Shown: piece after piece, positions 1 to 64,000 of the stretch
How the letters are laid out: each line of letters opens with the position of its first letter
How positions within the stretch are numbered: the stretch's first letter is position 1
From: a phage
Direction: 5' to 3' (one strand)
Sequence record: PZ179882.1
DNA length: 64,000 bases
Position numbers and translations under genes: made by a program
The notes under the pieces: generated by a model
Databases searched by the model: none
Told to the model about the DNA's origin: nothing
What the model saw: the letters and a program-made list of their open reading frames with translations, nothing else

Positions 1-410
1 CCACGCTCAATAGCTTCAAGCTGATTCACCATATCAATTTTTAGCTGTTCAACTGACTGAATTGGCGTATGAATTACTCGTTCCGGGTCAACTCCCATGG
101 ATCGCAAATAAGCTGGAGTAATACCAAATTCGCTATCATAGAATAGACAAACCGCGTCAGGATATTTGTTCAAATATGCCGCAACCATAGTCAAAGACAT
201 ATTTGATTTAAAGTGTTTAGAAGGCCCTGCGAAAATAGTTAAACCAGACTGCATACCGCCATCAATCGCACCAGAAATAGCAATATTAAGCATTGGAATT
301 TTTGTACGAATTACATCCTTTTCATTAAAGAATTTAGATGTAGTCAGTTCAGCAGTCATTTTAGAAGTGGAAGCTTTAATCAAACGGGATTTTAAATCTG
401 CAATAGACAT
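1..410 (-). CDS. uvsX: UvsX RecA-like recombinase, N-terminal part (gene runs off the window start)
   Basis: Minus-strand translation from ATG at 410 gives MSIADLKSRLIKASTSKMTAELT..., matching my recollection of the T4 UvsX N-terminus; no stop before position 1. Not in the ORF track because it is truncated. Confidence 0.8.
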   Translation of the reverse strand, partial: MSIADLKSRLIKASTSKMTAELTTSKFFNEKDVIRTKIPMLNIAISGAIDGGMQSGLTIFAGPSKHFKSNMSLTMVAAYLNKYPDAVCLFYDSEFGITPAYLRSMGVDPERVIHTPIQSVEQLKIDMVNQLEAIER

Positions 411-487
411 TCATTTTTTCCATAGGCATCATTATATTTTCCTCACTGGTTAAAGATAGAGTAATTATAACACAATAAATTTAGGCA

Positions 488-1336
488 TTAATCAACTGCT
501 ATTGGATGAATAGCATTAAACTTATGAAATGCTTCTGATTTTTCTTTACGCGAAACACACATGCGAAGAACCTTTAATGGCTCGTCTTCTTCACCCAACG
601 ATTTTCGTTTTTCAATATTCGATGTTTTCCAACGAGCTTGCTCTGGAAACTCTCTATTGATTTGCTCAAGCGCTCTATTATGTTTAGAATTACTACGAAT
701 TGAACTACACCCGCCAGGAGCTTGTGCTTTTCCAGATACAACTAGATATTTGAACAAGGCCAAATGCGGATAACCTTGATTAATTAAATTGAGAAATGCA
801 TACATATCTTCGCATAAATCAATTTTTCCATACCCAATTTGTTCTGTCGTAAGTTTTCCGAGGTCATACCATGTATTCGTGAATCCATATGAATTTTCAC
901 GATAATTACCCCAAGATGAAGTAATTTTAAAAATTGGTAGACGAGCATGACCGTGATAATACCCGCAATCCATGGCATCTTCAACATATTGAATCAATTC
1001 ATAGAACTGTTCACGAGTTAATTGATTAATTTTATCTACGCGCCGTTTATCGTCTCTCTTTCGTATTGAACTCATACGGATAGTAGTATCATCGTCAATC
1101 ATCCAGATTCGTTGACCTGCATACATATCAGTAATTGCTTTACGAGTACCGGCAATTCCGTTTACATCATCAGGAATAGTTATAATTTTAGCTCTAGACC
1201 CATAGGCATCATAATAAGCTTTTTCTTCATGTTCACGCACTACAATATGGGGTTCATAATCAGTCGGAAACATATCAAGGGCAGAAACTGCCCCGACACG
1301 CTGATAACTTGGAATTACGAATTGAATCATTTCCAC
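488..1336 (-). CDS. DNA glycosyltransferase at the position T4 uses for beta-gt (possibly beta-alpha-gt type as in T2/T6)
   Basis: 282 aa ORF between uvsX and gene 42; contains a DDD motif (IWMIDDDTTI); size does not match the 351-aa T4 beta-gt. Function is inferred from position and motif only. Confidence 0.45.
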   Translation of the reverse strand: MEMIQFVIPSYQRVGAVSALDMFPTDYEPHIVVREHEEKAYYDAYGSRAKIITIPDDVNGIAGTRKAITDMYAGQRIWMIDDDTTIRMSSIRKRDDKRRVDKINQLTREQFYELIQYVEDAMDCGYYHGHARLPIFKITSSWGNYRENSYGFTNTWYDLGKLTTEQIGYGKIDLCEDMYAFLNLINQGYPHLALFKYLVVSGKAQAPGGCSSIRSNSKHNRALEQINREFPEQARWKTSNIEKRKSLGEEDEPLKVLRMCVSRKEKSEAFHKFNAIHPIAVD

Positions 1337-2067
1337 TCACCTTTATAGTCTTTTTTCACAATATGAGTTTCGCCAGTATTCCACCAATGATCAACCAAGT
1401 AAAAATGACGAGAATATACATGAAGACTTCCGACATTCCATATAATAGAACCTGCTTTATACTGACGAGTTGAATCGCCTGCATTCAAATCAGATACTAA
1501 TTTATCTAATACGTATTTTTGCCATGCATAATCATTACGGAATCCGAAGACCACGTCATTTGAGCGCATGCTTACTACTGCATTGACTTTCTTATCACGA
1601 ATCAGGTACTGTACTGTATTAGTACACATGAAATCTGACATACCATCTTTATTGTAATCAAATTGCATGGATGGACGAGTATAAATCATGATACCACGTC
1701 GAGAATCAGGATTTTGACCAAGTTCAGCTAAACACATATCATACTGGGCATAGTTATCTTCTGACCAGATGGCCCAACCATAATTCGAGTTAATTTCGCC
1801 TTTAGAAGATGCTACCTGCTGCCAAATCTTTGGTGTTTCACCTGGAATATCTTTAACAAACAAACTCTTAGATTTATACCATTCAAGTTCACGCTGAATG
1901 TATTCATCATTAAGAGCGCCAAAAATAAACGGTTCATCTGCTACAAATGATGCGCCAATAATTTCAATAGTTTTAACACCAGTTTTATCAATTACGAAAT
2001 CTTTTTCCTTTAATGCAGTTCCCAAATAAAAACGGATTTCTTCAACTGTCATAGAGTCACTAATCAT
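1327..2067 (-). CDS. 42: dCMP hydroxymethylase
   Basis: 246 aa starting MISDSMTVEEIRFYLG, recalled T4 gp42 sequence and length. Confidence 0.93.
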   Translation of the reverse strand: MISDSMTVEEIRFYLGTALKEKDFVIDKTGVKTIEIIGASFVADEPFIFGALNDEYIQRELEWYKSKSLFVKDIPGETPKIWQQVASSKGEINSNYGWAIWSEDNYAQYDMCLAELGQNPDSRRGIMIYTRPSMQFDYNKDGMSDFMCTNTVQYLIRDKKVNAVVSMRSNDVVFGFRNDYAWQKYVLDKLVSDLNAGDSTRQYKAGSIIWNVGSLHVYSRHFYLVDHWWNTGETHIVKKDYKGEWK

Positions 2068-2220
2068 TTAAACCTCAATTGATACATTCATATTTAACTT
2101 GTAACAGTAATAAACCCCAACCTAAAATAATAGTTGGAATCATAAGAGGAACCGTTACACTATAGTATATACTTATTATAATCATCAAGATTAAAAGCAA
2201 TGCTGTTATAATTTTGCTTT

Positions 2221-2472
2221 TCATTCCTTCTCTCTGATGATAATTACCTGATTTGGCTGCGCAGACTTTTTAGTTTCACCTGCAATTGACCAAATAAATG
2301 TAATAAACCAACCAATAATTGACCAGTTAAACAGCAAAGATGTGAAAAAGATTCCTACTGTCGATTTTGACCCACGCATCAAAGCAATAAACCATGGAAG
2401 CATGTATATAATAATAGCCAACACACCTGAAACTAAAACCATAAAAATTGAACCTGCTACTAAAGTTTCCAT
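2221..2472 (-). CDS. imm: superinfection immunity membrane protein Imm
   Basis: 83 aa, two hydrophobic segments, located between 42 and 43 as in T4. Confidence 0.8.
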   Translation of the reverse strand: METLVAGSIFMVLVSGVLAIIIYMLPWFIALMRGSKSTVGIFFTSLLFNWSIIGWFITFIWSIAGETKKSAQPNQVIIIREKE

Positions 2473-2479
2473 ATTTTCC

Positions 2480-2860
2480 TCACTTAGTCAAATTTTTTAC
2501 ACATGAATTATAAGAATTCACTACATACTCCATCGGAGCATTTTTACCAGTACGCCATTGGTAATTATTGGCCCAATTAGCCCAAAGCTCGGCGCAGTAG
2601 TTTTCAATTTTTTCTTCGCGTGTAATTACATCCGAATTACGATATGCTTGAGCAGATTCATCTGGACGAATAGCTTCGTCAAAATTCGCCTGCATTTGTT
2701 CGACTGTTTGCTTTGGAGCTTCTTTATAACACTTGACATTAGGATTATAAAATTTGCTTGAACAGTTTACAATTTTTCCTGCATCAGACTGATTTACTAC
2801 CGGTCCTTGAGCTACACAACCAGTAAGACCTAATGCAATAACCAAAATAGCGATTTTCAT
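2480..2860 (-). CDS. putative lipoprotein
   Basis: 126 aa, N-terminus MKIAILVIALGLTGC resembles a lipoprotein signal peptide with lipobox Cys. Confidence 0.5.
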   Translation of the reverse strand: MKIAILVIALGLTGCVAQGPVVNQSDAGKIVNCSSKFYNPNVKCYKEAPKQTVEQMQANFDEAIRPDESAQAYRNSDVITREEKIENYCAELWANWANNYQWRTGKNAPMEYVVNSYNSCVKNLTK

Positions 2861-2870
2861 AATAATTTCC

Positions 2871-3119
2871 TCAAATGCAAGTAGTAATTACTCCAGTAGT
2901 GCTTATGCAGGTATTACCCATTTGCACACCTAAAGATCCATTTGTATTCACATGAAGATTATCATCAATTTTAACTGATATTTTACCATTAGTGTGAATA
3001 ATAGTATTAGATTCAATCACAGGTTGAGTATCATTTTCAACACTAACAAATGGAACTGCTGCTAATGCAACTAAACAAACTGCTAAGCAACCCATAACAA
3101 TTTTCATTTTATTCTCCAA
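2871..3119 (-). CDS. small secreted or membrane protein
   Basis: 82 aa with hydrophobic N-terminal signal-like segment; directly downstream of an early promoter. Confidence 0.45.
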   Translation of the reverse strand: MENKMKIVMGCLAVCLVALAAVPFVSVENDTQPVIESNTIIHTNGKISVKIDDNLHVNTNGSLGVQMGNTCISTTGVITTCI

Positions 3120-3139
3120 ATCCGTATTAGTTGATAGTT

Positions 3140-3171
3140 GTATAGTACCATGGAAGAACAGTCTTGTAAAC
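3140..3171 (-). promoter_or_regulatory. T4-type early promoter
   Basis: Minus strand reads GTTTACA, 17-nt spacer, TACTAT; same architecture recurs upstream of many minus-strand genes. Confidence 0.55.
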
Positions 3172-3287
3172 AGTTTTGTGAAAATTTTTTAGGGAATTCT
3201 AAAGGTCCAGAATCATCTGTTTTTCATAAGTATAGATTTATATTACTTGTATGAAAAAGGGACCCGGAGGTCCCTAGATTTATTCTA

Positions 3288-5984
3288 TCAGCCAAACAGG
3301 AAGTCTAACGAAGCTTTTTCTTCATAGTCCATGCCAGCCGATTCACACATACCCGCAAGCGGTTTAACAAACGATTTTTGGAACAAAGTTGAGTGGTCAA
3401 TCCAAGATAGCACATCAGAACGAATTTCTTTTGGAAGTTCTGTACCCGATGGCCAAGCAATGCACTTGTCACCAAATGGATTTCCTTCACGTAATGGAAG
3501 AACCATTACTTTATTTCCATCCAAAATTGGAGCTACACCCAGACCACTAACAGCTCGACGATAAGTTAGCACACCGCGAATATGGAACGGGCATTTAAAT
3601 CCTGGCCAACCTTTATCATCATATTTAGCTATATCGTTCGCAGTTTTTACTTCAGCAATAACTTTATAGTCAAGTTGACGATATTCTTTCTCGAAGTTCT
3701 TGTAATATTCTTGGACAGACTCTTCACCTTCCTGAAGAATACGACGAATACTTTCTTCGAGAGCTTCTTGCACTGCTTTTGGTGTTGAACTCTGCTGAGT
3801 TTCCATACCCATGATTTTTAGATGCGGTTCAGCAAATCGTTTATCTTCCATATCATAAACGTTCAGAGCATAACGCTTTTTCGCTTTCCAAAATCCACCA
3901 ACACCCTTTGAACCAAGTGGAGGGCAAGAAATAGCTTCACGGTCCATATGCATCAGATGCTCGCGGTTATTCATATAATCACATAACTCACGATATGCAA
4001 CATCAATCATAGGTTCCATCTTTTTCTTACCGAACTGATTCATGAATTCAACTAAATCGTTCTGCTCTTTGAATCGGTCAAGACCAACTTTTTCAATAAC
4101 TTTATCTACACAAACATATACCGAATCAGTATCACCTGCTGCAATGAAATCTTCGCCATTAGTTCCGCATACTTTATTCAGATATTCATTAATTTTACGA
4201 GCAATCCACTGAATACCAACTTGGCCGAAAATTGTGATAGCAGTAGCATTTCGCAAATCATAGTAACGGAAATGAATATTACCAAGAGCACCATAAAGAC
4301 TGTTAATAAGAATTTTACGGTTCAGCTGATTTGTATTAGCAAGTGTAGCTGCTTTTTCACATTCTTCAATCAAACTATTGAGAACAGATTCAGTATAATT
4401 CGATAGTTCATTTAAGAAATCATCACTGAACTTAACATATCGTTCAACTTCAGGTTTAGTTGAACAAGACCCTGCGCCTTTCATAATAATCTTTTTAATA
4501 GCTTCGGCATTCATTTCTTCAGCGAACATTTTCTTTTTCCAGTCTTTACGCTGGAAAAATACTTTAGCGATTTCCTTTGGAATGATACCTTCTTGATGCT
4601 TATCATACATCCATCCATTCGGAGAACAAGAATATTCATCACTCGGTTTAGGAGCTGTTCCTGCGATATATTCATGAATTGGATGAACTTTAAACTGACC
4701 ACGAATAGTCTCAGGACTAATGTTAACCTGACGAATAATGCTCGGATACAGAGACGTCAAGTCAAAACTCATAATATATCGACGAGCAATTGGTTTAGGT
4801 TCAAATACAAATGCACCTGGAAAACTCTGTTTAACGTGCGAACCTTGTTGAGGAATAACCTTATGTTCACCTTTCAATGAGTTAAAAATAATAGCATCCC
4901 AAGTTTTAATAGGACTCATTACACCGGAAAAAGGCATTTTAGCATAATAAGACATACTTAAAACTAGATCGATAAACCCGCGAATTTTATCAATTGCTTG
5001 AACTGATTCTACGTCAATGATGTTATAACTAATGTATCGTTGATGATTAGTCTCACGAAGTTTATTAATAGGACCGTCGTATGGTAATTTACCTTTTTTG
5101 GTTTCATGTTGAGCAACTGATTCCAAAGAGAATGATGGCAAATTAGTAAATGCGAATTTTTTGTACAAATCTAAATAATCAAGAATAGATACGCCATCAA
5201 TAGAATAAATTTCTTTGCTACCGTACATATTTTGAATTAGTTTAGATTTTACTCGACCGATTGGGGAGAAGCGTTTCATACTACGTTCACCGAGAACCAT
5301 TTTAACACGATTCATGATATACGGAACGTCAAATCCCTCAATATTCCAACCGGTAAAAATAGCAGGTCGTTTCTGTTCCCAGAGATTAATATATTCCATG
5401 AGCATATCACGCTCATTATCAAATGGCATATAAATTACTCGGTCAAGAATTTCTTGAGGAACTTCATCACCACCTTCACAGTCAAGCTTAGCAGCTAACT
5501 TTGCATCCCATTTTGATACTGAACCGTACATTGAATTCAAAAGGTCGAAAACATAAAAACGATCATCAATTGAATCGTAATGAGTGATAGCATCAATTTC
5601 ATATTCAGCTTTCATTGGGTCAGGAAATTTATCACCAGTAACCTCAATGTCACAGTTAGCTACACGAACAAATTTTCGGTCATAAACAATTTCTGAACCA
5701 TACGTATCACTGATATAAGCGAGTTTAAAATCGTTCATACCGAGAGCTTCGAGACCGATGTCTTCCATTCGCTTCATCCAATCTCGAGCATCTTTCATTG
5801 ATGGAAATTTTTGAGGAGCGCAGTTTTTACCGTAGATGTCTTTGTATTTTGACTCTTCCTTACAATGCCTAAACATAGTTGGAAGATATTCTACTTCACG
5901 AGTACGTTCCTTTCCGTTTTCATCAATATAACGTTCAACAATATTATTTCCGACTGTTTCGATAGAGATATAAAATTCTTTCAT
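3288..5984 (-). CDS. 43: DNA polymerase gp43 (family B)
   Basis: 898 aa, begins MKEFYISIETVGNNIVERYIDENGKERTREVEYLPTMFRH, recalled T4 gp43 sequence and length. Confidence 0.97.
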   Translation of the reverse strand: MKEFYISIETVGNNIVERYIDENGKERTREVEYLPTMFRHCKEESKYKDIYGKNCAPQKFPSMKDARDWMKRMEDIGLEALGMNDFKLAYISDTYGSEIVYDRKFVRVANCDIEVTGDKFPDPMKAEYEIDAITHYDSIDDRFYVFDLLNSMYGSVSKWDAKLAAKLDCEGGDEVPQEILDRVIYMPFDNERDMLMEYINLWEQKRPAIFTGWNIEGFDVPYIMNRVKMVLGERSMKRFSPIGRVKSKLIQNMYGSKEIYSIDGVSILDYLDLYKKFAFTNLPSFSLESVAQHETKKGKLPYDGPINKLRETNHQRYISYNIIDVESVQAIDKIRGFIDLVLSMSYYAKMPFSGVMSPIKTWDAIIFNSLKGEHKVIPQQGSHVKQSFPGAFVFEPKPIARRYIMSFDLTSLYPSIIRQVNISPETIRGQFKVHPIHEYIAGTAPKPSDEYSCSPNGWMYDKHQEGIIPKEIAKVFFQRKDWKKKMFAEEMNAEAIKKIIMKGAGSCSTKPEVERYVKFSDDFLNELSNYTESVLNSLIEECEKAATLANTNQLNRKILINSLYGALGNIHFRYYDLRNATAITIFGQVGIQWIARKINEYLNKVCGTNGEDFIAAGDTDSVYVCVDKVIEKVGLDRFKEQNDLVEFMNQFGKKKMEPMIDVAYRELCDYMNNREHLMHMDREAISCPPLGSKGVGGFWKAKKRYALNVYDMEDKRFAEPHLKIMGMETQQSSTPKAVQEALEESIRRILQEGEESVQEYYKNFEKEYRQLDYKVIAEVKTANDIAKYDDKGWPGFKCPFHIRGVLTYRRAVSGLGVAPILDGNKVMVLPLREGNPFGDKCIAWPSGTELPKEIRSDVLSWIDHSTLFQKSFVKPLAGMCESAGMDYEEKASLDFLFG

Positions 5985-6043
5985 AGATATTCCTTAGTTT
6001 ATAGCCCGAGTTATTAGGCTCTTGATATATTATACTCCAAATA

Positions 6044-6059
6044 AGGGGCCGAAGCCCCT
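6044..6059 (-). terminator. CUUCGG tetraloop hairpin downstream of regA
   Basis: Plus strand aggggccgaagcccct; the minus-strand transcript forms a GC stem closing a UUCG loop. Confidence 0.4.
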
Positions 6060-6062
6060 TGC

Positions 6063-6431
6063 TTAATTACCAATCGTATATTTGGGAACGAGTTTCCATT
6101 CATGTTTTTGTTTAAAAGAAATAACTCGGAAGTTATTAGTTAAATCTTTCATAAAAGTTCTTTGACCAGGAACGATTTCAATCAGTCCCCAATCTTCTAA
6201 CAGCCATGCAATCGAATCACGACGAACTTCATCTTCTTCTGTCATTTCAACTTGACGGCCATCCATACGAAGCATTTCTTTAAAATGAACGATATAGTAT
6301 AGTCCTTTTTTCTGGAGAATATGACAGGATTGATACAGAACTTTATCTTTATTATTAGCAATTCCCATGCGAGTCAAGGTTTCTTTAACTTTCAGAAAAT
6401 CTTCAGGTTTTTTAAGAGTAATTTCAATCAT
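6063..6431 (-). CDS. regA: translational repressor RegA
   Basis: 122 aa, position between 43 and 62 and size as in T4. Confidence 0.85.
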   Translation of the reverse strand: MIEITLKKPEDFLKVKETLTRMGIANNKDKVLYQSCHILQKKGLYYIVHFKEMLRMDGRQVEMTEEDEVRRDSIAWLLEDWGLIEIVPGQRTFMKDLTNNFRVISFKQKHEWKLVPKYTIGN

Positions 6432-6432
6432 T

Positions 6433-6996
6433 TTACCATTCCAATGCTAGTTTTTTGAGTTGTTTCTGTTCTTTTACGTTCTTAGTCACTTCTTTCAAAA
6501 AATCATCCGTGACTAAACCTTTTAGTTCTTTTAATACTAAAGGAAGTTTTCCATTTTTAGTAAGAATTGATTTATAGTTAATTGCATCATTTGTATTAAC
6601 TTGATACCGCTTAGCAAGTAACTTAATAATCAATACTTCAGTAGAATCTTCAACCAGTTTTGCCCATTTACCATATCTTTTACCCCGAGGAACAGCAGCC
6701 ATCAGATAATTAAAATGGGCTTCATCGCTTAAACCTGATCCAATTAAATTCATAGCATATACAGCTGGCATGCACTCAGGAAATTGTGATAATGCATTCT
6801 CAACCATGTATTTTGAATAATCTTTTTGAGCAATAGAGCATTTAGTTTTATTATTAATAGCTCCAATTATTTCAAAAAACTCATTTTCAGCTTTTTCTTT
6901 AAAAGAATCAGCAGCGGATTGGACAGCTGTCCAATCTTTTGAATACCAAGCAACTTGATGCTCGTTTAATTGAATATCATCTTCAAATAAGCTCAT
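6433..6996 (-). CDS. 62: clamp loader small subunit gp62
   Basis: ORF track gives 194 aa; internal Met [18 protein letters not shown] matches the recalled T4 gp62 start, giving 187 aa. Confidence 0.88.
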
Positions 6997-6997
6997 A

Positions 6998-7957
6998 TCA
7001 CTTCCACTGCATTTCACATGCCAATTGAATGAAAAGATATGCTAAATGTAATTCAGTATTAGCCGCAATTCCATGATACTGGTTATTTTCACCAACAATT
7101 TCATACATACGAATAATACTTTGCGGAGTTACGCGTGTATAGATTTCTTCGGCAAGTTTACCTACGAACCACGAATAATCAGCTGCATATTTTGGTGCTA
7201 AAGCTCTGAGCTGTTTAACATCTTTATTTTTGAGAGACTCAAGAACATCATCAATAGCACCACGATCGTTAGTAACCAGTGATAAAATACCAGCATCCAA
7301 AACACCTTTAGATGAATAACTATCGAGCTCGCCAATAGTTTTACGAAAATCAGGAAAATTCTTTTTAACCAAAGCTGCTACAACTTTCATATCAGCTATA
7401 GCAATTCCTTCACGCTTGCAGATTTCAGTCAATCGACGAATCATCTGCTTCATCATTTCAATTTTATCTTCATCGGTCGGTTGACCGAACGTAATAACTC
7501 GGCAGCGTGACTGAAGCGGTTTAATAATACCATCAATATTGTTAGCAGTAATAATAATACTACAGTTTGAACTATAAGCTTCCATAAAGGAACGAAGATG
7601 TCGCTGAGACTCTGCTAATCCTGAACGGTCAAATTCATCAATGACGATTACTTTTTGACGACCATCAAATGAAGCGGCGCTGGCAAAATTAGTCAAAGGA
7701 CCGCGAACGAAATCAATTTTACAATCTGATCCATTCACAAACATCATATCAGCATTTACATCATGACACAATGCTTTTGCTACAGTTGTTTTACCTGTTC
7801 CTGGAGAAGGAGAATGAAGAATAATATGTGGAATCTTACCTTTACTTGTAATAGATTTAAAGGTTTCTTTATCAAAGGCGGGAAGAATACATTCATCGAT
7901 AGTAGATGGACGATATTTCTGTTCAAGAATGTGTTCTTTTTCATTTACAGTAATCAT
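6998..7957 (-). CDS. 44: clamp loader ATPase gp44
   Basis: Starts [27 protein letters not shown] at the internal Met, Walker [11 protein letters not shown]; about 319 aa. Confidence 0.93.
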
Positions 7958-7991
7958 AATTTCCTCATTCAAGTTTTAGTGTAAATTATAA

Positions 7992-8005
7992 AGGGCCGAA
8001 GCCCT
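7992..8005 (-). terminator. CUUCGG hairpin downstream of gene 45
   Basis: Plus strand agggccgaagccct; followed on the minus strand by a U-rich run. Confidence 0.45.
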
Positions 8006-8008
8006 CTA

Positions 8009-8695
8009 TTAAAAGTCGTGGGTAGAATCGGCTTCAAGAGCTACTACATAATTCGCGTGTTCACCTTCAAATTTAGCAGCACCTTGTTTACCTTTTGCCC
8101 AGAGCAGAAGTTTATAATTTCCTGGTTGCATTTTCATATTTGCCATATTGATAATGAAATTAAATGTATTTTCACCATCATAATCACCAAGAGTCAAAGA
8201 ATATTTAACACGGGTCAAAGCAGAATCTTCTACTTTATTAAAACCGTTAATTACGATTTTACCTTCTTTTACTGTGATAGCAATTGTATCAATCTGCAGA
8301 CCACGAGATACACGCAACAGTTGTTGAAGGTCTTCAGCTTTAATTTCAGTAACAACAGATGCTACCGGGAATGGAATTGGTTTATTAGGAGCAACTACTG
8401 TACTCGGATCGGCTGCTGGCCAAAAAATTGTTGAGCGGGCATCAGCAATTTTAATATTTCCATCTTCTGACTGGGAAATTTCTGCATCATCATTAACTAG
8501 AGACAGAATACCGAGAAAACCGTTCAAATCGTAAATTGCTACATCAAAATCAATAACGTCAGAAATATTTGCTTCCGCATAAGTTGTACCATTAACTGCG
8601 CGAGTCATAATAAATTGACCGGATTTAAGCATAATACCAGAGTTAATAGTAGCGAAATTTTTAAGCAGAGCAGTAGTATCTTTAGACAGTTTCAT
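8009..8695 (-). CDS. 45: sliding clamp gp45
   Basis: 228 aa starting MKLSKDTTALLKNFATINSGIMLKSGQFIMTRAVNGTTYAEANISD, recalled T4 gp45. Confidence 0.93.
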   Translation of the reverse strand: MKLSKDTTALLKNFATINSGIMLKSGQFIMTRAVNGTTYAEANISDVIDFDVAIYDLNGFLGILSLVNDDAEISQSEDGNIKIADARSTIFWPAADPSTVVAPNKPIPFPVASVVTEIKAEDLQQLLRVSRGLQIDTIAITVKEGKIVINGFNKVEDSALTRVKYSLTLGDYDGENTFNFIINMANMKMQPGNYKLLLWAKGKQGAAKFEGEHANYVVALEADSTHDF

Positions 8696-8750
8696 GTAAT
8701 TTCCTTCAATTCAAATGAGATTTAATTTTATAACTAATTTAATAAAGCAA

Positions 8751-9140
8751 TTAACGATTAAAATCAGCTGCGATTGTTTCGGCAACAATTTGAGCGGCAA
8801 CAATCAGACGTTCATCTGCATTGCCACAATATTCATCTTCAAGGCGTTCACCACATGAAGTCATAATAAATTTAGCACCAGCGTTTAGGGATTCTGTAGT
8901 ATGTTTGCGCATTAGTTCAATCCATTTATTACTTACTTCACGATCGATAGCTTCATAATACGCATGACGAGCAGGTGCAGATTTAATTTTATTCTGAATA
9001 ACTTCCATCGCGTTATCAGAAAGAGACAAAACCCATGCTCGACGAATTTTATTTTGGTTTTGCGGATTTGATTCAGAACGCACGTGTTTTGGCTGAATAT
9101 CTTTTACATCAACAGTATAATTCACAGTAATTTTAGTCAT
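8751..9140 (-). CDS. rpbA: RNA polymerase binding protein RpbA
   Basis: 129 aa at the T4 rpbA position between 45 and 46; assignment mainly positional. Confidence 0.6.
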
Positions 9141-9149
9141 AATACACCT

Positions 9150-9338
9150 TTAGTCATAATAATCAGTAACAGTCCAAGCTTCATTCCTGTTGGACATTAT
9201 TTTCGTATATTCTGATTTAAATGCATTCTTAAGCATAGATTCAGTAACTATATGCTCTTCATTAGAAAAATTATTTCTCAGAATATATCGTTTTATTTCA
9301 GGAATAGTTAATAGATGCTGTCCAGTTGAATATTCCAT
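9150..9338 (-). CDS. hypothetical protein (45.2-like)
   Basis: 62 aa ORF between rpbA and gene 46. Confidence 0.45.
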   Translation of the reverse strand: MEYSTGQHLLTIPEIKRYILRNNFSNEEHIVTESMLKNAFKSEYTKIMSNRNEAWTVTDYYD

Positions 9339-9393
9339 GTTTTTCCTCCATAGAGATTATACTCTAATAAATTAAAGCATAATCTCTTATAAA

Positions 9394-11076
9394 TTAAACC
9401 ATTACAGTAAATCGACCGACTTTCTTCATTTGAAGATGCTGACCATATTCTTGCGGGTCATGGTCTTTATGCGAAATTATAAAAACATTAGTATTTTTCA
9501 TTGAATTTATAATATTAGCTACGCCTTTAATACCTTCGGCATCAAATGACCCATCAAATACTTCATCAAGAATTAATGTACTAATACTAACACCAGATAC
9601 GATAGAAGCAATATCACGCCAAGTAAATAAAAGAGCAATATCGATTCGTGCTTTTTCACCTTCACTAAATGAAGCATAACTAAAATCTTCACGACCACGG
9701 GATTTAATCGTCTCATTAAATTCTTCATCTAATGTAAACACATAATCCGCTTCCATTATTTTAAGATAATGGTTAATCTGCTTATTAAATAATGGAATGT
9801 ACTTTTTAATAATAGCGCCTTTAATACCAGAATCTTTGAGCATATCAGTCAAAATTCCTCTATGGTATTTTTCCATTACTAAATTAGTTTTTGTCTTAAC
9901 AATTTTATCAAGTTCTTCTTGAAGCAGTGCTATTTCATCAGCATGGTCAATAAACTCGGATGATGCTTTTTCTATAGCCGCTTTAACTTTTTTAGCTTTA
10001 TCTACCGTCGTAATTAAGGATTGCTTTTTATTGCGAATATCATTTGCTAACGTCTGCTGGGTTTTAATATTATCTCGGTATTCATCAACAAGAACTTTTA
10101 AATTATCACGATGTGTTGAAAGCTGTTCAAACGAATGTGTACATTCAGAAACTTTATCTTTAATTTTAGAAACAACTTTATCACCGGAACTTAATTGTGA
10201 CAAACAGGTTGGACATAATCCACCTTCGTGATACATATTAATGACTTTATTATACGAGTCAATTTTTGATTTAATTAAAAATGCTTCTTGACCGATTTTA
10301 TTAAATGCATCAGTCGGGTCTTCATCCAAAACAATATTAACTAATCTTTCATTAGCTTCTTCTATTTCCGATTTTAGCGTTCTAGCTTCTTTTGCCAAAT
10401 CGTCATACATATTCTGCAGACGAGTAAGGTTTTCACCAGACAATTTTTTCTGGCGTTCAACGTTATCATTATATATTTTAATTTGTTGGATAATACTATC
10501 TTTTTTAACATCAAGCACTTGGTTTTGTGAATTTAATTCACGTATTAGTGCTTTATTAAGCTTATCCATTTCAGCTAATGTTCCTACTTCGAGCAGGTCT
10601 TCGACAAGTTTTCTTCTTGCAGGAGTGGATAGGCCCATAAAAGGGGTATATCCAGCCGTGCCGAGTACGACGATCTGTTTGAAACTGGCGTATGACATTC
10701 CGATAAGCTGTTCAAATTCTGCTTGGAAATCTTTACTGCTGGCAGATTCATTAAGACGTGTACCGTTAACGGTGATTTCGAAAACATTTGGTTTTTGTCC
10801 TCTTTTGATATAGTACTTTTTCTCATCATATTCCATCCACAGTTCAACTAAAAGTTCTTTCTTATTTGTGCTGTTTATTAATTGACCTTTCTTTACATCA
10901 CGAAATGGCTTGCCAAAAAGCCCAAATGTGATGGCTTCTAACATAGTAGACTTACCACCACCATTTCGCCCAGTAATAAGAGTTTTTTGAACCTTATCTA
11001 ATTGAATGTCAATAGGATTTCCACCTACTGACATTATATTTTGATACCTAACTCGGTTTAGTTTAAAATTCTTCAC
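9394..11076 (-). CDS. 46: recombination nuclease subunit gp46 (Rad50/SbcC-like ATPase)
   Basis: 560 aa, Walker A TGRNGGGKST near the N-terminus, long coiled-coil middle, C-terminal signature and Walker B (LILDEVFDG). Confidence 0.93.
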   Translation of the reverse strand: MKNFKLNRVRYQNIMSVGGNPIDIQLDKVQKTLITGRNGGGKSTMLEAITFGLFGKPFRDVKKGQLINSTNKKELLVELWMEYDEKKYYIKRGQKPNVFEITVNGTRLNESASSKDFQAEFEQLIGMSYASFKQIVVLGTAGYTPFMGLSTPARRKLVEDLLEVGTLAEMDKLNKALIRELNSQNQVLDVKKDSIIQQIKIYNDNVERQKKLSGENLTRLQNMYDDLAKEARTLKSEIEEANERLVNIVLDEDPTDAFNKIGQEAFLIKSKIDSYNKVINMYHEGGLCPTCLSQLSSGDKVVSKIKDKVSECTHSFEQLSTHRDNLKVLVDEYRDNIKTQQTLANDIRNKKQSLITTVDKAKKVKAAIEKASSEFIDHADEIALLQEELDKIVKTKTNLVMEKYHRGILTDMLKDSGIKGAIIKKYIPLFNKQINHYLKIMEADYVFTLDEEFNETIKSRGREDFSYASFSEGEKARIDIALLFTWRDIASIVSGVSISTLILDEVFDGSFDAEGIKGVANIINSMKNTNVFIISHKDHDPQEYGQHLQMKKVGRFTVMV

Positions 11077-11336
11077 AAAAGATTCCTTTTAATGTATCTT
11101 TTAGACCATTCTATCATATCATCATAATCTAAAAAGTATTCATCAAATTCAGCCATGCAAACAACACCTTGCGCTGCTTTTGATGTGATATAAATTATTC
11201 CAACATATCTAGAATCTTCTTCGGTGTAATCAATATTTGCTATGAATTCATCGTTAATGTCAAATGTCGAAAACTTCACAGTATGCATCCTTAATACAAG
11301 ATACAGCCATATCTTGTAATGATTTAGGTGTGTCAT
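11073..11336 (-). CDS. hypothetical protein (46.1-like)
   Basis: 87 aa ORF; true start may be an internal Met because the ORF overlaps the next gene. Confidence 0.4.
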   Translation of the reverse strand: MTHLNHYKIWLYLVLRMHTVKFSTFDINDEFIANIDYTEEDSRYVGIIYITSKAAQGVVCMAEFDEYFLDYDDMIEWSKRYIKRNLL

Positions 11337-11523
11337 TATCTAAAATGTTGAAGTTAAAAGATACAGCCCAGTCAGTGCAGACTGTAACCTTTTTAATACA
11401 ATTATCTTCAACCTCTAGCGGTTCAAACCAATATTCAATAATTTCTTTATGCCCAATATCATCTTTTACTTCGCATTCAAAATGCTGACTCATCATAACA
11501 TTTTTAAATTCATCAAAAGTCAT
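11260..11523 (-). CDS. hypothetical protein (46.2-like)
   Basis: 87 aa ORF between 46 and 47. Confidence 0.4.
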   Translation of the reverse strand: MTFDEFKNVMMSQHFECEVKDDIGHKEIIEYWFEPLEVEDNCIKKVTVCTDWAVSFNFNILDNDTPKSLQDMAVSCIKDAYCEVFDI

Positions 11524-12539
11524 TGTGTTGCCTCTACATATAACTGATTTGCATATTGAATAAGTGCTTCACGGTCAGAATCAGTGATGTCTGGAATTGC
11601 ATTAATGTATTCTTCCATCAACGTCTGAAGAGATTGAACTTCAACTTCTTCACTGTCATCTGACTCGACAGAGTTATCAATCTTTGACACAACTCGTAAT
11701 GAATGCACAACTTTTTCTAGTTCAGATTCGAACTTCGTTAGATTTTTGTCTACTTCAGTTACTATAACACGTACTGATAGATTTGTAAAATCTTTATAGT
11801 CAATTTTTCCTTTAAATGGATAATGAATTCTACGATGCCAGGTAGTGTTGTTTGGAATAAATTCCATTCGTTCTGTTTCTGTATCAAACATCCAGAACCC
11901 ACGAGGGTCATTCTCGTCACCTGCAGTTAGTGTCCATGGTGTCCCAATATATCTGACGTTAGCAGCCTCAGAGATAGTATGGAAGTGACCAGACCACACC
12001 TCTTTATAAGTCTTAAGGAAATCAGGTTCAAGACCGTGAGATTTCATTCCTTTATAAAAATAAAATCCATTCAGCTCCCAGTGACCGACACAAAAAGAAG
12101 CAGATGAAGTTTTGATGTGTTCAAGAATTTCACCAGTATTTTCTTCACACATCCAAGGAATTAAATCAATCAAACATCCGTCAAAATCTACTGTAGTAGG
12201 CTTATCATATACTTTAACATTAGGATATTTAGCCAAAAGTTCAGTAGAAGCATTTGGAGTTAAAGTATTTTTAAAGTGCATATCATGGTTTCCTACAACA
12301 GTATGTAGGGTAATACCAGCATCATCAAGCATTTGAACTATTTCACGAGCGAACTCCATAGTTTTATGTGTGATTGCTTTTCGCACATCAAAAATATCGC
12401 CATATTGAATCCATGTAGTAATTCCATTTTTCTTAGAATATTCTATTGCTTGTTTAATTCCATCCAACTGAATGGATTGAACCCACTCATCATCGGCTTT
12501 AACACCTAAATGCCAATCACCTAAATTTAAAATTTTCAT
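11520..12539 (-). CDS. 47: recombination nuclease subunit gp47 (Mre11/SbcD-like phosphoesterase)
   Basis: 339 aa; N-terminal MKILNLGDWHLG metallophosphatase motif, GNHD motif. Confidence 0.93.
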   Translation of the reverse strand: MKILNLGDWHLGVKADDEWVQSIQLDGIKQAIEYSKKNGITTWIQYGDIFDVRKAITHKTMEFAREIVQMLDDAGITLHTVVGNHDMHFKNTLTPNASTELLAKYPNVKVYDKPTTVDFDGCLIDLIPWMCEENTGEILEHIKTSSASFCVGHWELNGFYFYKGMKSHGLEPDFLKTYKEVWSGHFHTISEAANVRYIGTPWTLTAGDENDPRGFWMFDTETERMEFIPNNTTWHRRIHYPFKGKIDYKDFTNLSVRVIVTEVDKNLTKFESELEKVVHSLRVVSKIDNSVESDDSEEVEVQSLQTLMEEYINAIPDITDSDREALIQYANQLYVEATQ

Positions 12540-12699
12540 ATATCAAGAACCGTCATTGAAATGCAAAATAAAATTATTGAAATAAATCCATCTGGAGTAC
12601 TAAAGAATCCAATCCAACATGCTCTAGTGAATAGATAAAACGCTAGAAAAAGTATCACATATCCAAGAAATATCATTATATCAAACTCCGTATAAAGCT

Positions 12700-12716
12700 A
12701 AAGGGCCGAAGCCCTT
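12700..12716 (-). terminator. CUUCGG hairpin at the a-gt stop codon
   Basis: Plus strand aaagggccgaagcccttt. Confidence 0.4.
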
Positions 12717-13918
12717 TATTTTGTAATAATGTCAAACTGTTCTTTAAAGCAGAAGCTTGAATCTTGATGCTGATACAAAAATTCATAAGCTTTTTCGCGT
12801 TCGCGATCATAAAGAGCTCGGTCAGATGACAGTTCTTTAATACGTTCAAATGTTGATTCCATGTCATTTTCATCAAACCAAACGATACCGCTATCGTGTG
12901 AAATTAATGGAGTATTATCAACACGGAATTTTAAATTTTCGCCAGTAGATTTCCAAAATACTGGAATTGTTCCACATGCACCAAGCTCGAGATGAGTGTA
13001 TTCTAAAGAACGCTGTAGATATTTTTTGTCCAACTTACTCAGCTGATAACCAAATCCGGATTTACTCATGCGTTCAAGCATTTCGCTATTTACATAACGG
13101 TCGAGAATTTGCGTTGGCAAATTAGGAGCAATTTTAATTTGGTCTACTTGATGAAGACGATAATACTCGTATGGAATTCCTTTTTCTTTAATAGGAATGA
13201 ATGCTGGAGAACGTTCCAGACCTTCCATAATAGTACTTAGTCCTGCAGGTTTAAGATGTTTTTCATGAAAATCAAACATCTGATAAAAGCCTTTCCATGT
13301 AGTAGTACGACCAATCCAACGGTTGATATTCATGTTAATTTCAGAAACATCTTTCCAGTAGGTTGATCGAACCTTCGCAATATCCATAGGAGGCTGAAAG
13401 TTATATACGGTCGGTGCTTCTTCAATATCATCAAACAGAGAAACAGTTTCCGGATACCATTCTTTCATCAAAACTTTATTAAAGTCACCATTATCAGAAT
13501 GGCTAAAAATAACATCAGCTCGACGAACAGTTTCTTCTAATCCCAAATTTCGACGCAAAGAAAGAGAAGAATGGTCATGCTGATAAACTACAACACGAAC
13601 CGAAGGTTTAATGTTATCAATAATTTTTTTATAGTTATTAATGGTGTCTTCTTCTACTGAAGTAGCAGGAACTGAATTGATAATTAAAATATCGCAATCA
13701 TTTACCAGTTTAAGTGTTTTATCGTATTCTTTTGCCAATAAAACCGGAATTGAAAATGACTTATAATCATGTGCGCAATTACGAGTAAATGATTTATCTT
13801 TAGCATAAACCAAAGTTACTTCATGACCATTTTTAATAAACCAATCACGTTGCTCAAGAGAAAATTTAGTTACACCGCAACCTTCAAGACCTCGAGCCAT
13901 AAAAATACATACTTTCAT
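12716..13918 (-). CDS. a-gt: DNA alpha-glucosyltransferase
   Basis: 400 aa starting MKVCIFMARGLEGCGVTKFSLEQRDWFIKNGHEVT (Rossmann-like GT-B start); size and position match T4 a-gt. Confidence 0.85.
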   Translation of the reverse strand: MKVCIFMARGLEGCGVTKFSLEQRDWFIKNGHEVTLVYAKDKSFTRNCAHDYKSFSIPVLLAKEYDKTLKLVNDCDILIINSVPATSVEEDTINNYKKIIDNIKPSVRVVVYQHDHSSLSLRRNLGLEETVRRADVIFSHSDNGDFNKVLMKEWYPETVSLFDDIEEAPTVYNFQPPMDIAKVRSTYWKDVSEINMNINRWIGRTTTWKGFYQMFDFHEKHLKPAGLSTIMEGLERSPAFIPIKEKGIPYEYYRLHQVDQIKIAPNLPTQILDRYVNSEMLERMSKSGFGYQLSKLDKKYLQRSLEYTHLELGACGTIPVFWKSTGENLKFRVDNTPLISHDSGIVWFDENDMESTFERIKELSSDRALYDREREKAYEFLYQHQDSSFCFKEQFDIITK

Positions 13919-13969
13919 TTAATATCCTCATTGTTTTGGTTTATTTTACCAAAAATTTATAAAGCAATA

Positions 13970-13988
13970 TAGGAGCCGAAGCTCCTAT
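13970..13988 (-). terminator. CUUCGG hairpin upstream of a-gt
   Basis: Plus strand taggagccgaagctccta, U-rich tract follows on the minus strand. Confidence 0.4.
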
Positions 13989-14161
13989 CCGCATAATACG
14001 CCATACAGAGGCTCATTAGAGCTTCTAAATTTTATACGCTTATATGTTATAGTTCCTTCTGCTTTAGCTTTATCATGAGACTCTTTAAAGTGTCTCATCA
14101 TTTCTACTTTAGAGGAACGAATTTTATTATAATCTATTTCAGAAGTCTGGGTGTTCATCTT

Positions 14162-14368
14162 TCACAGTTGCCACCATTTTTTGACTTGATAAGAATCAAC
14201 CCACACTTTCATATTAGGGTCTGCTCTTACAATAGGAGGATTAACTTCTTTGATTGAACTATCATGGTATTCTTTTTCAGAAATTTTCACGCAAAGATGA
14301 CCATTCAAAGATTCAGTAAATCCTGCATTAATTTTAAGACGCTTGAATTTTACGTGTGTAAGCATCAA
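14162..14368 (-). CDS. hypothetical protein
   Basis: 68 aa ORF; its start overlaps the end of the next ORF by about 30 nt, so the true start may be internal. Confidence 0.3.
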   Translation of the reverse strand: MMLTHVKFKRLKINAGFTESLNGHLCVKISEKEYHDSSIKEVNPPIVRADPNMKVWVDSYQVKKWWQL

Positions 14369-14651
14369 TCATATCCTCAATCTGCGATCTAGTAGTCTTC
14401 CAAAGAATACTAATGAGTTCATCGTTATATGGCTGTTTTAGAATATCCCGACTTTTCTTGATAGCATATTCGTATTGAGCAAAATTATTGTTTTCAGCTG
14501 CAATCTGAGCGTGTTTATAAAGACGGTTCAGTTCGCGTTTATTTTTAGACAATAACTTATTTGCTTTTCTTTCTGCTTCAAGACGGTTCTTTTCTTCAAT
14601 AGAAGAAATAAGCTTTTCCACTTCATCATTAATTTCGGGTTTATCAGTCAT
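14334..14651 (-). CDS. hypothetical coiled-coil protein
   Basis: 105 aa, charged helical sequence. Confidence 0.45.
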   Translation of the reverse strand: MTDKPEINDEVEKLISSIEEKNRLEAERKANKLLSKNKRELNRLYKHAQIAAENNNFAQYEYAIKKSRDILKQPYNDELISILWKTTRSQIEDMIDAYTRKIQAS

Positions 14652-14652
14652 A

Positions 14653-14871
14653 TTATTTCTCTAATATAAAATAAAAATCATCATCTGTTAAATGATACCG
14701 ATAGTTTAATTCTACACCATTAGATTTAAAAGCGGTATCATACGGATTTTCTGGATCAATATCAATGTCAAGAGCTAAAACTTCCCTGAGATACATTTTA
14801 AGTAAATAGGGAATAGCTTCAACTTCAGGTATTTCTTCCAAGAATCCGGAGAGGTTAATCGTTAGCCTCAT
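14653..14871 (-). CDS. hypothetical protein
   Basis: 72 aa ORF immediately downstream of gene 55. Confidence 0.45.
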
Positions 14872-15412
14872 ATAAAAAATCCAAACTAGGAGAATCGTCT
14901 ACAACACTTTTCTTTTCAGCCCCCGGTGTTCTATAGGTTGATTCTTCGTAATGCGTCATTTTATCGTAGATGTCTTGAATAAAAGTTTCATCTACTAACG
15001 CAACCATATCGTCGTCACGACTGTCATAGACATTGTGAACGAAGTAACTGTATTTCTTTGCAACTTCCTTACGTTCTTTTTTAATACGTTGGACGAATGC
15101 ATTAAAACAAGCTTGAGTTATATATGCATGCGGGTTTTTATATTTCGTTTCATCAAAATTATGAAGCCCCTTAATAGAAGCTTCTATACCATCTGCAATC
15201 ATTTCTTGTTTCCAAGACTGGGTGTATCCTGAAAAGTTGAAACGTTTAGATAAGCCTTCTGCAATAAGCATAATGGCTAATCCGATGGTATCATTCTGAC
15301 GAACTACTTTATTTGGGTCTTTATTATTTGCTAATTCTGTTTTCCAATCAATAATAGCTTGTAAAAGCTCTTTATTGTTTACGTAATTATATTTAGGCTT
15401 AGTTTCTGACAT
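14855..15412 (-). CDS. 55: late-transcription sigma factor gp55
   Basis: Internal start [33 protein letters not shown] matches recalled T4 gp55; 185 aa. Confidence 0.92.
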
Positions 15413-15490
15413 TTTCACCTCTTAGCTCAATTCATAGATCTATTATATCATAATATTTGAAGATCTATCTTAAAGCATAGAGGATATCAG

Positions 15491-15760
15491 TTATCTAAGT
15501 AAACAGTATGCTTGGAACACTTTCTCCATCATCTTTTTAAATTCATGAATATCTATGTAATGACTAGTTAAATCAGCATGATATAAAAAGTCTAAAAACT
15601 TTTCATGTGTGCTAACATATTCACTTTCATTTAATTCAGAAACATGGCTTTCCCAATATCCAACACCAGTCTTATTTGGGAAAAATGAAATTTTCATATA
15701 TTGGTCAACATAGAAAATTCCATAATTTTCAATAGTAATAGAAATATTAATAAATTTCAT
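15491..15760 (-). CDS. hypothetical protein
   Basis: 89 aa ORF in the 55 to nrdH interval. Confidence 0.4.
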   Translation of the reverse strand: MKFINISITIENYGIFYVDQYMKISFFPNKTGVGYWESHVSELNESEYVSTHEKFLDFLYHADLTSHYIDIHEFKKMMEKVFQAYCLLR

Positions 15761-15972
15761 ACATTCATCAACTTAGCCGCTTCAAGAGCTGCATCTAGTG
15801 AATCAAATTGGTCAACGTATTCAATCAATTCGCCATAATTAGCGTATAACCACCATTGGCTAAATTCATACTCAAGGATGAATCCATTTCCTTCAATTTG
15901 AGTTAAACCAATGCCATTTGTATTTACTTCATATCCAGCAAGACGCAAATCGTTAATAAGAGCTTCGTTCAT
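15757..15972 (-). CDS. hypothetical protein
   Basis: 71 aa ORF, tight 4-nt overlap with neighbours. Confidence 0.4.
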   Translation of the reverse strand: MNEALINDLRLAGYEVNTNGIGLTQIEGNGFILEYEFSQWWLYANYGELIEYVDQFDSLDAALEAAKLMNV

Positions 15973-15974
15973 AA

Positions 15975-16301
15975 TTATACCTTAGTAATTTTCAGGTCTG
16001 CAAATTTTTTCTTACGTTGATTTTTCATGCGACGAATAGTTTTATCGGAAATTTCATGCTTTTGATAAGCTTTAGATTCTACACCAAAAGCTTTAACATC
16101 AAATTCTGACAAGATATATTGAACCAACAATTCACGGACAGTATTGCGTCCAATCTTCTGATCATTCTGTTTCATCATCTGATGAAGCTCTTTTTCCCAT
16201 TTATCCAAAATTTGAGGAGTTACAATATCGCCTTTTTCTAGCAAAGAAACTACTTTATCATATGCGTAAGAATTGATGGCGTTTTTAATTTGAATAGTCA
16301 T
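15975..16301 (-). CDS. hypothetical protein
   Basis: 108 aa basic protein. Confidence 0.45.
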   Translation of the reverse strand: MTIQIKNAINSYAYDKVVSLLEKGDIVTPQILDKWEKELHQMMKQNDQKIGRNTVRELLVQYILSEFDVKAFGVESKAYQKHEISDKTIRRMKNQRKKKFADLKITKV

Positions 16302-16340
16302 ACATTATCCTCAATTACGTTAAAATTTTATTATCCAAAA

Positions 16341-16355
16341 AGGGCCGAAGCCCTT
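16341..16355 (-). terminator. CUUCGG hairpin with U-tract
   Basis: Plus strand agggccgaagccct preceded by aaaaa; minus strand gives hairpin then UUUUU. Confidence 0.5.
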
Positions 16356-16554
16356 AGCTAAACTTTTTGGCACCCTTCCAGCCTTCGTACATCATTGCGG
16401 CTGATATTAATATTGCCCCTGAACAGCTTGAATATTTGTGATTCCAAAACCAGTTCAGAAAAACTTCGTCATCAATACCTTGGGCTATCATATTTTCAAA
16501 GAACTGACGACGAGCTTCGGCAATTCGTTGTGATAATTTAGATTCAGGATTCAT
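16354..16554 (-). CDS. hypothetical protein
   Basis: 66 aa ORF. Confidence 0.4.
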   Translation of the reverse strand: MNPESKLSQRIAEARRQFFENMIAQGIDDEVFLNWFWNHKYSSCSGAILISAAMMYEGWKGAKKFS

Positions 16555-16770
16555 TTAAATTTTCCAGTTACCATTTTCATCAATGAATTTAATCCAGTCA
16601 TTTACTGACCACTTGGTCGTATCGCCTTTTGGAGCAACATTTAAAGTGTATAATCCTTGTTTAAAAAGCATTCGTTTGATATTCATATTTTCCTCAGCTG
16701 TAACGATAGCACTCGTTTGATTTACGCTTAGCAACTCGTTGAGAAGTATTGTAATCAAAATCATCGTCAA
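16555..16770 (-). CDS. hypothetical protein
   Basis: 71 aa ORF. Confidence 0.4.
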   Translation of the reverse strand: MTMILITILLNELLSVNQTSAIVTAEENMNIKRMLFKQGLYTLNVAPKGDTTKWSVNDWIKFIDENGNWKI

Positions 16771-16979
16771 TGTAAACTGATTTTTTCAACTTTCTTACTT
16801 CACCACGTAATTGACGATTTAACTCATCTTTAACTTCTGAATCAATGCCTTTCATTCTACGCCATTTATCAGAGCGAAAAATGTTTTCAACCATATCTTT
16901 ATGACTTACACCATCAGGAGCTTTACGCTTTCCGAAATAGTCATAATCACGTACTTTTAAATCTTTACGACGATACGTT

Positions 16980-17162
16980 TTACCCATGGAGTTTAATTTC
17001 CTTAGCAACTGAACTAAATACAGCACGGTCACAAATCATCTGTTTATGTAACTTAAGTATAAGATAATAAACTTCAAAACCGTTTACATAAGTAACACGA
17101 ACAACATTACCATTAATAAAATAATATTGTCCCTTTTTAATTTCTTTATCAACCACAACCAT
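16980..17162 (-). CDS. hypothetical protein
   Basis: 60 aa ORF directly downstream of an early promoter. Confidence 0.4.
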   Translation of the reverse strand: MVVVDKEIKKGQYYFINGNVVRVTYVNGFEVYYLILKLHKQMICDRAVFSSVAKEIKLHG

Positions 17163-17191
17163 ATCAAATCCTCAAAGGCAATTCATATGTT

Positions 17192-17221
17192 AATAATACC
17201 ACAGTTTGAACTTCTTGTAAA
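17192..17221 (-). promoter_or_regulatory. T4-type early promoter
   Basis: Minus strand GTTTACA, 17 nt, TATTAT. Confidence 0.5.
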
Positions 17222-17320
17222 CAACTTTGTGAAAATTATTTTAGGGAATGATAAGAAGGGAACGATAGCTTAGAATGGTAATATACAGAATGTGAGAAAG
17301 AAGGACCCAGAGGGCCCGTC

Positions 17321-17629
17321 TTAGTCTTCTATGATATCTCTATCATATCCAAGTGAAATGAGAGTTTCTTTGAAATGTTTAATGTTCTTTTGTCTAGAAT
17401 CATTAATGAAAATGACTGGATAACGAATGTTAAGAGATGTGAATCCAGCGCGTTTAGCAAGAGATACAATCAGTGGACGATCATACTCAATCTTACCGTT
17501 ATTTGTAAGAACTTTATAGAAAGTAAAAGGAGCATTGAGCTCCTTTAGAAGTTTTGTAACTGATTGACATCCAGGACAACGACCTACTTCATCTGGAATT
17601 CCATAGACTTCAATCTTATTTTGTTTCAC
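17321..17629 (-). CDS. nrdH: glutaredoxin-like protein NrdH
   Basis: 102 aa with CPGC redox motif near the N-terminus. Confidence 0.8.
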   Translation of the reverse strand: MKQNKIEVYGIPDEVGRCPGCQSVTKLLKELNAPFTFYKVLTNNGKIEYDRPLIVSLAKRAGFTSLNIRYPVIFINDSRQKNIKHFKETLISLGYDRDIIED

Positions 17630-17631
17630 AA

Positions 17632-17844
17632 CTATTCCTTACTGAGAGCAGCATTCAGCTTATTAGTAATTTTATCCAGACGCTCATTGAACTCACTAGA
17701 AGATAGTCCTTTTTCTGGAGAAATCAAACTAATCACGAAAAATATAGCAATAAAAGGAATAAGGAAAATAGCTCCAACTGCCATAAACAAAAAGAATGTT
17801 ACGGTTGTAAGAAAATCAGCTAAACCTTTACGAAATTTATACAT
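17632..17844 (-). CDS. small membrane protein
   Basis: 70 aa with one long hydrophobic segment. Confidence 0.45.
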   Translation of the reverse strand: MYKFRKGLADFLTTVTFFLFMAVGAIFLIPFIAIFFVISLISPEKGLSSSEFNERLDKITNKLNAALSKE

Positions 17845-17958
17845 ATTTACCCTTAATTGATTAACAAAGCATTGATAAGCACTAAACTATATTGCGAATA
17901 AAATTCTGGACCAAAATGAAAAATCATATCATTTATAGTGTCCATAATATAATTCAAT

Positions 17959-18429
17959 TTAATCATGTTTCCACACCCCATCGGTATTTGACCAAAGTCG
18001 CTGATTATCTGATCCTCGCCACAGCTTTTTGGTCGGAAGATTTTTCTCATACTTCCCATCAATAATAACATCAACATATTTAAGCATTTCTAGTTGTTTA
18101 ATATCTTCAAATTTATATCCTGTCCACAACCAAATGCTTTTATTGGGATAAAGATTTTTTACTGTTTGAACAATGCAATGAACAACATCTCGGTTATCAG
18201 GATAGAGAGGGTCTCCTCCAGTTATAGTTAATCCTTCTATATAATCATTATTCAAACATTCAATTAATTGTTCTAGTGTTTCACCAGTGAATGGAACGCC
18301 ATTTCTAGCGTTCCATGTTGATTTATTATAACACCCTTCACATTTATGCAAACAACCTGTAACGAAAAGAACGACCCTGCATCCAGGGCCATTCACAAAA
18401 TCGCAAGGATAAAATCTATCATAATTCAT
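17959..18429 (-). CDS. nrdG: anaerobic ribonucleotide reductase activating protein (radical SAM)
   Basis: 156 aa; GCLHKCEGCYN radical-SAM cysteine motif. Confidence 0.9.
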   Translation of the reverse strand: MNYDRFYPCDFVNGPGCRVVLFVTGCLHKCEGCYNKSTWNARNGVPFTGETLEQLIECLNNDYIEGLTITGGDPLYPDNRDVVHCIVQTVKNLYPNKSIWLWTGYKFEDIKQLEMLKYVDVIIDGKYEKNLPTKKLWRGSDNQRLWSNTDGVWKHD

Positions 18430-20243
18430 TGGTGTTTAACCCTATGCATGATTTCTTTATTTTTTCCAAGATTAAATCCGCGCTCGTTCGGATTTCCCAA
18501 ATAGCCACATGTTCTTCTTATTGTGTTCATCTTTTTAGGATCAGTTTCTCCACAAATAGAACAAACAAATCCGTTTTCAGTAGGAGTCATTTCATGGGTA
18601 CTTCCACACGTAAAACATTTATCTACTGGCATATTAACACCAAAATAATCTAAATGTTGTGCAGCATAATCCCATACAGCCTCAAGACCTTTTAGATTAT
18701 TTTTCATATCAGGAAGTTCAACATAAGAAATGTGACCGCCTGTCGCGATGAAATGATATGGGGCTTCGCGAGAAATCTTTTCAAACGGAGTAATATTTTC
18801 TTCTACTGAAACATGGAAACTGTTAGTGTACCAGCCTTTATCGGTAACATCTTTTACACTTCCATATTTTTCGGTATCAAGTTTACAGAAGCGATAGCAC
18901 AGGTTTTCAGCAGGAGTAGAATACAAGCTAAAAGCAAAACCAGTTCTTTCAGTCCACTGCTTAAGATGAGCATTCATTTTAGTTAAAATTTCTTGTCCAA
19001 TATCACGACCGACAAGAATATTCAATTCGTGAATACCAATGTATCCTAAGGACACTGAACTTCTACCGTTTTTAAATAACTCAATTATATCGTCATCGGG
19101 TTTAAGACGAACCCCGAATGCACCTTCTTGATAAAGAATAGGAGCAACAGTAGCTTTAACTCCTTTTAAGGAACTAATTCTACACATCAATGCTTCAAAA
19201 CATAAATTCATTCGCTCATTGAACAATTCAGTAAATTTCTGTTCATTGAACTGTGTTCCAATATAAGAATCTAACGCAATACGAGGAAGATTCAGTGTTA
19301 CAACACCAAGATTATTACGTCCATCAAGAATTTCATTACCAGTCGAATCTTTCCATACGCCCAAGAAACTACGGCAACCCATTGGAGAAACAGGAATAGA
19401 TGAACCAGTGATAGCTTTATTGTTCTTAGCTGAAATAATATCAGGATACATTCTTTTGCTTGCACACTCTAGAGCAAGCTGCTTAATATCATAGTTCGGA
19501 TCGTCTTTATAAAGATTAACACCCTCTTCAACGAACATAACAAGTTTAGGGAAAATAGGAGTTATCCCATCACGACCGAGACCTTTAATACGATTTTTCA
19601 GAATTGCTTTCTGAATCATTCGTTCAGTCCAGTCAGTTCCAGTACCAAATGTAATTGTTACAAAAGGCGTTTGTCCATTTGAACTAAAGAGAGTATTTAC
19701 TTCATATTCATAAGCTTGGAACGCATCGTATACGTCTTTTTCTGTTTTAGATTGGGCATAATTCAATGCATCAGCGATTTGCCATTTTTCTGCGTCCTCA
19801 ATATGTTTTGCATAGGTGCGTTTAACATAAGGAGAAAGTACTTTGTCTACATTCGCAAAAGTCGTTCCGCCGTATTGATGGGAAGCAACTTGCGCAGTAA
19901 TTTGCGCCATAATTGCAGTAGCAACGCCAATTGATTTAGGAGTTTCAATCTGTGCATTACCAAGCTTAAATCCGTTTTCAAGCATTCCTTTTAAATCTAC
20001 TAAACAGCAATTAGTAAATGGAAGAGCAGGGGAATAATCAATATCGTGGAAATGGATAATTCCGCTTTCATGCGCTTTCATAATAAAAGACGGGACCATA
20101 TTTTTGGCAATGTGTTTAGACACAATACCAGCCATAAGGTCCCGTTGAGTTGGAAAAACACGAGAATCTTTATTAGCATTCTCGTTTAAAAGGTCTTTAT
20201 TAGTTTTATGAATCAATCCTTCAATTTCTTTTTCAATTGTCAT
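18426..20243 (-). CDS. nrdD: anaerobic ribonucleoside-triphosphate reductase, uninterrupted
   Basis: 605 aa continuous ORF; C-terminal glycyl-radical motif RRTCGYLG and Zn-ribbon cysteines. No intron present. Confidence 0.93.
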   Translation of the reverse strand: MTIEKEIEGLIHKTNKDLLNENANKDSRVFPTQRDLMAGIVSKHIAKNMVPSFIMKAHESGIIHFHDIDYSPALPFTNCCLVDLKGMLENGFKLGNAQIETPKSIGVATAIMAQITAQVASHQYGGTTFANVDKVLSPYVKRTYAKHIEDAEKWQIADALNYAQSKTEKDVYDAFQAYEYEVNTLFSSNGQTPFVTITFGTGTDWTERMIQKAILKNRIKGLGRDGITPIFPKLVMFVEEGVNLYKDDPNYDIKQLALECASKRMYPDIISAKNNKAITGSSIPVSPMGCRSFLGVWKDSTGNEILDGRNNLGVVTLNLPRIALDSYIGTQFNEQKFTELFNERMNLCFEALMCRISSLKGVKATVAPILYQEGAFGVRLKPDDDIIELFKNGRSSVSLGYIGIHELNILVGRDIGQEILTKMNAHLKQWTERTGFAFSLYSTPAENLCYRFCKLDTEKYGSVKDVTDKGWYTNSFHVSVEENITPFEKISREAPYHFIATGGHISYVELPDMKNNLKGLEAVWDYAAQHLDYFGVNMPVDKCFTCGSTHEMTPTENGFVCSICGETDPKKMNTIRRTCGYLGNPNERGFNLGKNKEIMHRVKHQ

Positions 20244-20713
20244 TTTAAACTCTTTCTAAGCTGCTTCTTAAATGAAGCTATTAACTGTGTTTTAGTATCA
20301 GATTCATTATATTCAAATCCTCTTTGAAGCATCTCGGCCATCATTTCCTCTTTTCCTAAACGAGAAAATTCCTTTGATTTATCTCCAACAAAGTTAGGGT
20401 GAATATTATTTTGGGTGTAATCGGATTTTAAATAAGTAAGTAAATTTTCTAACCATTCAAGATAATCAACACCTTGTCCCTTTAAGCCAGAACGATTAAA
20501 TTTATGCTTCATTTGACCTTCTGCGGCATTGCAGAGATTACAAAGCAATCCACGTATCTTTCCTGCTTTTGGTCCATTTAATTCATGGTCATGATCAAGA
20601 TGATTAGCTTGAACATCAGGATTTAGTTCTCGTTGGCAAATTAAGCATTTACCGTTTTGTGCATTATAAAATTTTTGTTTTTCTTCTTTGTATAATTTGC
20701 CAGTCAATAACAT
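20240..20713 (-). CDS. 49: endonuclease VII (Holliday junction resolvase)
   Basis: 157 aa with CLICQ and HxH plus CNLCN zinc-binding motifs; size matches T4 gp49. Confidence 0.9.
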   Translation of the reverse strand: MLLTGKLYKEEKQKFYNAQNGKCLICQRELNPDVQANHLDHDHELNGPKAGKIRGLLCNLCNAAEGQMKHKFNRSGLKGQGVDYLEWLENLLTYLKSDYTQNNIHPNFVGDKSKEFSRLGKEEMMAEMLQRGFEYNESDTKTQLIASFKKQLRKSLK

Positions 20714-20720
20714 AATAAAA

Positions 20721-20745
20721 CCCTTACCTTAAATAGATAAGGGTA
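20721..20745 (-). promoter_or_regulatory. hairpin immediately upstream of the gene 49 start
   Basis: acccttaccttaaatagataagggt forms a 7-bp stem. A structure sequestering the gene 49 initiation region in long transcripts is known in T4. Confidence 0.4.
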
Positions 20746-20755
20746 TTTATTATTT

Positions 20756-20932
20756 TTAAGTATTGTAAAACATTCGATGCAATCGTTTATACTGTCGAAT
20801 CATCTTTTTAGTAGGACGAGAATAGGTTCCTACGCAAGTGGTCATATGAGGGTCCGTAGAATGTCCTTTAATAAAAAGTTTCCAAACCTTACCGCCATTT
20901 AACTTTTCAGTATAAACCAATTCGGTTTTCAT
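20756..20932 (-). CDS. small ORF (58 aa) with a pin-like C-terminus
   Basis: Hand translation: MKTELVYTEKLNGGKVWKLFIKGHSTDPHMTTCVGTYSRPTKKMIRQYKRLHRMFYNT. The last 14 aa nearly repeat the Pin C-terminus. Below the 60-aa ORF-track cutoff. Confidence 0.35.
   Translation of the reverse strand: MKTELVYTEKLNGGKVWKLFIKGHSTDPHMTTCVGTYSRPTKKMIRQYKRLHRMFYNT
20759..20812. repeat. direct repeat copy A (about 52 bp; partner at 20974-21027)
   Basis: tattgtaaaacattcgatgcaatcgtttatactgtcgaat... versus tattataaaacatttgatgcaatcgcttatattgccgaat..., roughly 85 percent identical. Confidence 0.6.
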
Positions 20933-20969
20933 TAAAATGTCCTGTCAGAAAAAGAATTTTGAGTTTTTT

Positions 20970-21455
20970 TCAAGTATTATAAAACATTTGATGCAATCGC
21001 TTATATTGCCGAATCTTTTGGTCAGAAAAAGAAATTTGAGTTTCAAGCCATTCAATGTACTCTGCGGCAGCTTGCATCAGGTTACCTTCATAGCCATCGT
21101 TATTTTCTTGCGCAGCTAATTTAGCTAATGCGTATGAAATACGTTCACCTTGAAAAGAGGCTTCAGGCTTCTGAACATCTTGGCTAGTTCTCTCTACAAC
21201 TTCTTCAATTTCGCCATTTTCGACTGATTCAGTATTCCACAAGCACCAATACGTAATTGGCTTATCGTAGATGTTAATAATCTTTCCGTCGGAAAGTTCA
21301 ATTTCAATAATTCCAGTATCAGGTTCTATATCATCTTCACATTCTTTTGCAAGTTCACGAACTTTAAAGACAGTACCTGCACTAAGTTCCGGCCAGTAAT
21401 TACACAGCCCTATATCAACACGATTAATTCTAAACCACTTATCTACTGTAATCAT
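20970..21455 (-). CDS. pin: protease inhibitor Pin
   Basis: 161 aa from the ATG giving MITVDKWFRINRV; the ORF track extends it to a TTG. Size and position after gene 49 as in T4. Confidence 0.7.
   Translation of the reverse strand: MITVDKWFRINRVDIGLCNYWPELSAGTVFKVRELAKECEDDIEPDTGIIEIELSDGKIINIYDKPITYWCLWNTESVENGEIEEVVERTSQDVQKPEASFQGERISYALAKLAAQENNDGYEGNLMQAAAEYIEWLETQISFSDQKIRQYKRLHQMFYNT
20974..21027. repeat. direct repeat copy B (inside the pin 3' end)
   Basis: Partner of 20759-20812; a second short repeat gtcagaaaaagaa(a/t)tttgagttt occurs at 20943-20966 and 21021-21044. Confidence 0.6.
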
Positions 21456-21750
21456 GTCCCATCTCCATATCAATTAAGTCATTTATCGTTGGTTCATTAT
21501 ATACTGTTTCTTCATCAGTGTAAACCGGTTCTTCCGGCTCTGGCTCTACAGTTTCCCATCTAGCCGCCCACCAAGGTTTAACCCCGAAGCTTATTAAGTT
21601 CTTCATAATCAATCCAGGATTCTAATCCTGATGGCAAATCAGATTCAATTTCCCAAAGAAGCTCTTCAATTTTCTGAAGACGATCTAGTTCTTCGGCTGG
21701 AATAGTAACCATTGACGGAGCTCGTGATACATTAATATCGTAAATCATAT

Positions 21751-21966
21751 TTACCCCAATTTAACCATACAATCGCCGTATTTCCACTTAGAAATAGACT
21801 TTTCACCATTAGAATAATAAACTTCGAGTTTAGCACGATTATTTTTAATTTGAATAACCTTGGCTGTCATCAAAGTTCCATACCCATAATAAACTGCAAC
21901 TTCATCACCTACATATACCGCGCTTCCGCGGTAATCATGAATATAGTCAGTTCCTTCGAGCATCAT
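21751..21966 (-). CDS. hypothetical protein
   Basis: 71 aa ORF just downstream of nrdC. Confidence 0.45.
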   Translation of the reverse strand: MMLEGTDYIHDYRGSAVYVGDEVAVYYGYGTLMTAKVIQIKNNRAKLEVYYSNGEKSISKWKYGDCMVKLG

Positions 21967-22226
21967 TTAAAATATTCTCGCAGTTGGTCAAATCCACCAA
22001 TATGACTTCCATCAGGAGCAAATACCTGGGGCATTGTCAAGCCGATTTGAGTATCACGACCTAGTTTAGTCAGAAGCTCAGCAATTTTCTCATCATCAAA
22101 AACACCTTTTTCCGGCATAATGTTGATAAATTCAAACGGCTGTTTCTTCACGGTCAAAAGACGTTTTGCATTATCGCAATACACACATTTATGAATGTTG
22201 CTATCATAACCATATACTTTAAACAT
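21963..22226 (-). CDS. nrdC: thioredoxin/glutaredoxin NrdC
   Basis: 87 aa with CVYC redox motif. Confidence 0.88.
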   Translation of the reverse strand: MFKVYGYDSNIHKCVYCDNAKRLLTVKKQPFEFINIMPEKGVFDDEKIAELLTKLGRDTQIGLTMPQVFAPDGSHIGGFDQLREYFK

Positions 22227-22227
22227 A

Positions 22228-22470
22228 TTATTCCTTAATTCCTAGTACTTGTTTAAAAGTCTCGTCGTAATCAAGACTTTGGCCCGTTTGTTCTTTATGT
22301 TTGTATATAATATCACTTACTTCTGATAGCATATTTTTATATGAACGAGTTAAAGCAGATTTAAGCACGCTGTATCTATCAGGAAATTTACCATGTTCAT
22401 TATAATAAGCTATTGCTAATTCACGGACTGCCTTTTCAGCAGCCTCCATATATTCTTTACGCTTGGTCAT
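22228..22470 (-). CDS. hypothetical protein (nrdC.1 position)
   Basis: 80 aa ORF. Confidence 0.45.
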
Positions 22471-22472
22471 TT

Positions 22473-22862
22473 TTAATCCAAAATATTATTAGGCATTGGT
22501 TGAACACTCACAAGTTCTTTAAAGAACTCAGTAGAGTCAGGCAATTTAACCATTTCCGGAGCATGCTTACTGAATTTATGTTTACATTGACGGCATTTAT
22601 ATTCAAGCTCTGGTTTACGCCAGTTAATCAATTGAACTTGTTCAGTACCGCATTCAGGGCAATTAGGAACGTTTTTAGAAGCTCTTTCACGTCGTTCAAC
22701 CATAGCCATAATAGCATCCCATGCTGGAGGTTTAAAATCTAAATCGTCGCAGCCGTGAATCTTTCCACGCATTTCTAGATCGTCTTCTTCACCAGCCATA
22801 ATAATTTTAATTAAACTGGAATTACTTGAAGCTGCAATGTCTTCTAATAAACGCTTTTTCAT
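22473..22862 (-). CDS. zinc-ribbon protein
   Basis: 129 aa; CPECG ... CRQCKH cysteine pairs. Confidence 0.5.
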
Positions 22863-23788
22863 TTCAATACCTCAATAGCATTACGTAAACCATTTGCTTT
22901 GGCGGTTAAAGCCTTAAGAACTTTAGTATGATCTTCAATCTGTTTTTCAACTTCAATTAAGCGTGTATTAAGATATTCGCGTTCTTCGCTCAGATTATCA
23001 GCCTTTTCTGCTTTAGGTTCTTTTACAACTGGCTTATACGTATTAGGGTTCTTCAATTTAATTAGAATGCGTGAACTGTATAACATTGAACCATTATCTT
23101 CGGTTTCATCATACATTTCCACTACGTCCATCATCTCCACCATCGTGCAGAGTTTATAAGACAACGAACGAATAGTTTTGTTGTGCTTATTAATTTCTCT
23201 AGCTGTCATGGTGCCGAGATTACGTGAGTAATAATAAGGAACCTGGATATTAATTAATACTGATGAACCACCTGGCTTGTGTGTTACTTCATCAGCAATA
23301 ACCCAGTCCTTAACATGAACTGTATTTGTACGGTCATCGCCCGCGGTAAATAGTTTACGAGCATGCTTAAAAAGCATATTCACTTGGTCATTGAATTGAC
23401 AGGCGAATTTATCAGCAAATTTAGTTTCAGGAATGGTAGATAACCAATCAGCCAAATGGGTCTTTTTAACATCGTTAACAATAGTAAATTCAACCAAATC
23501 GGTTATAGATGTCGCAGATTTAATGAAGCTCGGCTTCATAAAGTTTTTAATGTTATCACTAGCTACAGTAGAAGATAACAGACGAGAACGTTTAAACCAT
23601 TGAAGCAAATTGCCTAACGAATGAGAATAAGCGTTTTGAGTATCTTTACAGATATGATTTTCCTGGCCAACATATTGAAGGAAATCACGAAGAATATTAT
23701 TGATTACTGCTCTGTGCCCGATCTGATAATTACGATGTTTAGTAATAAGACTGTCAAAATAATCAATATAATGTTTACGAGTTTTCAT
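22859..23788 (-). CDS. hypothetical protein with C-terminal coiled coil
   Basis: 309 aa; N-terminus MKTRKHYIDYF; C-terminal heptad-like helix. Confidence 0.5.
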   Translation of the reverse strand: MKTRKHYIDYFDSLITKHRNYQIGHRAVINNILRDFLQYVGQENHICKDTQNAYSHSLGNLLQWFKRSRLLSSTVASDNIKNFMKPSFIKSATSITDLVEFTIVNDVKKTHLADWLSTIPETKFADKFACQFNDQVNMLFKHARKLFTAGDDRTNTVHVKDWVIADEVTHKPGGSSVLINIQVPYYYSRNLGTMTAREINKHNKTIRSLSYKLCTMVEMMDVVEMYDETEDNGSMLYSSRILIKLKNPNTYKPVVKEPKAEKADNLSEEREYLNTRLIEVEKQIEDHTKVLKALTAKANGLRNAIEVLK

Positions 23789-23840
23789 GTTCTTCTCACT
23801 TGGTTAATGATTTATACTCCGAGCCATCCTTGGCTTTAAA

Positions 23841-24843
23841 TTACTTAATTAACTGTAAAGCTTGTTCAAGACGATCCAGGCGATTAACAGATTCTTCCCA
23901 AATCCTTTTAGCCTGCTCATATTCTTTCTGCGCTTTATTAGAAATTTCTAGAGCTTCTTTATAAGCTTTTTCTAGTGCAATAACTTCTGGACGAATTTCT
24001 ACCGGTTCAGGCGAATCATCAAGACATTCCATTAGTTCCTCAAGGGTAGTTTCTTCTTTAGGAGTATTCACAATTTCATCACATTTTTGTTGGTAAATTT
24101 CTTTATCAGTCGGTAAATAAGCACATTTCACTTCACGAAGACTAACTACAATTTTATATCCTTCCCAACCGCATATACTCTTAAAAGGATACGTATGAAT
24201 ATTTTCTACTGTTTCCATACAAAGTAATGCAGTCTCTAATTGACGAGTTATATCACTAGCAATTGAGAAAAATTTATTAATGTTCTTTTGATTAGCTTCT
24301 GGCGTAAAAAATCCATAATTCACAAAAATAGCTGCTTTATTTTTATCAAGTTCATATTCTTTTATGATAATCATATCAGAAGCCCAAGGATGAATTTGAC
24401 GATAATCACCATAGCATAATTTAGAAGCTGATTTTAGAATTTGCTTTTTGAAAAGTCTGAAATTACTAATCCAACGACGAGTAAAAATATTCTCAGGGTC
24501 TTCTTTAATATTAAGATGATAAGAATTAACATCACCGAACCAATTATATCCTACTACATCTTTAGTTCGTTTAATTTCTTTCCCAAATTTACCAAGAATA
24601 TCCTGATTAACTAAATATGAAAGAAGACGAGAACCTTTAAAGGTTTCCTTAATATCACTTTTATCTTCGCGACTAGAAATTTTATGAACTTCATGAATAA
24701 ATTTGCTGGAAGAAACAATGCTTACATCAATATTATTGAGCCATTGATTGATAATGGAAATAACGTTATTCTGACTAGACATAGGTTTAACTTTATCATC
24801 AATAACACTATTGAATGATTTGATATATTCGTTACGAGTCATA
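23841..24843 (-). CDS. hypothetical protein with C-terminal coiled coil
   Basis: Start moved to the internal Met (MTRNEYIKSF) because the ORF-track start lies inside the promoter -10 element; GAGGAG ribosome-binding site precedes it. Confidence 0.5.
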
Positions 24844-24871
24844 TTAATCTCCTCAGTAGAAAGTAAGAACA

Positions 24872-24901
24872 TTATACCACATCCTTGTGGTAAAGTAAAC
24901 T
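24872..24901 (-). promoter_or_regulatory. T4-type early promoter
   Basis: Minus strand GTTTAC, spacer, TATAAT. Confidence 0.5.
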
Positions 24902-25922
24902 AGTTCAGTGCATTTAGTGCATTGTTCAGTTTAGAACGTTGCTTCGTGAGATTTTTGACTTTTTCTTGAGCTTTTTCTAGCGTCTTTTCAGCTTCTAGCA
25001 CTTCATTAGTTGCTTTAACGAGTTCATCATCTACTGCCTTGATAGACTTCTCAATCGCATCTGCATGCCATTTTTCAACAGGTTTAAGACTCGGATTTTC
25101 AATAGGAAGAAAATTCACTTTATTGAATTTCCATGCATCTTTATTACCTGAACTATACATCCAAAATTTAGGATCGTTTGATGAGTAATTGGATAAATTT
25201 AAGTTATCTTGCACTTCCTGCTTTTTCTCTTGTGTGACTTCGTCCTTTCTCAAAAAATCGTATTTAAATGAAACGATCATATCAAGTTCATATGTTGTTG
25301 TATGTTCCCAATTTCGCTCAAAATGAGGTAAAATCTTAGACTGAACAGCGGCAACAACATCCATATACTTAAATGCTTCTGTCAACTGTGATTTAAGGCA
25401 TTCACAAATTGAAAGAGAATTTTTTGTATTAGGTTTAAAGCTAATTCGTGCAGTTCTATTATTTTCTTTTAATGGTCTTACTTCCATCTGAAGAGTATAA
25501 CCATCAAATTTCAGGTTCTTTAAGTTAATGTCAGAACCTTTTAATCGACTAGCCGTCGACAAAATTTGCTTTAATTGTCTACGGAACAGAGCAATAAATC
25601 TCCATTCAATACGATAATGATTTGGATTGAAAAATCCAGATGATAAATCGACCTTACTTTGACCAACGCCTTGAACAAATAGAGGATTTTTATAATCAAT
25701 AGTTTTACAGAAATCGGTGAGCAGCTCACGAGCCGTCATTTGTGTAATATACCCTGCTTTACTAAAATTACGCACCCATTCACTGCTATTCGTATACTTA
25801 AAGTGATGAATAACACGATTAACTTTATCAGGGTCTAAATTATTTTCACACAAAAATGTCATAACATCACGAGTATAACTGGCATTACGAACTATATCTT
25901 CAATTTGAGAACGAGTTTTCAT
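24900..25922 (-). CDS. hypothetical protein with C-terminal coiled coil
   Basis: 340 aa; N-terminus MKTRSQIEDIV. Confidence 0.5.
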   Translation of the reverse strand: MKTRSQIEDIVRNASYTRDVMTFLCENNLDPDKVNRVIHHFKYTNSSEWVRNFSKAGYITQMTARELLTDFCKTIDYKNPLFVQGVGQSKVDLSSGFFNPNHYRIEWRFIALFRRQLKQILSTASRLKGSDINLKNLKFDGYTLQMEVRPLKENNRTARISFKPNTKNSLSICECLKSQLTEAFKYMDVVAAVQSKILPHFERNWEHTTTYELDMIVSFKYDFLRKDEVTQEKKQEVQDNLNLSNYSSNDPKFWMYSSGNKDAWKFNKVNFLPIENPSLKPVEKWHADAIEKSIKAVDDELVKATNEVLEAEKTLEKAQEKVKNLTKQRSKLNNALNALN

Positions 25923-25930
25923 GGTATTCC

Positions 25931-26833
25931 TTAAGATTTAAGTAAATCAACAATTTTAATTAACTTTTCACGCTCAGATTTAGCTTTACTACTCAATCCA
26001 GATAGTCTGAAAATTTCATCATCATATTGCTGAATAGAAATATTTAGCTCTTCAATCTGCTTATTAAAATAAGCAATTTGTTCAGAATGTTTTTCATTAC
26101 TGCGAACTGGTACAGGTTTTGTAGGTAATTTAGTTGAACTGGATTCATCTGGGCGATAAATTAAAATGCAATTTGAACCAATCGGACATTTAGCACCAGA
26201 CACATATTCTAATGTTCCGGCTTCTTTTAAAACTTCAAAAGCTAAACAGAGATGATGCCCCATATTAACATAATCTGTAGAGCGAGCTCTGATGTAATAA
26301 TCATCTCCACGAGTACTAAATTTAAAGCATTTAAGGTCTTCTGTATTATTGGTCTTAAAAATCATTTGTTTATCTAGACCTTTAGCTAATCGAGCGCCTA
26401 ATGCTAATAATCGTCGTTGATTTTCCCACAAATCCGCAATCATTTGGTCAAATGATAATTTCGGCATTAGTCGACCATAAAGGTCATATCCTTTATTATA
26501 ATTGCGAAGGATTTCACTCGCATTAATACGAGACAACGCTCCAATTTTATTAAGGGCTTTCATGATGCGATTAGATAAACCCATTCCAGATCCGTTTGTT
26601 CGTTGCAAATGTTTATCTAATCCAAACCCAATATCAACTTTAAATTTATCTAAAATTTCAGCATGAACATCTCTGTCAATAACATTCAAATCCAAAGTTG
26701 GGTTAAATCTATGAAAAAATTTATCTGGCTCTCCACGACGAAGTACAGTCCATTCATTTAATTTTTTATTAACTAAAGATTTAATTACTGCATTGACATT
26801 ATTAATTACTACTGACATATTTTCCTCACTCAA
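25931..26833 (-). CDS. hypothetical protein with C-terminal coiled coil
   Basis: 300 aa. Confidence 0.5.
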   Translation of the reverse strand: MSEENMSVVINNVNAVIKSLVNKKLNEWTVLRRGEPDKFFHRFNPTLDLNVIDRDVHAEILDKFKVDIGFGLDKHLQRTNGSGMGLSNRIMKALNKIGALSRINASEILRNYNKGYDLYGRLMPKLSFDQMIADLWENQRRLLALGARLAKGLDKQMIFKTNNTEDLKCFKFSTRGDDYYIRARSTDYVNMGHHLCLAFEVLKEAGTLEYVSGAKCPIGSNCILIYRPDESSSTKLPTKPVPVRSNEKHSEQIAYFNKQIEELNISIQQYDDEIFRLSGLSSKAKSEREKLIKIVDLLKS

Positions 26834-27234
26834 TTTTCAATTTTACTAAATATACAGAATAAGATGGAACAGACTATATAAGCACCACACACAGATTGAA
26901 CTAATACCATTCCAAAGAACCAAACAATATTATCAAACAATGTCTGTTTTACGTCGAAAGGACGTAAACTTACAGTAATATTATCACCTTTTTCTATTGA
27001 AGAATACATCTCTGGGGAAATATATTCACTAAATCTATAACCGTCTTTGAGTTCATATACGGCAATAAACGATAAACTAGACCCTTTTCCTTGTGTTCCT
27101 GTAATGGTATTAACTACAGTAACATCATAATCTTTATAATGCATATAATCATTAATTGCGTAATAACCATATGCAACTACTATACATAAACAACATATCA
27201 ATAAATTCAATCTTTTAATTATCAACCGTTTCAT
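26830..27234 (-). CDS. membrane protein
   Basis: 134 aa with N- and C-terminal hydrophobic segments. Confidence 0.5.
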   Translation of the reverse strand: MKRLIIKRLNLLICCLCIVVAYGYYAINDYMHYKDYDVTVVNTITGTQGKGSSLSFIAVYELKDGYRFSEYISPEMYSSIEKGDNITVSLRPFDVKQTLFDNIVWFFGMVLVQSVCGAYIVCSILFCIFSKIEN

Positions 27235-27289
27235 AATAATCTCAATTAAAAGGGCTTAGAACCATTATACCATCCTTGGTATAAAGCGG

Positions 27290-27817
27290 TTATGCGAGTA
27301 CCGTCTTTAACCGTTCTTCAAACTTCCGAAGAGTATTTTGGCGTTCAGCTCTTTGCTTTTTGTAAGTTTCAATACGCTCTGAAATGAGAGAGTATCGTTC
27401 ATTTACTGATTCTTTCATAAAATCAGGAATTTCACGAGAAGCTTTAATCTCGTCAAATTTATCAATAACAGCTTGCTCTTCAGCAATTAAGTTATCATAC
27501 ATTAAAATATCTTTCTTGATGAACTCAATATCTTCTTGAGTTACACGAGACATTTTAGATGCTTTATCCTTTTTGTACTGTTCGTTAGTATCACGAGACC
27601 AGTGTAATGTACGATTTTTATTCGTATTCTTGTAAATTTCTACAATACCGATCTCATCAATAATAACGATCCAATTCCAACGGGATTTGTAAATTTGTCC
27701 TCCATCAACAGTGATTTCACCTCCGATTGAGATGTCGTTAAAGAACTTGCTTTGCGCTTCAGATTTAAATTTGCCATCGTTGTAATTTACTAAGTTGAAA
27801 ATATCTTTAGCGTTCAT
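27290..27817 (-). CDS. hypothetical protein
   Basis: 175 aa charged protein directly downstream of an early promoter and GGAGG ribosome-binding site. Confidence 0.5.
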   Translation of the reverse strand: MNAKDIFNLVNYNDGKFKSEAQSKFFNDISIGGEITVDGGQIYKSRWNWIVIIDEIGIVEIYKNTNKNRTLHWSRDTNEQYKKDKASKMSRVTQEDIEFIKKDILMYDNLIAEEQAVIDKFDEIKASREIPDFMKESVNERYSLISERIETYKKQRAERQNTLRKFEERLKTVLA

Positions 27818-27842
27818 TTTCTGTTCCTCCGTAGTTGATAGG

Positions 27843-27875
27843 GTAATAATACCACAGAGGAACAGTCTTGTAAAC
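27843..27875 (-). promoter_or_regulatory. T4-type early promoter
   Basis: Minus strand GTTTACA, 17 nt, TATTAT, then GGAGG and ATG. Confidence 0.55.
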
Positions 27876-27877
27876 CA

Positions 27878-28192
27878 CTAAAAGAAACTTCTTTCACAAT
27901 TTTTTCCACTGAACCATGCACTTACCGCTTTCTTGGTCTCAGGAGCAGTGTTATCCATAAACCATTCAAAGGCAGCCTTTTTATGATTCTGGAGGGCTTC
28001 TCGGGCTTTAATCTGCTCACGGTCTATTAACACTAACATATGAGCCTTTCTTGTCACCATGGACTTCTTATGATTTTTTGAATACTCCCAGTCATTTGTC
28101 CATCGCATTGTCGTTGCGAATTGAAATACTGCTTCTTTAATTTTAGTTTCGTAAATTTCACGAGCCTTTGAGTATAACATCACTACCTCCAT
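27878..28192 (-). CDS. hypothetical protein
   Basis: 104 aa ORF. Confidence 0.45.
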   Translation of the reverse strand: MEVVMLYSKAREIYETKIKEAVFQFATTMRWTNDWEYSKNHKKSMVTRKAHMLVLIDREQIKAREALQNHKKAAFEWFMDNTAPETKKAVSAWFSGKNCERSFF

Positions 28193-28262
28193 TCACCAGT
28201 TTAATTCTAGTCATCTTTTTAATGGCAGTCCATATAATCTATTTCTGAACTGTCTTTTTGTC

Positions 28263-28982
28263 TTAGGATTCTTCTAAATGTCTTTTCTGAAAAGTTGATA
28301 CCATACTACGATACGGTTCATTTGGATACCCGTGTTTTATAGCTTCCTTTGTAAATTTTCTCCATCCATATTTAGTTTCTTTCCAAAGCTCGAATAATTC
28401 ATCTTCATATTGCCATATAGTTAAATGAGAACGCTTTGCAGCTTTAATTCCATTAATATGCTTTTCTTTTACTACAGGATTACTTAGTTTCTTTTTAATA
28501 ATATTACTAACTTTTCTAACAAAAACTGGGTCCTTATATCGTTGCGAAGTTTTTATTGAAGTGTTTAATTTAGCTTCCGGTGTGGATGTGACCTCTTTCA
28601 TCTTTTTCTTCATATGCTGTATATGATTAGGATTTTTCCATAAATTTATAGAATGCTTTTTGCATTTTATCCTAGTTTCATCTGCAACCTTTCCTCCTTC
28701 ACCTCCGTATGACAGGTTAACACAGTTTTTTCCATATTTCAATTTACCTGCCATGATATATAATATTTCAGCTTGTACCATTTTATCATAATTATCAAAA
28801 ACTTCTAAAACCGTTTTTGTTAATATGTGGTCATTTGACACTTTTACACGTTCTATATAATTTCCACTACCAACATACGAATCATTGATGTTATTAGTTA
28901 TATGTCGACCATAATAGTATTTCTTAATACCTGTCTTTAAATTTAATATTTCAGTTTTATAGATAGTAAAATATTTTTTCAT
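28263..28982 (-). CDS. GIY-YIG family endonuclease (Seg-like, free-standing)
   Basis: 239 aa; N-terminal IYKT...YYYGRH...YVGSGNY GIY-YIG-like module; lysine-rich C-terminal repeats (WKNPNH, YKDPVF, LSNPVV). Confidence 0.6.
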   Translation of the reverse strand: MKKYFTIYKTEILNLKTGIKKYYYGRHITNNINDSYVGSGNYIERVKVSNDHILTKTVLEVFDNYDKMVQAEILYIMAGKLKYGKNCVNLSYGGEGGKVADETRIKCKKHSINLWKNPNHIQHMKKKMKEVTSTPEAKLNTSIKTSQRYKDPVFVRKVSNIIKKKLSNPVVKEKHINGIKAAKRSHLTIWQYEDELFELWKETKYGWRKFTKEAIKHGYPNEPYRSMVSTFQKRHLEES

Positions 28983-29965
28983 TTTAATAATACCGTTTCA
29001 GCAATTTCTTCCCAACCGTTTTTGTCGGTCATAATAAAGTCAGCAAGATAAAGAGCAGTACGCAGTGAAACATTGCGTAAACGATTAACATTAACTTTCA
29101 TCCATGATAATGCTTTATAAGTTTCTTCATCAGAAAGACCGCGCTTTTGCATCATGTCGGTTGAAAGAATAACATCTTCAACCCTGACCATAATTTCTTC
29201 ATTAGTGTGAACACCCAAATCTAAATAAACTGAGCGGGACACTAATGCTTGTAAATGTGGAGCAAGTTTAGTACCACGGTCTAATTCGCGGTCAATATCA
29301 ACGTTTGTGATAAAAACAATCGTTCCTTTAAATTCAAACTCACGCTCAATGCCTTTTTCTTCTAAGTAAGAAGATGCAGTGCTCCAGCAGACTTTACGGG
29401 TCTCTCCAGTGTCCAGAGCAGCTTTTAGAAGATTAAGAATGTCCATATCAGAGAAAACATCCACATCATCAATCAAAAGGACAGAATTCTCTTCACGATT
29501 ATTCCAAAGCTGCTCATAAAGACCAATACCAGAGATTTTACCATTAATGCTTTTATATTCAATGTATCCATTATCATTTGCTTTATTTAAAGCTTTATCT
29601 AAAGAATACGTTTTACCAATACCTGCTGCGCCAGAGATAATTAATGAACGAATATTTCCATTAATAATACCATTCGTCATCATTCCCATAACATTAAATC
29701 TTTTATTAATGCGGGTTTTCATATCTTCATATGATTCTTTAACTTCTTCAACTTTTACACCATCATATGAAATATCTGATTTGTAAACCCAAACACCGCG
29801 ACGTTTACCGTCAATTTCAACAAAAACTTTACCATCTCCTTGTGCATCTACCGGAGCATTATCTGGGAACCATTCGCCTAAGAGCTCAAAAGTTCCAGAG
29901 ATTTCTTTACCGAAGTAGATACCCTTATTGATAGTTACAGTTTTCATTTTATTCTCCAATTTCAC
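28979..29965 (-). CDS. P-loop NTPase
   Basis: 328 aa; Walker A ISGAAGIGKT and Walker B-like VLLIDDVD. Confidence 0.55.
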   Translation of the reverse strand: MKLENKMKTVTINKGIYFGKEISGTFELLGEWFPDNAPVDAQGDGKVFVEIDGKRRGVWVYKSDISYDGVKVEEVKESYEDMKTRINKRFNVMGMMTNGIINGNIRSLIISGAAGIGKTYSLDKALNKANDNGYIEYKSINGKISGIGLYEQLWNNREENSVLLIDDVDVFSDMDILNLLKAALDTGETRKVCWSTASSYLEEKGIEREFEFKGTIVFITNVDIDRELDRGTKLAPHLQALVSRSVYLDLGVHTNEEIMVRVEDVILSTDMMQKRGLSDEETYKALSWMKVNVNRLRNVSLRTALYLADFIMTDKNGWEEIAETVLLK

Positions 29966-29979
29966 ATTTGTTTTGATAG

Positions 29980-30014
29980 GGTAATAGTATCACACTACTA
30001 CCCTGCTGTAAACA
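29980..30014 (-). promoter_or_regulatory. T4-type early promoter
   Basis: Minus strand GTTTACA, 17 nt, TACTAT. Confidence 0.5.
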
Positions 30015-30016
30015 AT

Positions 30017-30280
30017 TTATTTTAATGTTTGCCAAATTTTTACTGCTTCGCGACGAGATACTTCTACAGCTCCAAGTTCTACAGCTTTTTGGCGTCGCCG
30101 AGCGTGTAAGTCATAATGTTTAATGCGTTTATCTTGAAACCAAGAACGTTTCATTCCTATTGCTTCTGCCATTTCGTGAAGCTCTTCAATATCTCCATCA
30201 GTGAACATATGACAATTTTTAGTTGGATGACCGCGAAGTTTCCATCCATGATTCATTAAAACATCTACGTAAACTGTCAT
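30017..30280 (-). CDS. small conserved protein (DUF4031-like by recollection)
   Basis: 87 aa; motifs GHPTKNCHMFTD and HYDL. Confidence 0.35.
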   Translation of the reverse strand: MTVYVDVLMNHGWKLRGHPTKNCHMFTDGDIEELHEMAEAIGMKRSWFQDKRIKHYDLHARRRQKAVELGAVEVSRREAVKIWQTLK

Positions 30281-30495
30281 TGATTCTTCTCCAAATAAGT
30301 TTCGATAATTTTCTGGGCAAGATAAACCGCGTTATCTTCAGTTGCGTCTTCTAAGAAACTTTCAAAACACTCTGAAATTTCTTCTGTATCAATCAACTTT
30401 TTTACTTCAATTGGTGTAATTTTCATTTTGTTTTTCCGTTTAAGTGTTTGTTTTGATAGTTGTATAGTACCATAAAGCTTTATGCTTGTAAACAA
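30277..30495 (-). CDS. hypothetical protein
   Basis: 72 aa acidic protein. Confidence 0.4.
   Translation of the reverse strand: MFTSIKLYGTIQLSKQTLKRKNKMKITPIEVKKLIDTEEISECFESFLEDATEDNAVYLAQKIIETYLEKNQ
30460..30493 (-). promoter_or_regulatory. T4-type early promoter
   Basis: Minus strand GTTTACA, 17 nt, TACTAT. Confidence 0.5.
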
Positions 30496-30510
30496 TTTTG
30501 TGAAAAATTT

Positions 30511-30540
30511 TTGAAATAAAAAAGGGAGCCCGAAGGCTCC
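30511..30540 (-). terminator. intrinsic terminator (CUUCGG hairpin plus U-tract)
   Basis: Plus strand aaaaaagggagcccgaaggctccc; minus strand gives a GC stem, UUCG loop and U-run. Sits after the 337-aa gene. Confidence 0.6.
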
Positions 30541-30543
30541 CTA

Positions 30544-31557
30544 TCATTTATAATAACTTCGGTGGTTTTCAAGATAAACCCTCTCAAGGAAGTCATCCCA
30601 AAAACCCATGTCTACTTTTTGCTGCATACCGTTCTTAGAAGCTTCAGTAGATGCTGCTTCTACTTGATCGACCACATCTTCCAAAAACTCTTGAACCGTT
30701 TTAAATGGATGTTTACCCAACTTCACGTCGAGAATAAATGGAGCATCTTGGAGTGGATAAACCAAGTCACCAGTTTTGTAAATTTCCAATAGTTGGAGTC
30801 CACCACGGCAAGCATGACTCAGAGCTTTCCAGTCAATACCTTCATTGGCTTCGGCCTTACGAGCACGTTCACCGTATTCAGCATCTAATTTGTTCAGTGA
30901 CTGCTTAAGCTCAATAAGAGAAAGCGTTGTCTGATATTTACGACCCAACACTGTGTAGAACGTCTGTGGGCCTGTTTTCTCATGATTATGGAACACCCAT
31001 TCACAGAATTCGTTTTCTGGAAGACGATGCTTAATATCTTCAACTTTAGTACGACGCTGCTTAATAGAACCATCTTCTTGGTAATCAACCCATTTCTCAG
31101 GGATTTGATTAACTACTTTCAATACATCACGTAATGCAGCCAAACGAGAACCCTTAACGCCGTATTTAGAAGCTTGCTTACGGACATATCCTAAATAGGA
31201 TTTCATGTTAGTCGTATAAAAACGAGAACGGTTGTCTTGAATAAACTTCCACACATCAGGCAAATCAGATTTAACCACTAACTCAGGTGGAGTGTGAAGC
31301 ATATCTAACGCTACAGTTTCACCATCTGCTGCTAATTTAAAGAAATATTTAAGACTATACAATTCGTGGTCAATATCATCTTTAGTGTTTTTAGATGATG
31401 TGTTGTTAGTGTTTTTACTCATATGCTCTTTAACATTTCCGATAAGAATATCACGAGCAGGAGGAACAAAGATTTCTTTAAAATCTACATCAGATTCTGG
31501 GGTAGAAGTTCCATAAAGATGACTACCAAAATAGCTTTTCATTACTGTTTTCATCAT
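30544..31557 (-). CDS. predicted nucleotidyltransferase-fold protein
   Basis: 337 aa; N-terminal YFGSHLYGTSTPESDVDF fits the hG[GS]...D.D minimal nucleotidyltransferase motif. Confidence 0.45.
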   Translation of the reverse strand: MMKTVMKSYFGSHLYGTSTPESDVDFKEIFVPPARDILIGNVKEHMSKNTNNTSSKNTKDDIDHELYSLKYFFKLAADGETVALDMLHTPPELVVKSDLPDVWKFIQDNRSRFYTTNMKSYLGYVRKQASKYGVKGSRLAALRDVLKVVNQIPEKWVDYQEDGSIKQRRTKVEDIKHRLPENEFCEWVFHNHEKTGPQTFYTVLGRKYQTTLSLIELKQSLNKLDAEYGERARKAEANEGIDWKALSHACRGGLQLLEIYKTGDLVYPLQDAPFILDVKLGKHPFKTVQEFLEDVVDQVEAASTEASKNGMQQKVDMGFWDDFLERVYLENHRSYYK

Positions 31558-32015
31558 TCAGCCTTATATTCAATAACAGGACATACTTTAGCTTTACGAG
31601 CTTTTAAAAATTCAACGATAACCGATTTCTTGGGTTGAATAGGAGGTAAACCTTTATACGCCCTATCAATATTTTCTACGTGTAAAGCATAATCCTTTTT
31701 CCATTTATAATCTTTATATTTTTCACGCAGTTGTGCAGGAATAACAAATGAACCGATAATAAGTAAAACAACCAAAAGTGCAAGTATAAATGCCGATGGA
31801 AGAAGAGTCCATAAACTACCAAAAATAAGCCATTTCTGTATGATTTCTGCACAGATAATAGTTAGACCTGCGAGTATAGTACATCCGAAAAAAGAAACGA
31901 AAAATGTAGGGATAACAATAGACCAAAAGTATGCACACAGTGTCTTAGGTCGTTTCCATTCGTCGTTAAACAGTTTGAATAATTTATAGTGCCAAGAGTT
32001 TTCATTAATAATCAT
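31554..32015 (-). CDS. membrane protein
   Basis: 153 aa with several hydrophobic helices; 4-nt overlap with the upstream gene. Confidence 0.5.
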   Translation of the reverse strand: MIINENSWHYKLFKLFNDEWKRPKTLCAYFWSIVIPTFFVSFFGCTILAGLTIICAEIIQKWLIFGSLWTLLPSAFILALLVVLLIIGSFVIPAQLREKYKDYKWKKDYALHVENIDRAYKGLPPIQPKKSVIVEFLKARKAKVCPVIEYKAE

Positions 32016-32017
32016 AA

Positions 32018-32539
32018 TTATCCTTTCATTGAAGGTGTAACAGTTGTTAAATACTTAATCATAGCTTCAGCTTCTGATTTTGATAATGAAATTTCTTCAT
32101 TGTTTTGACGAATAGAAATAAAATCCGGATGACGGTCACCACCAGCTTTTAAAACACACATATAAGTATCAGTTTCATCTTCAATATCTGAAATGATTGA
32201 AGCAGTTCCACATGAATGTGGTTTTTGATAAATCAATACAGCTTTTCTTCCACCGTTTGACTGTTCATAAACTTTTAACACATCAAACAAATCGCTTCTT
32301 TTATCAATAGCTAAGATGTTGTTTTCATCTTCAATATTAAATCCTTCGGATACTTCATAAAGTGTCACCCATAAATCACCAATATCAATAACAGCGTTCA
32401 CTTTTCCATGACTTTCAAGAGCATTACAAATTTTCTTAATTTCATCATAACTCATTTTAATAATATCATCTCCTTGAATAAGGAAGATGTCATTTTTAAA
32501 TTCAACACGAATTAAACCACTTCCACTTGAAATAAACAT
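32018..32539 (-). CDS. hypothetical protein (paralog A)
   Basis: 173 aa; C-terminus SKSEAEAMIKYLTTVTPSMKG. Confidence 0.45.
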   Translation of the reverse strand: MFISSGSGLIRVEFKNDIFLIQGDDIIKMSYDEIKKICNALESHGKVNAVIDIGDLWVTLYEVSEGFNIEDENNILAIDKRSDLFDVLKVYEQSNGGRKAVLIYQKPHSCGTASIISDIEDETDTYMCVLKAGGDRHPDFISIRQNNEEISLSKSEAEAMIKYLTTVTPSMKG

Positions 32540-32545
32540 ATTTCC

Positions 32546-33103
32546 TCACTTTGAAATCATAGTTGGAATGACAGAATCGAGATAAGTCTTTAGCGCAATA
32601 GCTTCGTCTTTGGTAAATGTGACAATATACGATCGAAAATCATCAATTTGACGAATAGTTAAGACATCACCATCTTCATAGCATTTTGATACGTTTAAAA
32701 CAGTTTCATCATTCTGATTGCAAGCGTTAGTAATAATAGCATTGCAATTTTTGAGCCATTTTAAACTATGTTTTCTTTCATTAGAATAATAAAAATATTT
32801 AATCTTATCTATAAAACTATCCCAATGGATAACTGATAAACACATTGACTCACTTTTAATATTAAATCCTGGGCATGAAGAATAAAAATGAATTTTGTGC
32901 TCATCATTGATGCTTACTATTTTATCAGTATAAGGATATTCAATTTGGGTTAAATGAATGATTTCACTAGGCGTAAAATATAGCATATCGTCTTCTTGTG
33001 TCAAACGATACATATTATTTACTTTTTCTATAGCTAATTCACCAAAAAGCGGACTAACTTCTAATACTAATCGTTTCATATTGATTCTCTTCGACTCACC
33101 CAC
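32546..33103 (-). CDS. hypothetical protein (paralog B)
   Basis: 185 aa; C-terminus TKDEAIALKTYLDSVIPTMISK resembles the neighbouring gene. Confidence 0.45.
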   Translation of the reverse strand: MGESKRINMKRLVLEVSPLFGELAIEKVNNMYRLTQEDDMLYFTPSEIIHLTQIEYPYTDKIVSINDEHKIHFYSSCPGFNIKSESMCLSVIHWDSFIDKIKYFYYSNERKHSLKWLKNCNAIITNACNQNDETVLNVSKCYEDGDVLTIRQIDDFRSYIVTFTKDEAIALKTYLDSVIPTMISK

Positions 33104-33433
33104 AATTACATACTCCTTTGAATAATATCAATAATGTTGTTCACCAGATTATAAGTAAACATTGGATAATTATATTGAATCATCACATACACAACAAACA
33201 AAACTTTCATTCTCTTCTCCTTGGCAGTTGGCAAGATTACTATATCATAATCTTGCCAACTTGTAAACCATTAAATGACGTTTTCAATAAAATTCTGAAG
33301 CTTTGTGTGAGCATCAACCATGATTTTCAATTCTTCTTTAGCGAAAGCTGTACCTCTTTCCCGAGCAGAATACTCATAGTCAGAAACTGCATTAGCATAT
33401 TCTTCAATTAGCTTCATTAAAAACATCTGCTTT

Positions 33434-33628
33434 TCAGTTTTCATTATTCCACCTAATCATTTCAAGATATTGAACTAACTTAGCTTTGGATTTATCCAAA
33501 TCCTTTTTAGCTGCTTCTATACCGTCGTATGAATATCCTTCACAATGCTCAACTGCTAATTGGTATGAATCTATTTCAATATCACGTGCTAATTTAATAA
33601 TTTTTTCAAACTGTTCACGTGTTAGCAT
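33434..33628 (-). CDS. hypothetical protein
   Basis: 64 aa ORF. Confidence 0.4.
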   Translation of the reverse strand: MLTREQFEKIIKLARDIEIDSYQLAVEHCEGYSYDGIEAAKKDLDKSKAKLVQYLEMIRWNNEN

Positions 33629-33630
33629 AA

Positions 33631-33849
33631 TTAAACTCTCGTATTATGATCGATAATTTCATCAAGAAACATATCTAACGCTTCTAAAGCATTATCAACT
33701 TTAGCTTCAAATTCTTCAATACCTGATAAGGCAAAGTTAATGCGTTCCTCATCTGCTTTGCGAATTAAAGCTACCAATTCTTTAATTTTATCTGCTTGTT
33801 CAATGCTAGTCATTATTCCACCACATATGAAAGAGAGAATATTGCACAC
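33631..33849 (-). CDS. hypothetical protein
   Basis: 72 aa ORF. Confidence 0.4.
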
Positions 33850-34001
33850 GCCATATGAGTTGCAGCTTCATCACACATATCATAACGTTTCTTAAGAAGT
33901 TCTACAAGTTCTTCACTAGTAACTTCATCCATGTCGACGAAAAAATCACCATTAATGATGACGTAGATATTTCCTTCTTGATTGAGTGCTTCAATTTTCA
34001 T
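33813..34001 (-). CDS. hypothetical protein
   Basis: Start moved to the internal Met ([10 protein letters not shown]) preceded by GAGGAG; the ORF-track start lies upstream of the promoter. Confidence 0.4.
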
Positions 34002-34029
34002 GATGTTCTCCTCTTTATCCGATGGTTGT

Positions 34030-34060
34030 ATAGTATCACAGCTCAAATTGAAAGTAAACT
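34030..34060 (-). promoter_or_regulatory. T4-type early promoter
   Basis: Minus strand GTTTACT, spacer, TACTAT. Confidence 0.5.
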
Positions 34061-34070
34061 GGTAAAATGA

Positions 34071-34092
34071 AAAAAGTCTCCCGAAGGAGACT
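34071..34092 (-). terminator. intrinsic terminator (CUUCGG hairpin plus U-tract)
   Basis: Plus strand aaaaaagtctcccgaaggagact. Confidence 0.6.
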
Positions 34093-34096
34093 AATG

Positions 34097-34483
34097 TTAT
34101 TCGAGGGAAAGAAGATATTTGCTCTGGTAAAACATCCCAGTAATATCATCTATCGTGCTTTGAATGGCTGGAGGCATTTCTTTATAAATGCTGTTAGATT
34201 GGTCTAGTATGCGATCAATCATTTTAATTGTGTCGGTAGGAAGTTTACTGGCATCCGGAATTGACGGCGTGTATTTTCTACCAGAATACCCCAAATATTG
34301 CTCACCAAATTTATCAATCAAATCTGGCAACTCAGAGAAAATAAAATCGTATGCTTTGTGTCTAGCATAACTTTTAGTTTCAAAATGCGCAGAATGAAAA
34401 TAAGCTTGTGCAGCCATTAATAAACCTAAGTATTCATCTGCCTTTGAAGGTTTTCCACTTTGTGAAAAGTCGCTGAATTTCAT
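34097..34483 (-). CDS. hypothetical protein
   Basis: 128 aa ORF upstream of rI. Confidence 0.45.
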
Positions 34484-34773
34484 TCAGTCTCCAATTTAAT
34501 GTTCATAATTCTAGCGTATGATTGTGCCATCTCCGCGCCTCGCTCTATACATTCAAAATCGGAAGAGCACGGGTCATTTTTATAAGTCGTTCGCATAAAA
34601 CTATAGAACTGTTCAGATGATTCTACGCTTTTATTTTCAAAAAGCATATAAACGTGTCTAATACCAGATTCCATAAATTTATCAAAATGAGGATCGACAT
34701 TCGCTTCAATCGGTGGAGATAAAGCAAACGCTAATCCTAGCATGGCAAATAGTGCCGTTGCTTTTAAGGCCAT
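34480..34773 (-). CDS. rI: lysis inhibition regulator rI
   Basis: 97 aa with N-terminal signal-anchor MALKATALFAMLGLAFALSP; size and position match T4 rI. Confidence 0.8.
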   Translation of the reverse strand: MALKATALFAMLGLAFALSPPIEANVDPHFDKFMESGIRHVYMLFENKSVESSEQFYSFMRTTYKNDPCSSDFECIERGAEMAQSYARIMNIKLETE

Positions 34774-34785
34774 AAAGGCCTCCTA

Positions 34786-34998
34786 TCATTTTTGTCCTGT
34801 ATTTACTTTATGCCGATGCACGGCCTTAACTTTATCAAGGTATTTTTCAAAATTTCGCAATCTAGTATAGTCTGCCGGAGATTGGTTGAGTGATACTTCT
34901 CGACGCAAAGCTGAAATGATATTTCCAACTTCCCTACGAATTTCATCTAATTGAAGAACAGTAAGATTGCGAAGTTGCTTTTCAGTTAATTGTAGCAT
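34786..34998 (-). CDS. hypothetical protein (rI.1 position)
   Basis: 70 aa ORF. Confidence 0.45.
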
Positions 34999-35040
34999 AT
35001 ATACCCCTTTAGTTAGATAAACCTATTTATAACTTTTGCA

Positions 35041-35622
35041 CTAACCGAGCTTTTTAGTTAATTCATTCCAATGTTTTCTACACAAAGAAACATAAATTTC
35101 ATCACCAATACAGATTTGATTACCTTCTTTAACTGGTGTTCCATCTTCCATTAATCGAGCTGTCATAATAGCTTTTTTACCACAATGACAAACTGCCTTT
35201 AGTTCAATAAGTTTATCTGCAATCGCCAAAAGTTCTTTAGAACCTTCAAATAATTTTCCAGCGAAATCAGTCCTTAGCCCATAAGCCATAACAGGAACAT
35301 TATATGTATCGACAATTCGGCTTAATTGATGCACCTGTTCAGTTTTTAAAAACTGGGCTTCATCTACAAATACACAATGAATATCTTTTTGTGCTTCAGC
35401 CCATTTATAGAACTCAAAAATATCCATATCATCCGTAATAATATTCGCTTCCTGTTTAATTCCAATGCGAGAAACGACTTCACAGACAGAATCACGAGTA
35501 TCAATAGCAGGCTTAAGAACTAATACACCCATTCCGCGTTCTTTGTAATTATGTGCAGCAGTCAAAAGAGAAGCAGATTTTCCAGCATTCATTGCTGCGT
35601 AAGTAAAAATTAAACTCGCCAT
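35041..35622 (-). CDS. tk: thymidine kinase
   Basis: 193 aa; Walker A AAMNAGKSASLL and C-terminal zinc-ribbon cysteines. Confidence 0.92.
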   Translation of the reverse strand: MASLIFTYAAMNAGKSASLLTAAHNYKERGMGVLVLKPAIDTRDSVCEVVSRIGIKQEANIITDDMDIFEFYKWAEAQKDIHCVFVDEAQFLKTEQVHQLSRIVDTYNVPVMAYGLRTDFAGKLFEGSKELLAIADKLIELKAVCHCGKKAIMTARLMEDGTPVKEGNQICIGDEIYVSLCRKHWNELTKKLG

Positions 35623-35631
35623 ATCACCTTC

Positions 35632-35817
35632 TTAAAGCGTATTCACATAAGCTATTAATTCGTTTTCTTTCTTATCAAACCGATCAGCAAATTCTTCTTG
35701 CTGATCGGGAGATAGCGGGCCGTATTCATCATAAAAGGTGTTTGCTTCTGTATGCTCATCTAGAAGTTCATGGATAAGCTCAAACAATTTATCTTTTTGT
35801 TCTTTACTCAGACTCAT
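35632..35817 (-). CDS. hypothetical protein
   Basis: 61 aa acidic protein. Confidence 0.4.
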   Translation of the reverse strand: MSLSKEQKDKLFELIHELLDEHTEANTFYDEYGPLSPDQQEEFADRFDKKENELIAYVNTL

Positions 35818-35983
35818 ATATTAATTTCCAGGAGTTTTAAAATAATTCGCTTTTGCTTAAATATTTCCATAGTTAAATGACCAGTATCTTTTTGACCGAT
35901 TCCAATGGCAAAACCTTTATTGACAGCGAGTTCAATTAAATTATCAAGCTCACATAACACTTCATATTGTAACTCAAAACTAT

Positions 35984-36211
35984 TCATTTTGGTTTACCTT
36001 CTTTAACGAAATCAGGATAAGGATAAAATCCTGAATAAAATCCTTCGCCTTTATGATTGACGCATCCTTTATTAGAGCAATAGCACCAATAATCGAAATC
36101 ACAAGCCATTTCATCATTACATAAAGCAAAAACAACTGGCCATTCACACTTTTCGCAGTGGGCATTTTTAAGAATACTAGTTTGGCTCATAACCATGTAA
36201 CCTTTAAACAA
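35984..36211 (-). CDS. cysteine-rich small protein
   Basis: 75 aa with at least 9 Cys (CEKCEW, CNDEMAC, CYC, KGC). Confidence 0.45.
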   Translation of the reverse strand: MFKGYMVMSQTSILKNAHCEKCEWPVVFALCNDEMACDFDYWCYCSNKGCVNHKGEGFYSGFYPYPDFVKEGKPK

Positions 36212-36399
36212 TATTCTTCTACATGTTGTTTACGACCTTTCCTATCAATAAAGGTATATTCAACGAATGTTCCAATATAGTCTTTATCTACATCATGTGG
36301 ACTATTAATTGGGCATTTAGTACGGCAAATGCGTTCCCATTGACGAATAATTTCCACTTTGTTTTTAGGATCAAACGGATGCGGGTAATGTACTTTCAT
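36187..36399 (-). CDS. hypothetical protein
   Basis: 70 aa ORF. Confidence 0.4.
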   Translation of the reverse strand: MKVHYPHPFDPKNKVEIIRQWERICRTKCPINSPHDVDKDYIGTFVEYTFIDRKGRKQHVEEYCLKVTWL

Positions 36400-36850
36400 A
36401 ATCCACCACTATTAAATCAATATCAGGAGTAAACATGTCGATTAATTTAGAAACCTTATCCCAATCGCCGCCAGCAATACCGCAACCTATGCGTGGAATG
36501 TAAATTACTGGTTTAAACAAAAGGGTTTCTGCCTGTAGATTTAATTCTATCATGCAGTTTACTAAAGCACCATAATCAAGATTAGGACCCGGTTCGTATT
36601 GCGTATACAGGTTATAGCATATACCAAATCCTGTAGGATTATGTTTAAAAACAATAGACATATCACCTAATTTATCACGAGAACCGTACTCGGTAGTGGT
36701 TTTATCTATTTCTAAAATTTTGGGATAGGCTCTTGCTAATTGACCTGCTACGCCAGAGCCCATTGTGTGGAAGCAATTACACCCGTGCGCAATAATATTA
36801 CCTTGAAGAAATAGGGCGACAATATCGCCCTTGATATATTTTACAATCAT
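36371..36850 (-). CDS. macro-domain protein
   Basis: 159 aa; HGCNCFHTMGSGVAGQLARAYP resembles the macro-domain ADP-ribose-binding core. Confidence 0.55.
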   Translation of the reverse strand: MIVKYIKGDIVALFLQGNIIAHGCNCFHTMGSGVAGQLARAYPKILEIDKTTTEYGSRDKLGDMSIVFKHNPTGFGICYNLYTQYEPGPNLDYGALVNCMIELNLQAETLLFKPVIYIPRIGCGIAGGDWDKVSKLIDMFTPDIDLIVVDYESTLPASV

Positions 36851-37194
36851 CTAGTACTCAATCCTCGATTATAAGAATCTACTAAACGGTCAACCATTGA
36901 ATGACAAGCGGCTTTATCTTTCTCCTCCGCAACTGAACATTCTAAGGTATTCCACTTTTTAGCATATCGTTTTAACAATGTATCATTTTTGTATCTGCTT
37001 GATTTATCTCTTTCTCCGTCTTTATATGCATATATTAATTTCTGCGCAAATTCAGCTTGGCATGCTTTATTTTTCCCACAATAATCCGCGGCAGTACGGT
37101 TTACATACTCTCTAATTTCAGTATATGATGTATCTGCTAACGCAGAAGCAGAAAATGAAATTAATCCTATACATAAAACCAAAATTTTAGTCAT
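36847..37194 (-). CDS. vs: secreted protein at the T4 vs position
   Basis: 115 aa with signal peptide MTKILVLCIGLISFSASALA; assignment is positional. Confidence 0.4.
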   Translation of the reverse strand: MTKILVLCIGLISFSASALADTSYTEIREYVNRTAADYCGKNKACQAEFAQKLIYAYKDGERDKSSRYKNDTLLKRYAKKWNTLECSVAEEKDKAACHSMVDRLVDSYNRGLSTR

Positions 37195-37732
37195 TTACTA
37201 TTTCCAAAAGTTTATTATTTTTAAGGTAATTAGCCTTTTCTAGGACTTCAGAAGCATATTTAGAACCTGCTTTAACATTCCATCCCGAATTATAAGAGGA
37301 TATTGCTTTTCTTATATCGCCCTTATGTATATTTAACCAATAAGAAAGTTCAATGTACGCCCAGGAAGCTGAATTGGACCGTTTATTCAACATTCTTTTT
37401 ATTTCAGCATCGGTCATATTATAACCAAGTTCCTTAACTCTTGCTCGCATAGTAGGCAAATAATTTTGGAACATTCCATAAGCGTGATGCTTTGGTTTAG
37501 ATTTTAAATTAACTCCGCCAGAGCTTTCTTGCCATAAAATAGCAGCCATTATATGACCTAATCCGCTCTTGTGGATATTTTTGTGTGTTTTATATTTTCC
37601 ATCCTTAGAAAATTGTTCCCCGAATTGATACGCGTAACGCATGTTATCGAGTTGGACATTACTGAAAGTATGCTCGGAGCTATGTGCCATCATTGAAATG
37701 GCCAATAGACCAGCGAGTAGTGCTTTTCTCAT
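37187..37732 (-). CDS. secreted lytic-transglycosylase-like protein
   Basis: 181 aa; signal peptide; QESSGG and YGMFQ motifs typical of SLT-domain enzymes. Confidence 0.55.
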   Translation of the reverse strand: MRKALLAGLLAISMMAHSSEHTFSNVQLDNMRYAYQFGEQFSKDGKYKTHKNIHKSGLGHIMAAILWQESSGGVNLKSKPKHHAYGMFQNYLPTMRARVKELGYNMTDAEIKRMLNKRSNSASWAYIELSYWLNIHKGDIRKAISSYNSGWNVKAGSKYASEVLEKANYLKNNKLLEIVND

Positions 37733-37739
37733 GCTTACC

Positions 37740-38201
37740 TCATTGAGTTTTAATTACTGCTTTAGAAGCCTTTCCTGGTAAACGACGACTGTTAATAATT
37801 GCCATCCTACATTGAAGTGACGGGTCTTTGAACTTCGCATTAGGTTTACAAACTGTAAATCCAAGCCAAAGATTTCCATCTGTGATTTCTAAACGTCCAG
37901 GACGGTATTCAACCCCATCAATAAAATCCTCATCAATGTCAGGACGCGGAGGCATACTCAGGAATTCATTAACTTCTAAAACATGGTCTTTTATTTTATG
38001 GAATAATTCAAAAACATATGTCTCATCAATCTCCCGTTGAATTGCACGATCAAGAAGATGTTGAGAATATTTTAGATGAAACGATGAGACTCCTGCTGCT
38101 TTTGATGCCTCACGAATCTCATTGTTAATTTGACGAAACTCCGACTCAAAGTGACGACGAAGCTTATTTCGACGGATAAAAACTTCTGTATTGATAGTCA
38201 T
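37740..38201 (-). CDS. regB: site-specific RNA endonuclease RegB
   Basis: 153 aa; size and position as in T4; preceded by an early promoter and GAGGAG. Confidence 0.75.
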   Translation of the reverse strand: MTINTEVFIRRNKLRRHFESEFRQINNEIREASKAAGVSSFHLKYSQHLLDRAIQREIDETYVFELFHKIKDHVLEVNEFLSMPPRPDIDEDFIDGVEYRPGRLEITDGNLWLGFTVCKPNAKFKDPSLQCRMAIINSRRLPGKASKAVIKTQ

Positions 38202-38228
38202 GTTATTCTCCTCTTAACTGATAGAAAA

Positions 38229-38257
38229 ATTATACCACAGTCAAGAGGAAAAGTAAA
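38229..38257 (-). promoter_or_regulatory. T4-type early promoter
   Basis: Minus strand GTTTAC, spacer, TATAAT. Confidence 0.55.
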
Positions 38258-38260
38258 CAG

Positions 38261-38581
38261 TTATTCTTTAAATCTAATCAATTTATTCATAGACTTTGAA
38301 ACTTCTGCACGAACCTCATGTAGATTTTTGAGCTGTTCAAGACGCTGCTCATAGTAAGCAATTTCATCTTCTTCGAGACAGTCCTGTGAATCTTCTTTAA
38401 GATAACGTGCATAGTCCTGGAAAGCGTTACGAACTACTTCCTGGAAGTCATCAAGACTTTGAATTTTCTTAGGAGCAACAGATACACGACGAGGGGCAGT
38501 ATAATACTCATAACCAAACCCTGCGCTTAATTGAGCCATTAATATTTTTCCTCTGGTTGGAACACTGCGCGACAAGCCCAC
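38261..38581 (-). CDS. hypothetical protein
   Basis: 106 aa ORF. Confidence 0.45.
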
Positions 38582-38805
38582 ATACTGGCTTCTTTGAGTT
38601 TCATTTTAGCAATAGTTAACTGATCGAGGCTTTCGGCGTAATTCTTCGCGAGTTCATCATCTTCACAGCTATCAAATGCTTCCCAGAATTCATCATATAA
38701 AGCATCAAAGATAAGCCCTAAACGAACTTCAGCATCTTTGATAGCATTCACTTTACTGATTTTATCGTCAGTATGTGGTTTATAACCTTTAATGTCTTCA
38801 ATCAT
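38539..38805 (-). CDS. hypothetical protein
   Basis: 88 aa acidic ORF. Confidence 0.4.
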
Positions 38806-39019
38806 ATTTTACTTCCTCACCTGTTCCCAAATCATATTCAACTAAACGAATAGGTTCATGAATGCCATATCCTTGAACAGAAATTTCTGTCGTAGGATAA
38901 ATTCCATTAATATCACCCATGTTCCATGCTTCGTTAAATTGCTGTTCGCCTGAATTACTAAACCACTCGGCGAAAGCATTTAGCACATCTTCAGAACCTT
39001 CAATAATTATCTTTGCCAT
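38798..39019 (-). CDS. hypothetical protein
   Basis: 73 aa ORF. Confidence 0.4.
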   Translation of the reverse strand: MAKIIIEGSEDVLNAFAEWFSNSGEQQFNEAWNMGDINGIYPTTEISVQGYGIHEPIRLVEYDLGTGEEVKYD

Positions 39020-39381
39020 TACAAACTCTCGGTGAAGGTACGAGCGATAACGTCGCGCTGCTGTTCCGGAGTCAGAGAGTTAAAGCGAACTGCATAACCG
39101 GATACACGGATGGTCAGCTGCGGATATTTTTCCGGATGCTTAACTGCATCTTCCAGAGTTTCACGACGCAGAACGTTAACGTTCAGGTGTTGACCACCTT
39201 CAATTTTAACTGTAGGCTGTTGCTCAATTTCAATTTCACGGGCATGCAAACCATAGAAAATTTCTGGGTCTACAAAAGAGTCCTCTTTAAAGGTTTTAGA
39301 GACAATAATTCGTGCTTGAATACCATCTTCAAAATAAATAGTACCTTTATGTGTGCCTTCAAGAATTTGATATGCTTTCAT
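39019..39381 (-). CDS. hypothetical protein
   Basis: 120 aa ORF. Confidence 0.45.
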
Positions 39382-39387
39382 ATAACC

Positions 39388-39714
39388 TCAATTAGAAAAT
39401 AAATTTATCCAAGATTGTTCTTTAATTAAAAATGGCTCAGAATCATATGCCATTAAACTCTGTGTGATTAGTCCTTTAAAAGGCCCATCAATAAATTCCA
39501 TGGTAAAATATGGAATTTTATTCATTAGCCGTGCATTAGGAGCCGTGCACAAAACTCTGCATCCTTTGAATACGCCTTTTTGTAATTTGTATTGCTTGGG
39601 ATAAAATTCGCTCAAAATGTTATTTTTTGCCAAAATTTCAAAATGATTCACCAATTTATTTTTAATAGTTTTTGGCGAAAAATAAAGATATTCGAAAAGC
39701 TGAGTGTCTGTCAT
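39388..39714 (-). CDS. hypothetical protein
   Basis: Start set to the ATG giving MTDTQLFEY, which overlaps the upstream stop by 1 nt (TGATG). Confidence 0.45.
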   Translation of the reverse strand: MTDTQLFEYLYFSPKTIKNKLVNHFEILAKNNILSEFYPKQYKLQKGVFKGCRVLCTAPNARLMNKIPYFTMEFIDGPFKGLITQSLMAYDSEPFLIKEQSWINLFSN

Positions 39715-40301
39715 CATTGCATTCCGATTACGAAAAACTGTGGACGAGTAATACCACCAATGCAACATTTAATATTACAGCAGCAGTGTACAGTGTCAAT
39801 ATGGACACTATAAATCTTATCCATATCAGGAGATTTGACAGGCTCATCAATTATATACAAAATTCGCGAAAGCGATAAACCTCTGAACTTGCTTCCTTTA
39901 TTACCAATAAAACTGCGCACAGAATCAGTAAATAAACGAAAACGTATATCATCATTAGAATAACGCGAAAATTCCTTTTTAATATTATCTGCGGAAATTT
40001 TAGCGTAAGCTGAAGTATTAGAAAGAACAATAACTGTTCCACCGTCATACAACCAATTAGCGGCAAAATTAGTTACTGCAGTTGATTTACCAGATTGACG
40101 CCCACCATCTAGTCGAAGTGTACAATACTGTTTAAGTAAGTCTTCAAATGGCGGGATATATTCGTTTTTACAAATTTCTTCTACTCTAGCATCAGAATGG
40201 TGTGTAAAAGCATTCATCAGGGATAGATAAGGACCAGTTAAAAATGTTCTCATTTTGTTCTCTCTAGGTTTGGGCCATTCCATGGCGCATGAATTGTCCA
40301 T
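39714..40301 (-). CDS. P-loop NTPase
   Basis: 195 aa; Walker A GGRQSGKST. Confidence 0.5.
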   Translation of the reverse strand: MDNSCAMEWPKPRENKMRTFLTGPYLSLMNAFTHHSDARVEEICKNEYIPPFEDLLKQYCTLRLDGGRQSGKSTAVTNFAANWLYDGGTVIVLSNTSAYAKISADNIKKEFSRYSNDDIRFRLFTDSVRSFIGNKGSKFRGLSLSRILYIIDEPVKSPDMDKIYSVHIDTVHCCCNIKCCIGGITRPQFFVIGMQ

Positions 40302-40398
40302 TTCTGTATTTACCCATTACGGCACTTGGGCTCGACCTTATTACAGGTTGGCGGGAATCCCTCACAGAATCATGAGGTCCAGGTTATTCCCATGTTAT

Positions 40399-40815
40399 TT
40401 AAATGTAAATATTTTTGCCGTAATACTTATACCAGTGTGGCTTCATTAAAATTTTTTCATCGAGTCGTTGTTGACTCAACTTAATAGCTGATTTGCATGG
40501 ATTATAATCATTTTTCCATTCTACTGGAATATCGCTGATGTCAGGAACTTCAGTATCTTTTATACTAAACCCACGTTTTAAGCATTCCGTTATAATGTCT
40601 GATTGACGCTTTCGCAAAAATTCTAACTTATCGTAAAAGAACGTAACATGACCAGAACCTAAAATAAACTCGGAAGATATTTTAAAATCTTTAACCCGCT
40701 TACCATTTGCCACGTGTTTACGAACTATACCAAAAACACGTGGCAATTCACGATACTCAGCCATAAGATGTTGGTCGGTCAGTTCAGAAACAAGTGTTAA
40801 ATTGATACGAGTCAT
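40399..40815 (-). CDS. denV: endonuclease V (pyrimidine-dimer DNA glycosylase)
   Basis: Starts [12 protein letters not shown]...[15 protein letters not shown]; 138 aa from the internal Met; C-terminal half is diverged from the T4 sequence I recall. Confidence 0.88.
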
Positions 40816-40839
40816 AATTTCCTCCAAGTAGTTGATGAA

Positions 40840-40872
40840 TGTATAGTATCAAAGTCCTTGGAGGAAGTAAAC
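40840..40872 (-). promoter_or_regulatory. T4-type early promoter
   Basis: Minus strand GTTTAC, spacer, TACTAT, GGAGGAAATT, ATG. Confidence 0.5.
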
Positions 40873-40873
40873 A

Positions 40874-41676
<803 letters not shown>

Positions 41677-42132
41677 TTAAAAGAGGCTGTTCATTATTCG
41701 GTAAAGTGAAGGGCCCATCACATATTGCCACTGAGTACGAGGAATAAGGGCAAAAGCATCCATCTCTGGAATCATAACACCATCTTTATTTTCAAAATAA
41801 GACTCGCAATGGCAATTTCTAAACATCTCATGCTCTACTGGAATCGTATAATAAAATAACTGTAAGTCTTTATTACTAGAATATTTAAATACACCTAGGT
41901 CTTCTAGAAGGTCTGGATTATAATTGCTAAAACCAGTCTCTTCTAAACATTCTCTTCGTGCTGCATCTAGTGCGTTTAAATCAGAATTTTCTACACGGCC
42001 TTTTGGAATATCCCAGCGATGTGCCATCATTCCAGGCTTACGAGAACCAGTAACCCGTCCCATGAATAAATCTTTATCTTCTGTCATAAAGATAATACCA
42101 GCTGATAATGTTTTCATTTTAATTTCCTGCAT
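41677..42132 (-). CDS. nudE: Nudix hydrolase
   Basis: 151 aa; Nudix box GRVENSDLNALDAARRECLEETG. Confidence 0.85.
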   Translation of the reverse strand: MQEIKMKTLSAGIIFMTEDKDLFMGRVTGSRKPGMMAHRWDIPKGRVENSDLNALDAARRECLEETGFSNYNPDLLEDLGVFKYSSNKDLQLFYYTIPVEHEMFRNCHCESYFENKDGVMIPEMDAFALIPRTQWQYVMGPSLYRIMNSLF

Positions 42133-42602
42133 TCAATGATAAAGTTATTTAAATTTTGAGTATATTTCTTTTCATCAAAAATCTTTTGTTGTCTGCGTAG
42201 CCGCCATGGCATTTCGATGAACACACACCATATTCCTGATAGTATTGCTGCTGTCAAAATATTAACAAGTATGATTAAAAGAATCCAATCTCCCGTTCTG
42301 CCTACTGGACTTTCTCCAAAGAAGCAAAATACAAATGATGTCACAGGAAAACTAATAATGTACCACAGAATCATAATTTTATCTGTGAACCAATCAGCGT
42401 TCGTTAATTTAGCGCGACCATTATGAATACATACGAATTTATCATCTGTTGCAGTAGATGGCTTAACTGGTTGATATCCCATTCTAAACTCCCTAATCAG
42501 CAAATTTTTCATATCTTCGGAACAGCCATTCCAGTCAACTCTATCAACTGGAATGCCATCATCCCCATCATCTAAATCATACCAGCGAGTTTTTAAAATC
42601 AT
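42114..42602 (-). CDS. membrane protein
   Basis: 162 aa with several hydrophobic helices. Confidence 0.45.
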   Translation of the reverse strand: MILKTRWYDLDDGDDGIPVDRVDWNGCSEDMKNLLIREFRMGYQPVKPSTATDDKFVCIHNGRAKLTNADWFTDKIMILWYIISFPVTSFVFCFFGESPVGRTGDWILLIILVNILTAAILSGIWCVFIEMPWRLRRQQKIFDEKKYTQNLNNFIIECRKLK

Positions 42603-42961
42603 CTGATTTTCCTACAATCACTCACAAACTCTTTCATTGATTCATTTTCAATATAAGACATGTAGTTATTATATTCTTTTAATTGTATTTTGTAATCCTT
42701 TTTTCTTTGCCAATTTATTTTAAAATTATCATAATGAAAATATAGAATGATACAAAAGAATGAAAATAATGAAATAATTTTAGTATAGCGAAGTTCACTC
42801 CAAACTTCTATTATATTTACTGTGCCATCGATGTTTAAAATAAGACAGTCAATTAACAATCCAAAAAGACTACCCGCAAGAGCTGCAGCCAACGCCACAG
42901 CAAAAATTAAAAATGACTCAGGAAGCGAATATTTGACTTTATTTAGTTTTGGCTTTTGCAT
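42599..42961 (-). CDS. membrane protein
   Basis: 120 aa with two hydrophobic helices. Confidence 0.45.
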   Translation of the reverse strand: MQKPKLNKVKYSLPESFLIFAVALAAALAGSLFGLLIDCLILNIDGTVNIIEVWSELRYTKIISLFSFFCIILYFHYDNFKINWQRKKDYKIQLKEYNNYMSYIENESMKEFVSDCRKIR

Positions 42962-43356
42962 CGTGATTCCTTAACAAATTTCATAATTTCATCAAATTCA
43001 TACGCAGCAAGTTTAAGCTGATATTCCTTTTTAATCTTTTTACACTGTGCTTTCCAATCACGTACGCGTTTACGATAATGCCTTCCTTGATACCAGTATC
43101 CTACCCAATTTACAGGTACTAATAAAAATGGAACTATTAATGGAAGAATTAGCATTAATACAAGTATTTCGCCAGAATCAATATCAGTCATAACATCTAA
43201 AACACCTCCAATAATCAATAGAATTACAAATGATATGAGTATAACAGGACCCATTAATACATCGGTAGAAATTATCTGGCGCTTTAGTTCATACTTCAAA
43301 GGTTTACTTGGAAGGTATAGTGATGGCTTTGACATATTCTCTGCATTCCTTAACAA
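42943..43356 (-). CDS. membrane protein
   Basis: 137 aa with hydrophobic segments. Confidence 0.45.
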   Translation of the reverse strand: MLRNAENMSKPSLYLPSKPLKYELKRQIISTDVLMGPVILISFVILLIIGGVLDVMTDIDSGEILVLMLILPLIVPFLLVPVNWVGYWYQGRHYRKRVRDWKAQCKKIKKEYQLKLAAYEFDEIMKFVKESRCKSQN

Positions 43357-43912
43357 ATTTTTCTAGTAATAAATCGCTTTCAAAATTAGGATTTTCTACG
43401 AATTTATCAAAAAGATCATCAACAATAGTAAAGATATTCTTTTTACTAAGAATACGCTTATTTTCATATTTTGTTTCAGAGTCAACTATAAGAGTAAAGA
43501 AATATTTCTTTCCCTGAAATTTTACTGTAGTATCAATATAAAATAAATTTGACTTTTGTAAATTACGTCTAAAACACGCGTCACTTAAACTATAAATGCC
43601 AAGATAATCATAATCGTCGTTTAAATAACAAACTGTCCATTCAGGAGAAATGAAATCAGTAAATTCAACATCAAAATCACATGTCAATGAATGAATTGAT
43701 TCAATACTGTTAATAAGTATTCCAGGACGTATTAAGGACTTTTTACCTCTATAAAATCTTCCAGAAAGACTTTCGTCAGTTTCATACGAAGACCCCCAAT
43801 AGTAATTACGCCCTTCTGCCATACGTTTAAGAGCATTTAGTAATTGGTCTGGAACATCAACATGTCTTTGGAACTCTTCAAACATTGAATTGAAATCATT
43901 TTGCATTCTCAT
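43304..43912 (-). CDS. hypothetical protein
   Basis: 202 aa ORF. Confidence 0.45.
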   Translation of the reverse strand: MRMQNDFNSMFEEFQRHVDVPDQLLNALKRMAEGRNYYWGSSYETDESLSGRFYRGKKSLIRPGILINSIESIHSLTCDFDVEFTDFISPEWTVCYLNDDYDYLGIYSLSDACFRRNLQKSNLFYIDTTVKFQGKKYFFTLIVDSETKYENKRILSKKNIFTIVDDLFDKFVENPNFESDLLLEKFVKECREYVKAITIPSK

Positions 43913-43924
43913 TCCTATTTACTC

Positions 43925-43948
43925 CAAGTATAAGGGGCCGAAGCCCCT
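43925..43948 (-). terminator. CUUCGG hairpin
   Basis: Plus strand aaggggccgaagcccctt. Confidence 0.4.
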
Positions 43949-43953
43949 TATCA

Positions 43954-44547
43954 TTATTTCAGAGAATTAATGTATTCCTGAACATCAGCAGAGGTAGTTT
44001 CAACCCCAGAAATATTACCGTTAAAGGTTTCAACTCGAGCAAGGGTATCTTCAATATCAACCTTAGTCAGTGCTGCAATTTCAACTACATCATCGGCAGT
44101 ACTAATTCCAAGGGCATTTGCTGCACGAGTTTCACGGATATATTCCAATTTAACCGCAAGTTCTTGACGAGCATCATCTAACTCAACTACTTTCTTGGCG
44201 ATTTCAATTCGCATTTCAGCATAACCGTCAGCCTTAGTAGTCAACTGCTCAGCTGTTCGACGATATAGTAAACCGAGTTTAGCATGCATTGTTACATCTT
44301 GGCCTTCGGAAAGAAGTTTACGAATTTCACGCTCTTTTGATTCGGCCTGTCGATTCTTTTCGATAACAAGTTCACGAATACGTTTTTCTTCGTTAATAGA
44401 TTTAACAGAAGCAGTTTTTAGATCTTTAATTTTATCAAGTAGTTTTGCTGCTGCAGCAGTATACTGTTCTTCGACAGATAGATTTTTAGCCATAGCAGAA
44501 CCAAGTTTAGTGCGAATAAACTCAACAATTTTCTTCAATGTGTTCAT
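43954..44547 (-). CDS. coiled-coil protein (PspA-like?)
   Basis: 197 aa, almost entirely charged helical heptads. Confidence 0.4.
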
Positions 44548-44618
44548 AGTATTTCCTTAGGTTAATTGAGATTTAAAATCCGTAGGAGTATAATACTCTA
44601 TCGTCAAATTATAGGCTC

Positions 44619-44648
44619 ATAATATCTCAATCATGAGCCTGCGTAAAC
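44619..44648 (-). promoter_or_regulatory. candidate early promoter
   Basis: Minus strand GTTTAC, 18 nt, TATTAT, overlapping an inverted repeat (aggctcat ... atgagcct). Confidence 0.35.
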
Positions 44649-44912
44649 TTATTTCATATTATTGAAATATTCTTCTGCGATTTCGTCGTTATCATGGTAA
44701 ACTTTAGAAGACAGTTTAACATAACCTTCTGCTGTGAACATATTAATCACAACTTTTACAGTATACCACTGACCGTCTTCATTACCCATTACTGCGTAAG
44801 TTTCAAACATCGGATGATCAGGACCGATAACTTTAATATCATTCACTGTACGACCGAAATCTTCTGAAACGCATTTCATAAAGAAGTTGAACAGTTCGCC
44901 GTAATTATCCAT
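44649..44912 (-). CDS. hypothetical protein
   Basis: Start set to the internal Met (MDNYGELF) preceded by GGAGAA, because the upstream part of the ORF overlaps the promoter. Confidence 0.4.
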   Translation of the reverse strand: MDNYGELFNFFMKCVSEDFGRTVNDIKVIGPDHPMFETYAVMGNEDGQWYTVKVVINMFTAEGYVKLSSKVYHDNDEIAEEYFNNMK

Positions 44913-44953
44913 TTCATTCTCCAAGTTGTTTTCTGTATCAGTAGTTGATAGTT

Positions 44954-44984
44954 GTATAGTACCATGGAAGAACAGAGATGTAAA
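44954..44984 (-). promoter_or_regulatory. T4-type early promoter (near-identical copy of the one at 3140-3171)
   Basis: Minus strand GTTTACA, 17 nt, TACTAT; the surrounding 60 bp nearly repeat 3128-3196. Confidence 0.55.
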
Positions 44985-45107
44985 CAGTTTTGTGAAAAAA
45001 TTTTTAGGGAATTCTAGGGCAGGGATGGGCAATTAAAGGATAGGATAATATATTATAAAGGGTATAAACTAAATGATGCCTAGAGAGGTCCAGAAAGGCC
45101 TAGATAC

Positions 45108-45133
45108 CAAAAAGCCCTATCATTTAGATAGGG
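45108..45133 (-). terminator. intrinsic terminator
   Basis: Plus strand ccaaaaagccctatcatttagataggg; minus strand gives hairpin plus CUUUUUGG. Confidence 0.55.
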
Positions 45134-45141
45134 ATTTAAAA

Positions 45142-45705
45142 TTATTTACCTAGTTTACTTATTATAGCTTCTGCAGCAGCTTTTAGCTTAGATGCAGTGT
45201 TAATACGATTTTTAATTTCAGTATACGCATCGCCAAGAACATCAAGGCTATCAGAATAAACACTTACACTATTGCGTTCGCTATTTGAAATAGAACCTTT
45301 AGTTTTGCGGTCAAAATCGGTGTACACGTCTTGAAGATCGCGGGCTGCCTTCTTTGCATCATCCAATGCATCAAGAGCTTTATTCAAAGCATTAACGTAT
45401 TTTTTAGTGTCGAACATATTCTTAGAAATTTTAACAGGTGCGCGTTCAGGAGTAGCTAACACAGATTTAGGAACCTGAGCGCCAGATGCCAATTTCTTAG
45501 AAATTTTGAAAAATGCTTTATTGAATTTATTTTCTTGACTCATTGTAAAAGAACTATTATCGATGTTGTACATTTCAATAGCTTTAGCTTTCCACTTAAG
45601 AAAATCGCCGCGGTCTTTTGGGTCCAATTGGAAGAATACTTTAGTAAGATCTGCTTCAGATGGTAATTTTGCTGCTTCGGTTAAAAATTCGGCATAGGTT
45701 TTCAT
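45142..45705 (-). CDS. internal protein (ipIII-like)
   Basis: 187 aa starting MKTYAEFLTE, the internal-protein capsid-targeting leader; size near T4 ipIII. Confidence 0.6.
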   Translation of the reverse strand: MKTYAEFLTEAAKLPSEADLTKVFFQLDPKDRGDFLKWKAKAIEMYNIDNSSFTMSQENKFNKAFFKISKKLASGAQVPKSVLATPERAPVKISKNMFDTKKYVNALNKALDALDDAKKAARDLQDVYTDFDRKTKGSISNSERNSVSVYSDSLDVLGDAYTEIKNRINTASKLKAAAEAIISKLGK

Positions 45706-45797
45706 TTAAAATCCTTGAAATAATTTATCGGTTGGTTATTAATTATTTATTACTTTGTTACTATCCGTAACAGCGTTATCCGAGTGATTCAAACTAA

Positions 45798-45827
45798 AAA
45801 GCCCCAACCTTTCGGTCGGGGCTAAGA
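45798..45827 (-). terminator. intrinsic terminator (GAAA-loop hairpin plus U-tract), copy 1
   Basis: Plus strand aaaaagccccaacctttcggtcggggct; the minus-strand RNA forms a 10-bp stem with GAAA loop followed by UUUUU. Identical 33-bp element at 46349-46381. Confidence 0.65.
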
Positions 45828-45830
45828 ATG

Positions 45831-46304
45831 TCATTTGATTTGTTTAGCAGACCAAATGCGGTCTTTAATAATTTTTTGGATGTCTTCAACATACTCAAGA
45901 GAGTGAACATGTGGATTATCTTTGAAACTATAAGCACGGGCTAACTTTTGGCCTTCGGTTTTGATTACTAAAAGCTCTTTAAGGATAGCTTCATATTTAG
46001 CGATAATTCCTTTAACGATATTTTTTTCTTGTGCCGCTTTAGGATCTGCTTTAGGAGCAGGTTTACCCGAAGCCTTTGCAAAAGCAGCGCCAGTAGCAAC
46101 TAAACTTTTCCAGGCCATACTAACTGCATTTCCCGTAAATCCTTCCGCTTTCATGTCGCGTGCAAACTGGAATCGCGATTCATCAGAAGCATCTTTATAG
46201 GAATATTTACCCGCGGCAATGGCAGCTTTTGCAACAGCTTGAATTTCGGTGCTAGATGCTTCATTTAACACCGCTTCATTTAAAAATTGAGTATATGATT
46301 TCAT
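45831..46304 (-). CDS. internal-protein-like gene
   Basis: Start set to ATG at 46304 (MKSYTQFLNEAVLNE) preceded by AGGAAA. The ORF-track 216-aa version reads through a terminator and late promoter. Confidence 0.55.
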   Translation of the reverse strand: MKSYTQFLNEAVLNEASSTEIQAVAKAAIAAGKYSYKDASDESRFQFARDMKAEGFTGNAVSMAWKSLVATGAAFAKASGKPAPKADPKAAQEKNIVKGIIAKYEAILKELLVIKTEGQKLARAYSFKDNPHVHSLEYVEDIQKIIKDRIWSAKQIK

Positions 46305-46342
46305 CTTATTTCCTGTTTTAATTTGTAGATTTAATATACTAA

Positions 46343-46350
46343 TATTTATA
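46343..46350 (-). promoter_or_regulatory. late promoter (TATAAATA)
   Basis: Plus strand tatttata about 40 nt upstream of the ip-like gene start. Confidence 0.5.
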
Positions 46351-46351
46351 C

Positions 46352-46381
46352 CAAAAAGCCCCAACCTTTCGGTCGGGGCTA
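46352..46381 (-). terminator. intrinsic terminator, copy 2 (identical to 45798-45827)
   Basis: Same 33-bp hairpin plus U-tract element. Confidence 0.65.
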
Positions 46382-46687
46382 AGCCTTGCGGCAACCTTGT
46401 CGGGGTTCCACCTGCTAAGGCAAGTGTTTGTACGAAACGCCGGGATTCGAACCCGGTTATTAAGTAGTTGACGCTACTCAATATTTTTAAAAGGCCATAT
46501 CTCGACCATATCCGAACGTTCCGTCAAAAACGCTACTCGGCTTACGGCAAAGATATTTCCTCGAATCGATAATTCGGTGCGCCGTTTCTGCTGTGATAGT
46601 AAAGAGCCAGAACACAGTAAAACTGTGGGAGGAAACTATACTCCAGGGAACATCAGTCCGACGACTTACCGGTAGCGACCCGGTTTC
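46381..46687 (-). ncRNA. candidate structured non-coding RNA region (tRNA-like T-arm; possible stable RNA)
   Basis: About 300 nt with no ORF of 60 aa or more on the minus strand. Contains CCGGGTTCGAATCCCGG (T-arm-like), a possible acceptor pairing CGGAACG/CGTTTCG, several hairpins, and ends at a strong terminator. Confidence 0.35.
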
Positions 46688-47038
46688 TTAATATTCTTTT
46701 AAAGAATCAATATATTCACGGCGTTTACGCCACAAATCAATTGCTTCATACGCGGATTCAGCATTTCGAATTAGCCGGCATTTATGTAAAGACTTATGAT
46801 TTTGATATTGTGTAGATAACGGAATTGTATCTAAAAGGTCTTTACGATCAAAATATTCGTAACCATCTAAACCAAATGAACGATTTTTGAGAAATTGCCA
46901 ATGACCATATTCGTTTTCGACATAAACATAATCTGCATGCTGATAAAGCAAATTAATTACACGTTCAGAAATAACAGTATCATTATGATTAAAATAGAAT
47001 GTTAAATCATGAACTACTAAATAAACATTACCTTTCAT
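46688..47038 (-). CDS. hypothetical protein
   Basis: 116 aa; strong ribosome-binding site GAGGAAA; immediately downstream of tRNA-Arg. Confidence 0.5.
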   Translation of the reverse strand: MKGNVYLVVHDLTFYFNHNDTVISERVINLLYQHADYVYVENEYGHWQFLKNRSFGLDGYEYFDRKDLLDTIPLSTQYQNHKSLHKCRLIRNAESAYEAIDLWRKRREYIDSLKEY

Positions 47039-47056
47039 ATTTTCCTCACTTATAAT

Positions 47057-47132
47057 TGGTCGAGGCAGTAGGGATCGAACCTACGACCTAGGACTTAGAA
47101 GGTCCTTGCTCTTCCTTCTGAGCTATGCCCCG
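47057..47132 (-). tRNA. tRNA-Arg (anticodon UCU)
   Basis: Hand-folded cloverleaf: acceptor CGGGGCA/TGCCTCG, anticodon loop CTTCTAA, T-loop TTCGATC, CCA encoded. Confidence 0.8.
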
Positions 47133-47138
47133 TAATTG

Positions 47139-47211
47139 GGTGACCGATGGGAGTCGAACCCATGACTACGAGAATCACAATCTCGAGTTCTACCAACTGA
47201 ACTACGGCCAC
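47139..47211 (-). tRNA. tRNA-His candidate (anticodon GUG), CCA not encoded
   Basis: Acceptor GTGGCCG/CGGTCAC, anticodon stem CGAGA/TCTCG with loop TTGTGAT, T-loop TTCGACT, discriminator C; the 3' flank is CAA rather than CCA and position -1 is U. Confidence 0.6.
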
Positions 47212-47325
47212 ATTAATACCTACTCCAACAATCAAGATGTCTTCACACGAAATTAAGAGAAGAGTGATCAGTTCAACCCCTATAATCGCGTCAAGTAGAT
47301 ATTAATGTGACAGTTGTCACAAATT

Positions 47326-47400
47326 TGGCGGACGTGATAGGATTCGAACCTATAACCAATCGCTTAACAGGCGATCGCTCTGCCATTGAGCTACACATCC
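47326..47400 (-). tRNA. tRNA-Asn (anticodon GUU)
   Basis: Acceptor GGATGTG/CACGTCC, anticodon loop CTGTTAA, T-loop TTCGAAT, CCA encoded. Confidence 0.7.
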
Positions 47401-47404
47401 AAAT

Positions 47405-47491
47405 TGGTGGGGAGTGATGGAGTCGAACCACCCGAGTCGCAATGACAATGGATTTACAGTCCACACCGCTACCTCTACGGGATAACTCCCC
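47405..47491 (-). tRNA. tRNA-Tyr (anticodon GUA), long variable arm
   Basis: Acceptor GGGGAGT/ACTCCCC, anticodon loop CTGTAAA as in bacterial tRNA-Tyr, 87 nt, CCA encoded. Confidence 0.7.
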
Positions 47492-47503
47492 TAATTCGTA
47501 ATT

Positions 47504-47578
47504 TGGTGGCCCTGGGTGGAATTGAACCACCATCTGGCGATTATGAGTCGCTTGCTTGAACCTTCCAGCTACAGGGCC
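47504..47578 (-). tRNA. tRNA with CAU anticodon (Ile2-type or Met)
   Basis: Acceptor GGCCCTG/CAGGGCC, anticodon stem-loop GCGA-CTCATAA-TCGC resembling lysidine-type tRNA-Ile2; CCA encoded. Confidence 0.7.
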
Positions 47579-47579
47579 T

Positions 47580-47655
47580 TGGTGCTGATTGACGGAATCG
47601 AACCGCCGACCTTCTCATTACAAGTGAGTTGCTCTACCTACTGAGCTAAATCAGC
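47580..47655 (-). tRNA. tRNA-Thr (anticodon UGU)
   Basis: Acceptor GCTGATT/AATCAGC, anticodon loop CTTGTAA, T-loop TTCGATT, CCA encoded. Confidence 0.75.
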
Positions 47656-47660
47656 AAAAC

Positions 47661-47750
47661 TGGCGGAGGCGATAGGATTTGAACCTATGAGTCGCCGGAG
47701 CGACTGCCGGTTTTCAAGACCGGTGCATTAAACCACTCTGCCACGCCTCC
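47661..47750 (-). tRNA. tRNA-Ser (anticodon UGA), long variable arm
   Basis: Acceptor GGAGGCG/CGCCTCC, anticodon stem CCGGT/ACCGG with loop CTTGAAA, 90 nt. Confidence 0.8.
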
Positions 47751-47752
47751 AG

Positions 47753-47826
47753 TCTCCGTGGCAGGATTTGAACCTACGACATTCTGCTCCCAAAGCAGAC
47801 GCTCTACCAAACTGAGCTACACGAAG
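47753..47826 (-). tRNA. tRNA-Pro (anticodon UGG), CCA not encoded
   Basis: Acceptor CTTCGTG/CACGGAG, anticodon loop TTTGGGA; abuts tRNA-Ser, like the classic T4 Pro-Ser dimeric precursor. Confidence 0.75.
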
Positions 47827-47836
47827 TAAATTAAAT

Positions 47837-47910
<74 letters not shown>

Positions 47911-47915
47911 AAATT

Positions 47916-48002
47916 TGGTGCGAGAAGTGGGACTCGAACCCACAAGGAAATCATTCCGCAGCATTTTAAGTGCTGTGCCTTTACCAATTTGACCATTCTC
48001 GC
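47916..48002 (-). tRNA. tRNA-Leu (anticodon UAA), long variable arm
   Basis: Acceptor GCGAGAA/TTCTCGC, anticodon stem CAGCA/TGCTG with loop CTTAAAA, 87 nt. Confidence 0.75.
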
Positions 48003-48008
48003 TCTATA

Positions 48009-48641
48009 TTATTTATTACGTGAAAAAGATTGTTCTATCAATTCTGGACACTTTCGTTCTATCCATTTTCTAGCTTTTTGTGGGCTTATACCTATTATTT
48101 TAGCAGCTTTACTAACCCATCCAAATTTAGAATAATCGATTTTAACTAATTCTTCGTAAATTTCATCAGTTAAAATCTTTTCATTAATATTTACCAGTAA
48201 ATGATATAATTTATTATCATTAGCAATTTTAATGAATCTTTTATAGTTTCCGCCTTTACTTAAACCTAATGAAGTAATTGCAGATGATATAGTAGCTGAA
48301 TTTAATAGTGCGTTTAAAATTTCTTCATCACTAACATTATAACGCTTTTTATTATTTTTAATATTTTTACCGGCAAAAGTATCAGTTTGCGAATGGCAAT
48401 TTGGACATAATAATCTTAAATTTGATTTAAGATGATTTTTGTTATTTCCATCAATATGGTCTAATTGCAGAACAATATGCTTATTTTGCCATTTTGAAAT
48501 TTTACAAATTGCACACTCATATGGAAAAATATTTTCTTTTATTATTTTGTCTTTCAGCTTTCCTGTACTAAAATTTGGATGTTTTCCTTCAAAAATTTCA
48601 GCTAATTTAGTATCCATAATATAATTCCCAATTATTAACAA
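48009..48641 (-). CDS. HNH family endonuclease (free-standing, homing-endonuclease-like)
   Basis: HNH core CAICKISKWQNKHIVLQLDHIDGNNKNHLKSNLRLLCPNCHSQTD; probable real start at internal Met MDTKLAEIF; the stop codon lies 6 nt from the tRNA-Leu 5' end. Confidence 0.7.
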   Translation of the reverse strand: MLIIGNYIMDTKLAEIFEGKHPNFSTGKLKDKIIKENIFPYECAICKISKWQNKHIVLQLDHIDGNNKNHLKSNLRLLCPNCHSQTDTFAGKNIKNNKKRYNVSDEEILNALLNSATISSAITSLGLSKGGNYKRFIKIANDNKLYHLLVNINEKILTDEIYEELVKIDYSKFGWVSKAAKIIGISPQKARKWIERKCPELIEQSFSRNK

Positions 48642-48727
48642 AGGCTCTCAAACAAGAACCCTTGATGATAGAGGGTATTAATCAGTGCGATATGAGTTAA
48701 TAATAACAAATAATTCTTAAAGCATAT

Positions 48728-49015
48728 TTACCATTTATAATAATACATATTTACGATGCATTCAAGACCCAAAGGATTCTTGAAAATATCATATTCAAGA
48801 GGACCTTTTTCTGTTTCAATAAAGAAATCAAAATTTACTGTATTAAATTTACGTTCTTCCTTCACTAATTTAACTTGAGAAGATGAACGGTCAATGTAAA
48901 CCTTTTCAACTTCAAAACATGTTAAAATGCCATAATCATCAATCAAAGCTTTAGCCGCGTCTTGATCATATTTATATCCATTTTCAATGGATGATACTTT
49001 TGCATAAAGAATCAT
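48728..49015 (-). CDS. hypothetical protein
   Basis: 95 aa ORF. Confidence 0.45.
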   Translation of the reverse strand: MILYAKVSSIENGYKYDQDAAKALIDDYGILTCFEVEKVYIDRSSSQVKLVKEERKFNTVNFDFFIETEKGPLEYDIFKNPLGLECIVNMYYYKW

Positions 49016-49017
49016 TA

Positions 49018-49416
49018 TCAGCCTTCATCAACAATAGTGTGAGTATTAGCATTTACGATTTGCCACCAATCAAAGCGATTAGAATCCATCGGTTTGTTTT
49101 CATTTTCTTTGATAATGTCACGGAGTTCATCTTCAGAGAATGCTTTAGCAATTAAATCGGTATACCCACCACGGGGATAATAATTATCACCTGCAAACAA
49201 AAGGAAATTTACCTTCCCGGAAGCAACATATGCTTCCTTAGGATACTTGTTTCCTGCGTGGTCAACCACTTCAATATAACGGTAAGGAATATCGGTTCTT
49301 TCAACCCATTGCCATGCCGCCGCAGGGGAATCGAAAGCATCTACACCTAAACGATTATCTTCATCTTTAGACGGATTATTTTCGTAATCCGCATATACAT
49401 AATATTCAACGTTCAT
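49018..49416 (-). CDS. hypothetical protein
   Basis: 132 aa ORF. Confidence 0.45.
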   Translation of the reverse strand: MNVEYYVYADYENNPSKDEDNRLGVDAFDSPAAAWQWVERTDIPYRYIEVVDHAGNKYPKEAYVASGKVNFLLFAGDNYYPRGGYTDLIAKAFSEDELRDIIKENENKPMDSNRFDWWQIVNANTHTIVDEG

Positions 49417-49601
49417 TATTCACCTTTAGAAATTTTATCCATAACAATAGCAATTAAACCAATTAAAAATGCTACTACAAGTGAAAAAACATTTTCTGCC
49501 GTAGTCAATAATCCGCATATAAATCCAACAATCATTGAAAAACTGAAAGCGGAAGCAGAAATTGCAATAGCAACATTTCGAATTAATTCACAACGTTTCA
49601 T
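49416..49601 (-). CDS. small membrane protein
   Basis: 61 aa, two hydrophobic helices; preceded by an early promoter and GAGGAG. Confidence 0.45.
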   Translation of the reverse strand: MKRCELIRNVAIAISASAFSFSMIVGFICGLLTTAENVFSLVVAFLIGLIAIVMDKISKGE

Positions 49602-49628
49602 TTTATTCTCCTCAGTAGTAGATAGGGT

Positions 49629-49659
49629 AATAGTATCACTACCCTATCTAAAAGTAAAC
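49629..49659 (-). promoter_or_regulatory. T4-type early promoter
   Basis: Minus strand GTTTAC, spacer, TACTAT. Confidence 0.5.
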
Positions 49660-49893
49660 TTATTTTTTACGAAAAATTGATTTATTTTCTGCTGCCCATT
49701 TTTCAATAACTGCAGCAGGACCAGTAACAACAATTTTATCACCGTAATCTTCTGCGGCGAGTTGACCGAAATTATCTAATGCATCACGAAGAACTCCATG
49801 AGGCATTTCACCCATTTTATCTTTCTTGCCGGTGTAAATAAACTCAACTTTTACATCAGCAGTTTCAGCAATAAATTCTTGGTAAGTTTTCAT
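49660..49893 (-). CDS. internal protein (ipI-like)
   Basis: Begins MKTYQEFIAE at the internal Met, the canonical internal-protein leader; located next to 57B where T4 carries ipI. Confidence 0.6.
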   Translation of the reverse strand: MKTYQEFIAETADVKVEFIYTGKKDKMGEMPHGVLRDALDNFGQLAAEDYGDKIVVTGPAAVIEKWAAENKSIFRKK

Positions 49894-49925
49894 TTTGATT
49901 TCCATTTGGTTTTGTTTTGATAGGG

Positions 49926-49956
49926 TAATAGTATCACAACTAAAACCCTATGTAAA
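49926..49956 (-). promoter_or_regulatory. T4-type early promoter
   Basis: Minus strand GTTTACA, spacer, TACTAT. Confidence 0.5.
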
Positions 49957-49969
49957 CAACTTTGTGAAA

Positions 49970-50654
<685 letters not shown>

Positions 50655-50655
<1 letters not shown>

Positions 50656-51380
50656 TATAGTACCTTTAGTGTATTTTTAATTTTAGAAAAAAGTTCTTCA
50701 AGAGAACCATCGTTTGTAATTACTAAATCGCCATCACGAATTGGCAATCCAGCTTCTGTAATATGTGTATCATTGGATTTTTGACCAGGACGAACTACAT
50801 GAATTACTGTAGCACCCATCGCCCTAGCCGCATCCATTTCATGATCTTGACGGGTATCAGGAACGATATAATAATCATAACCTGAGTTAAATTTATCAAG
50901 ATAATCTAAAGCAAATAATTTTACCCAGTACATGCGGTCGAAGTTATTAACAATCAAATCCGTACCTAGGGCTTGCATCAGACGACGGACTGACCATTGA
51001 TCTTCAATATTATTTATAACGTCAGTAATTTTGTTAAATGCTACGAAATTAACTGATTCTTTTCCTTCGTCATCAAAAACAAACACACCTTTAATTGGGC
51101 TTTTACCATTAAGATAGCAAAATGCTTGTTCCATAATCGTGATTACTTCTAATTTAGTCAGATTTAAATTAGTCTCACGATCATAGTCAATTCCTTCAAA
51201 CTCTTTACGAGTTAAGCAAGGATAGTCGGTGTTTGCTGCAAATACACCCCATGCATAAGCCAATGCATCCTTAATAGGACCAGCAAGTTGATATTTAACT
51301 GCAGAATAATTATTCATGATAAAATCTGCAGTAGTATCTTTTCCACTACGCTTTACACCACTTAAAAAGATTAGTTTCAT
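50655..51380 (-). CDS. 1: deoxynucleoside monophosphate kinase
   Basis: 241 aa; P-loop GVKRSGKDT; size matches T4 gp1. Confidence 0.9.
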
Positions 51381-51429
51381 GTGTTTCTCCTCAAATTTAG
51401 TTAAGATTATAACACATGAAACTTAAGCA

Positions 51430-51960
51430 TTAAACTTCTGCTATAATTTTGCCATCTTTTTCTACTTGAAAATACGTATAAGGAATCGTTGCTGTGCATA
51501 CTAAAGCTGGGTCTGAATCTTCTGTGTAGCTAAATTCTACTTCAGACAGGTCAGAAACCCAAGGCTTATAAAAATTTATTGACATCACGATTTCAGTTTT
51601 ACTATTATCTAAAATGTAAAGCGTAATGTACTCAGGACCTGTTTTTTGGGCAGTATTTTCGCCTGTAAGATAGTTACTAGTTCCTAGCATCCATTCATAC
51701 ATTCCTATCCACGACTTAAGCTCTTCATCAACTATAAATCTCACGATGAGTGGATCGTACTCAAATGTAACACCTGGACGTTGTGCTCGGCCTAGTCCAA
51801 ACGGCCCAGTCACGGTATCAGTAACAGGTATCCTAATTCCTGGAATAGGAACTGACTGAGCATTTAAAGTAAAAGCAGATGTAGTATTACTATGCGGTAT
51901 TGATACTACAAAGTTAGTTGTATTTGCTTGGTTAAAAATTTGTTGCAGAGCTTGCGACAT
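51430..51960 (-). CDS. 3: tail completion and sheath stabiliser gp3
   Basis: 176 aa from the internal Met (MSQALQQIF); position between genes 1 and 2. Confidence 0.7.
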   Translation of the reverse strand: MSQALQQIFNQANTTNFVVSIPHSNTTSAFTLNAQSVPIPGIRIPVTDTVTGPFGLGRAQRPGVTFEYDPLIVRFIVDEELKSWIGMYEWMLGTSNYLTGENTAQKTGPEYITLYILDNSKTEIVMSINFYKPWVSDLSEVEFSYTEDSDPALVCTATIPYTYFQVEKDGKIIAEV

Positions 51961-52066
51961 ATATTCCTCATAATGCTTTATAAATGTTGGTGGTATAATG
52001 GGTCTAAGTCCCTTCCATTCAATTCCAATTAGAACAAACAATAGAAAAGAATGGAAGATAATAGAA

Positions 52067-52891
52067 TTAGATATTTGACCAGACTTTGTTTGCAGAGAAA
52101 CGTTTTCCTTTTGAAACGAACTGCTGAAGTGGCATTAACACAACGTTCGCCCAGTCTTTCGGGGCGATTTCAACAAGGCTACCCATAATATTACCAGGTA
52201 TATATGCCTTAATCATTTGGTCTGCACCCCTAAATCCTTTCACTTGACTCCAATCAATTTTTAATTTCGTTTTATTAGTAATAGTAGGTGTATTTGAATA
52301 TTGCTTTAAAAGCTCTTCTAGAAACTGTTGACGAGCTTTAGGTGGAATATAGTGCAAGTTCAATCCATACATTAAATTATGTTTACCTAAACCGAGGTAA
52401 ATTATCAAAGGAAATTTATCCCAATAAGGAAGAGTTTCCTTGTGTTTAGCATCATAAGCAAAAGCATATATTCGTCCCGGCTGCGGGCGAACAACCTTAT
52501 GTCCTTTTACTTGCTTAATAGTTTCAGCAAACCACTTTCTGGTTTTATTATTAATTGCTGCACCTTCATTACGAATTTTATCACGCAATGTTTGTCTGAA
52601 TGAATTTATCATAAGCAGTTGTCTTTCTTGCTTATTGAGTTTATTCATTGGTTTTGATTCAAGATTTTGAATCTTTTCAGCCGTTTTAATTCCTGAAGCA
52701 TATTTTGACATTGCCGAAGTAAACGTAGAGTATTTGATTCCTCTTTCTTCAGCAAATTGCTTTCCTGTCATTCCTTTTGCTTTGGCCTTTTTATATTCAA
52801 GACCTATCTGAATCCATTTCTTTTCGTTTAATGATTGCTTAACCTTTGGAACTTGGGGAGTGCTTTCATTAATTATTTGAAAAATAGCCAT
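52067..52891 (-). CDS. 2: DNA end protector gp2
   Basis: 274 aa basic protein; size and position as in T4. Confidence 0.8.
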
Positions 52892-53343
52892 TATGCCCCC
52901 TTAAAGCCAAGAGCTCGTAATCCATCTTCTGTTAGAATTCTAAATTTTATTCCACGCTTTTCAGCTAAAGATTGTGCTGCTTTCCATTTGTCGGTATTAA
53001 CAGAATATGTATAAATTTCATTCATAAATCTTTTCTTCGCTGCGGTTGTTAGATGTGCTGGTTTAACTGGTGGTTGTGTTTCTTTTTTAGGTTTTATTTC
53101 AATAAAAAATTCTTGTCCAGAAGAATCTTTCATCCAAATATCCATGAAGTATCTACGTTTTTTCCCTTCTGCATTACAAAAATAAGGAATTACTGCTGTT
53201 TCACTACCCCATGCAATAATTTCTGGATTTTTATCTAACCATTCAAAAAAGAATTTTTCCCAATTTGATCTATACGTAATTTTTTTAGGGTCACCTCTAT
53301 ATTTTGATATATTTTTAGGAACCCATTTTCCAGAATATGCCAT
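52891..53343 (-). CDS. 4: head completion protein gp4
   Basis: 150 aa; position adjacent to the divergent gene 53. Confidence 0.8.
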
Positions 53344-53354
53344 TGGATTCTCCT

Positions 53355-53362
53355 TATAAATA
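53355..53362 (+). promoter_or_regulatory. late promoter (TATAAATA) for gene 53
   Basis: Exact TATAAATA about 30 nt upstream of the gene 53 start, followed by GGAGGG. Confidence 0.65.
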
Positions 53363-53390
53363 GATAATATATTTATAAACAGGAGGGCCC

Positions 53391-53981
53391 ATGCTCTTTA
53401 CATTTTTTGATCCGATTGAATATGCGGCCAAAACGGTGAATAAAAACGCGCCGACTATTCCTATGACAGATATTTTTAGAAACTATAAAGACTATTTTAA
53501 ACGCGCTCTTGCGGGATACCGCTTACGTACTTATTATATCAAAGGTTCACCACGCCCGGAAGAATTAGCAAATACTATATATGGAAATCCGCAGTTGTAT
53601 TGGGTTTTATTGATGTGTAATGATAATTATGATCCGTATTATGGATGGATTACTTCGCAAGAAGCTGCTTATCAAGCATCTATACAAAAATACAAAAACG
53701 TAGGTGGAGACCAAATAGTATATCATGTGAATGAGAACGGTGAAAAATTTTATAATTTAATATCATACGATGATAATCCATATGTTTGGTATGACAAAGG
53801 CGATAAAGCTAGAAAATATCCTCAATATGAAGGAGCACTTGCTGCGGTCGATACGTATGAAGCTGCTGTTCTTGAAAATGAAAAACTTCGTCAAATAAAA
53901 ATAATAGCAAAATCAGACATCAATTCATTTATGAACGACCTTATACGTATAATGGAGAAATCTTATGGAAATGATAAGTAA
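53391..53981 (+). CDS. 53: baseplate wedge protein gp53
   Basis: 196 aa; size and position as in T4. Confidence 0.85.
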   Translation: MLFTFFDPIEYAAKTVNKNAPTIPMTDIFRNYKDYFKRALAGYRLRTYYIKGSPRPEELANTIYGNPQLYWVLLMCNDNYDPYYGWITSQEAAYQASIQKYKNVGGDQIVYHVNENGEKFYNLISYDDNPYVWYDKGDKARKYPQYEGALAAVDTYEAAVLENEKLRQIKIIAKSDINSFMNDLIRIMEKSYGNDK

Positions 53982-55695
53982 TAACCTTAATTGGTTTGTT
54001 GGTGTTGTTGAAGATAGAATGGACCCATTAAAATTAGGTCGTGTTCGTGTTCGTGTAGTTGGTCTGCATCCACCTCAAAGAGCACAAGGCGATGTAATGG
54101 GTATTCCAACTGAAAAATTACCATGGATGTCAGTTATTCAACCTATAACTTCTGCAGCAATGTCTGGAATTGGAGGTTCTGTTACTGGACCGGTAGAAGG
54201 AACTAGAGTTTATGGTCATTTTTTAGACAAATGGAAAACTAACGGAATTGTCCTTGGCACGTATGGTGGAATAGTTCGCGAAAAACCGAATAGACTTGAA
54301 GGATTTTCTGACCCAACTGGACAGTATCCTAGACGTCTAGGAAATGATACTAACGTATTAAACCAAGGCGGAGAAGTAGGATATGATTCGTCTTCTAATA
54401 TTATCCAAGATAGCAATCTAGACACTGCGATAAATCCTGATGATAGACCGCTATCAGAGATTCCAACTGATGATAATCCAAATATGTCAATGGCTGAAAT
54501 GCTTCGCCGTGATGAAGGATTAAGACTAAAAGTTTATTGGGATACAGAAGGATATCCGACAATTGGTATTGGTCATCTTATCATGAAGCAGCCAGTTCGT
54601 GATATGGCCCAAATTAATAAAGTTTTATCAAAACAAGTTGGTCGTGAAATTACCGGAAATCCAGGTTCTATTACAATGGAAGAAGCGGTAACTTTATTTG
54701 AACGCGATTTGGCTGATATGCAACGTGACATTAAATCACATTCTAAAGTTGGCCCAGTTTGGCAAGCAGTTAATCGTTCTCGTCAAATGGCGTTAGAAAA
54801 TATGGCATTCCAAATGGGCGTTGGTGGCGTAGCTAAATTTAACACAATGTTAACTGCTATGTTAGCCGGAGATTGGGAAAAAGCATATAAAGCCGGTCGT
54901 GATTCATTGTGGTATCAACAAACAAAAGGCCGTGCATCGCGTGTTACCATGATTATTCTTACAGGGAATTTGGAATCATACGGTATTGAAGTTAAAACAC
55001 CAGCTAGGTCTTTGTCAGCAATGGCTGCTACTGTAGCAAAGTCTTCTGACCCGGCCGATCCTCCTATTCCGAATGATTCAAGAATTTTATTCAAAGAACC
55101 TGTTTCTTCATATAAAGGTGAGTATCCGTATGTTCATACAATGGAAACTGAAAGCGGTCATATTCAGGAATTTGATGATACCCCTGGGCAAGAGCGATAC
55201 AGATTAGTTCATCCGACTGGAACGTATGAGGAAGTATCACCGTCAGGAAGAAGAACAAGAAAAACTGTTGATAATTTGTATGATATAACAAATGCTGACG
55301 GTAATTTTTTGGTAGCCGGCGATAAAAAGACTAACGTCGGTGGATCAGAAATTTACTACAACATGGATAATCGTCTTCACCAAATAGATGGAAGCAACAC
55401 AATATTTGTCCGTGGCGATGAAACTAAGACAGTTGAAGGTAATGGAACTATCCTAGTTAAAGGTAATGTTACTATTGTAGTTGAAGGTAATGCTGATATT
55501 ACAGTTAAAGGGGATGCTACTACTTTAGTTGAAGGAAATCAAACTAATACAGTAAATGGAAATCTTTCTTGGAAAGTTGCTGGGACAGTTGATTGGGACG
55601 TTGGTGGTGATTGGACAGAAAAAATGGCATCTATGAGTTCTATTTCATCTGGTCAATACACAATTGATGGTAGCCGTATAGACGTAGGTTTATAA
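53965..55695 (+). CDS. 5: baseplate hub and tail lysozyme gp5
   Basis: 576 aa; lysozyme domain MAEMLRRDEGLRLKVYWDTEGYPTIGIGHL homologous to gene e; C-terminal VxGxxTxxVEGN beta-helix repeats. Confidence 0.95.
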   Translation: MEMISNNLNWFVGVVEDRMDPLKLGRVRVRVVGLHPPQRAQGDVMGIPTEKLPWMSVIQPITSAAMSGIGGSVTGPVEGTRVYGHFLDKWKTNGIVLGTYGGIVREKPNRLEGFSDPTGQYPRRLGNDTNVLNQGGEVGYDSSSNIIQDSNLDTAINPDDRPLSEIPTDDNPNMSMAEMLRRDEGLRLKVYWDTEGYPTIGIGHLIMKQPVRDMAQINKVLSKQVGREITGNPGSITMEEAVTLFERDLADMQRDIKSHSKVGPVWQAVNRSRQMALENMAFQMGVGGVAKFNTMLTAMLAGDWEKAYKAGRDSLWYQQTKGRASRVTMIILTGNLESYGIEVKTPARSLSAMAATVAKSSDPADPPIPNDSRILFKEPVSSYKGEYPYVHTMETESGHIQEFDDTPGQERYRLVHPTGTYEEVSPSGRRTRKTVDNLYDITNADGNFLVAGDKKTNVGGSEIYYNMDNRLHQIDGSNTIFVRGDETKTVEGNGTILVKGNVTIVVEGNADITVKGDATTLVEGNQTNTVNGNLSWKVAGTVDWDVGGDWTEKMASMSSISSGQYTIDGSRIDVGL

Positions 55696-55713
55696 ATAAT
55701 TCAGAGGTGAATT

Positions 55714-56580
55714 ATGAAAAAATCTAACACTGTTCAATTTAGATACATATATAAAACAACCGTTACTAATCCGAAAGGATTAGTACGTGTTTATATTGGT
55801 AAACATGAATCTAGATATTTTGATTTAGAAAATGACAAGTATATAGGTTCCGGTGATTATATTAAAAAGATACGCAATAAACCTGGTTATAAAATAGATT
55901 TTGAAATAATTGAATTTGTTTCTACTTATGAAATTCTTAATTTAAGAGAAAGGTATTGGATTTCGAAATATAAATCATCTGACATTCTATGTACCAATAT
56001 AAAATCCGGCGGTGATGGTTTTTCATCCGAAGATTTGAAGAGAATGTGGTCTAATCCTGAATATAGGAAAGCTCAATTGAAGGCATTAGCTAAATCAACG
56101 TCAACTAAAGAATTTTCAGAGAAAATATCTAAAATAAACAAAGAAAGATGCGCATCACCAGAATATCGAAAGAAAATGAGTAATGCGATGAAAACTGCTT
56201 TTGAAAATGACCCGACATTAAAAATTCGTATTTCTAATACTGTTAAATCTTTATGGAAATCCGATGAATACAGAAATAAATTAATCAATCATCCAGGAAA
56301 AATAGAAGGAACGAAACAATCATGGAATGATCCTTTGATAAGAAAATCGAGATTAGATGCTAGAAATAAAAAACTAAGATCAGTTGAACCTTGGATTAGT
56401 ATAGAAAAAGTCAAAAAACTTTGGGAGGATTTGGGAAAACCGCATCCGCAGAAATACAAATGGTTTAGAGAAAAAGCAATTGAACATGACCTTCCGGATG
56501 TAAGTTATAACGCAATTTTAAAAGCTTTGAAAAAATGTGATTATAAATTTACATCATTAGAGAATTCAACAATTGGCTAA
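55714..56580 (+). CDS. GIY-YIG family endonuclease (Seg-like) inserted in the baseplate cluster
   Basis: 288 aa; N-terminal YIYKTT...VYIGKH...YIGSGDY; C-terminal repeated W.NPEYRK and SDEYRNK motifs. Confidence 0.65.
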   Translation: MKKSNTVQFRYIYKTTVTNPKGLVRVYIGKHESRYFDLENDKYIGSGDYIKKIRNKPGYKIDFEIIEFVSTYEILNLRERYWISKYKSSDILCTNIKSGGDGFSSEDLKRMWSNPEYRKAQLKALAKSTSTKEFSEKISKINKERCASPEYRKKMSNAMKTAFENDPTLKIRISNTVKSLWKSDEYRNKLINHPGKIEGTKQSWNDPLIRKSRLDARNKKLRSVEPWISIEKVKKLWEDLGKPHPQKYKWFREKAIEHDLPDVSYNAILKALKKCDYKFTSLENSTIG

Positions 56581-57109
56581 TATACTTCCAATGAGCGCTG
56601 ATTTAGGAGAATCCATGGAAGGTTCTTCTATCGACGTCACCTTTACCGCTCAATTAGAAACAGGTGAAACGTTAGTATCTATAAATATAACTAGTTACGA
56701 AGAAACTCCTGGGGTTTTAGTAGAAGAAAATCGTTTATATGGAACGTATGAATCTGTATTTGGATTTGGAAATGACGCATTGAAATATCGTTTAGATGAT
56801 GAATTTAAAACTGCTGCTTCATGGGAAGACCTTCCAACTGATTCTAATACTCAGTTATATCTATGGAAAGCTCCTCAAAACCTCCAGAAGACATTCACTT
56901 ATGAAGTAACATTAATATATGACTACCAAGAACAAAGTGAATCTGGAGGTTCTGGCAGTAATTCTAGGTCATCTTCTGATACTACTGAACCAACGGATCC
57001 TCCTGCTCCAATAAGAAAAACTCTTGTTAAAAATTACACAAAAACTATAGTTGGAAATTGGAGCCGTTGGGCTAATAAATTGAGAAGCTACGTATATGAG
57101 AGGCAATAA
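56573..57109 (+). CDS. gp5.1-like protein
   Basis: 178 aa ORF between the Seg-like gene and 5.4; assignment positional. Confidence 0.5.
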
Positions 57110-57402
57110 TGTCAGGATTAAGTTATGATAAGTGTGTTACTGCTGGCCATGAAGCATGGCCTCCAACAGTTGTGAATGCTACACAAAGTAAAGTATTCAC
57201 CGGAGGAATTGCTGTTCTCGTAGCAGGTGATCCAATTACAGAACATACAGAAATTAAAAAGCCATATGAAACACATGGCGGAGTGACACAACCTAGAACT
57301 TCTAAGGTATATGTCACTGGAAAGAAAGCTGTTCAAATGGCTGATCCAATATCATGCGGTGATACTGTGGCTCAGGCATCATCTAAAGTATTCATTAAAT
57401 AG
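57109..57402 (+). CDS. 5.4: PAAR-like spike tip protein gp5.4
   Basis: 97 aa, matching the T4 gp5.4 length, immediately upstream of gene 6. Confidence 0.7.
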
Positions 57403-57410
57403 GATTTAAA

Positions 57411-59393
57411 ATGGCAAATACCCCTGTAAATTATCAATTAACAAGAACAGCAAATGCTATTCCCGAGATATTCGTCGGGGGTACATTTGCTGAAATAAAA
57501 CAAAACCTCATTGAATGGCTTAATGGTCAAAATGAATTTTTGGATTATGATTTTGAAGGCTCAAGATTAAACGTTCTGTGCGACCTTTTGGCTTATAATA
57601 CATTGTACATTCAACAGTTTGGTAATGCTGCCGTGTATGAAAGCTTTATGCGTACTGCTAACTTACGTAGTTCAGTAGTTCAAGCGGCACAAGATAATGG
57701 ATATTTACCTACTTCAAAATCAGCTGCTCAAACTGAAATTATGCTAACTTGTATAGATGCATTGAATAGAAATTACATTACTATTCCTCGCGGTACTCGC
57801 TTTTTAGCATATGCAAAGGATACTTCTGTTAATCCTTATAACTTTGTCTCTACTGAAGATGTTATTGCTATTCGTGATAAAAATAACCAGTATTTTCCAC
57901 GTTTAAAATTAGCTCAAGGACGTATAGTAAGAACTGAAATCATTTACGATAAATTAACACCTATTATCATTTATGACAAAAATATAGATAGAAACCAAGT
58001 TAAACTATACGTTGATGGAGCAGAATGGATTAACTGGACAAGAAAGTCAATGGTTCATGCTGGTTCTACATCAACAATTTACTACATGCGTGAAACTATT
58101 GATGGAAATACTGAATTTTATTTTGGTGAAGGTGAGATTTCTGTTAACGCGGCAGAAGGAGCATTGACCGCTAATTATATTGGAGGTCTTAAACCTACCC
58201 AGAACTCTACGATTGTTATTGAGTACATCAGTACTAACGGTGCAGATGCGAATGGTGCAGTCGGATTTTCATACGCAGATACATTAACAAATATAACTGT
58301 CATCAATATTAATGAAAACCCAAACGATGACCCAGATTTTGTTGGGGCAGATGGCGGCGGTGACCCAGAAGATATTGAACGTATTCGCGAATTGGGTACT
58401 ATTAAACGTGAAACCCAACAACGCTGCGTAACTGCGACTGATTATGATACATTCGTTTCAGAAAGATTCGGTTCTATTATTCAAGCGGTTCAGACTTTCA
58501 CTGATTCTACTAAACCTGGTTATGCATTTATTGCTGCTAAACCTAAATCAGGACTATATTTAACTACTGTACAACGTGAAGATATTAAAAATTATCTAAA
58601 AGATTATAATTTAGCTCCTATTACACCATCAATTATTTCTCCTAATTATCTTTTTGTTAAGACTAATTTAAAAGTCACATATGCTTTAAATAAGCTGCAA
58701 GAATCCGAACAGTGGCTCGAAGGTCAAATAATTGATAAAATTGATCGTTATTATACCGAAGACGTAGAAATTTTTAATTCATCTTTCGCTAAATCTAAGA
58801 TGTTGACATATGTAGATGATGCAGATCATTCTATCATTGGCTCATCCGCGACAATTCAAATGGTACGTGAAGTACAAAACTTCTATAAAACGCCTGAAGC
58901 GGGTATTAAATACAATAATCAAATAAAAGATCGTTCTATGGAATCTAATACGTTTTCATTTAATTCTGGACGAAAAGTTGTAAATCCTGATACTGGTTTA
59001 GAAGAAGATGTATTATATGACGTTCGTATAGTATCAACAGACCGAGATTCTAAAGGAATTGGCAAAGTTATTATTGGTCCATTTGCTTCTGGCGATGTTA
59101 CAGAAAATGAAAACATTCAGCCATATACAGGCAATGATTTTAATAAATTAGCAAGTTCCGATGGACGTGACAAATACTATGTTATCGGTGAAATAAATTA
59201 CCCAGCTGACATGATTTATTGGAATATCGCTAAAATTAATTTAACATCCGATAAATTTGAGGTTCAGACTATTGAGCTATATTCTGATCCAATAGACGAT
59301 GTTATTTTCACGCGCGATGGTTCACTGATTGTATTTGAAAATGATTTACGTCCACAATACTTAACTATCGATTTGGAGCCTATATCACAATGA
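57411..59393 (+). CDS. 6: baseplate wedge protein gp6
   Basis: 660 aa; size and order as in T4. Confidence 0.9.
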   Translation: MANTPVNYQLTRTANAIPEIFVGGTFAEIKQNLIEWLNGQNEFLDYDFEGSRLNVLCDLLAYNTLYIQQFGNAAVYESFMRTANLRSSVVQAAQDNGYLPTSKSAAQTEIMLTCIDALNRNYITIPRGTRFLAYAKDTSVNPYNFVSTEDVIAIRDKNNQYFPRLKLAQGRIVRTEIIYDKLTPIIIYDKNIDRNQVKLYVDGAEWINWTRKSMVHAGSTSTIYYMRETIDGNTEFYFGEGEISVNAAEGALTANYIGGLKPTQNSTIVIEYISTNGADANGAVGFSYADTLTNITVININENPNDDPDFVGADGGGDPEDIERIRELGTIKRETQQRCVTATDYDTFVSERFGSIIQAVQTFTDSTKPGYAFIAAKPKSGLYLTTVQREDIKNYLKDYNLAPITPSIISPNYLFVKTNLKVTYALNKLQESEQWLEGQIIDKIDRYYTEDVEIFNSSFAKSKMLTYVDDADHSIIGSSATIQMVREVQNFYKTPEAGIKYNNQIKDRSMESNTFSFNSGRKVVNPDTGLEEDVLYDVRIVSTDRDSKGIGKVIIGPFASGDVTENENIQPYTGNDFNKLASSDGRDKYYVIGEINYPADMIYWNIAKINLTSDKFEVQTIELYSDPIDDVIFTRDGSLIVFENDLRPQYLTIDLEPISQ

Positions 59394-62300
59394 CAGTAAA
59401 AGCACCTTCAGTTACTAGTCTCAGAATTTCCAAGTTATCCGCAAATCAGGTGCAAGTACGCTGGGATGACGTTGGTGCTAATTTCTACTATTTTGTAGAA
59501 ATCGCTGAGACAAAAACAAACTCGGGAGAAAATCTCCCGAGCAATCAATACAGATGGATTAACTTAGGATATACTGCAAATAACAGCTTCTTTTTTGATA
59601 ATGCTAATCCATTGACATCGTACATTATTAGAGTAGCTACAGCTGCACAGGATTTTGAGCAGTCTGATTGGATTTATACCGAAGAGTTTGAAACTTTTGC
59701 TACAAACGCTTATACATTTCAAAACATGATTGAAATGCAATTAGCTAATAAATTCATTCAGGAAAAATTTACTCTTAATAATTCTGACTATGTTAATTTT
59801 AATAATGATACTATAATGGCTGCATTGATGAATGAATCATTCCAATTCAGCCCATCATATGCTGATGTTTCATCAATAAGTAATTTTATTATTGGTGAAA
59901 ATGAGTATCATGAAATACAAGGTTCTATTCAGCAAGTATGTAAGGATATTAATCGAGTTTATTTGATGGAATCAGAAGGGATTCTATATCTTTTTGAGCG
60001 TTATCAACCTGTAGTTAAAGTATCTAATGATAAAGGACAAACCTGGAAAGCCGTAAAGCTCTTCAATGATCGTGTAGGATATCCTTTATCTAAGACTGTA
60101 TATTACCAATCTGCAAACACAACATACGTTCTAGGATACGACAAGATTTTCTACGGCCGCAAATCTACTGATGTTAGATGGTCAGCTGATGATGTTAGAT
60201 TTAGTTCGCAGGATATAACATTTGCTAAACTTGGAGATCAACTTCATTTGGGATTTGATGTTGAAATATTTGGTACTTATGCTACATTACCAGCGAATGT
60301 ATACCGCATTGCAGAAGCTATTACTTGCACTGATGATTACATTTACGTTGTCGCCAGAGACAAAGTTAGATACATAAAAACGAGTAATGCGCCCATAGAT
60401 TCTGACCCATTATCTCCAACATATTCGGAAAGACTTTTTGAACCTGATACAATGACTATAACCGGAAATCCTAAAGCAGTATGCTATAAAATGGATTCTA
60501 TCGGTGATAAAGTTTTTGCTCTTATTGTTGGAGAAGTTGAAACATTAAATGCTAATCCTAGAACATCAAAAATAATTGATTCTGCTGATAAAGGAATATA
60601 TGTTTTAAATCATGGCACGAAAACATGGAAAAGAGTTTTTGGCAACACTGAAGAAGAAAGAAGACGTATTCAACCTGGATATGCGAATATGTCAACTGAT
60701 GGTAAATTAGTTTCTCTGTCTTCGAGTAATTTTAAATTTTTAAGTGATAACATTGTTAATGACCCTGAAACTGTGGTGAAATATCAGTTAATCGGTGCTG
60801 TTAAATATGAATTTCCTCGTGAATGGTTAGCTGATAAGCATTATCATATGATGGCATTTATAGCAGATGAAAAGTCTGATTGGGAAACTTTTACGCCTCA
60901 GCCAATGAAATACTATGCAGAACCATTCTTTAACTGGTCTAAAAAGTCTAATACACGGTGCTGGATAAACAACTCTAATAGAGCTGTAGTAGTTTATGCT
61001 GATTTAAAATACACTAAAGTTATAGAAAATATTCCGGAAACATCACCAGATAGATTAGTTCATGAATACTGGGATGATGGTGATTGTACGATAGTAATGC
61101 CAAATGTTAAATTCACGGGATTTAAAAAATATGCGTCTGGGATGCTTTTTTATAAATCTTCTGGTGAAATAATTTCTTATTATGATTTTAACTATCGTGT
61201 GAGAGATACAGTAGAAATTATTTGGAAGCCGACTGGAGTATTTTTAAAAGCATTTTTACAAAACCAAGAGCATGAGACTCCTTGGTCGCCAGAAGAAGAG
61301 CATGGATTAGCTGACCCTGATTTAAGACCATTAATTGGCACAATGATGCCTGATTCTTATTTACTACAAGATTCGAATTTTGAGGCATTTTGCGAAGCAT
61401 ATATTCAATATCTTTCTGATGGATATGGAACTCAGTATAATAATTTACGAAATTTAATTCGTAACCAATATCCGCGAGAAGAGCATGCATGGGAATATTT
61501 GTGGTCAGAGATATATAAAAGAAACATTTATTTAAATGCTGATAAACGTGATGCTGTTGCAAGATTTTTTGAATCACGTAGCTATGATTTTTATTCTACT
61601 AAAGGAATTGAAGCATCATACAAATTTCTTTTTAAAGTTCTTTATAATGAAGAAGTTGAAATTGAAATTGAATCTGGGGCTGGTACTGAATATGATATAA
61701 TCGTTCAATCTGATTCTTTGACTGAAGATTTAGTAGGACAAACGATTTATACTGCTACAGGAAGATGTAATGTTACTTATATAGAAAGAAGCTATTCCAA
61801 TGGCAAATTGCAATGGACCGTAACTATTCATAATCTTTTGGGAAGATTAATTGCCGGTCAAGAAGTTAAAGCAGAAAGACTCCCTAGTTTCGAAGGCGAA
61901 ATTATTCGCGGGGTTAAAGGAAAGGATTTGCTTCAAAATAATATAGACTATATTAATAGAAGTAGATCATATTATGTAATGAAAATTAAATCAAATTTAC
62001 CTTCTTCCCGCTGGAAATCTGACGTTATTCGTTTTGTTCATCCAGTAGGATTTGGATTTATAGCAATTACTCTTTTAACAATGTTTATTAATGTCGGTTT
62101 AACTCTTAAACATACAGAGACTATAATTAATAAATACAAAAACTACAAATGGGATTCTGGATTGCCTACTGAATATGCTGATAGAGTAGCTAAATTAACT
62201 CCAACCGGTGAAATTGAGCATGACTCAGTTACAGGCGAAGCAATTTATGAACCTGGCCCAATGGCTGGTGTAAAATATCCTCTTCCTGATGACTATAATG

Positions 62301-62488
62301 CTGAAAATAGTAATTCAATATTTCAAGGTCAATTGCCTTCTGAACGACGCAAGTTAATGAGTCCTCTATTTGACGCATCTGGAACAACATTTGCACAGTT
62401 TAGGGATTTAGTTAATAAACGTCTAAAAGATAATATAGGAAATCCAAGAGACCCTGAAAATCCAACACAGGTTAAAATAGATGAATGA
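59390..62488 (+). CDS. 7: baseplate wedge protein gp7
   Basis: 1032 aa; size and order as in T4. Confidence 0.9.
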   Translation: MTVKAPSVTSLRISKLSANQVQVRWDDVGANFYYFVEIAETKTNSGENLPSNQYRWINLGYTANNSFFFDNANPLTSYIIRVATAAQDFEQSDWIYTEEFETFATNAYTFQNMIEMQLANKFIQEKFTLNNSDYVNFNNDTIMAALMNESFQFSPSYADVSSISNFIIGENEYHEIQGSIQQVCKDINRVYLMESEGILYLFERYQPVVKVSNDKGQTWKAVKLFNDRVGYPLSKTVYYQSANTTYVLGYDKIFYGRKSTDVRWSADDVRFSSQDITFAKLGDQLHLGFDVEIFGTYATLPANVYRIAEAITCTDDYIYVVARDKVRYIKTSNAPIDSDPLSPTYSERLFEPDTMTITGNPKAVCYKMDSIGDKVFALIVGEVETLNANPRTSKIIDSADKGIYVLNHGTKTWKRVFGNTEEERRRIQPGYANMSTDGKLVSLSSSNFKFLSDNIVNDPETVVKYQLIGAVKYEFPREWLADKHYHMMAFIADEKSDWETFTPQPMKYYAEPFFNWSKKSNTRCWINNSNRAVVVYADLKYTKVIENIPETSPDRLVHEYWDDGDCTIVMPNVKFTGFKKYASGMLFYKSSGEIISYYDFNYRVRDTVEIIWKPTGVFLKAFLQNQEHETPWSPEEEHGLADPDLRPLIGTMMPDSYLLQDSNFEAFCEAYIQYLSDGYGTQYNNLRNLIRNQYPREEHAWEYLWSEIYKRNIYLNADKRDAVARFFESRSYDFYSTKGIEASYKFLFKVLYNEEVEIEIESGAGTEYDIIVQSDSLTEDLVGQTIYTATGRCNVTYIERSYSNGKLQWTVTIHNLLGRLIAGQEVKAERLPSFEGEIIRGVKGKDLLQNNIDYINRSRSYYVMKIKSNLPSSRWKSDVIRFVHPVGFGFIAITLLTMFINVGLTLKHTETIINKYKNYKWDSGLPTEYADRVAKLTPTGEIEHDSVTGEAIYEPGPMAGVKYPLPDDYNAENSNSIFQGQLPSERRKLMSPLFDASGTTFAQFRDLVNKRLKDNIGNPRDPENPTQVKIDE

Positions 62489-63485
62489 TTCAAGTGTTAT
62501 CTATCGTGCGATAGTTACTTCAAAATTTAGAACAGAAAAAATGTTGAATTTTTATAATTCAATTGGGAGTGGTCCGGATAAAAACACTATCTTTATCACA
62601 TTTGGAAGATCAGAACCGTGGTCATCAAATGAAAATGAGGTGGGCTTTGCTCCACCTTATCCAACTGATTCTGTATTGGGTGTAACTGACATGTGGACTC
62701 ATATGATGGGAACCGTAAAGGTTCTTCCATCTATGCTTGATGCGGTTATTCCTCGTAGAGATTGGGGAGATACTAGATATCCGGATCCATACACATTTAG
62801 AATTAACGATATTGTAGTATGTAACTCAGCTCCTTACAATGCTACTGAATCAGGCGCAGGATGGCTAGTATATCGTTGTTTAGATGTTCCTGACACAGGA
62901 ACATGCTCAATAACATCTTTGACTGACAAGGATGAATGTATTAAGTTAGGTGGAAAATGGACTCCTTCTGTTAGGTCAATGACTCCTCCTGAAGGTCGAG
63001 GAGACGCGGAAGGAACAATCGAACCTGGAGACGGATATGTTTGGGAATATCTTTTTGAGATTCCGCCTGATGTATCTATAAATAGATGCACAAATGAATA
63101 TATCGTAGTTCCTTGGCCTGAGGAATTAAAAGAAGACCCAACTAGATGGGGGTATGAAGATAATCTCACTTGGCAACAAGATGATTTTGGATTAATTTAC
63201 CGTGTTAAGGCAAATACTATTCGTTTTAAAGCATACTTAGATTCAGTTTATTTTCCTGAAGCTGCATTGCCAGGAAATAAAGGATTTAGACAAATATCGA
63301 TAATCACGAATCCTCTTGAAGCTAAAGTTCATCCAAATGACCCAAACGTTAAAGCTGAAAAGGATTACTATGATCCGGAAGATTTAATGAGGCATTCGGG
63401 CGAAATGATTTATATGGAAAATAGGCCACCTATTATCATGGCAATGGATCAAACAGAAGAAATCAATATTCTGTTTACATTTTAA
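62481..63485 (+). CDS. 8: baseplate wedge protein gp8
   Basis: 334 aa; size and order as in T4. Confidence 0.9.
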   Translation: MNDSSVIYRAIVTSKFRTEKMLNFYNSIGSGPDKNTIFITFGRSEPWSSNENEVGFAPPYPTDSVLGVTDMWTHMMGTVKVLPSMLDAVIPRRDWGDTRYPDPYTFRINDIVVCNSAPYNATESGAGWLVYRCLDVPDTGTCSITSLTDKDECIKLGGKWTPSVRSMTPPEGRGDAEGTIEPGDGYVWEYLFEIPPDVSINRCTNEYIVVPWPEELKEDPTRWGYEDNLTWQQDDFGLIYRVKANTIRFKAYLDSVYFPEAALPGNKGFRQISIITNPLEAKVHPNDPNVKAEKDYYDPEDLMRHSGEMIYMENRPPIIMAMDQTEEINILFTF

Positions 63486-63488
63486 ATT

Positions 63489-63514
63489 AAGGGAGCCCAT
63501 AGGCTCCCTTTTTT
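63489..63514 (+). terminator. intrinsic terminator after gene 8
   Basis: gggagcccataggctccc followed by TTTTTTC. Confidence 0.6.
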
Positions 63515-63517
63515 CTT

Positions 63518-63525
63518 TATAAATA
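63518..63525 (+). promoter_or_regulatory. late promoter (TATAAATA) for gene 9
   Basis: Exact TATAAATA about 25 nt upstream of the gene 9 ATG. Confidence 0.65.
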
Positions 63526-63549
63526 CTATAAACTCATAAGGAAACCGCT

Positions 63550-64000
63550 ATGTTCATTCAAGAACCAAAGAAATTGATTGATACCGGCGAAATTGGTAAC
63601 GCTTCTACTGGTGATATCTTATTCGACGGTGGTAATAAAATTAATAGTGATTTTAACGCAATTTATAATGCGTTTGGCGATCAGCGCAAAATGGCAGTAG
63701 CAAATGGCACTGGTGCTGACGGCCAAATTATCCATGCTACTGGATATTATCAAAAGCATTCTATCATAGAGTACGCAACTCCGGTGAAAGTTGGTACTAG
63801 ACATGATATTGATACCTCTACTGTAGGTGTTAAAGTTATCATTGAAAGAGGCGAACTTGGCGACTGCGTTGAATTTATTAACTCAAATGGATCAATATCA
63901 GTTACTAATCCTTTAACGATTCAAGCTATTGATTCAATTAAAGGTGTTTCGGGTAATTTGGTAGTAACTAGCCCATATAGTAAAGTTACTTTACGTTGTA
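63550..64000 (+). CDS. 9: baseplate wedge / tail fibre socket gp9, N-terminal part (runs off the window end)
   Basis: Translation MFIQEPKKLIDTGEIGNASTGDILFDGGNKINSDFNAIYNAFGDQR matches recalled T4 gp9. Confidence 0.85.
   Translation, partial: MFIQEPKKLIDTGEIGNASTGDILFDGGNKINSDFNAIYNAFGDQRKMAVANGTGADGQIIHATGYYQKHSIIEYATPVKVGTRHDIDTSTVGVKVIIERGELGDCVEFINSNGSISVTNPLTIQAIDSIKGVSGNLVVTSPYSKVTLRC

Follow-up and report, generated by a model that had tools for sequence, protein, structure and literature searches.

The nrdC.3 to nrdC.6 genes of a T4-like phage as a probable family of diverged tandem duplicates with C-terminal heptad helices and candidate anti-defense roles

The window, a 64,000-nucleotide stretch of phage record PZ179882.1, is Tequatrovirus (T4-like) genome sequence, and the region examined here shares 97% identity with numerous Tequatrovirus genomes. 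It carries nrdC.3, nrdC.4, nrdC.5, and nrdC.6 (Table 1). The initial annotation had listed four consecutive genes; all four minus-strand reading frames are present, but two of the coordinates needed correction. The second gene cannot span 23841-24843, as this interval of 1003 nt is not a multiple of 3, and its correct end is 24842. The ATG at 24872, which lengthens the mechanically called nrdC.4 frame, is contained in the -10 box of a promoter-like site of the T4 early type. For the fourth gene, the start at 26833 is an in-frame TTG, and the ATG at 26818, with GAGG upstream, is most likely the true start. The latter start agrees with the T4 gene lengths annotated in the HIDEN-SEQ supplement. 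The observation that two of the proteins begin with MKTR was accurate for nrdC.3 and nrdC.5, and T2, R3, Y6, and I7 are invariant across the nrdC.3/4 alignment. The promoter-like site between nrdC.5 and nrdC.4 agrees with the consensus at 10 of 12 positions and has the extended -10 TG; promoter-like sites as a class showed no enrichment here (25 observed versus 28.6 expected).

Table 1. Genes, C-terminal helices, and promoter-like site of the nrdC.3-6 locus (window coordinates)
Feature	Position	Strand	Description
nrdC.3	22859..23788	-	ORF, 309 aa; paralog of nrdC.4
nrdC.3 C-terminal heptad helix	22862..22999	-	aa 264-309
nrdC.4	23841..24842	-	333 aa; start MTRNEY, GAGGAG upstream
nrdC.4 C-terminal heptad helix	23844..23990	-	aa 285-333
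T4-early-type promoter-like site	24871..24899	-	GTTTAC, 17-nt spacer, TG-n-TATAAT; consensus match only
nrdC.5	24900..25922	-	340 aa; ortholog of T4 anti-Dsr1 gene
nrdC.5 C-terminal heptad helix	24903..25076	-	aa 283-340
nrdC.6	25931..26818	-	295 aa from ATG; probable distant paralog
nrdC.6 C-terminal helices	25934..26095	-	aa 242-295; conserved break at RLSGL

Gene identities were assigned from full-length profile matches and from annotated relatives. Both nrdC.3 (E 3.5e-115) and nrdC.4 (E 6.4e-165) match phrog_1435, and their close homologs carry PF26897 (Phage_T4_Y04OP) in precomputed assignments; tblastn with nrdC.3 falls on the gene annotated nrdC.3 in phage ime09, and the genes matching nrdC.4 bear that name in AR1, RB14, and KMB42. 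The nrdC.5 product matches Pfam DUF7235/PF23882 over model positions 1-307 of 307 (429.3 bits against a gathering cut-off of 30 bits, E 1.2e-128), is about 95% identical to T4 records, and corresponds to a gene annotated nrdC.5 in T2. The nrdC.6 product matches phrog_2257 (E 3.6e-152), and PF26899 is found on all 105 of its homologs, several of which bear the name NrdC.6. Many GenBank records call these genes thioredoxin, and the label "thioredoxin (x8)" given to the region has spread from the neighboring nrdC gene: no thioredoxin or glutaredoxin family was matched in Pfam or NCBIfam, and CxxC is absent from all four sequences. Sequence searches of the PDB gave no match, PADLOC returned nothing meaningful for the four proteins, and NCBIfam yielded only sub-threshold matches (the XerD N-terminus for nrdC.3 and a coiled-coil-type family for nrdC.5).

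Each protein ends in a heptad-like helix, as had been noticed at the outset. We use "coiled coil" for a heptad-phased amphipathic helix; oligomerization itself is something we infer. The four tails are 46 to 58 residues long, run in a single unbroken heptad register, and all contain such a helix of at least 4 heptads. Hydrophobic residues occupy 11/13 a/d positions versus 7/33 other positions in nrdC.3, 12/14 versus 9/35 in nrdC.4, 15/17 versus 7/41 in nrdC.5, and 12/15 versus 8/39 in nrdC.6. When residues were shuffled within each segment 20,000 times, the observed phasing was equaled 24, 16, 0, and 28 times, respectively. A crude 28-residue coiled-coil score, which peaks at the extreme C terminus of all four proteins, placed them 1st, 5th, 6th, and 7th among the 68 window ORFs of at least 100 aa, with nrdC.5 at the top. 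AlphaFold2 models (pLDDT 82.9 for nrdC.4 and 78.2 for nrdC.6) predict C-terminal helices at residues 285-332 of nrdC.4 and at 242-271 and 277-294 of nrdC.6, in each case preceded by a low-confidence linker. The product of another gene, nrdC.8, also has a heptad C terminus but lacks profile similarity to the four.

Within each orthologous group, few parts of the protein are as well conserved as the heptad helix. The most conserved stretch of the nrdC.4 family lies in the tail, where the last ~25 residues have an entropy of 0.36-0.45 bits, and the nrdC.6 tail holds the family-invariant residues F270, L272, K280, E282, R283, L292, L293, and K294. Between paralogs, hidden Markov models (HMMs) built from the last 42 residues with one family left out never recovered the omitted tail significantly (best E 0.31); therefore, homology of the tails cannot be claimed from sequence, and any function common to them has to be assumed.

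The suggestion of a tandem family was borne out for nrdC.3, nrdC.4, and nrdC.5, which by sequence comparison are paralogs over their whole length, bodies included. By BLASTP, nrdC.3 matches nrdC.4 of the window (E 4e-6) and of Dhakavirus C6 (E 5e-11); this is the sole significant pair in the all-against-all comparison of the four proteins, the other pairs falling short. The nrdC.4 HMM matches nrdC.3 at E 3e-19, the two families align in hhalign at 97.7% (E 2e-12), and they have phrog_1435 in common. The nrdC.4 and nrdC.5 families align over 249 collinear columns (hhalign, 91.6%, E 8e-7) that take in the motif FxxxxKQILxSAS+L and the domain helix. Among 350 window ORF segments, the best non-self matches of the nrdC.5 HMM were nrdC.4 (E 2.8e-4) and nrdC.3 (E 0.016). 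The families are further bridged by a metagenomic protein, P0233, whose body is recognized by the nrdC.3/4 profile (E 2.9e-5 among 1.84e9 proteins) and whose tail matches nrdC.5 (E 1e-8). The initial picture of variable N-terminal domains on a shared tail does not hold: the bodies are homologous too, collinear from near the N terminus, and it is the tails that are without demonstrable similarity between paralogs (leave-one-family-out E no better than 0.3).

More remote searches delimit the family. PF23882 reaches the C-terminal half of nrdC.3 below its cut-off (14.3 bits, E 0.028) and does not match nrdC.4 or nrdC.6; the products of nrdC.3, nrdC.4, and nrdC.6 are superfamily-level relatives of PF23882, not members. 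When 1.84 billion representatives were searched exhaustively with the HMM of nrdC.3/4, only 10 matches came back, from which the nrdC.5 and nrdC.6 families were absent except for the bridging P0233. The family is very narrow, and HMM-sequence searching lacks the power to connect its paralogs. Every relative retrieved by word-indexed searches with nrdC.5 was at least 81% identical, and a profile scan of all window ORFs revealed no further paralogs.

The remaining gene, nrdC.6, is probably, if not provably, a more distant member of the superfamily, judging from profile alignment and predicted structure. Against a merged nrdC.3/4/5 profile, it scored 69.6% (E 4.2e-5) in local and 86.4% (E 5.3e-7) in global hhalign mode. 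In its AlphaFold2 model, helices and strands follow one another as they do in the nrdC.4 model. In Foldseek, the nrdC.4 model matches the NrdC.6 model of phage JS10 (E 2.1e-5, probability 1.0), and the nrdC.4 and nrdC.6 models have five further targets in common, T4-like proteins of 300-335 aa. The structural matches of nrdC.6 have modest TM-scores of 0.43-0.50, and searching the window with the nrdC.6 HMM gave no paralog. Overall, the four genes appear to be diverged tandem duplicates of a single ancestral gene, with the membership of nrdC.6 probable. The databases list PF26897 (nrdC.3/nrdC.4), PF23882 (nrdC.5), and PF26899 (nrdC.6), with PHROGs 1435, 2351, and 2257, separately, as three families without an assigned function, each gene belonging to one such family, whereas the present evidence unites them, nrdC.6 as a probable member, in a single superfamily of shared architecture.

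Mapping of presence and absence across T4-like genomes revealed variable copy number at one locus, with 1 to 4 copies in members of the Straboviridae, in every case shortly downstream of nrdC. Tequatrovirus has nrdC.3, 4, 5, and 6; Mosigvirus, nrdC.3, 5, and 6; and Gaprivervirus and Dhakavirus, nrdC.4, 5, and 6. Two copies occur in Acinetobacter phage Acj61, where p120 and p121 are linked to the family by predicted structure only (hhalign E 0.002-0.2), and one occurs in a single metagenomic contig. In-frame fusions are found in Manna and P0056, and decayed remnants in ACG-C40 and Pinarejo. In T4, all four genes are non-essential, and nrdC.1-6 can be deleted.

The family had been described as of unknown function, which is outdated: T4 nrdC.5 alone restores infection and plating on cells with dsr1, the SIR2 defense of Escherichia coli ECOR17 (PMC9391042). 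The T4 gene (Srikant, Guegler and Laub 2022, PMC9391042) and the window gene at 24900-25922 are orthologs of the same position and length; anti-Dsr1 activity of the latter is presumed, because it is about 95%, not 100%, identical. Neighboring genes also act against defense, gp49.2 against OLD and nrdC.1 against Septu. Since nrdC.5 is known to defeat Dsr1, its paralogs nrdC.3 and nrdC.4, and probably nrdC.6, become candidate anti-defense genes, although the phenotype has been demonstrated only for nrdC.5 and the paralogs, at 12-25% identity, may have other targets or none. No published mechanism for NrdC.5 was found in the literature searched.

The explanation that we favor, and consider the probable one, is that four diverged tandem duplicates encode an early-expressed, oligomerizing family of defense inhibitors. 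In their common layout, a helical region at the N terminus would be followed by a conserved pair of helices, a small beta-beta-alpha-beta-beta domain, a disordered linker, and a C-terminal heptad helix of 46-58 residues. Made early in infection, they would oligomerize through the C-terminal coiled coil into multivalent particles that bind and neutralize host abortive-infection or other defense proteins; NrdC.5 would block the SIR2-type NADase Dsr1 in this way. Divergence of the bodies, above all in the helices of the N-terminal region and in the beta domain, may have redirected the paralogs to other targets or target variants. [quoted passage not shown] No sequence or fold similarity of the nrdC.3-6 proteins to DSAD1 was found. 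The phage tail-terminator or tail-completion fold (lambda gpU, T5 p142, GTA, SaPI1, and others) counts among the closest known systems. A bolder version, speculative and on balance rather unlikely, is that the four proteins form a diversifying battery of oligomeric decoys, one abortive-infection sensor per paralog, with SIR2-type NADases such as Dsr1 as one target class. The tail would set an oligomeric state matched to oligomeric effectors, and the beta-beta-alpha-beta-beta core would imitate a tail-terminator-like virion component, occupying the sensor without activating it.

Other readings were weighed against a family of defense inhibitors. The proteins might serve another early role, such as binding metabolic complexes, the machinery of transcription, or nucleic acid of host or phage, and nrdC.5 might affect Dsr1 indirectly, by removing or masking the trigger or changing metabolism, rather than by stoichiometric inhibition. 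We regard this as unlikely: Pfam, NCBIfam, and PADLOC gave no significant domain for DNA binding, enzymatic activity, or nucleotide metabolism, the adjacent genes are direct anti-defense factors, and the genes are dispensable and freely lost or fused, as expected of host-specific accessory genes.

Adjacency, common orientation, probable co-transcription at least in part, and heptad tails of similar length that all end in L-x-x-[AI]-[ILV]-x-x-[LI]-[KN] would also fit co-assembly of the four tails, giving a hetero-oligomeric complex that performs one function, as opposed to four independent effectors. Such a complex is improbable, however, as plasmid-expressed nrdC.5 by itself is enough to rescue a phage from which several genes are deleted (PMC9391042), related phages have 1, 2, 3, or 4 members, and phages that are otherwise intact have lost individual members or have them fused; moreover, tails that differ strongly between paralogs while being conserved within each fit self-specific pairing better. 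That the four proteins are unrelated, their charged-helix ends being a compositional resemblance from an AT-rich genome with Lys/Glu-rich termini, agrees with the non-significant BLASTP pairs and the failed tail HMMs. It is nevertheless hardly credible, and for nrdC.3, nrdC.4, and nrdC.5 it is largely refuted, given collinear profile-profile matches over 120-250 columns outside the tails, the existence of P0233, predicted structures with common topology and Foldseek targets, and heptad phasing beyond that of composition-preserving shuffles.

NrdC.5 is one of few known phage factors against a defense-associated sirtuin. The analysis also corrects the widespread thioredoxin mis-annotation of these genes. 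Should NrdC.5 belong to a set of four tandem paralogs of shared architecture, present in 1-4 copies at the same locus across Straboviridae, the other three T4 genes would become specific anti-defense candidates, and a testable domain hypothesis would follow, in which a conserved coiled-coil tail serves oligomerization and a variable body target choice. The locus of gp49.2, nrdC.1, and nrdC.5 would then look like an anti-defense island, open to mining in the hundreds of T4-like phages sequenced, among them phages considered for therapy.

The window belongs to the genome of a T4-like phage of the genus Tequatrovirus. Many T4-like phages of Escherichia, Shigella, and Yersinia match the region 22400-27300 from end to end at 97% identity, and the four-gene array is neighbored by nrdD, endonuclease VII, pin, and nrdC. 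The names nrdC.3 to nrdC.6 are carried by the genes lying under tblastn matches in other records, and in length the four match the T4 genes as listed in the HIDEN-SEQ supplement. All four are T4 ORFs annotated long ago, one of them with a published phenotype. The initial annotation had given 24843 as the upper coordinate of nrdC.4, making a length not divisible by three, and this was corrected to 24842; the upper coordinate of nrdC.6, initially 26833, was likewise corrected to 26818. The mechanical ORF of nrdC.4 extends to an ATG at 24872 that lies within the TATAAT of a promoter-like site, and some records use this spurious start, resulting in a 343-aa annotation. In many GenBank records, nrdC.1 to nrdC.8 are labeled "thioredoxin (x8)." Neither a thioredoxin domain nor a CxxC motif is present in any of nrdC.3 to nrdC.6, and the label has spread from the name of the adjacent nrdC gene.

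Coordinates of the nrdC.3-6 array and neighboring features
Feature	Coordinates	Strand	Length	Remarks
nrdC.2	22473-22862	-	129 aa	zinc-ribbon protein; 4-nt overlap with the nrdC.3 stop codon
nrdC.3	22859-23788	-	309 aa	
nrdC.4	23841-24842	-	333 aa	
Promoter-like site, T4 early type	24899-24871	-		GTTTAC, 17-nt spacer, TG-n-TATAAT; between nrdC.5 and nrdC.4
Hairpin	24892-24875		7 bp	within the promoter-like spacer
nrdC.5	24900-25922	-	340 aa	
nrdC.6	25931-26818	-	295 aa	probable ATG start behind GAGG
nrdC.7	26830-27234		134 aa	membrane-like; adjoins nrdC.6
nrdC.8	27290-27817	-	175 aa	heptad-like charged helix ISERIETYKKQRAERQNTLRKFEERLKT 3 residues from C-terminus
ORF	28263-28982	-	239 aa	between nrdC.9 and nrdC.10; phrog_314 "homing endonuclease," E 1.8e-30
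nrdC.10	28979-29965	-	328 aa	sub-threshold P-loop matches nSTAND3, AAA_16, AAA_14 (E ~1e-4)

Each of the four proteins ends in a long heptad-periodic helix, as initially proposed; register counts, shuffles, score ranks, and AlphaFold2 models all bear this out. In a single unbroken register over 46 to 58 residues, hydrophobic residues occupy 11/13, 12/14, 15/17, and 12/15 of the a/d positions in nrdC.3, nrdC.4, nrdC.5, and nrdC.6, respectively, versus 7/33, 9/35, 7/41, and 8/39 of the other positions. When the same segments were shuffled 20,000 times with composition preserved, taking the best of seven registers each time, the observed phasing was reached 24, 16, 0, and 28 times. On a crude 28-residue coiled-coil score, the four took ranks 1, 5, 6, and 7 among the 68 window ORFs of at least 100 aa, nrdC.5 being first, with the peak at the extreme C-terminus in every case; the second-ranked is a 546-aa ORF, presumably an SbcC-like gp46. 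AlphaFold2 monomers, in which a low-confidence linker precedes the tail, place a helix at 285-332 in nrdC.4 (pLDDT 82.9) and helices at 242-271 and 277-294 in nrdC.6 (pLDDT 78.2). The third-ranked ORF is nrdC.8, which at the profile level does not resemble the nrdC.3-6 family (hhalign E 0.027).

Sequence comparison shows that nrdC.3 and nrdC.4 are related, as both match phrog_1435 (E 3.5e-115 and 6.4e-165), BLASTP of nrdC.3 finds nrdC.4 of the window (E 4e-6) and of Dhakavirus (5e-11), and an nrdC.4-family HMM recovers nrdC.3 (E 3e-19). At the profile level, the relationship includes nrdC.5: hhalign of nrdC.4 with nrdC.5 gave a probability of 91.6% (E 8e-7) over 249 collinear columns (63-326 versus 48-326), a stretch that takes in RWISNFRLFKKQILKSASKL versus RFIALFRRQLKQILSTASRL and the helix of a small alpha/beta domain. 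Among 350 ORF segments of the window, the best non-self matches of an nrdC.5 HMM were nrdC.4 (E 2.8e-4) and nrdC.3 (E 0.016), and DUF7235, the Pfam family of nrdC.5, gave a sub-threshold match to the C-terminal half of nrdC.3 (E 0.028). A metagenomic protein, P0233, bridges these families, with a body that the nrdC.3/4 profile matched at E 2.9e-5 among 1.84 billion library proteins and a tail matching nrdC.5 (E 1e-8); its gene adjoins an nrdC.2 homolog.

The remaining gene, nrdC.6, is probably a member of the same family. Alignment of its family profile with a merged profile of nrdC.3/4/5 gave E 4.2e-5 (local) and 5.3e-7 (global), and the AlphaFold2 models of nrdC.6 and nrdC.4 have a common order of elements: a helix pair (123-144 versus 119-142), a first strand-strand unit (165-178 versus 158-174), a domain helix (186-199 versus 185-208), and a second strand-strand unit (204-221 versus 212-235), with the tail helix last, behind a linker predicted to be disordered. 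Foldseek of the nrdC.4 model against BFVD retrieved the phage JS10 NrdC.6 (E 2.1e-5, probability 1.0, TM 0.43-0.50), and five more targets of 300 to 335 aa, encoded by T4-like phages that infect Acinetobacter, Klebsiella, Pectobacterium, and Enterobacter, were common to the nrdC.4 and nrdC.6 models. Counting against membership, HMM-sequence searches of the 1.84 billion proteins and of the window ORFs found no link between nrdC.6 and nrdC.3/4/5.

The initial annotation had further pictured a tandem family with variable N-terminal domains on a shared oligomerization tail. A tandem related family is indeed present, but the model is only partly right, because the heads are still recognizably homologous while the tails, though strongly constrained, are paralog specific; heads and tails both probably derive from a single ancestor. 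When HMMs of the 42 C-terminal residues were built with one family left out at a time, no significant likeness between the tails of different paralogs was detected (best E 0.31). By eye, the tails share a loosely kept ending, L-x-x-[AI]-[ILV]-x-x-[LI]-[KN], and among orthologs few parts of the protein are as well conserved as the tail.

The family has a very narrow distribution: an exhaustive search with the nrdC.3/4 profile yielded 10 representative clusters among 1.84 billion proteins. In tblastn searches of 50,697 phage records, nrdC.3, nrdC.4, nrdC.5, and nrdC.6 were found in 654, 554, 582, and 742 records, essentially all T4-like phages of enterobacteria. Presence/absence mapping in T4-like genomes, as initially suggested, revealed a paralog set that varies by genus: nrdC.3, 4, 5, and 6 in Tequatrovirus, nrdC.3, 5, and 6 in Mosigvirus JS09, and nrdC.4, 5, and 6 in Gaprivervirus VR25 and Dhakavirus C6. 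In Acinetobacter phage Acj61, a tandem pair of genes (330 and 304 aa) lies just past nrdC, both with heptad-like tails and, judged by length and order, corresponding to the BFVD structural matches E5E4A1 and E5E4A2; the P0233 contig has a single member. Rearrangements in the array are common, including an in-frame nrdC.6(1-268)::nrdC.4(256-333) fusion at ~10-nt microhomology in Salmonella phage Manna, a natural nrdC.5::nrdC.3 fusion (P0056), and decay to out-of-frame remnants in ACG-C40 and Pinarejo. Among Tequatrovirus-like records, nrdC.3 falls into two allele classes, with 362 records at 80% identity or higher (352 of these at 90% or higher) and 291 at 60-80%, a distribution more bimodal than those of nrdC.4, nrdC.5, and nrdC.6, which suggests allele replacement via recombination.

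The 239-aa ORF between nrdC.9 and nrdC.10, which had no Pfam match, looks like a mobile insertion, because JK08, Manna, and ACG-C40 lack it at this position. The length of nrdC.2 is the same in JK08 as in the window, whereas the protein is shorter in Manna, VR25, C6, and ACG-C40 (100-113 aa) and in T4 (104 aa by the HIDEN-SEQ supplement coordinates); its extra ~25 C-terminal residues show weak similarity to phrog_21284 "hydrolase" (E 1.3e-4). A possible NTPase, nrdC.10, lies in the same accessory block as nrdC.3-6. Hydrophobic, membrane-like ORFs of 67-71 aa lie between nrdC.6 and nrdC.5 in Gaprivervirus and Dhakavirus phages (L002, 3844-4059; L003, 3857-4060), and comparable small ones lie upstream of the single member in the P0233 contig (L005, 858-1091 and 1534-1716). 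The membrane-like ORF beside nrdC.6 in the window is instead the 134-aa nrdC.7. In Acj61, which carries the two nrdC.4/6-like tandem genes, adjacent nicotinamide phosphoribosyltransferase and ribose-phosphate pyrophosphokinase genes (L006, 6229-8938) resemble published NAD+ reconstitution counter-defense pathways.

In T4, nrdC.1-6 are deletable, and transposon insertions are tolerated in all four of nrdC.3-6 (HIDEN-SEQ supplement). T4 nrdC.5 is an early gene, and plasmid-borne nrdC.5 alone allows a deletion mutant to plate again on E. coli with dsr1, a SIR2-domain defense gene from ECOR17 (PMC9391042). Two small neighboring genes also act in counter-defense, gp49.2 against OLD (PMC13096335) and nrdC.1 against Septu (bioRxiv 10.1101/2025.11.20.689424). 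A literature search turned up no paper on the mechanism of NrdC.5 or on any role of nrdC.3, nrdC.4, or nrdC.6; searches of Pfam, NCBIfam, and PADLOC with the four proteins gave nothing above threshold except DUF7235, and PDB sequence searches gave no match.

Most likely, these proteins are early oligomeric defense inhibitors. NrdC.3-6 would be made early, the C-terminal coiled coil would drive paralog-specific self-association, and the oligomer would bind a host defense protein and hold it inactive; the target of NrdC.5 would be Dsr1, with the paralogs having diverged toward other targets or variants. The proposed action on Dsr1 is modeled on DSAD1, which is reported to counteract DSR2; no relationship of DSAD1 to the four proteins was detectable. 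An indirect or different early role for the family is unlikely, though it deserves some weight. Less probable still is a single hetero-oligomeric complex of all four proteins, since nrdC.5 is active by itself and members are gained and lost independently. That the proteins are unrelated and acquired their tails by chance is highly improbable.

The grouping of nrdC.3 with nrdC.4 is already in PHROGs and Pfam. What seems to be new is that three database families are brought together in a single superfamily whose members are built alike, that the coiled-coil tail is recognized as a conserved module, and that copy number changes throughout Straboviridae while the locus stays the same. Based on these three features, we nominate nrdC.3, nrdC.4, and nrdC.6, apparently for the first time, as candidate anti-defense genes.

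Follow-up and report, generated by a model that had tools for sequence, protein, structure and literature searches.

Between nrdC.9 and nrdC.10 some T-even phages carry an additional gene that others lack, which raises the questions of what this gene encodes and why it resides at this particular site. We addressed both in a 64,000-nucleotide stretch of phage DNA (sequence record PZ179882.1, hereafter the window), the genome of a Tequatrovirus (T4-like phage), for which an earlier note, made from the letters alone, had proposed a Seg-like GIY-YIG endonuclease inserted selfishly between two resident genes.

The gene and its existing annotation

The open reading frame delimited in the earlier note proved exact in its coordinates, on the minus strand, and in its length of 239 aa (Table 1), and its Met1 aligns with Met1 in 90 of 93 relatives. 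The note had also placed it between small accessory ORFs and a P-loop NTPase, and the flanking genes are indeed nrdC.9 (104 aa, DUF7203) and the P-loop gene nrdC.10. The 4-kb stretch around the ORF has matches in 741 phage records, with identity reaching 97-98% in the best.

It should be emphasized that the gene is an ordinary, previously annotated selfish element. Its family assignment is already known, because GenBank carries a seg-like label in RB32 (DQ904452 / NC_008515), then in T6 and in many other records. RB32ORF093c, which lies between nrdC.9 and nrdC.10, is described as 'putative site-specific intron-like DNA endonuclease; similar to seg', and its T6 counterpart, gp092, as 'DNA endonuclease'. 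These two and the copies in RB51, RB14 and AR1, which carry the same 'putative site-specific intron-like DNA endonuclease' label, are the gene studied here, sharing its position and 97-99.6% of its nucleotides with no substantive difference, although what is recorded for them is database annotation ('similar to seg') only. A 2010 review counts two seg-like genes in RB32 and six in T6 (PMC2993671), and the present gene is presumably among them. Our literature search returned no paper that names RB32ORF093c or nrdC.9, or that characterises the endonuclease gene biochemically or genetically; for nrdC.10 the sole paper deals with its AAA motif. The AR1 and RB68 records call the gene 'segE', though it is not an orthologue of T4 segE. 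The T6 RefSeq record mislabels nrdC.9 (DUF7203, 100 aa) as 'HNH homing endonuclease', and many GenBank records label nrdC.8 through nrdC.11 'thioredoxin', a propagated mis-annotation that apparently stems from the gene-name prefix.

Table 1. Features of the nrdC.9-nrdC.10 interval, in window coordinates
Feature	Position	Strand	Details
Seg-like GIY-YIG gene, probable homing endonuclease	28263..28982	-	239 aa plus stop; = RB32ORF093c / T6 gp092
GIY-YIG catalytic domain, residues 1-96	28695..28982	-	beta 4-14, beta 20-29, helix 41-47, beta 52-62, helix 65-86
Basic helical repeat region, residues 99-190	28413..28688	-	five helices, 17-aa period, 26% K+R
C-terminal three-helix domain, residues 191-239	28266..28412	-	common to T4 SegA and SegF
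nrdC.10 recoded last six codons plus stop	28979..28999	-	TGA overlaps endonuclease ATG (ATGA)
nrdC.10, upstream host gene (conserved P-loop/AAA-like)	28979..29947	-	3' end = presumed target
nrdC.9, downstream flanking gene (DUF7203)	27878..28192	-	homology with empty sites resumes at window 28266 (CTAAGACAAAAAG)

Assignment to the Seg-like GIY-YIG nucleases

Standard profile searches of the protein were negative. A Pfam scan returned no family even at E<=1, including PF01541, PF19835, NUMOD3 and NUMOD1, and there was no match in NCBIfam at E<=10 or, with phmmer, among PDB sequences at E<=10. The earlier note had named a profile search (GIY-YIG, NUMOD) as a check on its reading and the lack of a significant GIY-YIG match as grounds for rejection. 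In the same Pfam scan, however, SegF and SegG, which served as controls and which the T4 record annotates as GIY-YIG homing endonucleases, were likewise without any match, and T4 SegC, SegD and SegE fell below the PF01541 cut-off. The Pfam miss is therefore not a refutation; as a criterion it is too strict, because it fails SegF and SegG too and does not discriminate within the Seg group. That its thresholds miss two annotated T4 Seg proteins in addition to the protein studied here is a practical warning that 'no GIY-YIG hit' is unfit as a reason for rejecting Seg-like genes.

More sensitive tests were positive. The protein matches PHROG 314 'homing endonuclease' (E=1.8e-30), and tblastn retrieved T4 SegB (E=3e-5), 'segA' of phage VR26 (E=7e-14) and many further 'Seg-like' genes. 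BLASTP against T4 SegA gave an alignment (E=6e-9) over residues 21-232 that reaches the C-terminus. A word-indexed protein search gave only two matches, and an exhaustive HMMER search was needed to recover 1,447 relatives at E<=0.001. Among the 93 relatives that were aligned, Pfam recognizes SegE_GIY-YIG in 28, GIY-YIG in 13 and NUMOD3 in 32. The profile of these 93 sequences aligned with I-TevI in hhalign at a probability of 92% (E=6e-7), and the motifs came out in register; run against PDB sequences it again brought up I-TevI in register, although at a non-significant E=0.3.

The structural evidence points in the same direction. AlphaFold run on the single sequence gave an unusable model (pLDDT 42) and was replaced by a run on the 93-sequence alignment, which reached a mean pLDDT of 95.4 and a beta-beta-alpha-beta-alpha topology over residues 4-86, with the three-stranded sheet and helices of the GIY-YIG core. 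Foldseek with the full model found no match in the PDB, whereas the fold of the model matches I-TevI and four other GIY-YIG nucleases, and against viral models (BFVD) there were 93 matches at E<=0.001, of which the named ones are nearly all Seg-like or GIY-YIG endonucleases. These positive lines of evidence are mutually independent. Together with the alignments to SegA, SegB and I-TevI and the invariance of E72 and N89 described below, they bear out the reading that the note had offered: the protein has a GIY-YIG fold and belongs to the Seg-like family.

Catalytic residues

The key residues of the catalytic domain are Y8, Y23, G25, H27, D34-x-Y36-x-G38-S39-G40, E72, N89 and G92-G93-x-G95-G96. 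The 'GIY' motif reads T6-I7-Y8 and the 'YIG' motif Y23-Y24-G25. Both motifs quoted in the earlier note are present, YYYGRH at 22-27 and YVGSGNY at 36-42, but the latter had been misassigned, since it belongs to a third signature, D-x-Y-x-G-S-G at residues 34-40, which is specific to the Seg subfamily. The full Seg signature, common to T4 SegA-E, is present in the protein (H-x-T...D-x-Y-x-G-S-G after YIG; GG-x-GG after Asn). Its residues H27, T29, D34, Y36, G38, S39, G40, G93 and G94 each occur in at least 89% of the 93 relatives, and all but T29 in at least 96%. Across the same set G25, Y36, G38, E72 and N89 are invariant, while Y8, Y23, H27, D34, S39 and G40 are conserved in at least 96%; for the classical motifs the counts are 90/93 for Y8, 92/93 for Y23 and 93/93 for G25. 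In the hhalign alignment the equivalents of I-TevI Y6 and Y17/G19 were found, and E72 and N89 align with catalytic E75 and conserved N90.

The catalytic arginine is harder to place. R27 of I-TevI falls in a gap opposite the Seg-specific loop in the hhalign alignment, and no arginine is invariant across the Seg subfamily (93 relatives). The helix after G-S-G carries a basic patch, with K or R in 62-75% of the 93 relatives at positions 44, 47 and 48, and in the window protein R26, R45 and K47 are no more than candidates for an equivalent. From the fold and the conserved residues we infer a nuclease activity, and the protein is predicted to be a metal-dependent DNA nuclease.

The I-TevI catalytic domain (PDB 1LN0) has 18% sequence identity to the protein, and the helix that bears R27 is replaced in the Seg subfamily by the H-x-T...D-x-Y-x-G-S-G loop; I-TevI is, moreover, intron-encoded, with a zinc finger and its own DNA-binding domain, unlike the free-standing gene studied here. 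T4 SegB, SegC, SegD and SegE share the signature Y-x-Y...K-x-Y-I-G-x-H-x-T...D-G-Y-x-G-S-G...E...N-L..GG-x-GG, but at 20-30% identity they differ in their C-terminal halves, insertion sites and targets. T4 SegA, a free-standing GIY-YIG homing endonuclease encoded between uvsX and beta-gt, has the same three-part layout of Seg-type GIY-YIG domain, basic linker and C-terminal domain. Identity to SegA, however, is only 22%, the genomic site is another, the SegA target is uvsX, and SegA passes Pfam GIY-YIG and NUMOD3 whereas the present protein passes neither.

Basic linker and C-terminal domain

The lysine-rich repeats that the earlier note had seen at the C-terminus do exist, but they occupy the centre of the protein and not its extreme end. 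The content of lysine plus arginine over this central region compares with 15% in residues 1-96. Its model helices, of about 15 residues each, span 101-116, 118-132, 135-150, 152-166 and 169-190, and the last four start at [N/T/D]-P. The periodicity in the sequence itself is weak, offsets 17 and 34 alone reaching z>2 with a family-wise p of 0.12. Pfam NUMOD3 matches in 32/93 relatives and not in the studied protein, and we regard the region as a putative NUMOD3-like DNA-binding linker. The C-terminal domain shares with T4 SegA the pattern W..lW...G....k.A...G.P...Y..M...F and may be a helix-turn-helix-like DNA-binding module, a putative assignment; no Pfam family matches it either in this protein or in proteins that have that domain alone in common with it.

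Occupied and empty sites

Synteny supports the view of the earlier note that the gene is an intergenic selfish insertion. T6 and RB32 are occupied and T4 and T2 are empty, with nrdC.9 and nrdC.10 in the latter two about 95-100 bp apart and no gene between them. The gene was found in 67 phage records, always at this site and at 97-99.6% nucleotide identity, and the uninterrupted empty junction, queried with that of T4, in 434. The insertion reading is correct because 434 empty records stand against 67 occupied ones and the flanking genes are contiguous in T4 and T2.

Sequence around the site was compared in eight carriers and 11 non-carriers, all Tequatrovirus genomes from GenBank. Of the 100 variable sites in the flanks (534 nt upstream and 492 nt downstream), none is fixed or strongly associated with the gene, and carriers resemble non-carriers in their flanks as much as members of each class resemble each other. 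It follows that the gene occurs on many flank haplotypes and that the junction block described below is the sole linked difference. Mean pairwise identity within the gene is 98.1%, similar to that of the flanks, which gives no indication of a very recent sweep. An intact ORF is present in 8/8 sampled carriers and synonymous codon changes exceed non-synonymous ones (for example 15 to 5), a pattern in the codons which indicates that the intact copies are under purifying selection.

The junction and the recoded end of nrdC.10

The junctions are exact and identical in 8/8 carriers. In gene orientation the typical empty site reads ...GAAGAAATYGCT GAG GTT ACT CTT CTG AAA TAA TTCATAAGAGGMCTTCTATGACAAAAAGG..., whereas carriers read ...GAAGAAATYGCT GAA ACG GTA TTA TTA AAA TGA AAAAAT...[gene]...GAATCC TAA GACAAAAAG... 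Thus the endonuclease starts on the nrdC.10 stop codon, with an ATGA overlap and no intergenic spacer, and about 15 nt of spacer are replaced in carriers. Over the last 21 nt of nrdC.10 carriers and empty sites differ at 12 positions, yet the peptide changes only from AEVTLLK to AETVLLK. This recoded allele is present in 8/8 gene-carrying genomes and 0/11 gene-less ones in the junction alignments, and it is the only gene-linked difference within about 500 nt on either side. At gene-less loci surveyed across T4-like lineages (those from IMG/VR are mostly of other genera) the nrdC.10 protein ends in ...IAEVT[L/M/Q]L[K/R]*, and the nucleotide core of this end is conserved as well. We infer that the recoded 21-nt block is an immunity allele at the predicted homing target; it could also be mere hitch-hiking donor sequence.

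Among empty sites T4 itself (NC_000866, 10344-10375; compare window 28979-29000) has an atypical nrdC.10 3' end, in which GAG has become ACG and a 1-nt insertion shifts the frame, such that the protein ends ...IATGYSSEINS* in place of the conserved ...IAEVTLLK*. The change lies exactly within the predicted target of the endonuclease and might therefore alter sensitivity to cleavage.

Orthologues in other genera and decayed copies

Association with the end of nrdC.10 extends beyond the genus. Klebsiella phage Merci (Jiaodavirus; nrdC.10 74% identical) and Serratia phage 92A1 (nrdC.10 60% identical) have, immediately behind nrdC.10, orthologues about 45% identical to the endonuclease. Over nrdC.10 Merci shares 97.3% identity with its nearest gene-less relative, and homology stops exactly after GCTGAAGTAAC, inside the same conserved motif; the last nrdC.10 codons have therefore been replaced there too.

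Some copies are damaged. In RB3 (locus L057, 151-877) a 7-bp insertion splits the gene into ORFs of 96 and 159 aa, and the AR1 copy (protein D4Z9P3) is truncated and annotated at 165 aa. The orthologue of Serratia phage 92A1 (locus L046, 3001-3711) has an in-frame stop at codon 18, and in phage FL12 the gene was matched in two pieces. Empty sites together with intact and decayed copies amount to the cycle of invasion, decay and loss that is classic for homing endonuclease genes. With orthologues at the same position in three phage groups, its empty, intact, frameshifted and stop-containing stages are all visible.

Expression

An early promoter-like site, TTTACA-17-TACTAT at 30012-29984, lies upstream of nrdC.10, which actually begins with the ATG at 29947, behind a GGAG, and not with the GTG at 29965 given in the ORF list. 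The start of the endonuclease gene has no recognisable Shine-Dalgarno sequence, and no RNA hairpin was found over the start codon (z=-0.79). The gene is probably transcribed together with nrdC.10 by read-through from the upstream early promoter-like site and probably translated at a low level by termination-reinitiation coupling to nrdC.10. A sigma-70-like match, TTGGGA-17-TATTAT at 29015-28987, was considered as a promoter of its own and treated as chance; it ends 5 nt before the ATG and is therefore too close to serve the gene.

Probable homing to the 3' end of nrdC.10 and its alternatives

What, then, keeps the gene at this site? Most probably it is a free-standing homing endonuclease gene of the T4 Seg (GIY-YIG) type, composed of nuclease domain, NUMOD3-like linker and SegA/SegF-like C-terminal domain, that homes to the nrdC.10 3' end. 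The recoded junction, its status as the sole linked block and the position at the end of nrdC.10 in other genera together make the conserved 3' end of that gene the likely target. During co-infection with a gene-less relative the enzyme would cut the relative's DNA at or near this end (...GCTGAGGTTACTCTTCTGAAATAA...), and repair of the break by recombination on the carrier template would transfer to the recipient the gene along with the recoded end of nrdC.10 next to it. The outcome would be intronless homing, visible also as localized marker exclusion, while the carrier would be protected by the 12 differences that leave the nrdC.10 peptide almost unchanged. Intronless homing has been demonstrated experimentally for SegF, SegG, SegE and SegB (PMC2988022, PMC2993671, PMC13096335). 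The closest models are T4 SegF and SegG, which are similarly free-standing between conserved genes, present or absent among close relatives, associated with a donor allele that differs from the recipient near the insertion, and overlooked by Pfam GIY-YIG. For those two, cleavage and biased inheritance were shown experimentally (Belle 2002 and Liu 2003, as cited in PMC2993671), whereas for the present gene they are predicted. Among characterized T4 Seg enzymes SegA targets uvsX and SegE uvsW, and cutting away from the insertion site is possible (PMC2988022). Because Seg enzymes can cut at a distance, the real target could lie outside the flanks of about 500 nt compared here.

It could be argued that the gene is instead a resident relic, the descendant of a Seg-like homing endonuclease that no longer cuts or moves and is kept because it is harmless. 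The decaying copies in RB3, AR1 and 92A1, the missing canonical ribosome-binding site and the literature, in which we found no experimental data on the gene, fit such a history, and in-gene diversity equal to that of the flanks suggests long residence. The window copy and 8/8 sampled copies are nevertheless intact, the conserved catalytic-core residues are all kept, synonymous changes outnumber non-synonymous ones, and the many different flank haplotypes are as expected if the gene still moves or recombines in, so that we hold this unlikely. That the protein is not a nuclease at all, being a DNA-binding or regulatory protein with a superficial likeness to Seg proteins, is very improbable: the Pfam GIY-YIG miss, which speaks for it, is common to T4 SegF and SegG, and the lack of an assignable catalytic arginine has to be set against the match of the modelled fold to I-TevI and four further GIY-YIG nucleases and the invariant Tyr, Glu and Asn at catalytic positions.

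The protein may also be an active GIY-YIG nuclease whose main role is not homing to the adjacent site but general exclusion, through cutting competitor genomes elsewhere, or recombination and amplification of distant loci, as for SegB. Precedents exist: in T6, SegB promotes amplification of anti-defence loci, in cis and at distances of tens of kb (PMC13096335); the targets listed for SegA and SegE lie in genes next to their own (PMC2988022); and the SegG paper, by its title as given in PMC2993671, reports a distant cleavage site. The nrdC region is, in addition, a variable accessory region with other indels. Local homing is nevertheless the best fit to the tight, repeated link with the nrdC.10 3' end in three phage groups and to the recoded junction, which leaves only a slim chance for a predominantly non-local role. 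A bolder version of homing to nrdC.10 strikes us as doubtful, namely that there is a dedicated nrdC.10-3'-end homing family that tracks one conserved coding motif (...ATTGCTGAAGTWAC...CTGAAATAA) across several T4-like genera, is expressed solely by translational coupling and might also drive recombination or amplification of its neighbours in the manner of SegB. The neighbours concerned would be nrdC.10 (AAA/nSTAND-like), nrdC.11 (nucleotidyltransferase) and a DUF4031 cassette, and the gene, were this true, would shape a hypervariable and possibly anti-defence region and not be merely selfish. On its own, one more free-standing Seg-like gene in T-even phages is of low importance. This study adds to the existing annotation a concrete target prediction, the nrdC.10 3' end, together with a presumptive immunity allele and the cross-genus conservation of position, a modest extension.

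Neighbouring genes

The region upstream of the gene has further features of note. nrdC.10 contains a Walker A motif, GAAGIGKT, with weak, sub-threshold Pfam matches to AAA and nSTAND3, and nrdC.11 (30544-31557) matches RlaP, the Pol-beta-family nucleotidyltransferase of an RNA-repair pathway (E=2e-11); the two look like an NTPase plus nucleotidyltransferase pair. A second indel, at approximately 29966-30543, lies between nrdC.11 and nrdC.10, where the window exceeds T4 and RB32 by about 464 nt. The additional sequence holds two ORFs, one with a DUF4031 match (Pfam E=1e-21) and one of 72 aa, on the minus strand at 30017-30280 and 30277-30495, and the cassette appears to be missing from records in which only 88% of the 4-kb query is matched (RB32 was checked directly). 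Two copies of the early-promoter-like sequence GTTTACA...TACTAT...CTATCAA, at 30492-30464 and 30012-29984, flank the cassette, an arrangement suggestive of promoter-mediated modular shuffling. In T4 nrdC.11 is followed by mobD, an HNH homing endonuclease gene; in the window its place is taken by a hydrophobic 153-aa ORF (31554-32015, minus strand), which is 92% identical to RB32ORF096c, annotated 'replaces mobD'; this position is a second nearby homing-endonuclease site that differs between close relatives. Directly downstream of the nrdC.11 stop, at 30523-30542, the window shares with T4 and RB32 a strong GC-rich hairpin (AGGGAGCC-TTCG-GGCTCCCT) with a T-run behind it, which is likely an intrinsic terminator ahead of the next early promoter.

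Follow-up and report, generated by a model that had tools for sequence, protein, structure and literature searches.

The window analysed here (the whole stretch of 64,000 nucleotides, sequence record PZ179882.1) originates from a Tequatrovirus (T4-like phage), and harbors on its minus strand a nucleotidyltransferase (NTase) ORF of 337 aa (30544-31557), preceded by an ORF of 153 aa that encodes a small inner-membrane protein (31554-32015, minus strand). As an earlier note on this DNA had reported, and as the sequence confirms, the two ORFs overlap by 4 nt (31554-31557) if the NTase is read from its first ATG. The TGA of the membrane gene sits inside ATGATGA, and this stop overlaps either of the candidate NTase starts (ATGATG/TGA junction, 31552-31557, minus strand); use of the second ATG, which is annotated as the start in most records, yields a protein of 336 aa and a 1-nt overlap. 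The motif AAGG is present 4 or 7 nt 5' of the two candidate ATGs. Upstream of the pair, and within the same unit, we identified two tandem y05I-like (T4 mobD.1-like) genes (32546-33079/33103 and 32018-32539, minus strand; PF24449 and PF24448, E 1e-34 to 4e-39; phrog_1502), and the membrane gene starts 2 nt past the stop of the preceding gene.

The NTase gene is followed by an intrinsic terminator (30513-30542, minus strand) with an 8-bp stem (6 G-C pairs), a UUCG loop and a U-run, which begins 2 nt past the stop codon and reads (30542-30513) AGGGAGCC-UUCG-GGCUCCCU and then UUUUUUAUUU. None of 200 shuffles was equally stable (fold -17.7 kcal/mol, z = -3.98), and the hairpin is kept in T4 and in other Tequatrovirus loci, with analogous hairpins in 5 more distant ones. 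The pair had been described as lying between an early promoter and a strong terminator: the terminator part of this description holds, while the promoter does not adjoin the pair, since the nearest strong early-type candidate (a sigma-70/T4-early-type promoter-like site matching the consensus, GTTTACA-17-TATAGT with TG; 33239-33267, minus strand) is found 1.2 kb upstream, beyond a 34-codon ORF and the two y05I-like genes. As the sequence scan revealed no good promoter directly upstream of the membrane/NTase pair, we regard the pair as the downstream end of a unit of 4-5 genes (and not as a separate unit), for which the predicted promoter at 33267-33239 is the likely start. A site at 32086-32058, the only one nearer to the pair, was considered as the pair's own promoter and rejected (9/12 positions, within the preceding coding sequence). 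Right after the terminator, the next early-type promoter-like site (GTTTACA-17-TACTAT with TG; 30464-30492, minus strand) is predicted to mark the start of the following unit, which in the window phage comprises a small ORF and a DUF4031 gene.

The 337-aa ORF is orthologous to T4 nrdC.11: the encoded protein shares 98.8% amino-acid identity with the T4 protein (and 100% with that of Yersinia phage ZN18), and the locus shares with that of T4 nrdC.11 the flanking genes tk, rI, mobD.x and nrdC.10. Orthologs are contained in 1519 phage records, and the related sequences fall into 3429 clusters (50% identity clusters, E <= 1e-3). The protein matches the Pfam family RlaP (PF10127) with 44.3 bits (gathering cut-off 23; E = 2.4e-11), over profile positions 23-142 of 249 only, and phrog_388 with E = 9e-137; furthermore, PF10127 is annotated in all close homologs among the matches listed. 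The reading of the ORF as a nucleotidyltransferase is thereby sustained, and RefSeq already labels the gene as such. The narrower families that had been suggested (minimal MNT or CD-NTase-like) are not borne out, as the NCBIfam MntA model scored 13.2 bits (cut-off 60), NTP_transf_2 13.7 bits (cut-off 21), and a PADLOC run on the NTase, the membrane protein and four neighbours returned no match except one at chance level. We thus assign the protein to the RlaP family, in a 'long' NrdC.11-like subfamily.

The signature that the earlier note had recognized at the N-terminus (GS...YG...SD.D) is present in MMKTVMKSYFGSHLYGTSTPESDVDF as G11-S12, Y15-G16 and S22-D23-x-D25, and is far beyond what chance would produce. 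The hG[GS] and DxD (D23, D25) elements occupy codons 11-25 (31483-31527, minus strand; GSHLYGTSTPESDVD), and are delineated both by conservation and by hhalign comparison with canonical RlaP. The conservation of the catalytic aspartates, which had been proposed as a check, was found across 105 homologs (34-56% identity): G11 and S12 are invariant, D23, D25, D61, D63 and D85 are conserved in at least 90%, and Y132 is invariant within the NrdC.11-like clade. Profile alignment (hhalign) against canonical full-length RlaPs gave E = 5.4e-8 for the NTase domain, pairing the GS and D23/D25 of the window protein with the GS and D43xD45 of canonical RlaP, and placing D61/D63 in the D82/D87 region. The DID at codons 61-63 (31369-31377, minus strand), located at the start of a predicted beta-strand (62-68), probably contains the third catalytic carboxylate, for which alignment points to D63 or D61. 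Between long and short RlaPs the C-terminal halves gave no significant alignment (E 0.09), with a common register of K-x3-[H/Y]-x2-R...P. Homology to the characterised RlaPs is demonstrable for the N-terminal third only, and it is presumably the diverged C-terminal two thirds that select the substrate.

The AlphaFold model of the NTase (pLDDT 94.5) predicts a Pol-beta NTase domain (~1-115), a helical linker, a beta-rich insert (~153-210) and a C-terminal helical domain (214-336). A fold search with this model retrieved nucleotidyltransferase folds only; the closest solved structure is HalB (PDB 9dbh/9dbj), an enzyme that synthesizes oligo-dA and does not extend RNA, and CD-NTases were not among the matches. 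Searching the PDB by sequence, whether with the protein alone or with the 105-sequence profile, gave no relevant match in the copy used, from which the PfRlaP crystal structure is apparently absent.

The 153-aa protein (phrog_944, E = 1.5e-49) contains a single continuous hydrophobic block (residues 27-95) with K/R-rich segments on either side, and was modelled with helices at 26-64 and 68-120 at low confidence (pLDDT 64.7, pTM 0.29; 15-sequence alignment). Its previous description as 'multi-pass' is acceptable, the most likely topology being a two-helix (2-TM) hairpin whose N- and C-termini are both cytoplasmic. The protein is typified by the N-terminal motifs NSWH and LCxYFW and the C-terminal motif FxKAxKxKxCP; W8, H9, C27, Y29, K143 and C145 are invariant in 23 homologs. 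No channel or ligand-binding domain was recognized in it (low-confidence model).

As regards function, a recent preprint (PMC12776372, December 2025) names T4 NrdC.11 as an RlaP, places it in cluster 5 of the PF10127 similarity network, and reports that Pseudomonas RlaPs transfer 1-2 NMP onto the 3'-OH of RNA (with Mn2+ preferred, and with DNA and protein left unmodified), that, in a mimic of cleaved tRNA, they favour the 5' half, and that RlaP treatment ahead of ligation allowed a tRNA with one nucleotide missing to partly regain aminoacylation. Phage RlaPs have also been predicted to restore the damage inflicted by RloC (PMC7824862). The family assignment, the membership of T4 NrdC.11 and the tRNA-restoration hypothesis are thus already in the literature, in which we found no functional study of nrdC.11 itself. 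T4 remains viable when the stretch nrdC.11-mobD.3 is deleted, which fits an accessory role but yields no phenotype.

For the NrdC.11-like clade itself, we inspected 80 bacterial and archaeal loci of full-length NrdC.11-like relatives (32-54% identity). RtcB, Pnkp, Hen1 or Ro60 were encoded at most 6 kb away in 14 of these loci (with gene orders such as Ro60-RtcB-x-long RlaP-short RlaP-Hen1 and Hen1-Pnkp-long RlaP), and the other 66 were without a recognisable RNA-repair neighbour within that distance. A second RlaP, mostly of the canonical type and directly downstream, was present in 19 of the 80. In the phages, the NTase gene does not adjoin pnk or rnl, and the association is one of genome-level co-occurrence only: T4 encodes Pnk, RnlA and Rnl2, and the genus counts of NTase, RnlA and Pnk are near-equal among T4-like phages, a pattern that may simply mirror their shared core genome.

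Taken together, we consider it reasonably probable, by analogy with the Pseudomonas enzymes, that the protein is an NrdC.11-type RlaP that adds nucleotides to cleaved tRNA before sealing by the phage Pnk/RNA-ligase system. Against this reading stand the divergence of the C-terminal two thirds, the position of the phage gene away from pnk and rnl, the 66 loci that have no RNA-repair neighbour, and the oligo-dA synthesis of HalB. For the phage enzyme we infer the substrate, the number of nucleotides, the metal and an RloC-type target as follows. Two metal ions (probably Mn2+, as in the Pseudomonas RlaPs) would be bound by D23, D25 and D63/D61, and the enzyme would extend the 3'-OH of a broken RNA by one or two NMPs taken from NTP. 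The likeliest substrate would be the 5' half that remains when a host anticodon nuclease cuts the anticodon loop of a tRNA, and the added nucleotide would stand in for the one lost to 'excising' nucleases such as RloC. The phage Pnk and the 5'-phosphate RNA ligases (RnlA/Rnl2) could then rejoin the tRNA with its original length restored. The NTase gene itself is accessory and nonessential in the laboratory, and is the last gene of the 4-5 gene unit with its predicted upstream early-type promoter and strong terminator.

An RNA 3'-end nucleotidyltransferase could also act on another target, i.e. on the tRNA acceptor end (CCA repair or maturation, phage tRNAs included) or on host or phage RNAs, whose stability would be altered by the added tail. 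When given total RNA, the characterised RlaPs label species of full-length tRNA and rRNA size with little NTP specificity (PMC12776372), and the NrdC.11 clade has a C-terminal domain unlike theirs, so that specificity may differ. Moreover, the window contains a cluster of 10 tRNA genes, in which the tRNA-Pro is without an encoded CCA; the remaining 9, however, do encode it. A host CCA enzyme is available to T4, which also counts against the acceptor end. Furthermore, of the ends in the cleaved-tRNA mimic the characterised RlaPs favour the one in the anticodon loop and not the acceptor end, and the bacterial relatives occur near ligase systems (RtcB, Pnkp/Hen1), an association that implies breaks inside the RNA and not 3'-end trimming. 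On balance, we regard such a target as rather unlikely. A target other than RNA (AMPylation of a host toxin or protein in the manner of the MNT antitoxins of type VII toxin-antitoxin systems; synthesis, destruction or modification of a nucleotide second messenger, or DNA modification, directed against host defence) appears less likely still: to the subthreshold MntA and NTP_transf_2 scores, the PADLOC result and the lack of CD-NTases among the fold matches we can add that HEPN is absent from 8 neighbouring proteins (with no other partner nearby), that protein and DNA were left unmodified by the characterised RlaPs, and that the bacterial relatives are found in RNA-repair operons and not in toxin-antitoxin or signalling ones.

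The pairing with the membrane gene raises a further alternative, in which the two products would form a Hailong-like module, serving as a phage exclusion or lysis-timing device, or acting as a decoy whose inhibitory oligonucleotide would hold a host Hailong channel shut. The similarity to HalB is limited to the generic NTase core, and sequence profiles lead to RlaP. Additionally, T4 possesses the NTase, and a membrane-protein homolog is absent from its whole genome; the two genes abut in only 13 of 31 related loci (other genes often intervene, and the membrane gene has no fixed place relative to the y05I-like gene); no NTase is encoded within 8 kb of ~8 full-length membrane homologs; and two phages have a distance of 75-85 kb between NTase and membrane gene. 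The ATGA overlap was rejected as a sign of a dedicated partnership, as the same type of junction is formed with unrelated upstream genes (with a y05I-like gene, and in locus L009 with a 254-aa ORF standing where T4 has its homing endonuclease). The small size of the 153-aa protein, in whose low-confidence model no channel or ligand-binding domain was recognized, and the PADLOC result also argue against a Hailong-like module, which we hold to be very improbable. The proposal of a coupled pair could not be upheld: the membrane gene is dispensable and the pairing is facultative, not obligatory. We see the membrane protein as a T4-like accessory protein in its own right, fast-evolving and encoded on the same predicted transcript, and attribute the overlap at the NTase start to the tight gene packing typical of the region and to the conserved gene order of T4-like phages. 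We attach only slight credence to cooperation in those phages that have both genes, be it as a Hailong-like module (in which an oligonucleotide made by the NTase could control the membrane protein via its basic, Cys/His-bearing cytoplasmic face) or as a membrane-anchored RNA-repair station; under cooperation, T4 would have lost its membrane partner upon insertion of mobD.

If the assignment as a tRNA-restoring RlaP is accurate, NrdC.11 would complete the classic T4 tRNA repair with the third step that it lacks (heal, fill, seal), and would be a phage counter to anticodon nucleases such as RloC, whose excision of a nucleotide defeats simple religation; an arms-race step of this kind has been predicted for a decade. 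The gene nrdC.11 is a well-conserved one of the best-studied phage family. With family, T4 membership and hypothesis already published, we see in our results confirmation and context, not discovery. What we add is that the 'long' NrdC.11-like subfamily occurs in RNA-repair operons of bacteria, where a canonical RlaP often follows directly downstream, and that the membrane-protein neighbour is dispensable.

Among known systems, the window NTase has its ortholog in T4 NrdC.11 (336 aa; labelled a hypothetical protein or nucleotidyltransferase), with which it shares length, position between mobD.x and nrdC.10, and the UUCG terminator. The two loci differ upstream, where T4 has a mobD homing endonuclease (17-nt overlap) in the place of the 153-aa membrane gene, and downstream, where T4 has only a 115-nt spacer in the place of the small ORF and DUF4031 gene. 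With the RlaPs of Pseudomonas fluorescens and P. aeruginosa the window protein has in common a Pol-beta N-terminal domain (with GS, DxD and a third Asp), which is followed by a predicted helical domain at the C-terminus, and relatives of both are encoded near RtcB and Pnkp/Hen1. It is ~70 residues longer than the characterised enzymes, carries the beta-rich insert that is absent from canonical RlaP, belongs to similarity cluster 5 and not, as they do, to cluster 1a (PMC12776372), and its gene is not beside a ligase gene in the phage. In Hailong, as described in a review, the oligonucleotide product of the HalB NTase gates the HalA membrane channel: HalB (217 residues) synthesizes Tyr-primed oligo-dA, has an obligatory HalA partner and acts in host defence, whereas in the window phage the pairing is facultative, the NTase is profiled as an RlaP and the membrane protein is a predicted hairpin of 153 aa. 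The context that we propose for NrdC.11 is the T4 Pnk and Rnl1 pathway, which counters the PrrC anticodon nuclease, and the 5'-phosphate/3'-OH ligation chemistry of the Pnk, RnlA and Rnl2 enzymes of this phage lineage is compatible with the 3'-OH product of RlaP. Within this pathway Pnk and Rnl1 heal and seal but are unable to replace a lost nucleotide, and it is this step that NrdC.11, by analogy with the characterised RlaPs, would supply.

The 337-aa product of the minus-strand ORF at 30544-31557 (which begins MMKTVMKSYFGSHLYGTSTPESDVDF) is the ortholog of T4 nrdC.11: it is 98.8% identical to the phage T4 protein, matches the Yersinia phage vB_YepM_ZN18 protein at 100% identity, occupies the T4 nrdC.11 position (between the tk-rI-mobD.x genes and an nrdC.10-like AAA gene), and is labelled nrdC.11 in several records. 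The DNA of the region is 98-99.5% identical to many Tequatrovirus genomes, and the protein is present in 1519 phage records, with identity falling to about 30% in Vibrio and jumbo phages. RefSeq records already read 'nucleotidyltransferase', the frequent label 'thioredoxin' being an error propagated from the nrdC name. The earlier note had seen a minimal nucleotidyltransferase signature at the start of this protein, and the motif is indeed there (G11-S12, Y15-G16, S22-D23-x-D25); with profile and fold similarity found and the catalytic acids conserved, the nucleotidyltransferase reading stands and narrows to an nrdC.11 ortholog of the RlaP family (RNA ligase-associating Pol-beta nucleotidyltransferases, PF10127).

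We regard membership in the RlaP family as almost certain. In Pfam, PF10127 ('RNA repair pathway DNA polymerase beta family') scored 44.3 bits (cut-off 23), with a match limited to the N-terminal nucleotidyltransferase domain, and in PHROGs phrog_388 ('nucleotidyltransferase') matched at 9e-137; NCBIfam returned only a sub-threshold MntA match and PADLOC none. An exhaustive search gave 3429 homolog clusters (50% identity, E <= 1e-3), including 826 with E <= 1e-30, and the best-scoring clusters listed were mostly full-length proteins of about 320 aa. Among 105 of these homologs aligned together (34-56% identity), G11, S12, Y132, H248, R251, P268 and K279 are invariant, and D23, D25, N57, D61, D63 and D85 at least 90% conserved. 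The AlphaFold2 model based on this alignment is confident (pLDDT 94.5, pTM 0.84). Its N-terminal alpha/beta nucleotidyltransferase domain is followed by a helical linker and a small beta-rich insert (about 153-210), and the C-terminus forms a helical bundle. Among predicted viral structures, many 'nucleotidyltransferases' of phages and giant viruses match it over the full length (TM-score up to 0.73). Profile-profile alignment of this NrdC.11-like subfamily (the 'long' RlaPs) with canonical 'short' RlaPs covered 81 columns of the nucleotidyltransferase domain (probability 94.8%, E 5.4e-8) and matched GS with GS, D23xD25 with D43xD45, and the D61/D63 region with D82/D87. The C-terminal halves gave no significant alignment, the best (E 0.09) placing K244-x3-H248-x2-R251...P268 on K161-x3-Y165-x2-R168...P184.

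No close match was found among solved structures; the best was HalB, alongside an MNT protein, kanamycin/ANT(4') nucleotidyltransferase, LinB and Tam41. The HalB match raises an alternative in which the nucleotidyltransferase and the 153-aa membrane protein encoded upstream form a module like Hailong, a host defence system in which, according to a review, the oligo-dA of HalB keeps the HalA membrane channel shut. However, the likeness to HalB is confined to the generic nucleotidyltransferase core (16% identity), by sequence profile the protein belongs to RlaP, and the test for an obligatory pairing with the membrane protein failed, so that we consider a Hailong-like module very improbable. Of 31 IMG/VR loci found through the nucleotidyltransferase, 25 have a membrane homolog upstream of it on the same strand, directly adjoining it in only 13; elsewhere a y05I-like gene intervenes or, in locus L009, a 254-aa ORF in the T4 mobD position, and the order of the membrane and y05I-like genes is sometimes reversed. 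An ATGA-type overlap with the nucleotidyltransferase start is usual in these loci, whichever gene is upstream. In T4 the gene upstream of nrdC.11 is the mobD homing endonuclease, and a six-frame profile search of the whole genome found no membrane-protein homolog (best match E 0.009, hydrophobic noise). When 45 loci were retrieved with the membrane protein, the nucleotidyltransferase was found 0-1.7 kb downstream in 32 and was absent within 8 kb in 13; in about 8 of these 13 the membrane homolog is full-length and its flanks are long enough. In two phages (about 160 kb) a distance of 75-85 kb separates the two genes. Taken together, the two-way surveys indicate that adjacency reflects conserved synteny in enterobacterial T4-like phages and no obligate pair, and a functional pairing is not supported.

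The membrane protein itself (31554-32015, minus strand; phrog_944, no Pfam family) has a single hydrophobic block (residues 27-95), K/R-rich on both sides, and a low-confidence AlphaFold model places helices at 26-64 and 68-120; we read it as a putative two-helix hairpin with both ends cytoplasmic. It was found in phages only (937 phage records; just 23 clusters at 90% identity in a large protein database), and it evolves fast (about 30% identity where the nucleotidyltransferase has 82%). W8, H9, C27, Y29, K143 and C145, near the membrane faces, are invariant in our alignments of the protein and fall in the motifs NSWH, LCxYFW and KxCP, segments predicted at the cytoplasmic face; they could form a metal- or thiol-based site.

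In this part of the window every gene lies on the minus strand. The TGA stop of the membrane gene lies within ATGATGA, giving the previously described 4-nt overlap with the nucleotidyltransferase gene for its first candidate ATG, and 1 nt for the second (AAGG lies 4 or 7 nt 5' of the two); a 2-nt gap separates the start of the membrane gene from the gene before it. Of the promoter and strong terminator said to bracket the pair, the terminator was borne out: two bases past the nucleotidyltransferase stop begins a hairpin, AGGGAGCC-UUCG-GGCUCCCU followed by UUUUUUAUUU (-17.7 kcal/mol, z = -3.98; 0/200 shuffles fold equally well). The promoter holds only loosely, as the nearest good early-type site upstream (GTTTACA-17-TATAGT with TG, 33267-33239) is separated from the pair by a 34-codon ORF and two tandem y05I/mobD.1-like paralogs ('putative transcription factor' family, PF24449 + PF24448; 32018-33103, minus strand). 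These positions define a unit of promoter, small ORF, two y05I-like genes, membrane protein, nucleotidyltransferase and terminator. The region's best promoter-like match (TTGACA-16-TATATT, 11/12, with TG, 33004-32977) lies inside the first paralog. Directly after the terminator comes a second early-type site (GTTTACA-17-TACTAT, 30492-30464; hexamer pair repeated at 30012-29984), which serves as a promoter-like site of their own for a DUF4031 gene (87 aa, PF13223, E 1e-21) and a small ORF (49-72 aa, phrog_6888) at 30017-30495 on the minus strand. In the IMG/VR copy of Yersinia phage ZN18 (L003, about 5014-5040), with an identical nucleotidyltransferase, a ~50-nt deletion relative to window 30470-30530 takes out the terminator 3' arm, the T-run and the next promoter's -35 element, and fuses the nucleotidyltransferase gene directly to the downstream small ORF.

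A preprint of December 2025 (PMC12776372) characterised two Pseudomonas RlaPs whose genes lie between rtcB and rtcA. These enzymes extend the 3'-OH of RNA by one or two NMPs (or dNMPs), do not use DNA or protein, work best with Mn2+ or Co2+, and on a cleaved-tRNA mimic act preferentially at the 3' end of the 5' half. With tRNA missing one anticodon-loop nucleotide, RlaP treatment before ligation partly restored aminoacylation, and RlaP was proposed as an antidote to ribotoxins such as RloC, which remove a nucleotide after cutting. The same anti-RloC prediction had been made for phage RlaPs by earlier comparative genomics (PMC7824862), and T4 NrdC.11 was placed in cluster 5 of the PF10127 similarity network as an RlaP of unknown function (PMC12776372). 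The gene, its family and the tRNA-repair hypothesis are already published; our literature search found no functional study of NrdC.11 itself, and T4 with a deletion spanning nrdC.11-mobD.3 is viable.

Given the divergence between the phage protein and the characterised RlaPs, we checked its close relatives for RNA-repair association. Across 185,579 species genomes, full-length relatives (32-54% identity) were found at 80 loci, in Desulfobacterales, Nitrospirota, Alphaproteobacteria, some archaea and others; the neighbouring ORFs were clustered and the representatives scanned against Pfam. RtcB (PF01139), Pnkp ligase (PF16542), Hen1 (PF12623) or Ro60/TROVE lies within 6 kb in 14/80 loci, e.g. 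in the orders Ro60-RtcB-x-long RlaP-short RlaP-Hen1 (L071) and Hen1-Pnkp-long RlaP (L111). T4 encodes Pnk, RnlA and Rnl2, and across T4-like phages the per-genus records with nucleotidyltransferase/RnlA/Pnk are nearly equal (Escherichia 610/637/636, Klebsiella 286/287/286, Shigella 83/83/83, Aeromonas 75/77/77, Acinetobacter 69/69/70), which fits a shared pathway and is explained equally well by a shared core genome. We favor, as the probable mechanism, that the NrdC.11 ortholog would act as an RNA 3'-end nucleotidyltransferase performing the gap-filling step of phage tRNA repair.

Compared with T4, the window has two y05I/mobD.1-like genes instead of one, and the DUF4031 gene and small ORF between the nrdC.11 and nrdC.10 orthologs, which in T4 are separated by a 115-nt spacer only. 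The gene for a 239-aa seg-like homing endonuclease (28263-28982, minus strand; phrog_314, E 1.8e-30, no Pfam match) shares 4 nt with the end of the AAA-type nrdC.10-like gene (28979-29965); T4 lacks an endonuclease here, its local one (mobD) being upstream of nrdC.11. The ten tRNA genes at 47057-48002 on the minus strand (Arg, His, Asn, Tyr, Met(CAU), Thr, Ser, Pro, Gly, Leu; CCA end encoded in all but tRNA-Pro) include His, Asn and Tyr as extras, and lack the Gln of the 8 T4 tRNAs (Arg, Met, Thr, Ser, Pro, Gly, Leu, Gln) and the segB endonuclease found there between Arg and Met. In the 57B position of the T4 record (L162:13567-14025), a 152-aa protein annotated 'RNA ligase' (phrog_755) may be a member of the 2H phosphoesterase group and no ligase; a 152-aa ORF at 49970-50428 (minus strand) may be its equivalent in the window. 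With regard to the bacterial relatives, 19 of the 80 loci carry a second RlaP. Usually this is a canonical protein (255-270 aa, end-to-end PF10127, E 1e-62 to 1e-79) that follows the long form (about 310-330 aa) directly, often with overlapping stop and start. This tandem, very frequent for the long form in bacteria (L038, L040, L049, L055, L056, L063, L071, L083-L085, L092, L101, L104 and L108), suggests that the two paralogs work together; the phage has the long RlaP only.

Follow-up and report, generated by a model that had tools for sequence, protein, structure and literature searches.

The 64,000-nucleotide stretch of phage DNA analysed here (sequence record PZ179882.1, called the window below) contains ten tRNA genes on its minus strand, located at 47057-48002 by ARAGORN and followed by rnaD, rnaC and a terminator. 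The minus-strand interval 46352-46691 has the same gene order as bacteriophage T4, i.e. tRNA cluster, rnaD, rnaC, trailer and terminator (Table 1). BLAST comparison of 46330-46720 with 50,697 phage records yielded 810 matching records, nearly all belonging to Tequatrovirus and related Tevenvirinae, with phage YUEEL01 being 100% identical over the interval; the window itself is a Tequatrovirus. T4 (AF158101.6, positions 70825-71168) is about 91% identical over the rnaC/rnaD region, and its record lists in succession tRNA-Arg, rnaD ('small, stable RNA; species 2 RNA', 119 nt) and rnaC ('species 1 RNA', 139 nt). Both RNAs are annotated also in phages Aplg8, RB33, RB10 and ATK47, the Aplg8 record adding the terminator. 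A three-way alignment resolves the interval, in collinear order, into rnaD, a spacer of 6 nt, rnaC, about 50 nt of trailer and the terminator.

Judged by these comparisons, the interval can be identified as the 3' end of the phage tRNA operon, composed of rnaD and rnaC orthologs, a conserved trailer and an intrinsic terminator. A preliminary description of this DNA, made from the sequence alone, had guessed at a counterpart of the T4 RNAs C and D, and homology, annotation and synteny bear this guess out. Its alternative of a distinct tRNA-like RNA is superfluous, because T4 RNA C is itself a tRNA-like RNA. Alignment to the two T4 RNAs, which it had proposed as a check, gives 99.3% identity for rnaC, 97.8% for the 5' 44 nt of rnaD and 100% for its 3' 22 nt. 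Likewise, the several hairpins claimed in the minus-strand RNA are present; the whole region folds at z = -4.8 and rnaC alone at z = -4.05. Both RNAs have long been on record from T4, as species 1 and species 2 RNAs, and their identification in the window by itself adds nothing new. In T4, RNAC and RNAD were detected as late RNAs, and Northern blotting showed RNAC as a stable RNA of about 140 nt; the RNAC probe oligonucleotide printed in the same paper is identical to positions 46569-46512 of the window (PMC9697503).

Table 1. Features at the 3' end of the tRNA operon and in its surroundings (positions in the window)
Feature	Position	Strand	Remarks
116-aa ORF, phrog_3355	46688-47038	-	inserted between tRNA-Arg and rnaD
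rnaD ortholog (T4 species 2 RNA, 'band D')	46575..46691	-	aligned to annotated T4 and Aplg8 rnaD
rnaD hairpin HP1	46668..46684	-	stem ACCGG/CCGGU, 7-nt loop GUCGCUA
rnaD variable cassette	46598..46643	-	distal part of long irregular hairpin, 46 nt
rnaC ortholog (T4 species 1 RNA, 'band C')	46432..46568	-	C1 to discriminator U73; 99.3% identical to T4
rnaC acceptor stem (P1), 5' strand CGAUUCG	46562..46568	-	pairs with CGUUUCG 46433-46439, 7 bp
rnaC long arm at D-arm position (P2, P3, Pa)	46492..46561	-	about 70 nt; capped by loop UUGACG 46527-46522
rnaC hairpin Pb at anticodon-arm position	46458..46483	-	10-bp stem, loop CGUCAA 46473-46468
rnaC T-arm CCGGGTTCGAATCCCGG	46440..46456	-	stem CCGGG/CCCGG, loop UUCGAAU
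3' trailer of tRNA operon	46381..46431	-	core 46427-46395; three small hairpins
tRNA-operon intrinsic terminator	46352..46380	-	10-bp stem, GAAA loop (46380-46357), U tract; terminator scan
Second terminator copy	45795..45823	-	hairpin 45823-45800, after next gene; terminator scan
Tandem paralogs, phrog_2280	45142-45705 and 45831-46307	-	each followed by the same terminator

The rnaC copy of the window matches that of T4 in 136 of 137 positions, the sole substitution (C versus U) lying in the long arm at 46504. In both phages the gene stands between rnaD and the trailer with its terminator, and its ends agree, so that no material difference distinguishes the window copy. For comparative analysis, we drew on annotated phages, IMG/VR and metagenomes, which supplied 27 distinct rnaC homologs representing at least six genera of Tevenvirinae. 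All of them are situated in or adjoin tRNA clusters. A covariance model scores the window rnaC at 165.7 bits as the only copy in the window, and it finds exactly one rnaC per phage, at 117-166 bits. Two metagenome pattern matches (L038 and L040) were discarded as spurious, the covariance model matching neither.

Comparison of these homologs shows that rnaC has a conserved, tRNA-shaped fold, a four-way junction built of an acceptor stem, a T-arm, a hairpin at the anticodon-arm position and a 70-nt arm at the D-arm position. RNAalifold returned this junction, including P1, from the 27 homologs without guidance, and the minimum-energy fold of the window sequence taken alone equals the consensus structure. 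In the MAFFT alignment of the 27 sequences, P1 pair 3:70 is G-C in 14 and A-U in 13. P1 carries two central U.U mismatches in 25 of the 27 sequences, and these are replaced by U-A and C-G in the TG1 lineage. Covariation is found in 13 of 18 pairs of the long arm, among them all five pairs of Pa, in 8 of 10 stem pairs of Pb and in two of five pairs of the T-stem, which is 100% paired. In the covariance-model alignment, which is itself fitted to the structure but agrees with the MAFFT-based counts, the paired cells amount to 93.5%, and double changes occur in 24 of 40 pairs. None of 500 shuffles reached the observed pairing and covariation values, and slid controls gave 37-50% pairing. The analysis of compensatory mutations across related phages, suggested in the preliminary description, is thus answered by covariation in the rnaC helices themselves.

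The T-arm recognised in that description, CCGGGTTCGAATCCCGG, is indeed present on the minus strand at 46456-46440, and its stem is one of the covarying helices. The acceptor pairing proposed with it has to be revised. Both halves, CGGAACG (46523-46517) and CGTTTCG (46439-46433), do exist and can pair in the window, and the distance of 60 nt from CGGAACG to the T-arm is also confirmed, but their pairing is not conserved: it shows no double change, and one of its positions is broken in 13 of the 27 sequences. It is evidently wrong, because alignment bases 50-54 covary perfectly with bases 39-43 within the Pa hairpin, of which the 5' half of the proposed pairing is a part. CGTTTCG in fact pairs with CGATTCG, located at the 5' end of rnaC.

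The Pa loop UUGACG is the exact complement of the Pb loop CGUCAA, and six Watson-Crick loop-loop pairs are kept in 27 of 27 rnaC sequences. Two compensatory double changes occur among them, UUGAUG with CAUCAA in TG1 and L028, and UUGGCG with CGCCAA in L044, L046 and L047. Conservation of the complementary loops, together with two independent double changes, supports a tertiary loop-loop contact. Such a kissing contact would sequester the loop that stands at the place of the tRNA anticodon. Complementarity of the two loops also explains the repeated motif that had been noticed earlier: GAGTAGCGT does occur twice on the minus strand, at 46538-46530 and 46479-46471. In both copies GAGUAG forms the 5' side of a hairpin stem, and CGU belongs to the stem in Pa and to the beginning of the loop in Pb.

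Like tRNA, rnaC pairs its two ends into an acceptor stem, carries a discriminator base, has a 5-bp T-stem with UUCGAAU loop and a four-way junction, and lies in a tRNA operon. It differs from tRNA in the absence of an anticodon loop (the loop at that place is 6 nt long and takes part in the kiss), in the 70-nt arm replacing the D-arm and in the lack of encoded CCA in most copies. Neither ARAGORN nor the Rfam model RF00005 finds a tRNA in 46352-46691. Ordinary tRNAs match the rnaC covariance model end to end, weakly, at 13-29 bits, and they are its only further hits. No tmRNA was called by ARAGORN in the window, there is no tag reading frame, and no tmRNA family of Rfam matches. Rfam 15 families at gathering threshold detect only the ten tRNAs in the whole window. 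At relaxed threshold (E up to 10), the region 46300-46760 gives only noise, with no match to tmRNA or YrlA and with tRNA-Sec as the best match (17 bits versus a threshold of 47). The Rfam/Infernal scan advised earlier therefore matched no family in the interval at either setting, and Rfam has no family for rnaC or rnaD.

Ends of rnaC agree with its tRNA-like fold. The original T4 record X03016.1 lets species 1 RNA start at C1 and end at U73, just after CGTTTCG. These ends are those of P1 plus the discriminator base, as in tRNA, and they provide independent support for the acceptor helix. Behind the stem, the window encodes U73-ACA-A (T-ACAA), which confirms the earlier remark that CCA is not encoded. 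Among the homologs, position 74 is A, U or C, and C75-A76-A77 are invariant; since N in this N-C-A-A can be C, three divergent rnaC copies encode a true CCA (U-CCA-A). The sequenced T4 RNA is reportedly 140 nt long, which would equal 137 nt plus three.

Acceptor/T-arm mimicry is known from other RNAs. The tRNA-like domain of tmRNA, the bacterial Y-RNA-like YrlA and, among phage RNAs processed by RNase P, P1 C4 and P4 CI all imitate acceptor and T-arm and thereby enter tRNA-processing or tRNA-binding pathways, and rnaC has this mimicry in common with them. In YrlA, the ends of the molecule form a Ro-binding stem and not an acceptor, which is a difference from rnaC.

In the neighbouring rnaD, a T-arm and tRNA-like acceptor were looked for, and no T-arm was found. 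The central 46 nt of rnaD are only 39.6% identical to T4, in between the well conserved flanks, which marks the centre as a swapped, non-homologous cassette. Close relatives, including phages with annotated rnaD, carry at least three unrelated cassette types. All these variants are predicted to adopt one architecture, consisting of a leader, a hairpin and a long rod closed by GUCGUCG with CGGCG(C)AC. The hairpin, HP1, is predicted in every rnaD variant folded, and its closing pair covaries (A-U in 10 sequences, G-C in 5 and G-U in 1). The rod is a weak part of the model, as the fold energy of rnaD is no better than that of shuffled sequence (z from -0.2 to -2.3) and both strands of the closing helix are invariant. 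Records containing rnaD number 746, with identity spread widely; for rnaC, 681 of 748 records reach at least 95% identity.

T4 rnaD resembles the window copy in position, conserved flanks and predicted architecture. It follows tRNA-Arg with a single nucleotide between them, whereas rnaD of the window is preceded by the 116-aa ORF, whose TAA stop overlaps the rnaD 5' end; this ORF has no Pfam match. At the 3' end, the window reads ...GCGCACC-G and T4 ...GCGCACC-A, and species 2 RNA in X03016.1 ends ...GCGCACCA (CACCA). Six nucleotides separate rnaD from C1 of rnaC. Behind rnaD comes the spacer AAUUA, which in KM16 and EcS1 follows the 3' CCA of the tRNA upstream of rnaC, so that the 3' end of rnaD sits at the place of a tRNA 3' end.

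Genetics provides a single hint, from the T4-like phage BW1, where the sole mutation common to three independently evolved lines is a SNP in rnaD, with virulence on strain ECOR34 rising at the same time from 0.17 to 0.98 (PMC12685909). According to the coordinates in that paper, the SNP would lie about 45 nt from the rnaD 3' end, in the cassette or next to it.

Downstream of rnaC, the trailer has a 33-nt core, ACACUUGCCUUAGCAGGUGGAACCCCGACAAGG, which is nearly invariant in 737 phage records, and trailer plus terminator fold at z = -3.9. Further copies of the trailer lie at about 1200-1264 in L005 and about 1320-1365 in L004. The trailer also follows rnaD alone in phages of the IME08/JS98 type, and it is present in VR26, which has neither rnaC nor the 5' half of rnaD. 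Its conservation is independent. By analogy to 3' external transcribed spacers in tRNA operons of bacteria, a third small RNA might be set free here. The 3' external transcribed spacer of the Escherichia coli glyW-cysT-leuZ operon acts as a small-RNA sponge. The trailer alone resembles it, being a structured, conserved segment between the last stable RNA and the terminator that would be released with the terminator hairpin and U tail; it differs in having no sequence similarity to it.

The homologous T4 site is marked as a potential terminator in X03016.1. Duplication of the GAAA-loop terminator after the next gene, as had been described, is real, the common stretch measuring 31 nt exact or 40 nt at 93% where 33 bp had been given. 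Because the downstream genes are phrog_2280 paralogs, the terminator repeat is attributable to tandem duplication of a gene-plus-terminator unit of about 558 bp. Relatives of the phrog_2280 genes also come after the trailer in JS98-type phages.

Distribution over more distant phages shows that rnaD, rnaC and the trailer travel separately, as three modules. Dhakaviruses of the IME08/JS98 type have rnaD followed directly by the trailer, without rnaC. Conversely, rnaC occurs alone in Karamvirus EnA02, Kagamiyamavirus EcS1, Moonvirus KM16 and NM4.3, Tegunavirus TG1 and Gelderlandvirus CF-SP2, placed within or beside tRNA clusters and usually 4-8 nt from neighbouring tRNA genes. Gaprivervirus VR26 retains trailer and terminator and lacks rnaC and the rnaD 5' half. 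No rnaC-like copy was found in 185,579 bacterial and archaeal genomes by two pattern scans, and within the range of these patterns rnaC appears to be confined to phages.

Exchange of segments affects rnaC, too. The interior of its long arm is replaced in CF-SP2, NM4.3, L030 and L044-47, with the capping loop kept. Copies with replaced interior are located at 527-669 in L023, 504-649 in L024, 5144-5288 in L030, 3421-3564 in L044, 1725-1869 in L046 and 12186-12329 in L047. Their helices and UUGRYG loop are retained, as is the remainder of the molecule, and they represent a second case of module swapping in these RNAs.

Established tRNA biology suggests how the two RNAs may arise. Both would be cut from the polycistronic tRNA transcript by the tRNA-maturation machinery of the host. 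RNase P would cut at C1 of rnaC and at the same time free the 3' end of rnaD, which would then be shortened to CACC; the cut after U73 would be made by an endonuclease, or by RNase BN in concert with exonucleases. Finally, the CCA-adding enzyme would presumably complete the 3' ends.

Papers, reviews and omics studies among them, describe rnaC and rnaD as RNAs of unknown function (PMC3014915, PMC9697503, PMC12685909). In the literature covered, with the classical papers of 1975-1985 lying outside the search, 'unknown' was the only statement encountered. Deletion of the tRNA region does not prevent T4 from growing on laboratory strains, and any role of rnaC and rnaD should therefore be conditional.

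The explanation offered here we consider, as a whole, very probable. As to function in particular, we propose with low confidence that rnaC may be a stable non-decoding tRNA mimic that binds a protein recognising the acceptor, T-arm or elbow, with the rnaD cassette as a host-specific module. The bound protein could come from host or phage; one conceivable role would be that of a decoy for a tRNA-targeting defence nuclease. A more specific version is still more doubtful. It supposes that CCA-ended rnaC, its decoding loop locked by the kiss, acts late in infection as a decoy or inhibitor of a host factor recognising tRNA shape, that the cassette sets host specificity and that the trailer is a third RNA. 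Candidate factors would be an anticodon nuclease, another tRNA-cleaving defence, or a tRNA-modifying or tRNA-sensing enzyme. A host-specificity cassette, if true, would explain both the cassette polymorphism and the convergent rnaD mutation of BW1 on ECOR34.

Several other explanations have to be weighed against a tRNA mimic. That the interval encodes a small protein is practically negligible as a possibility. Its sole minus-strand ORF of at least 25 aa (46487-46615, 42 aa, GTG start) has a similar 39-aa ORF in T4, but the start, GTG or TTG, is found at differing positions and the stops differ as well. The ORF begins in the non-homologous rnaD cassette and crosses the rnaD/rnaC boundary, relatives carry 1-nt indels, and substitutions are compensatory in RNA helices. 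We rejected this ORF as a gene, given its start in a segment not homologous to T4 and its different T4 start and stop; the absence of a plausible minus-strand ORF, asserted in the preliminary description, holds, and no conserved ORF emerged among the relatives. It is extremely improbable, too, that the RNAs are functionless decayed tRNA genes kept merely by linkage to the tRNA cluster. Such a decay would account for the tRNA-like acceptor and T-arm, for the weak tRNA matches of the rnaC model and for the failure of ARAGORN and the Rfam tRNA model to accept rnaC and rnaD as tRNAs. It is essentially refuted by the high identity of rnaC over the 748 records and by covariation of 24 of 40 pairs across genera, which extends to non-tRNA helices and the tertiary contact. 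Covariation and identity together indicate purifying selection on structure.

The RNAs could also be purely cis-acting elements for processing and stability of the tRNA operon, without function in trans, the structured 3' modules shielding the transcript from 3' exonucleases and positioning RNase P or RNase E cuts. We hold this to be unlikely, even though rnaC and rnaD are always found inside tRNA clusters or at their 3' end and on the same strand, their ends coincide with tRNA-type processing sites, and T4 tolerates their loss. In Karam-, Kagamiyama-, Moon- and Gelderlandvirus, rnaC stands between tRNAs, where 3' protection is unneeded; a conserved 6-bp loop-loop contact and invariant loop sequences exceed the needs of a spacer, and discrete stable species accumulate in T4 (PMC9697503). 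Somewhat less probable again are trans-acting, base-pairing small RNAs, Hfq-dependent or not, which would regulate host or phage mRNAs via conserved single-stranded stretches or the rnaD cassette. The 3' tail and variable cassette of rnaD could provide seed regions, trailer and terminator together resemble Hfq-binding RNAs in their hairpin and U tail, and papers speak of 'small regulatory RNAs', without data. However, apart from the duplicated terminator and one A/U-rich 12-mer, no complementarity of at least 12 nt exists elsewhere in the 64-kb window, and the conserved loops of rnaC are taken up by the intramolecular kiss.

RNAs C and D belong to the earliest small RNAs of phages to have been sequenced. 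To the old question of their function, the comparative model brings several handles: the kissing-loop junction, the spread over at least six genera, the swapped cassette and the trailer. These matter because anti-phage defences targeting tRNA are now known to be common. The rnaC alignment offers a seed for an RNA family absent from Rfam, and host-dependent phenotypes are predicted.

Some observations concern annotation of these loci. In many GenBank records, the rnaC/rnaD locus is covered by spurious 'hypothetical protein' CDS features. In L048, ARAGORN calls a 95-nt 'tRNA-Met' (8491-8585, minus strand) inside an rnaC copy (8489-8631), which means that rnaC homologs can be mis-annotated as odd tRNAs. 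Within the tRNA cluster of the window, tRNA-Tyr (47405-47491, minus strand) scores 30.2 bits against the Rfam threshold of 29, the other nine tRNAs scoring 59-74 bits. Between tRNA-Asn and tRNA-His, a 114-nt spacer (47212-47325, minus strand) contains neither tRNA nor notable ORF; it holds a short hairpin, GTGACAACTGTCAC, and Aplg8 has a comparable gap. Gaps exceeding 100 nt between tRNA genes occur also in Karamvirus and Gelderlandvirus clusters (L003, 88-220 and 375-485; L023, 752-990), and these might hold further unannotated structured RNAs.
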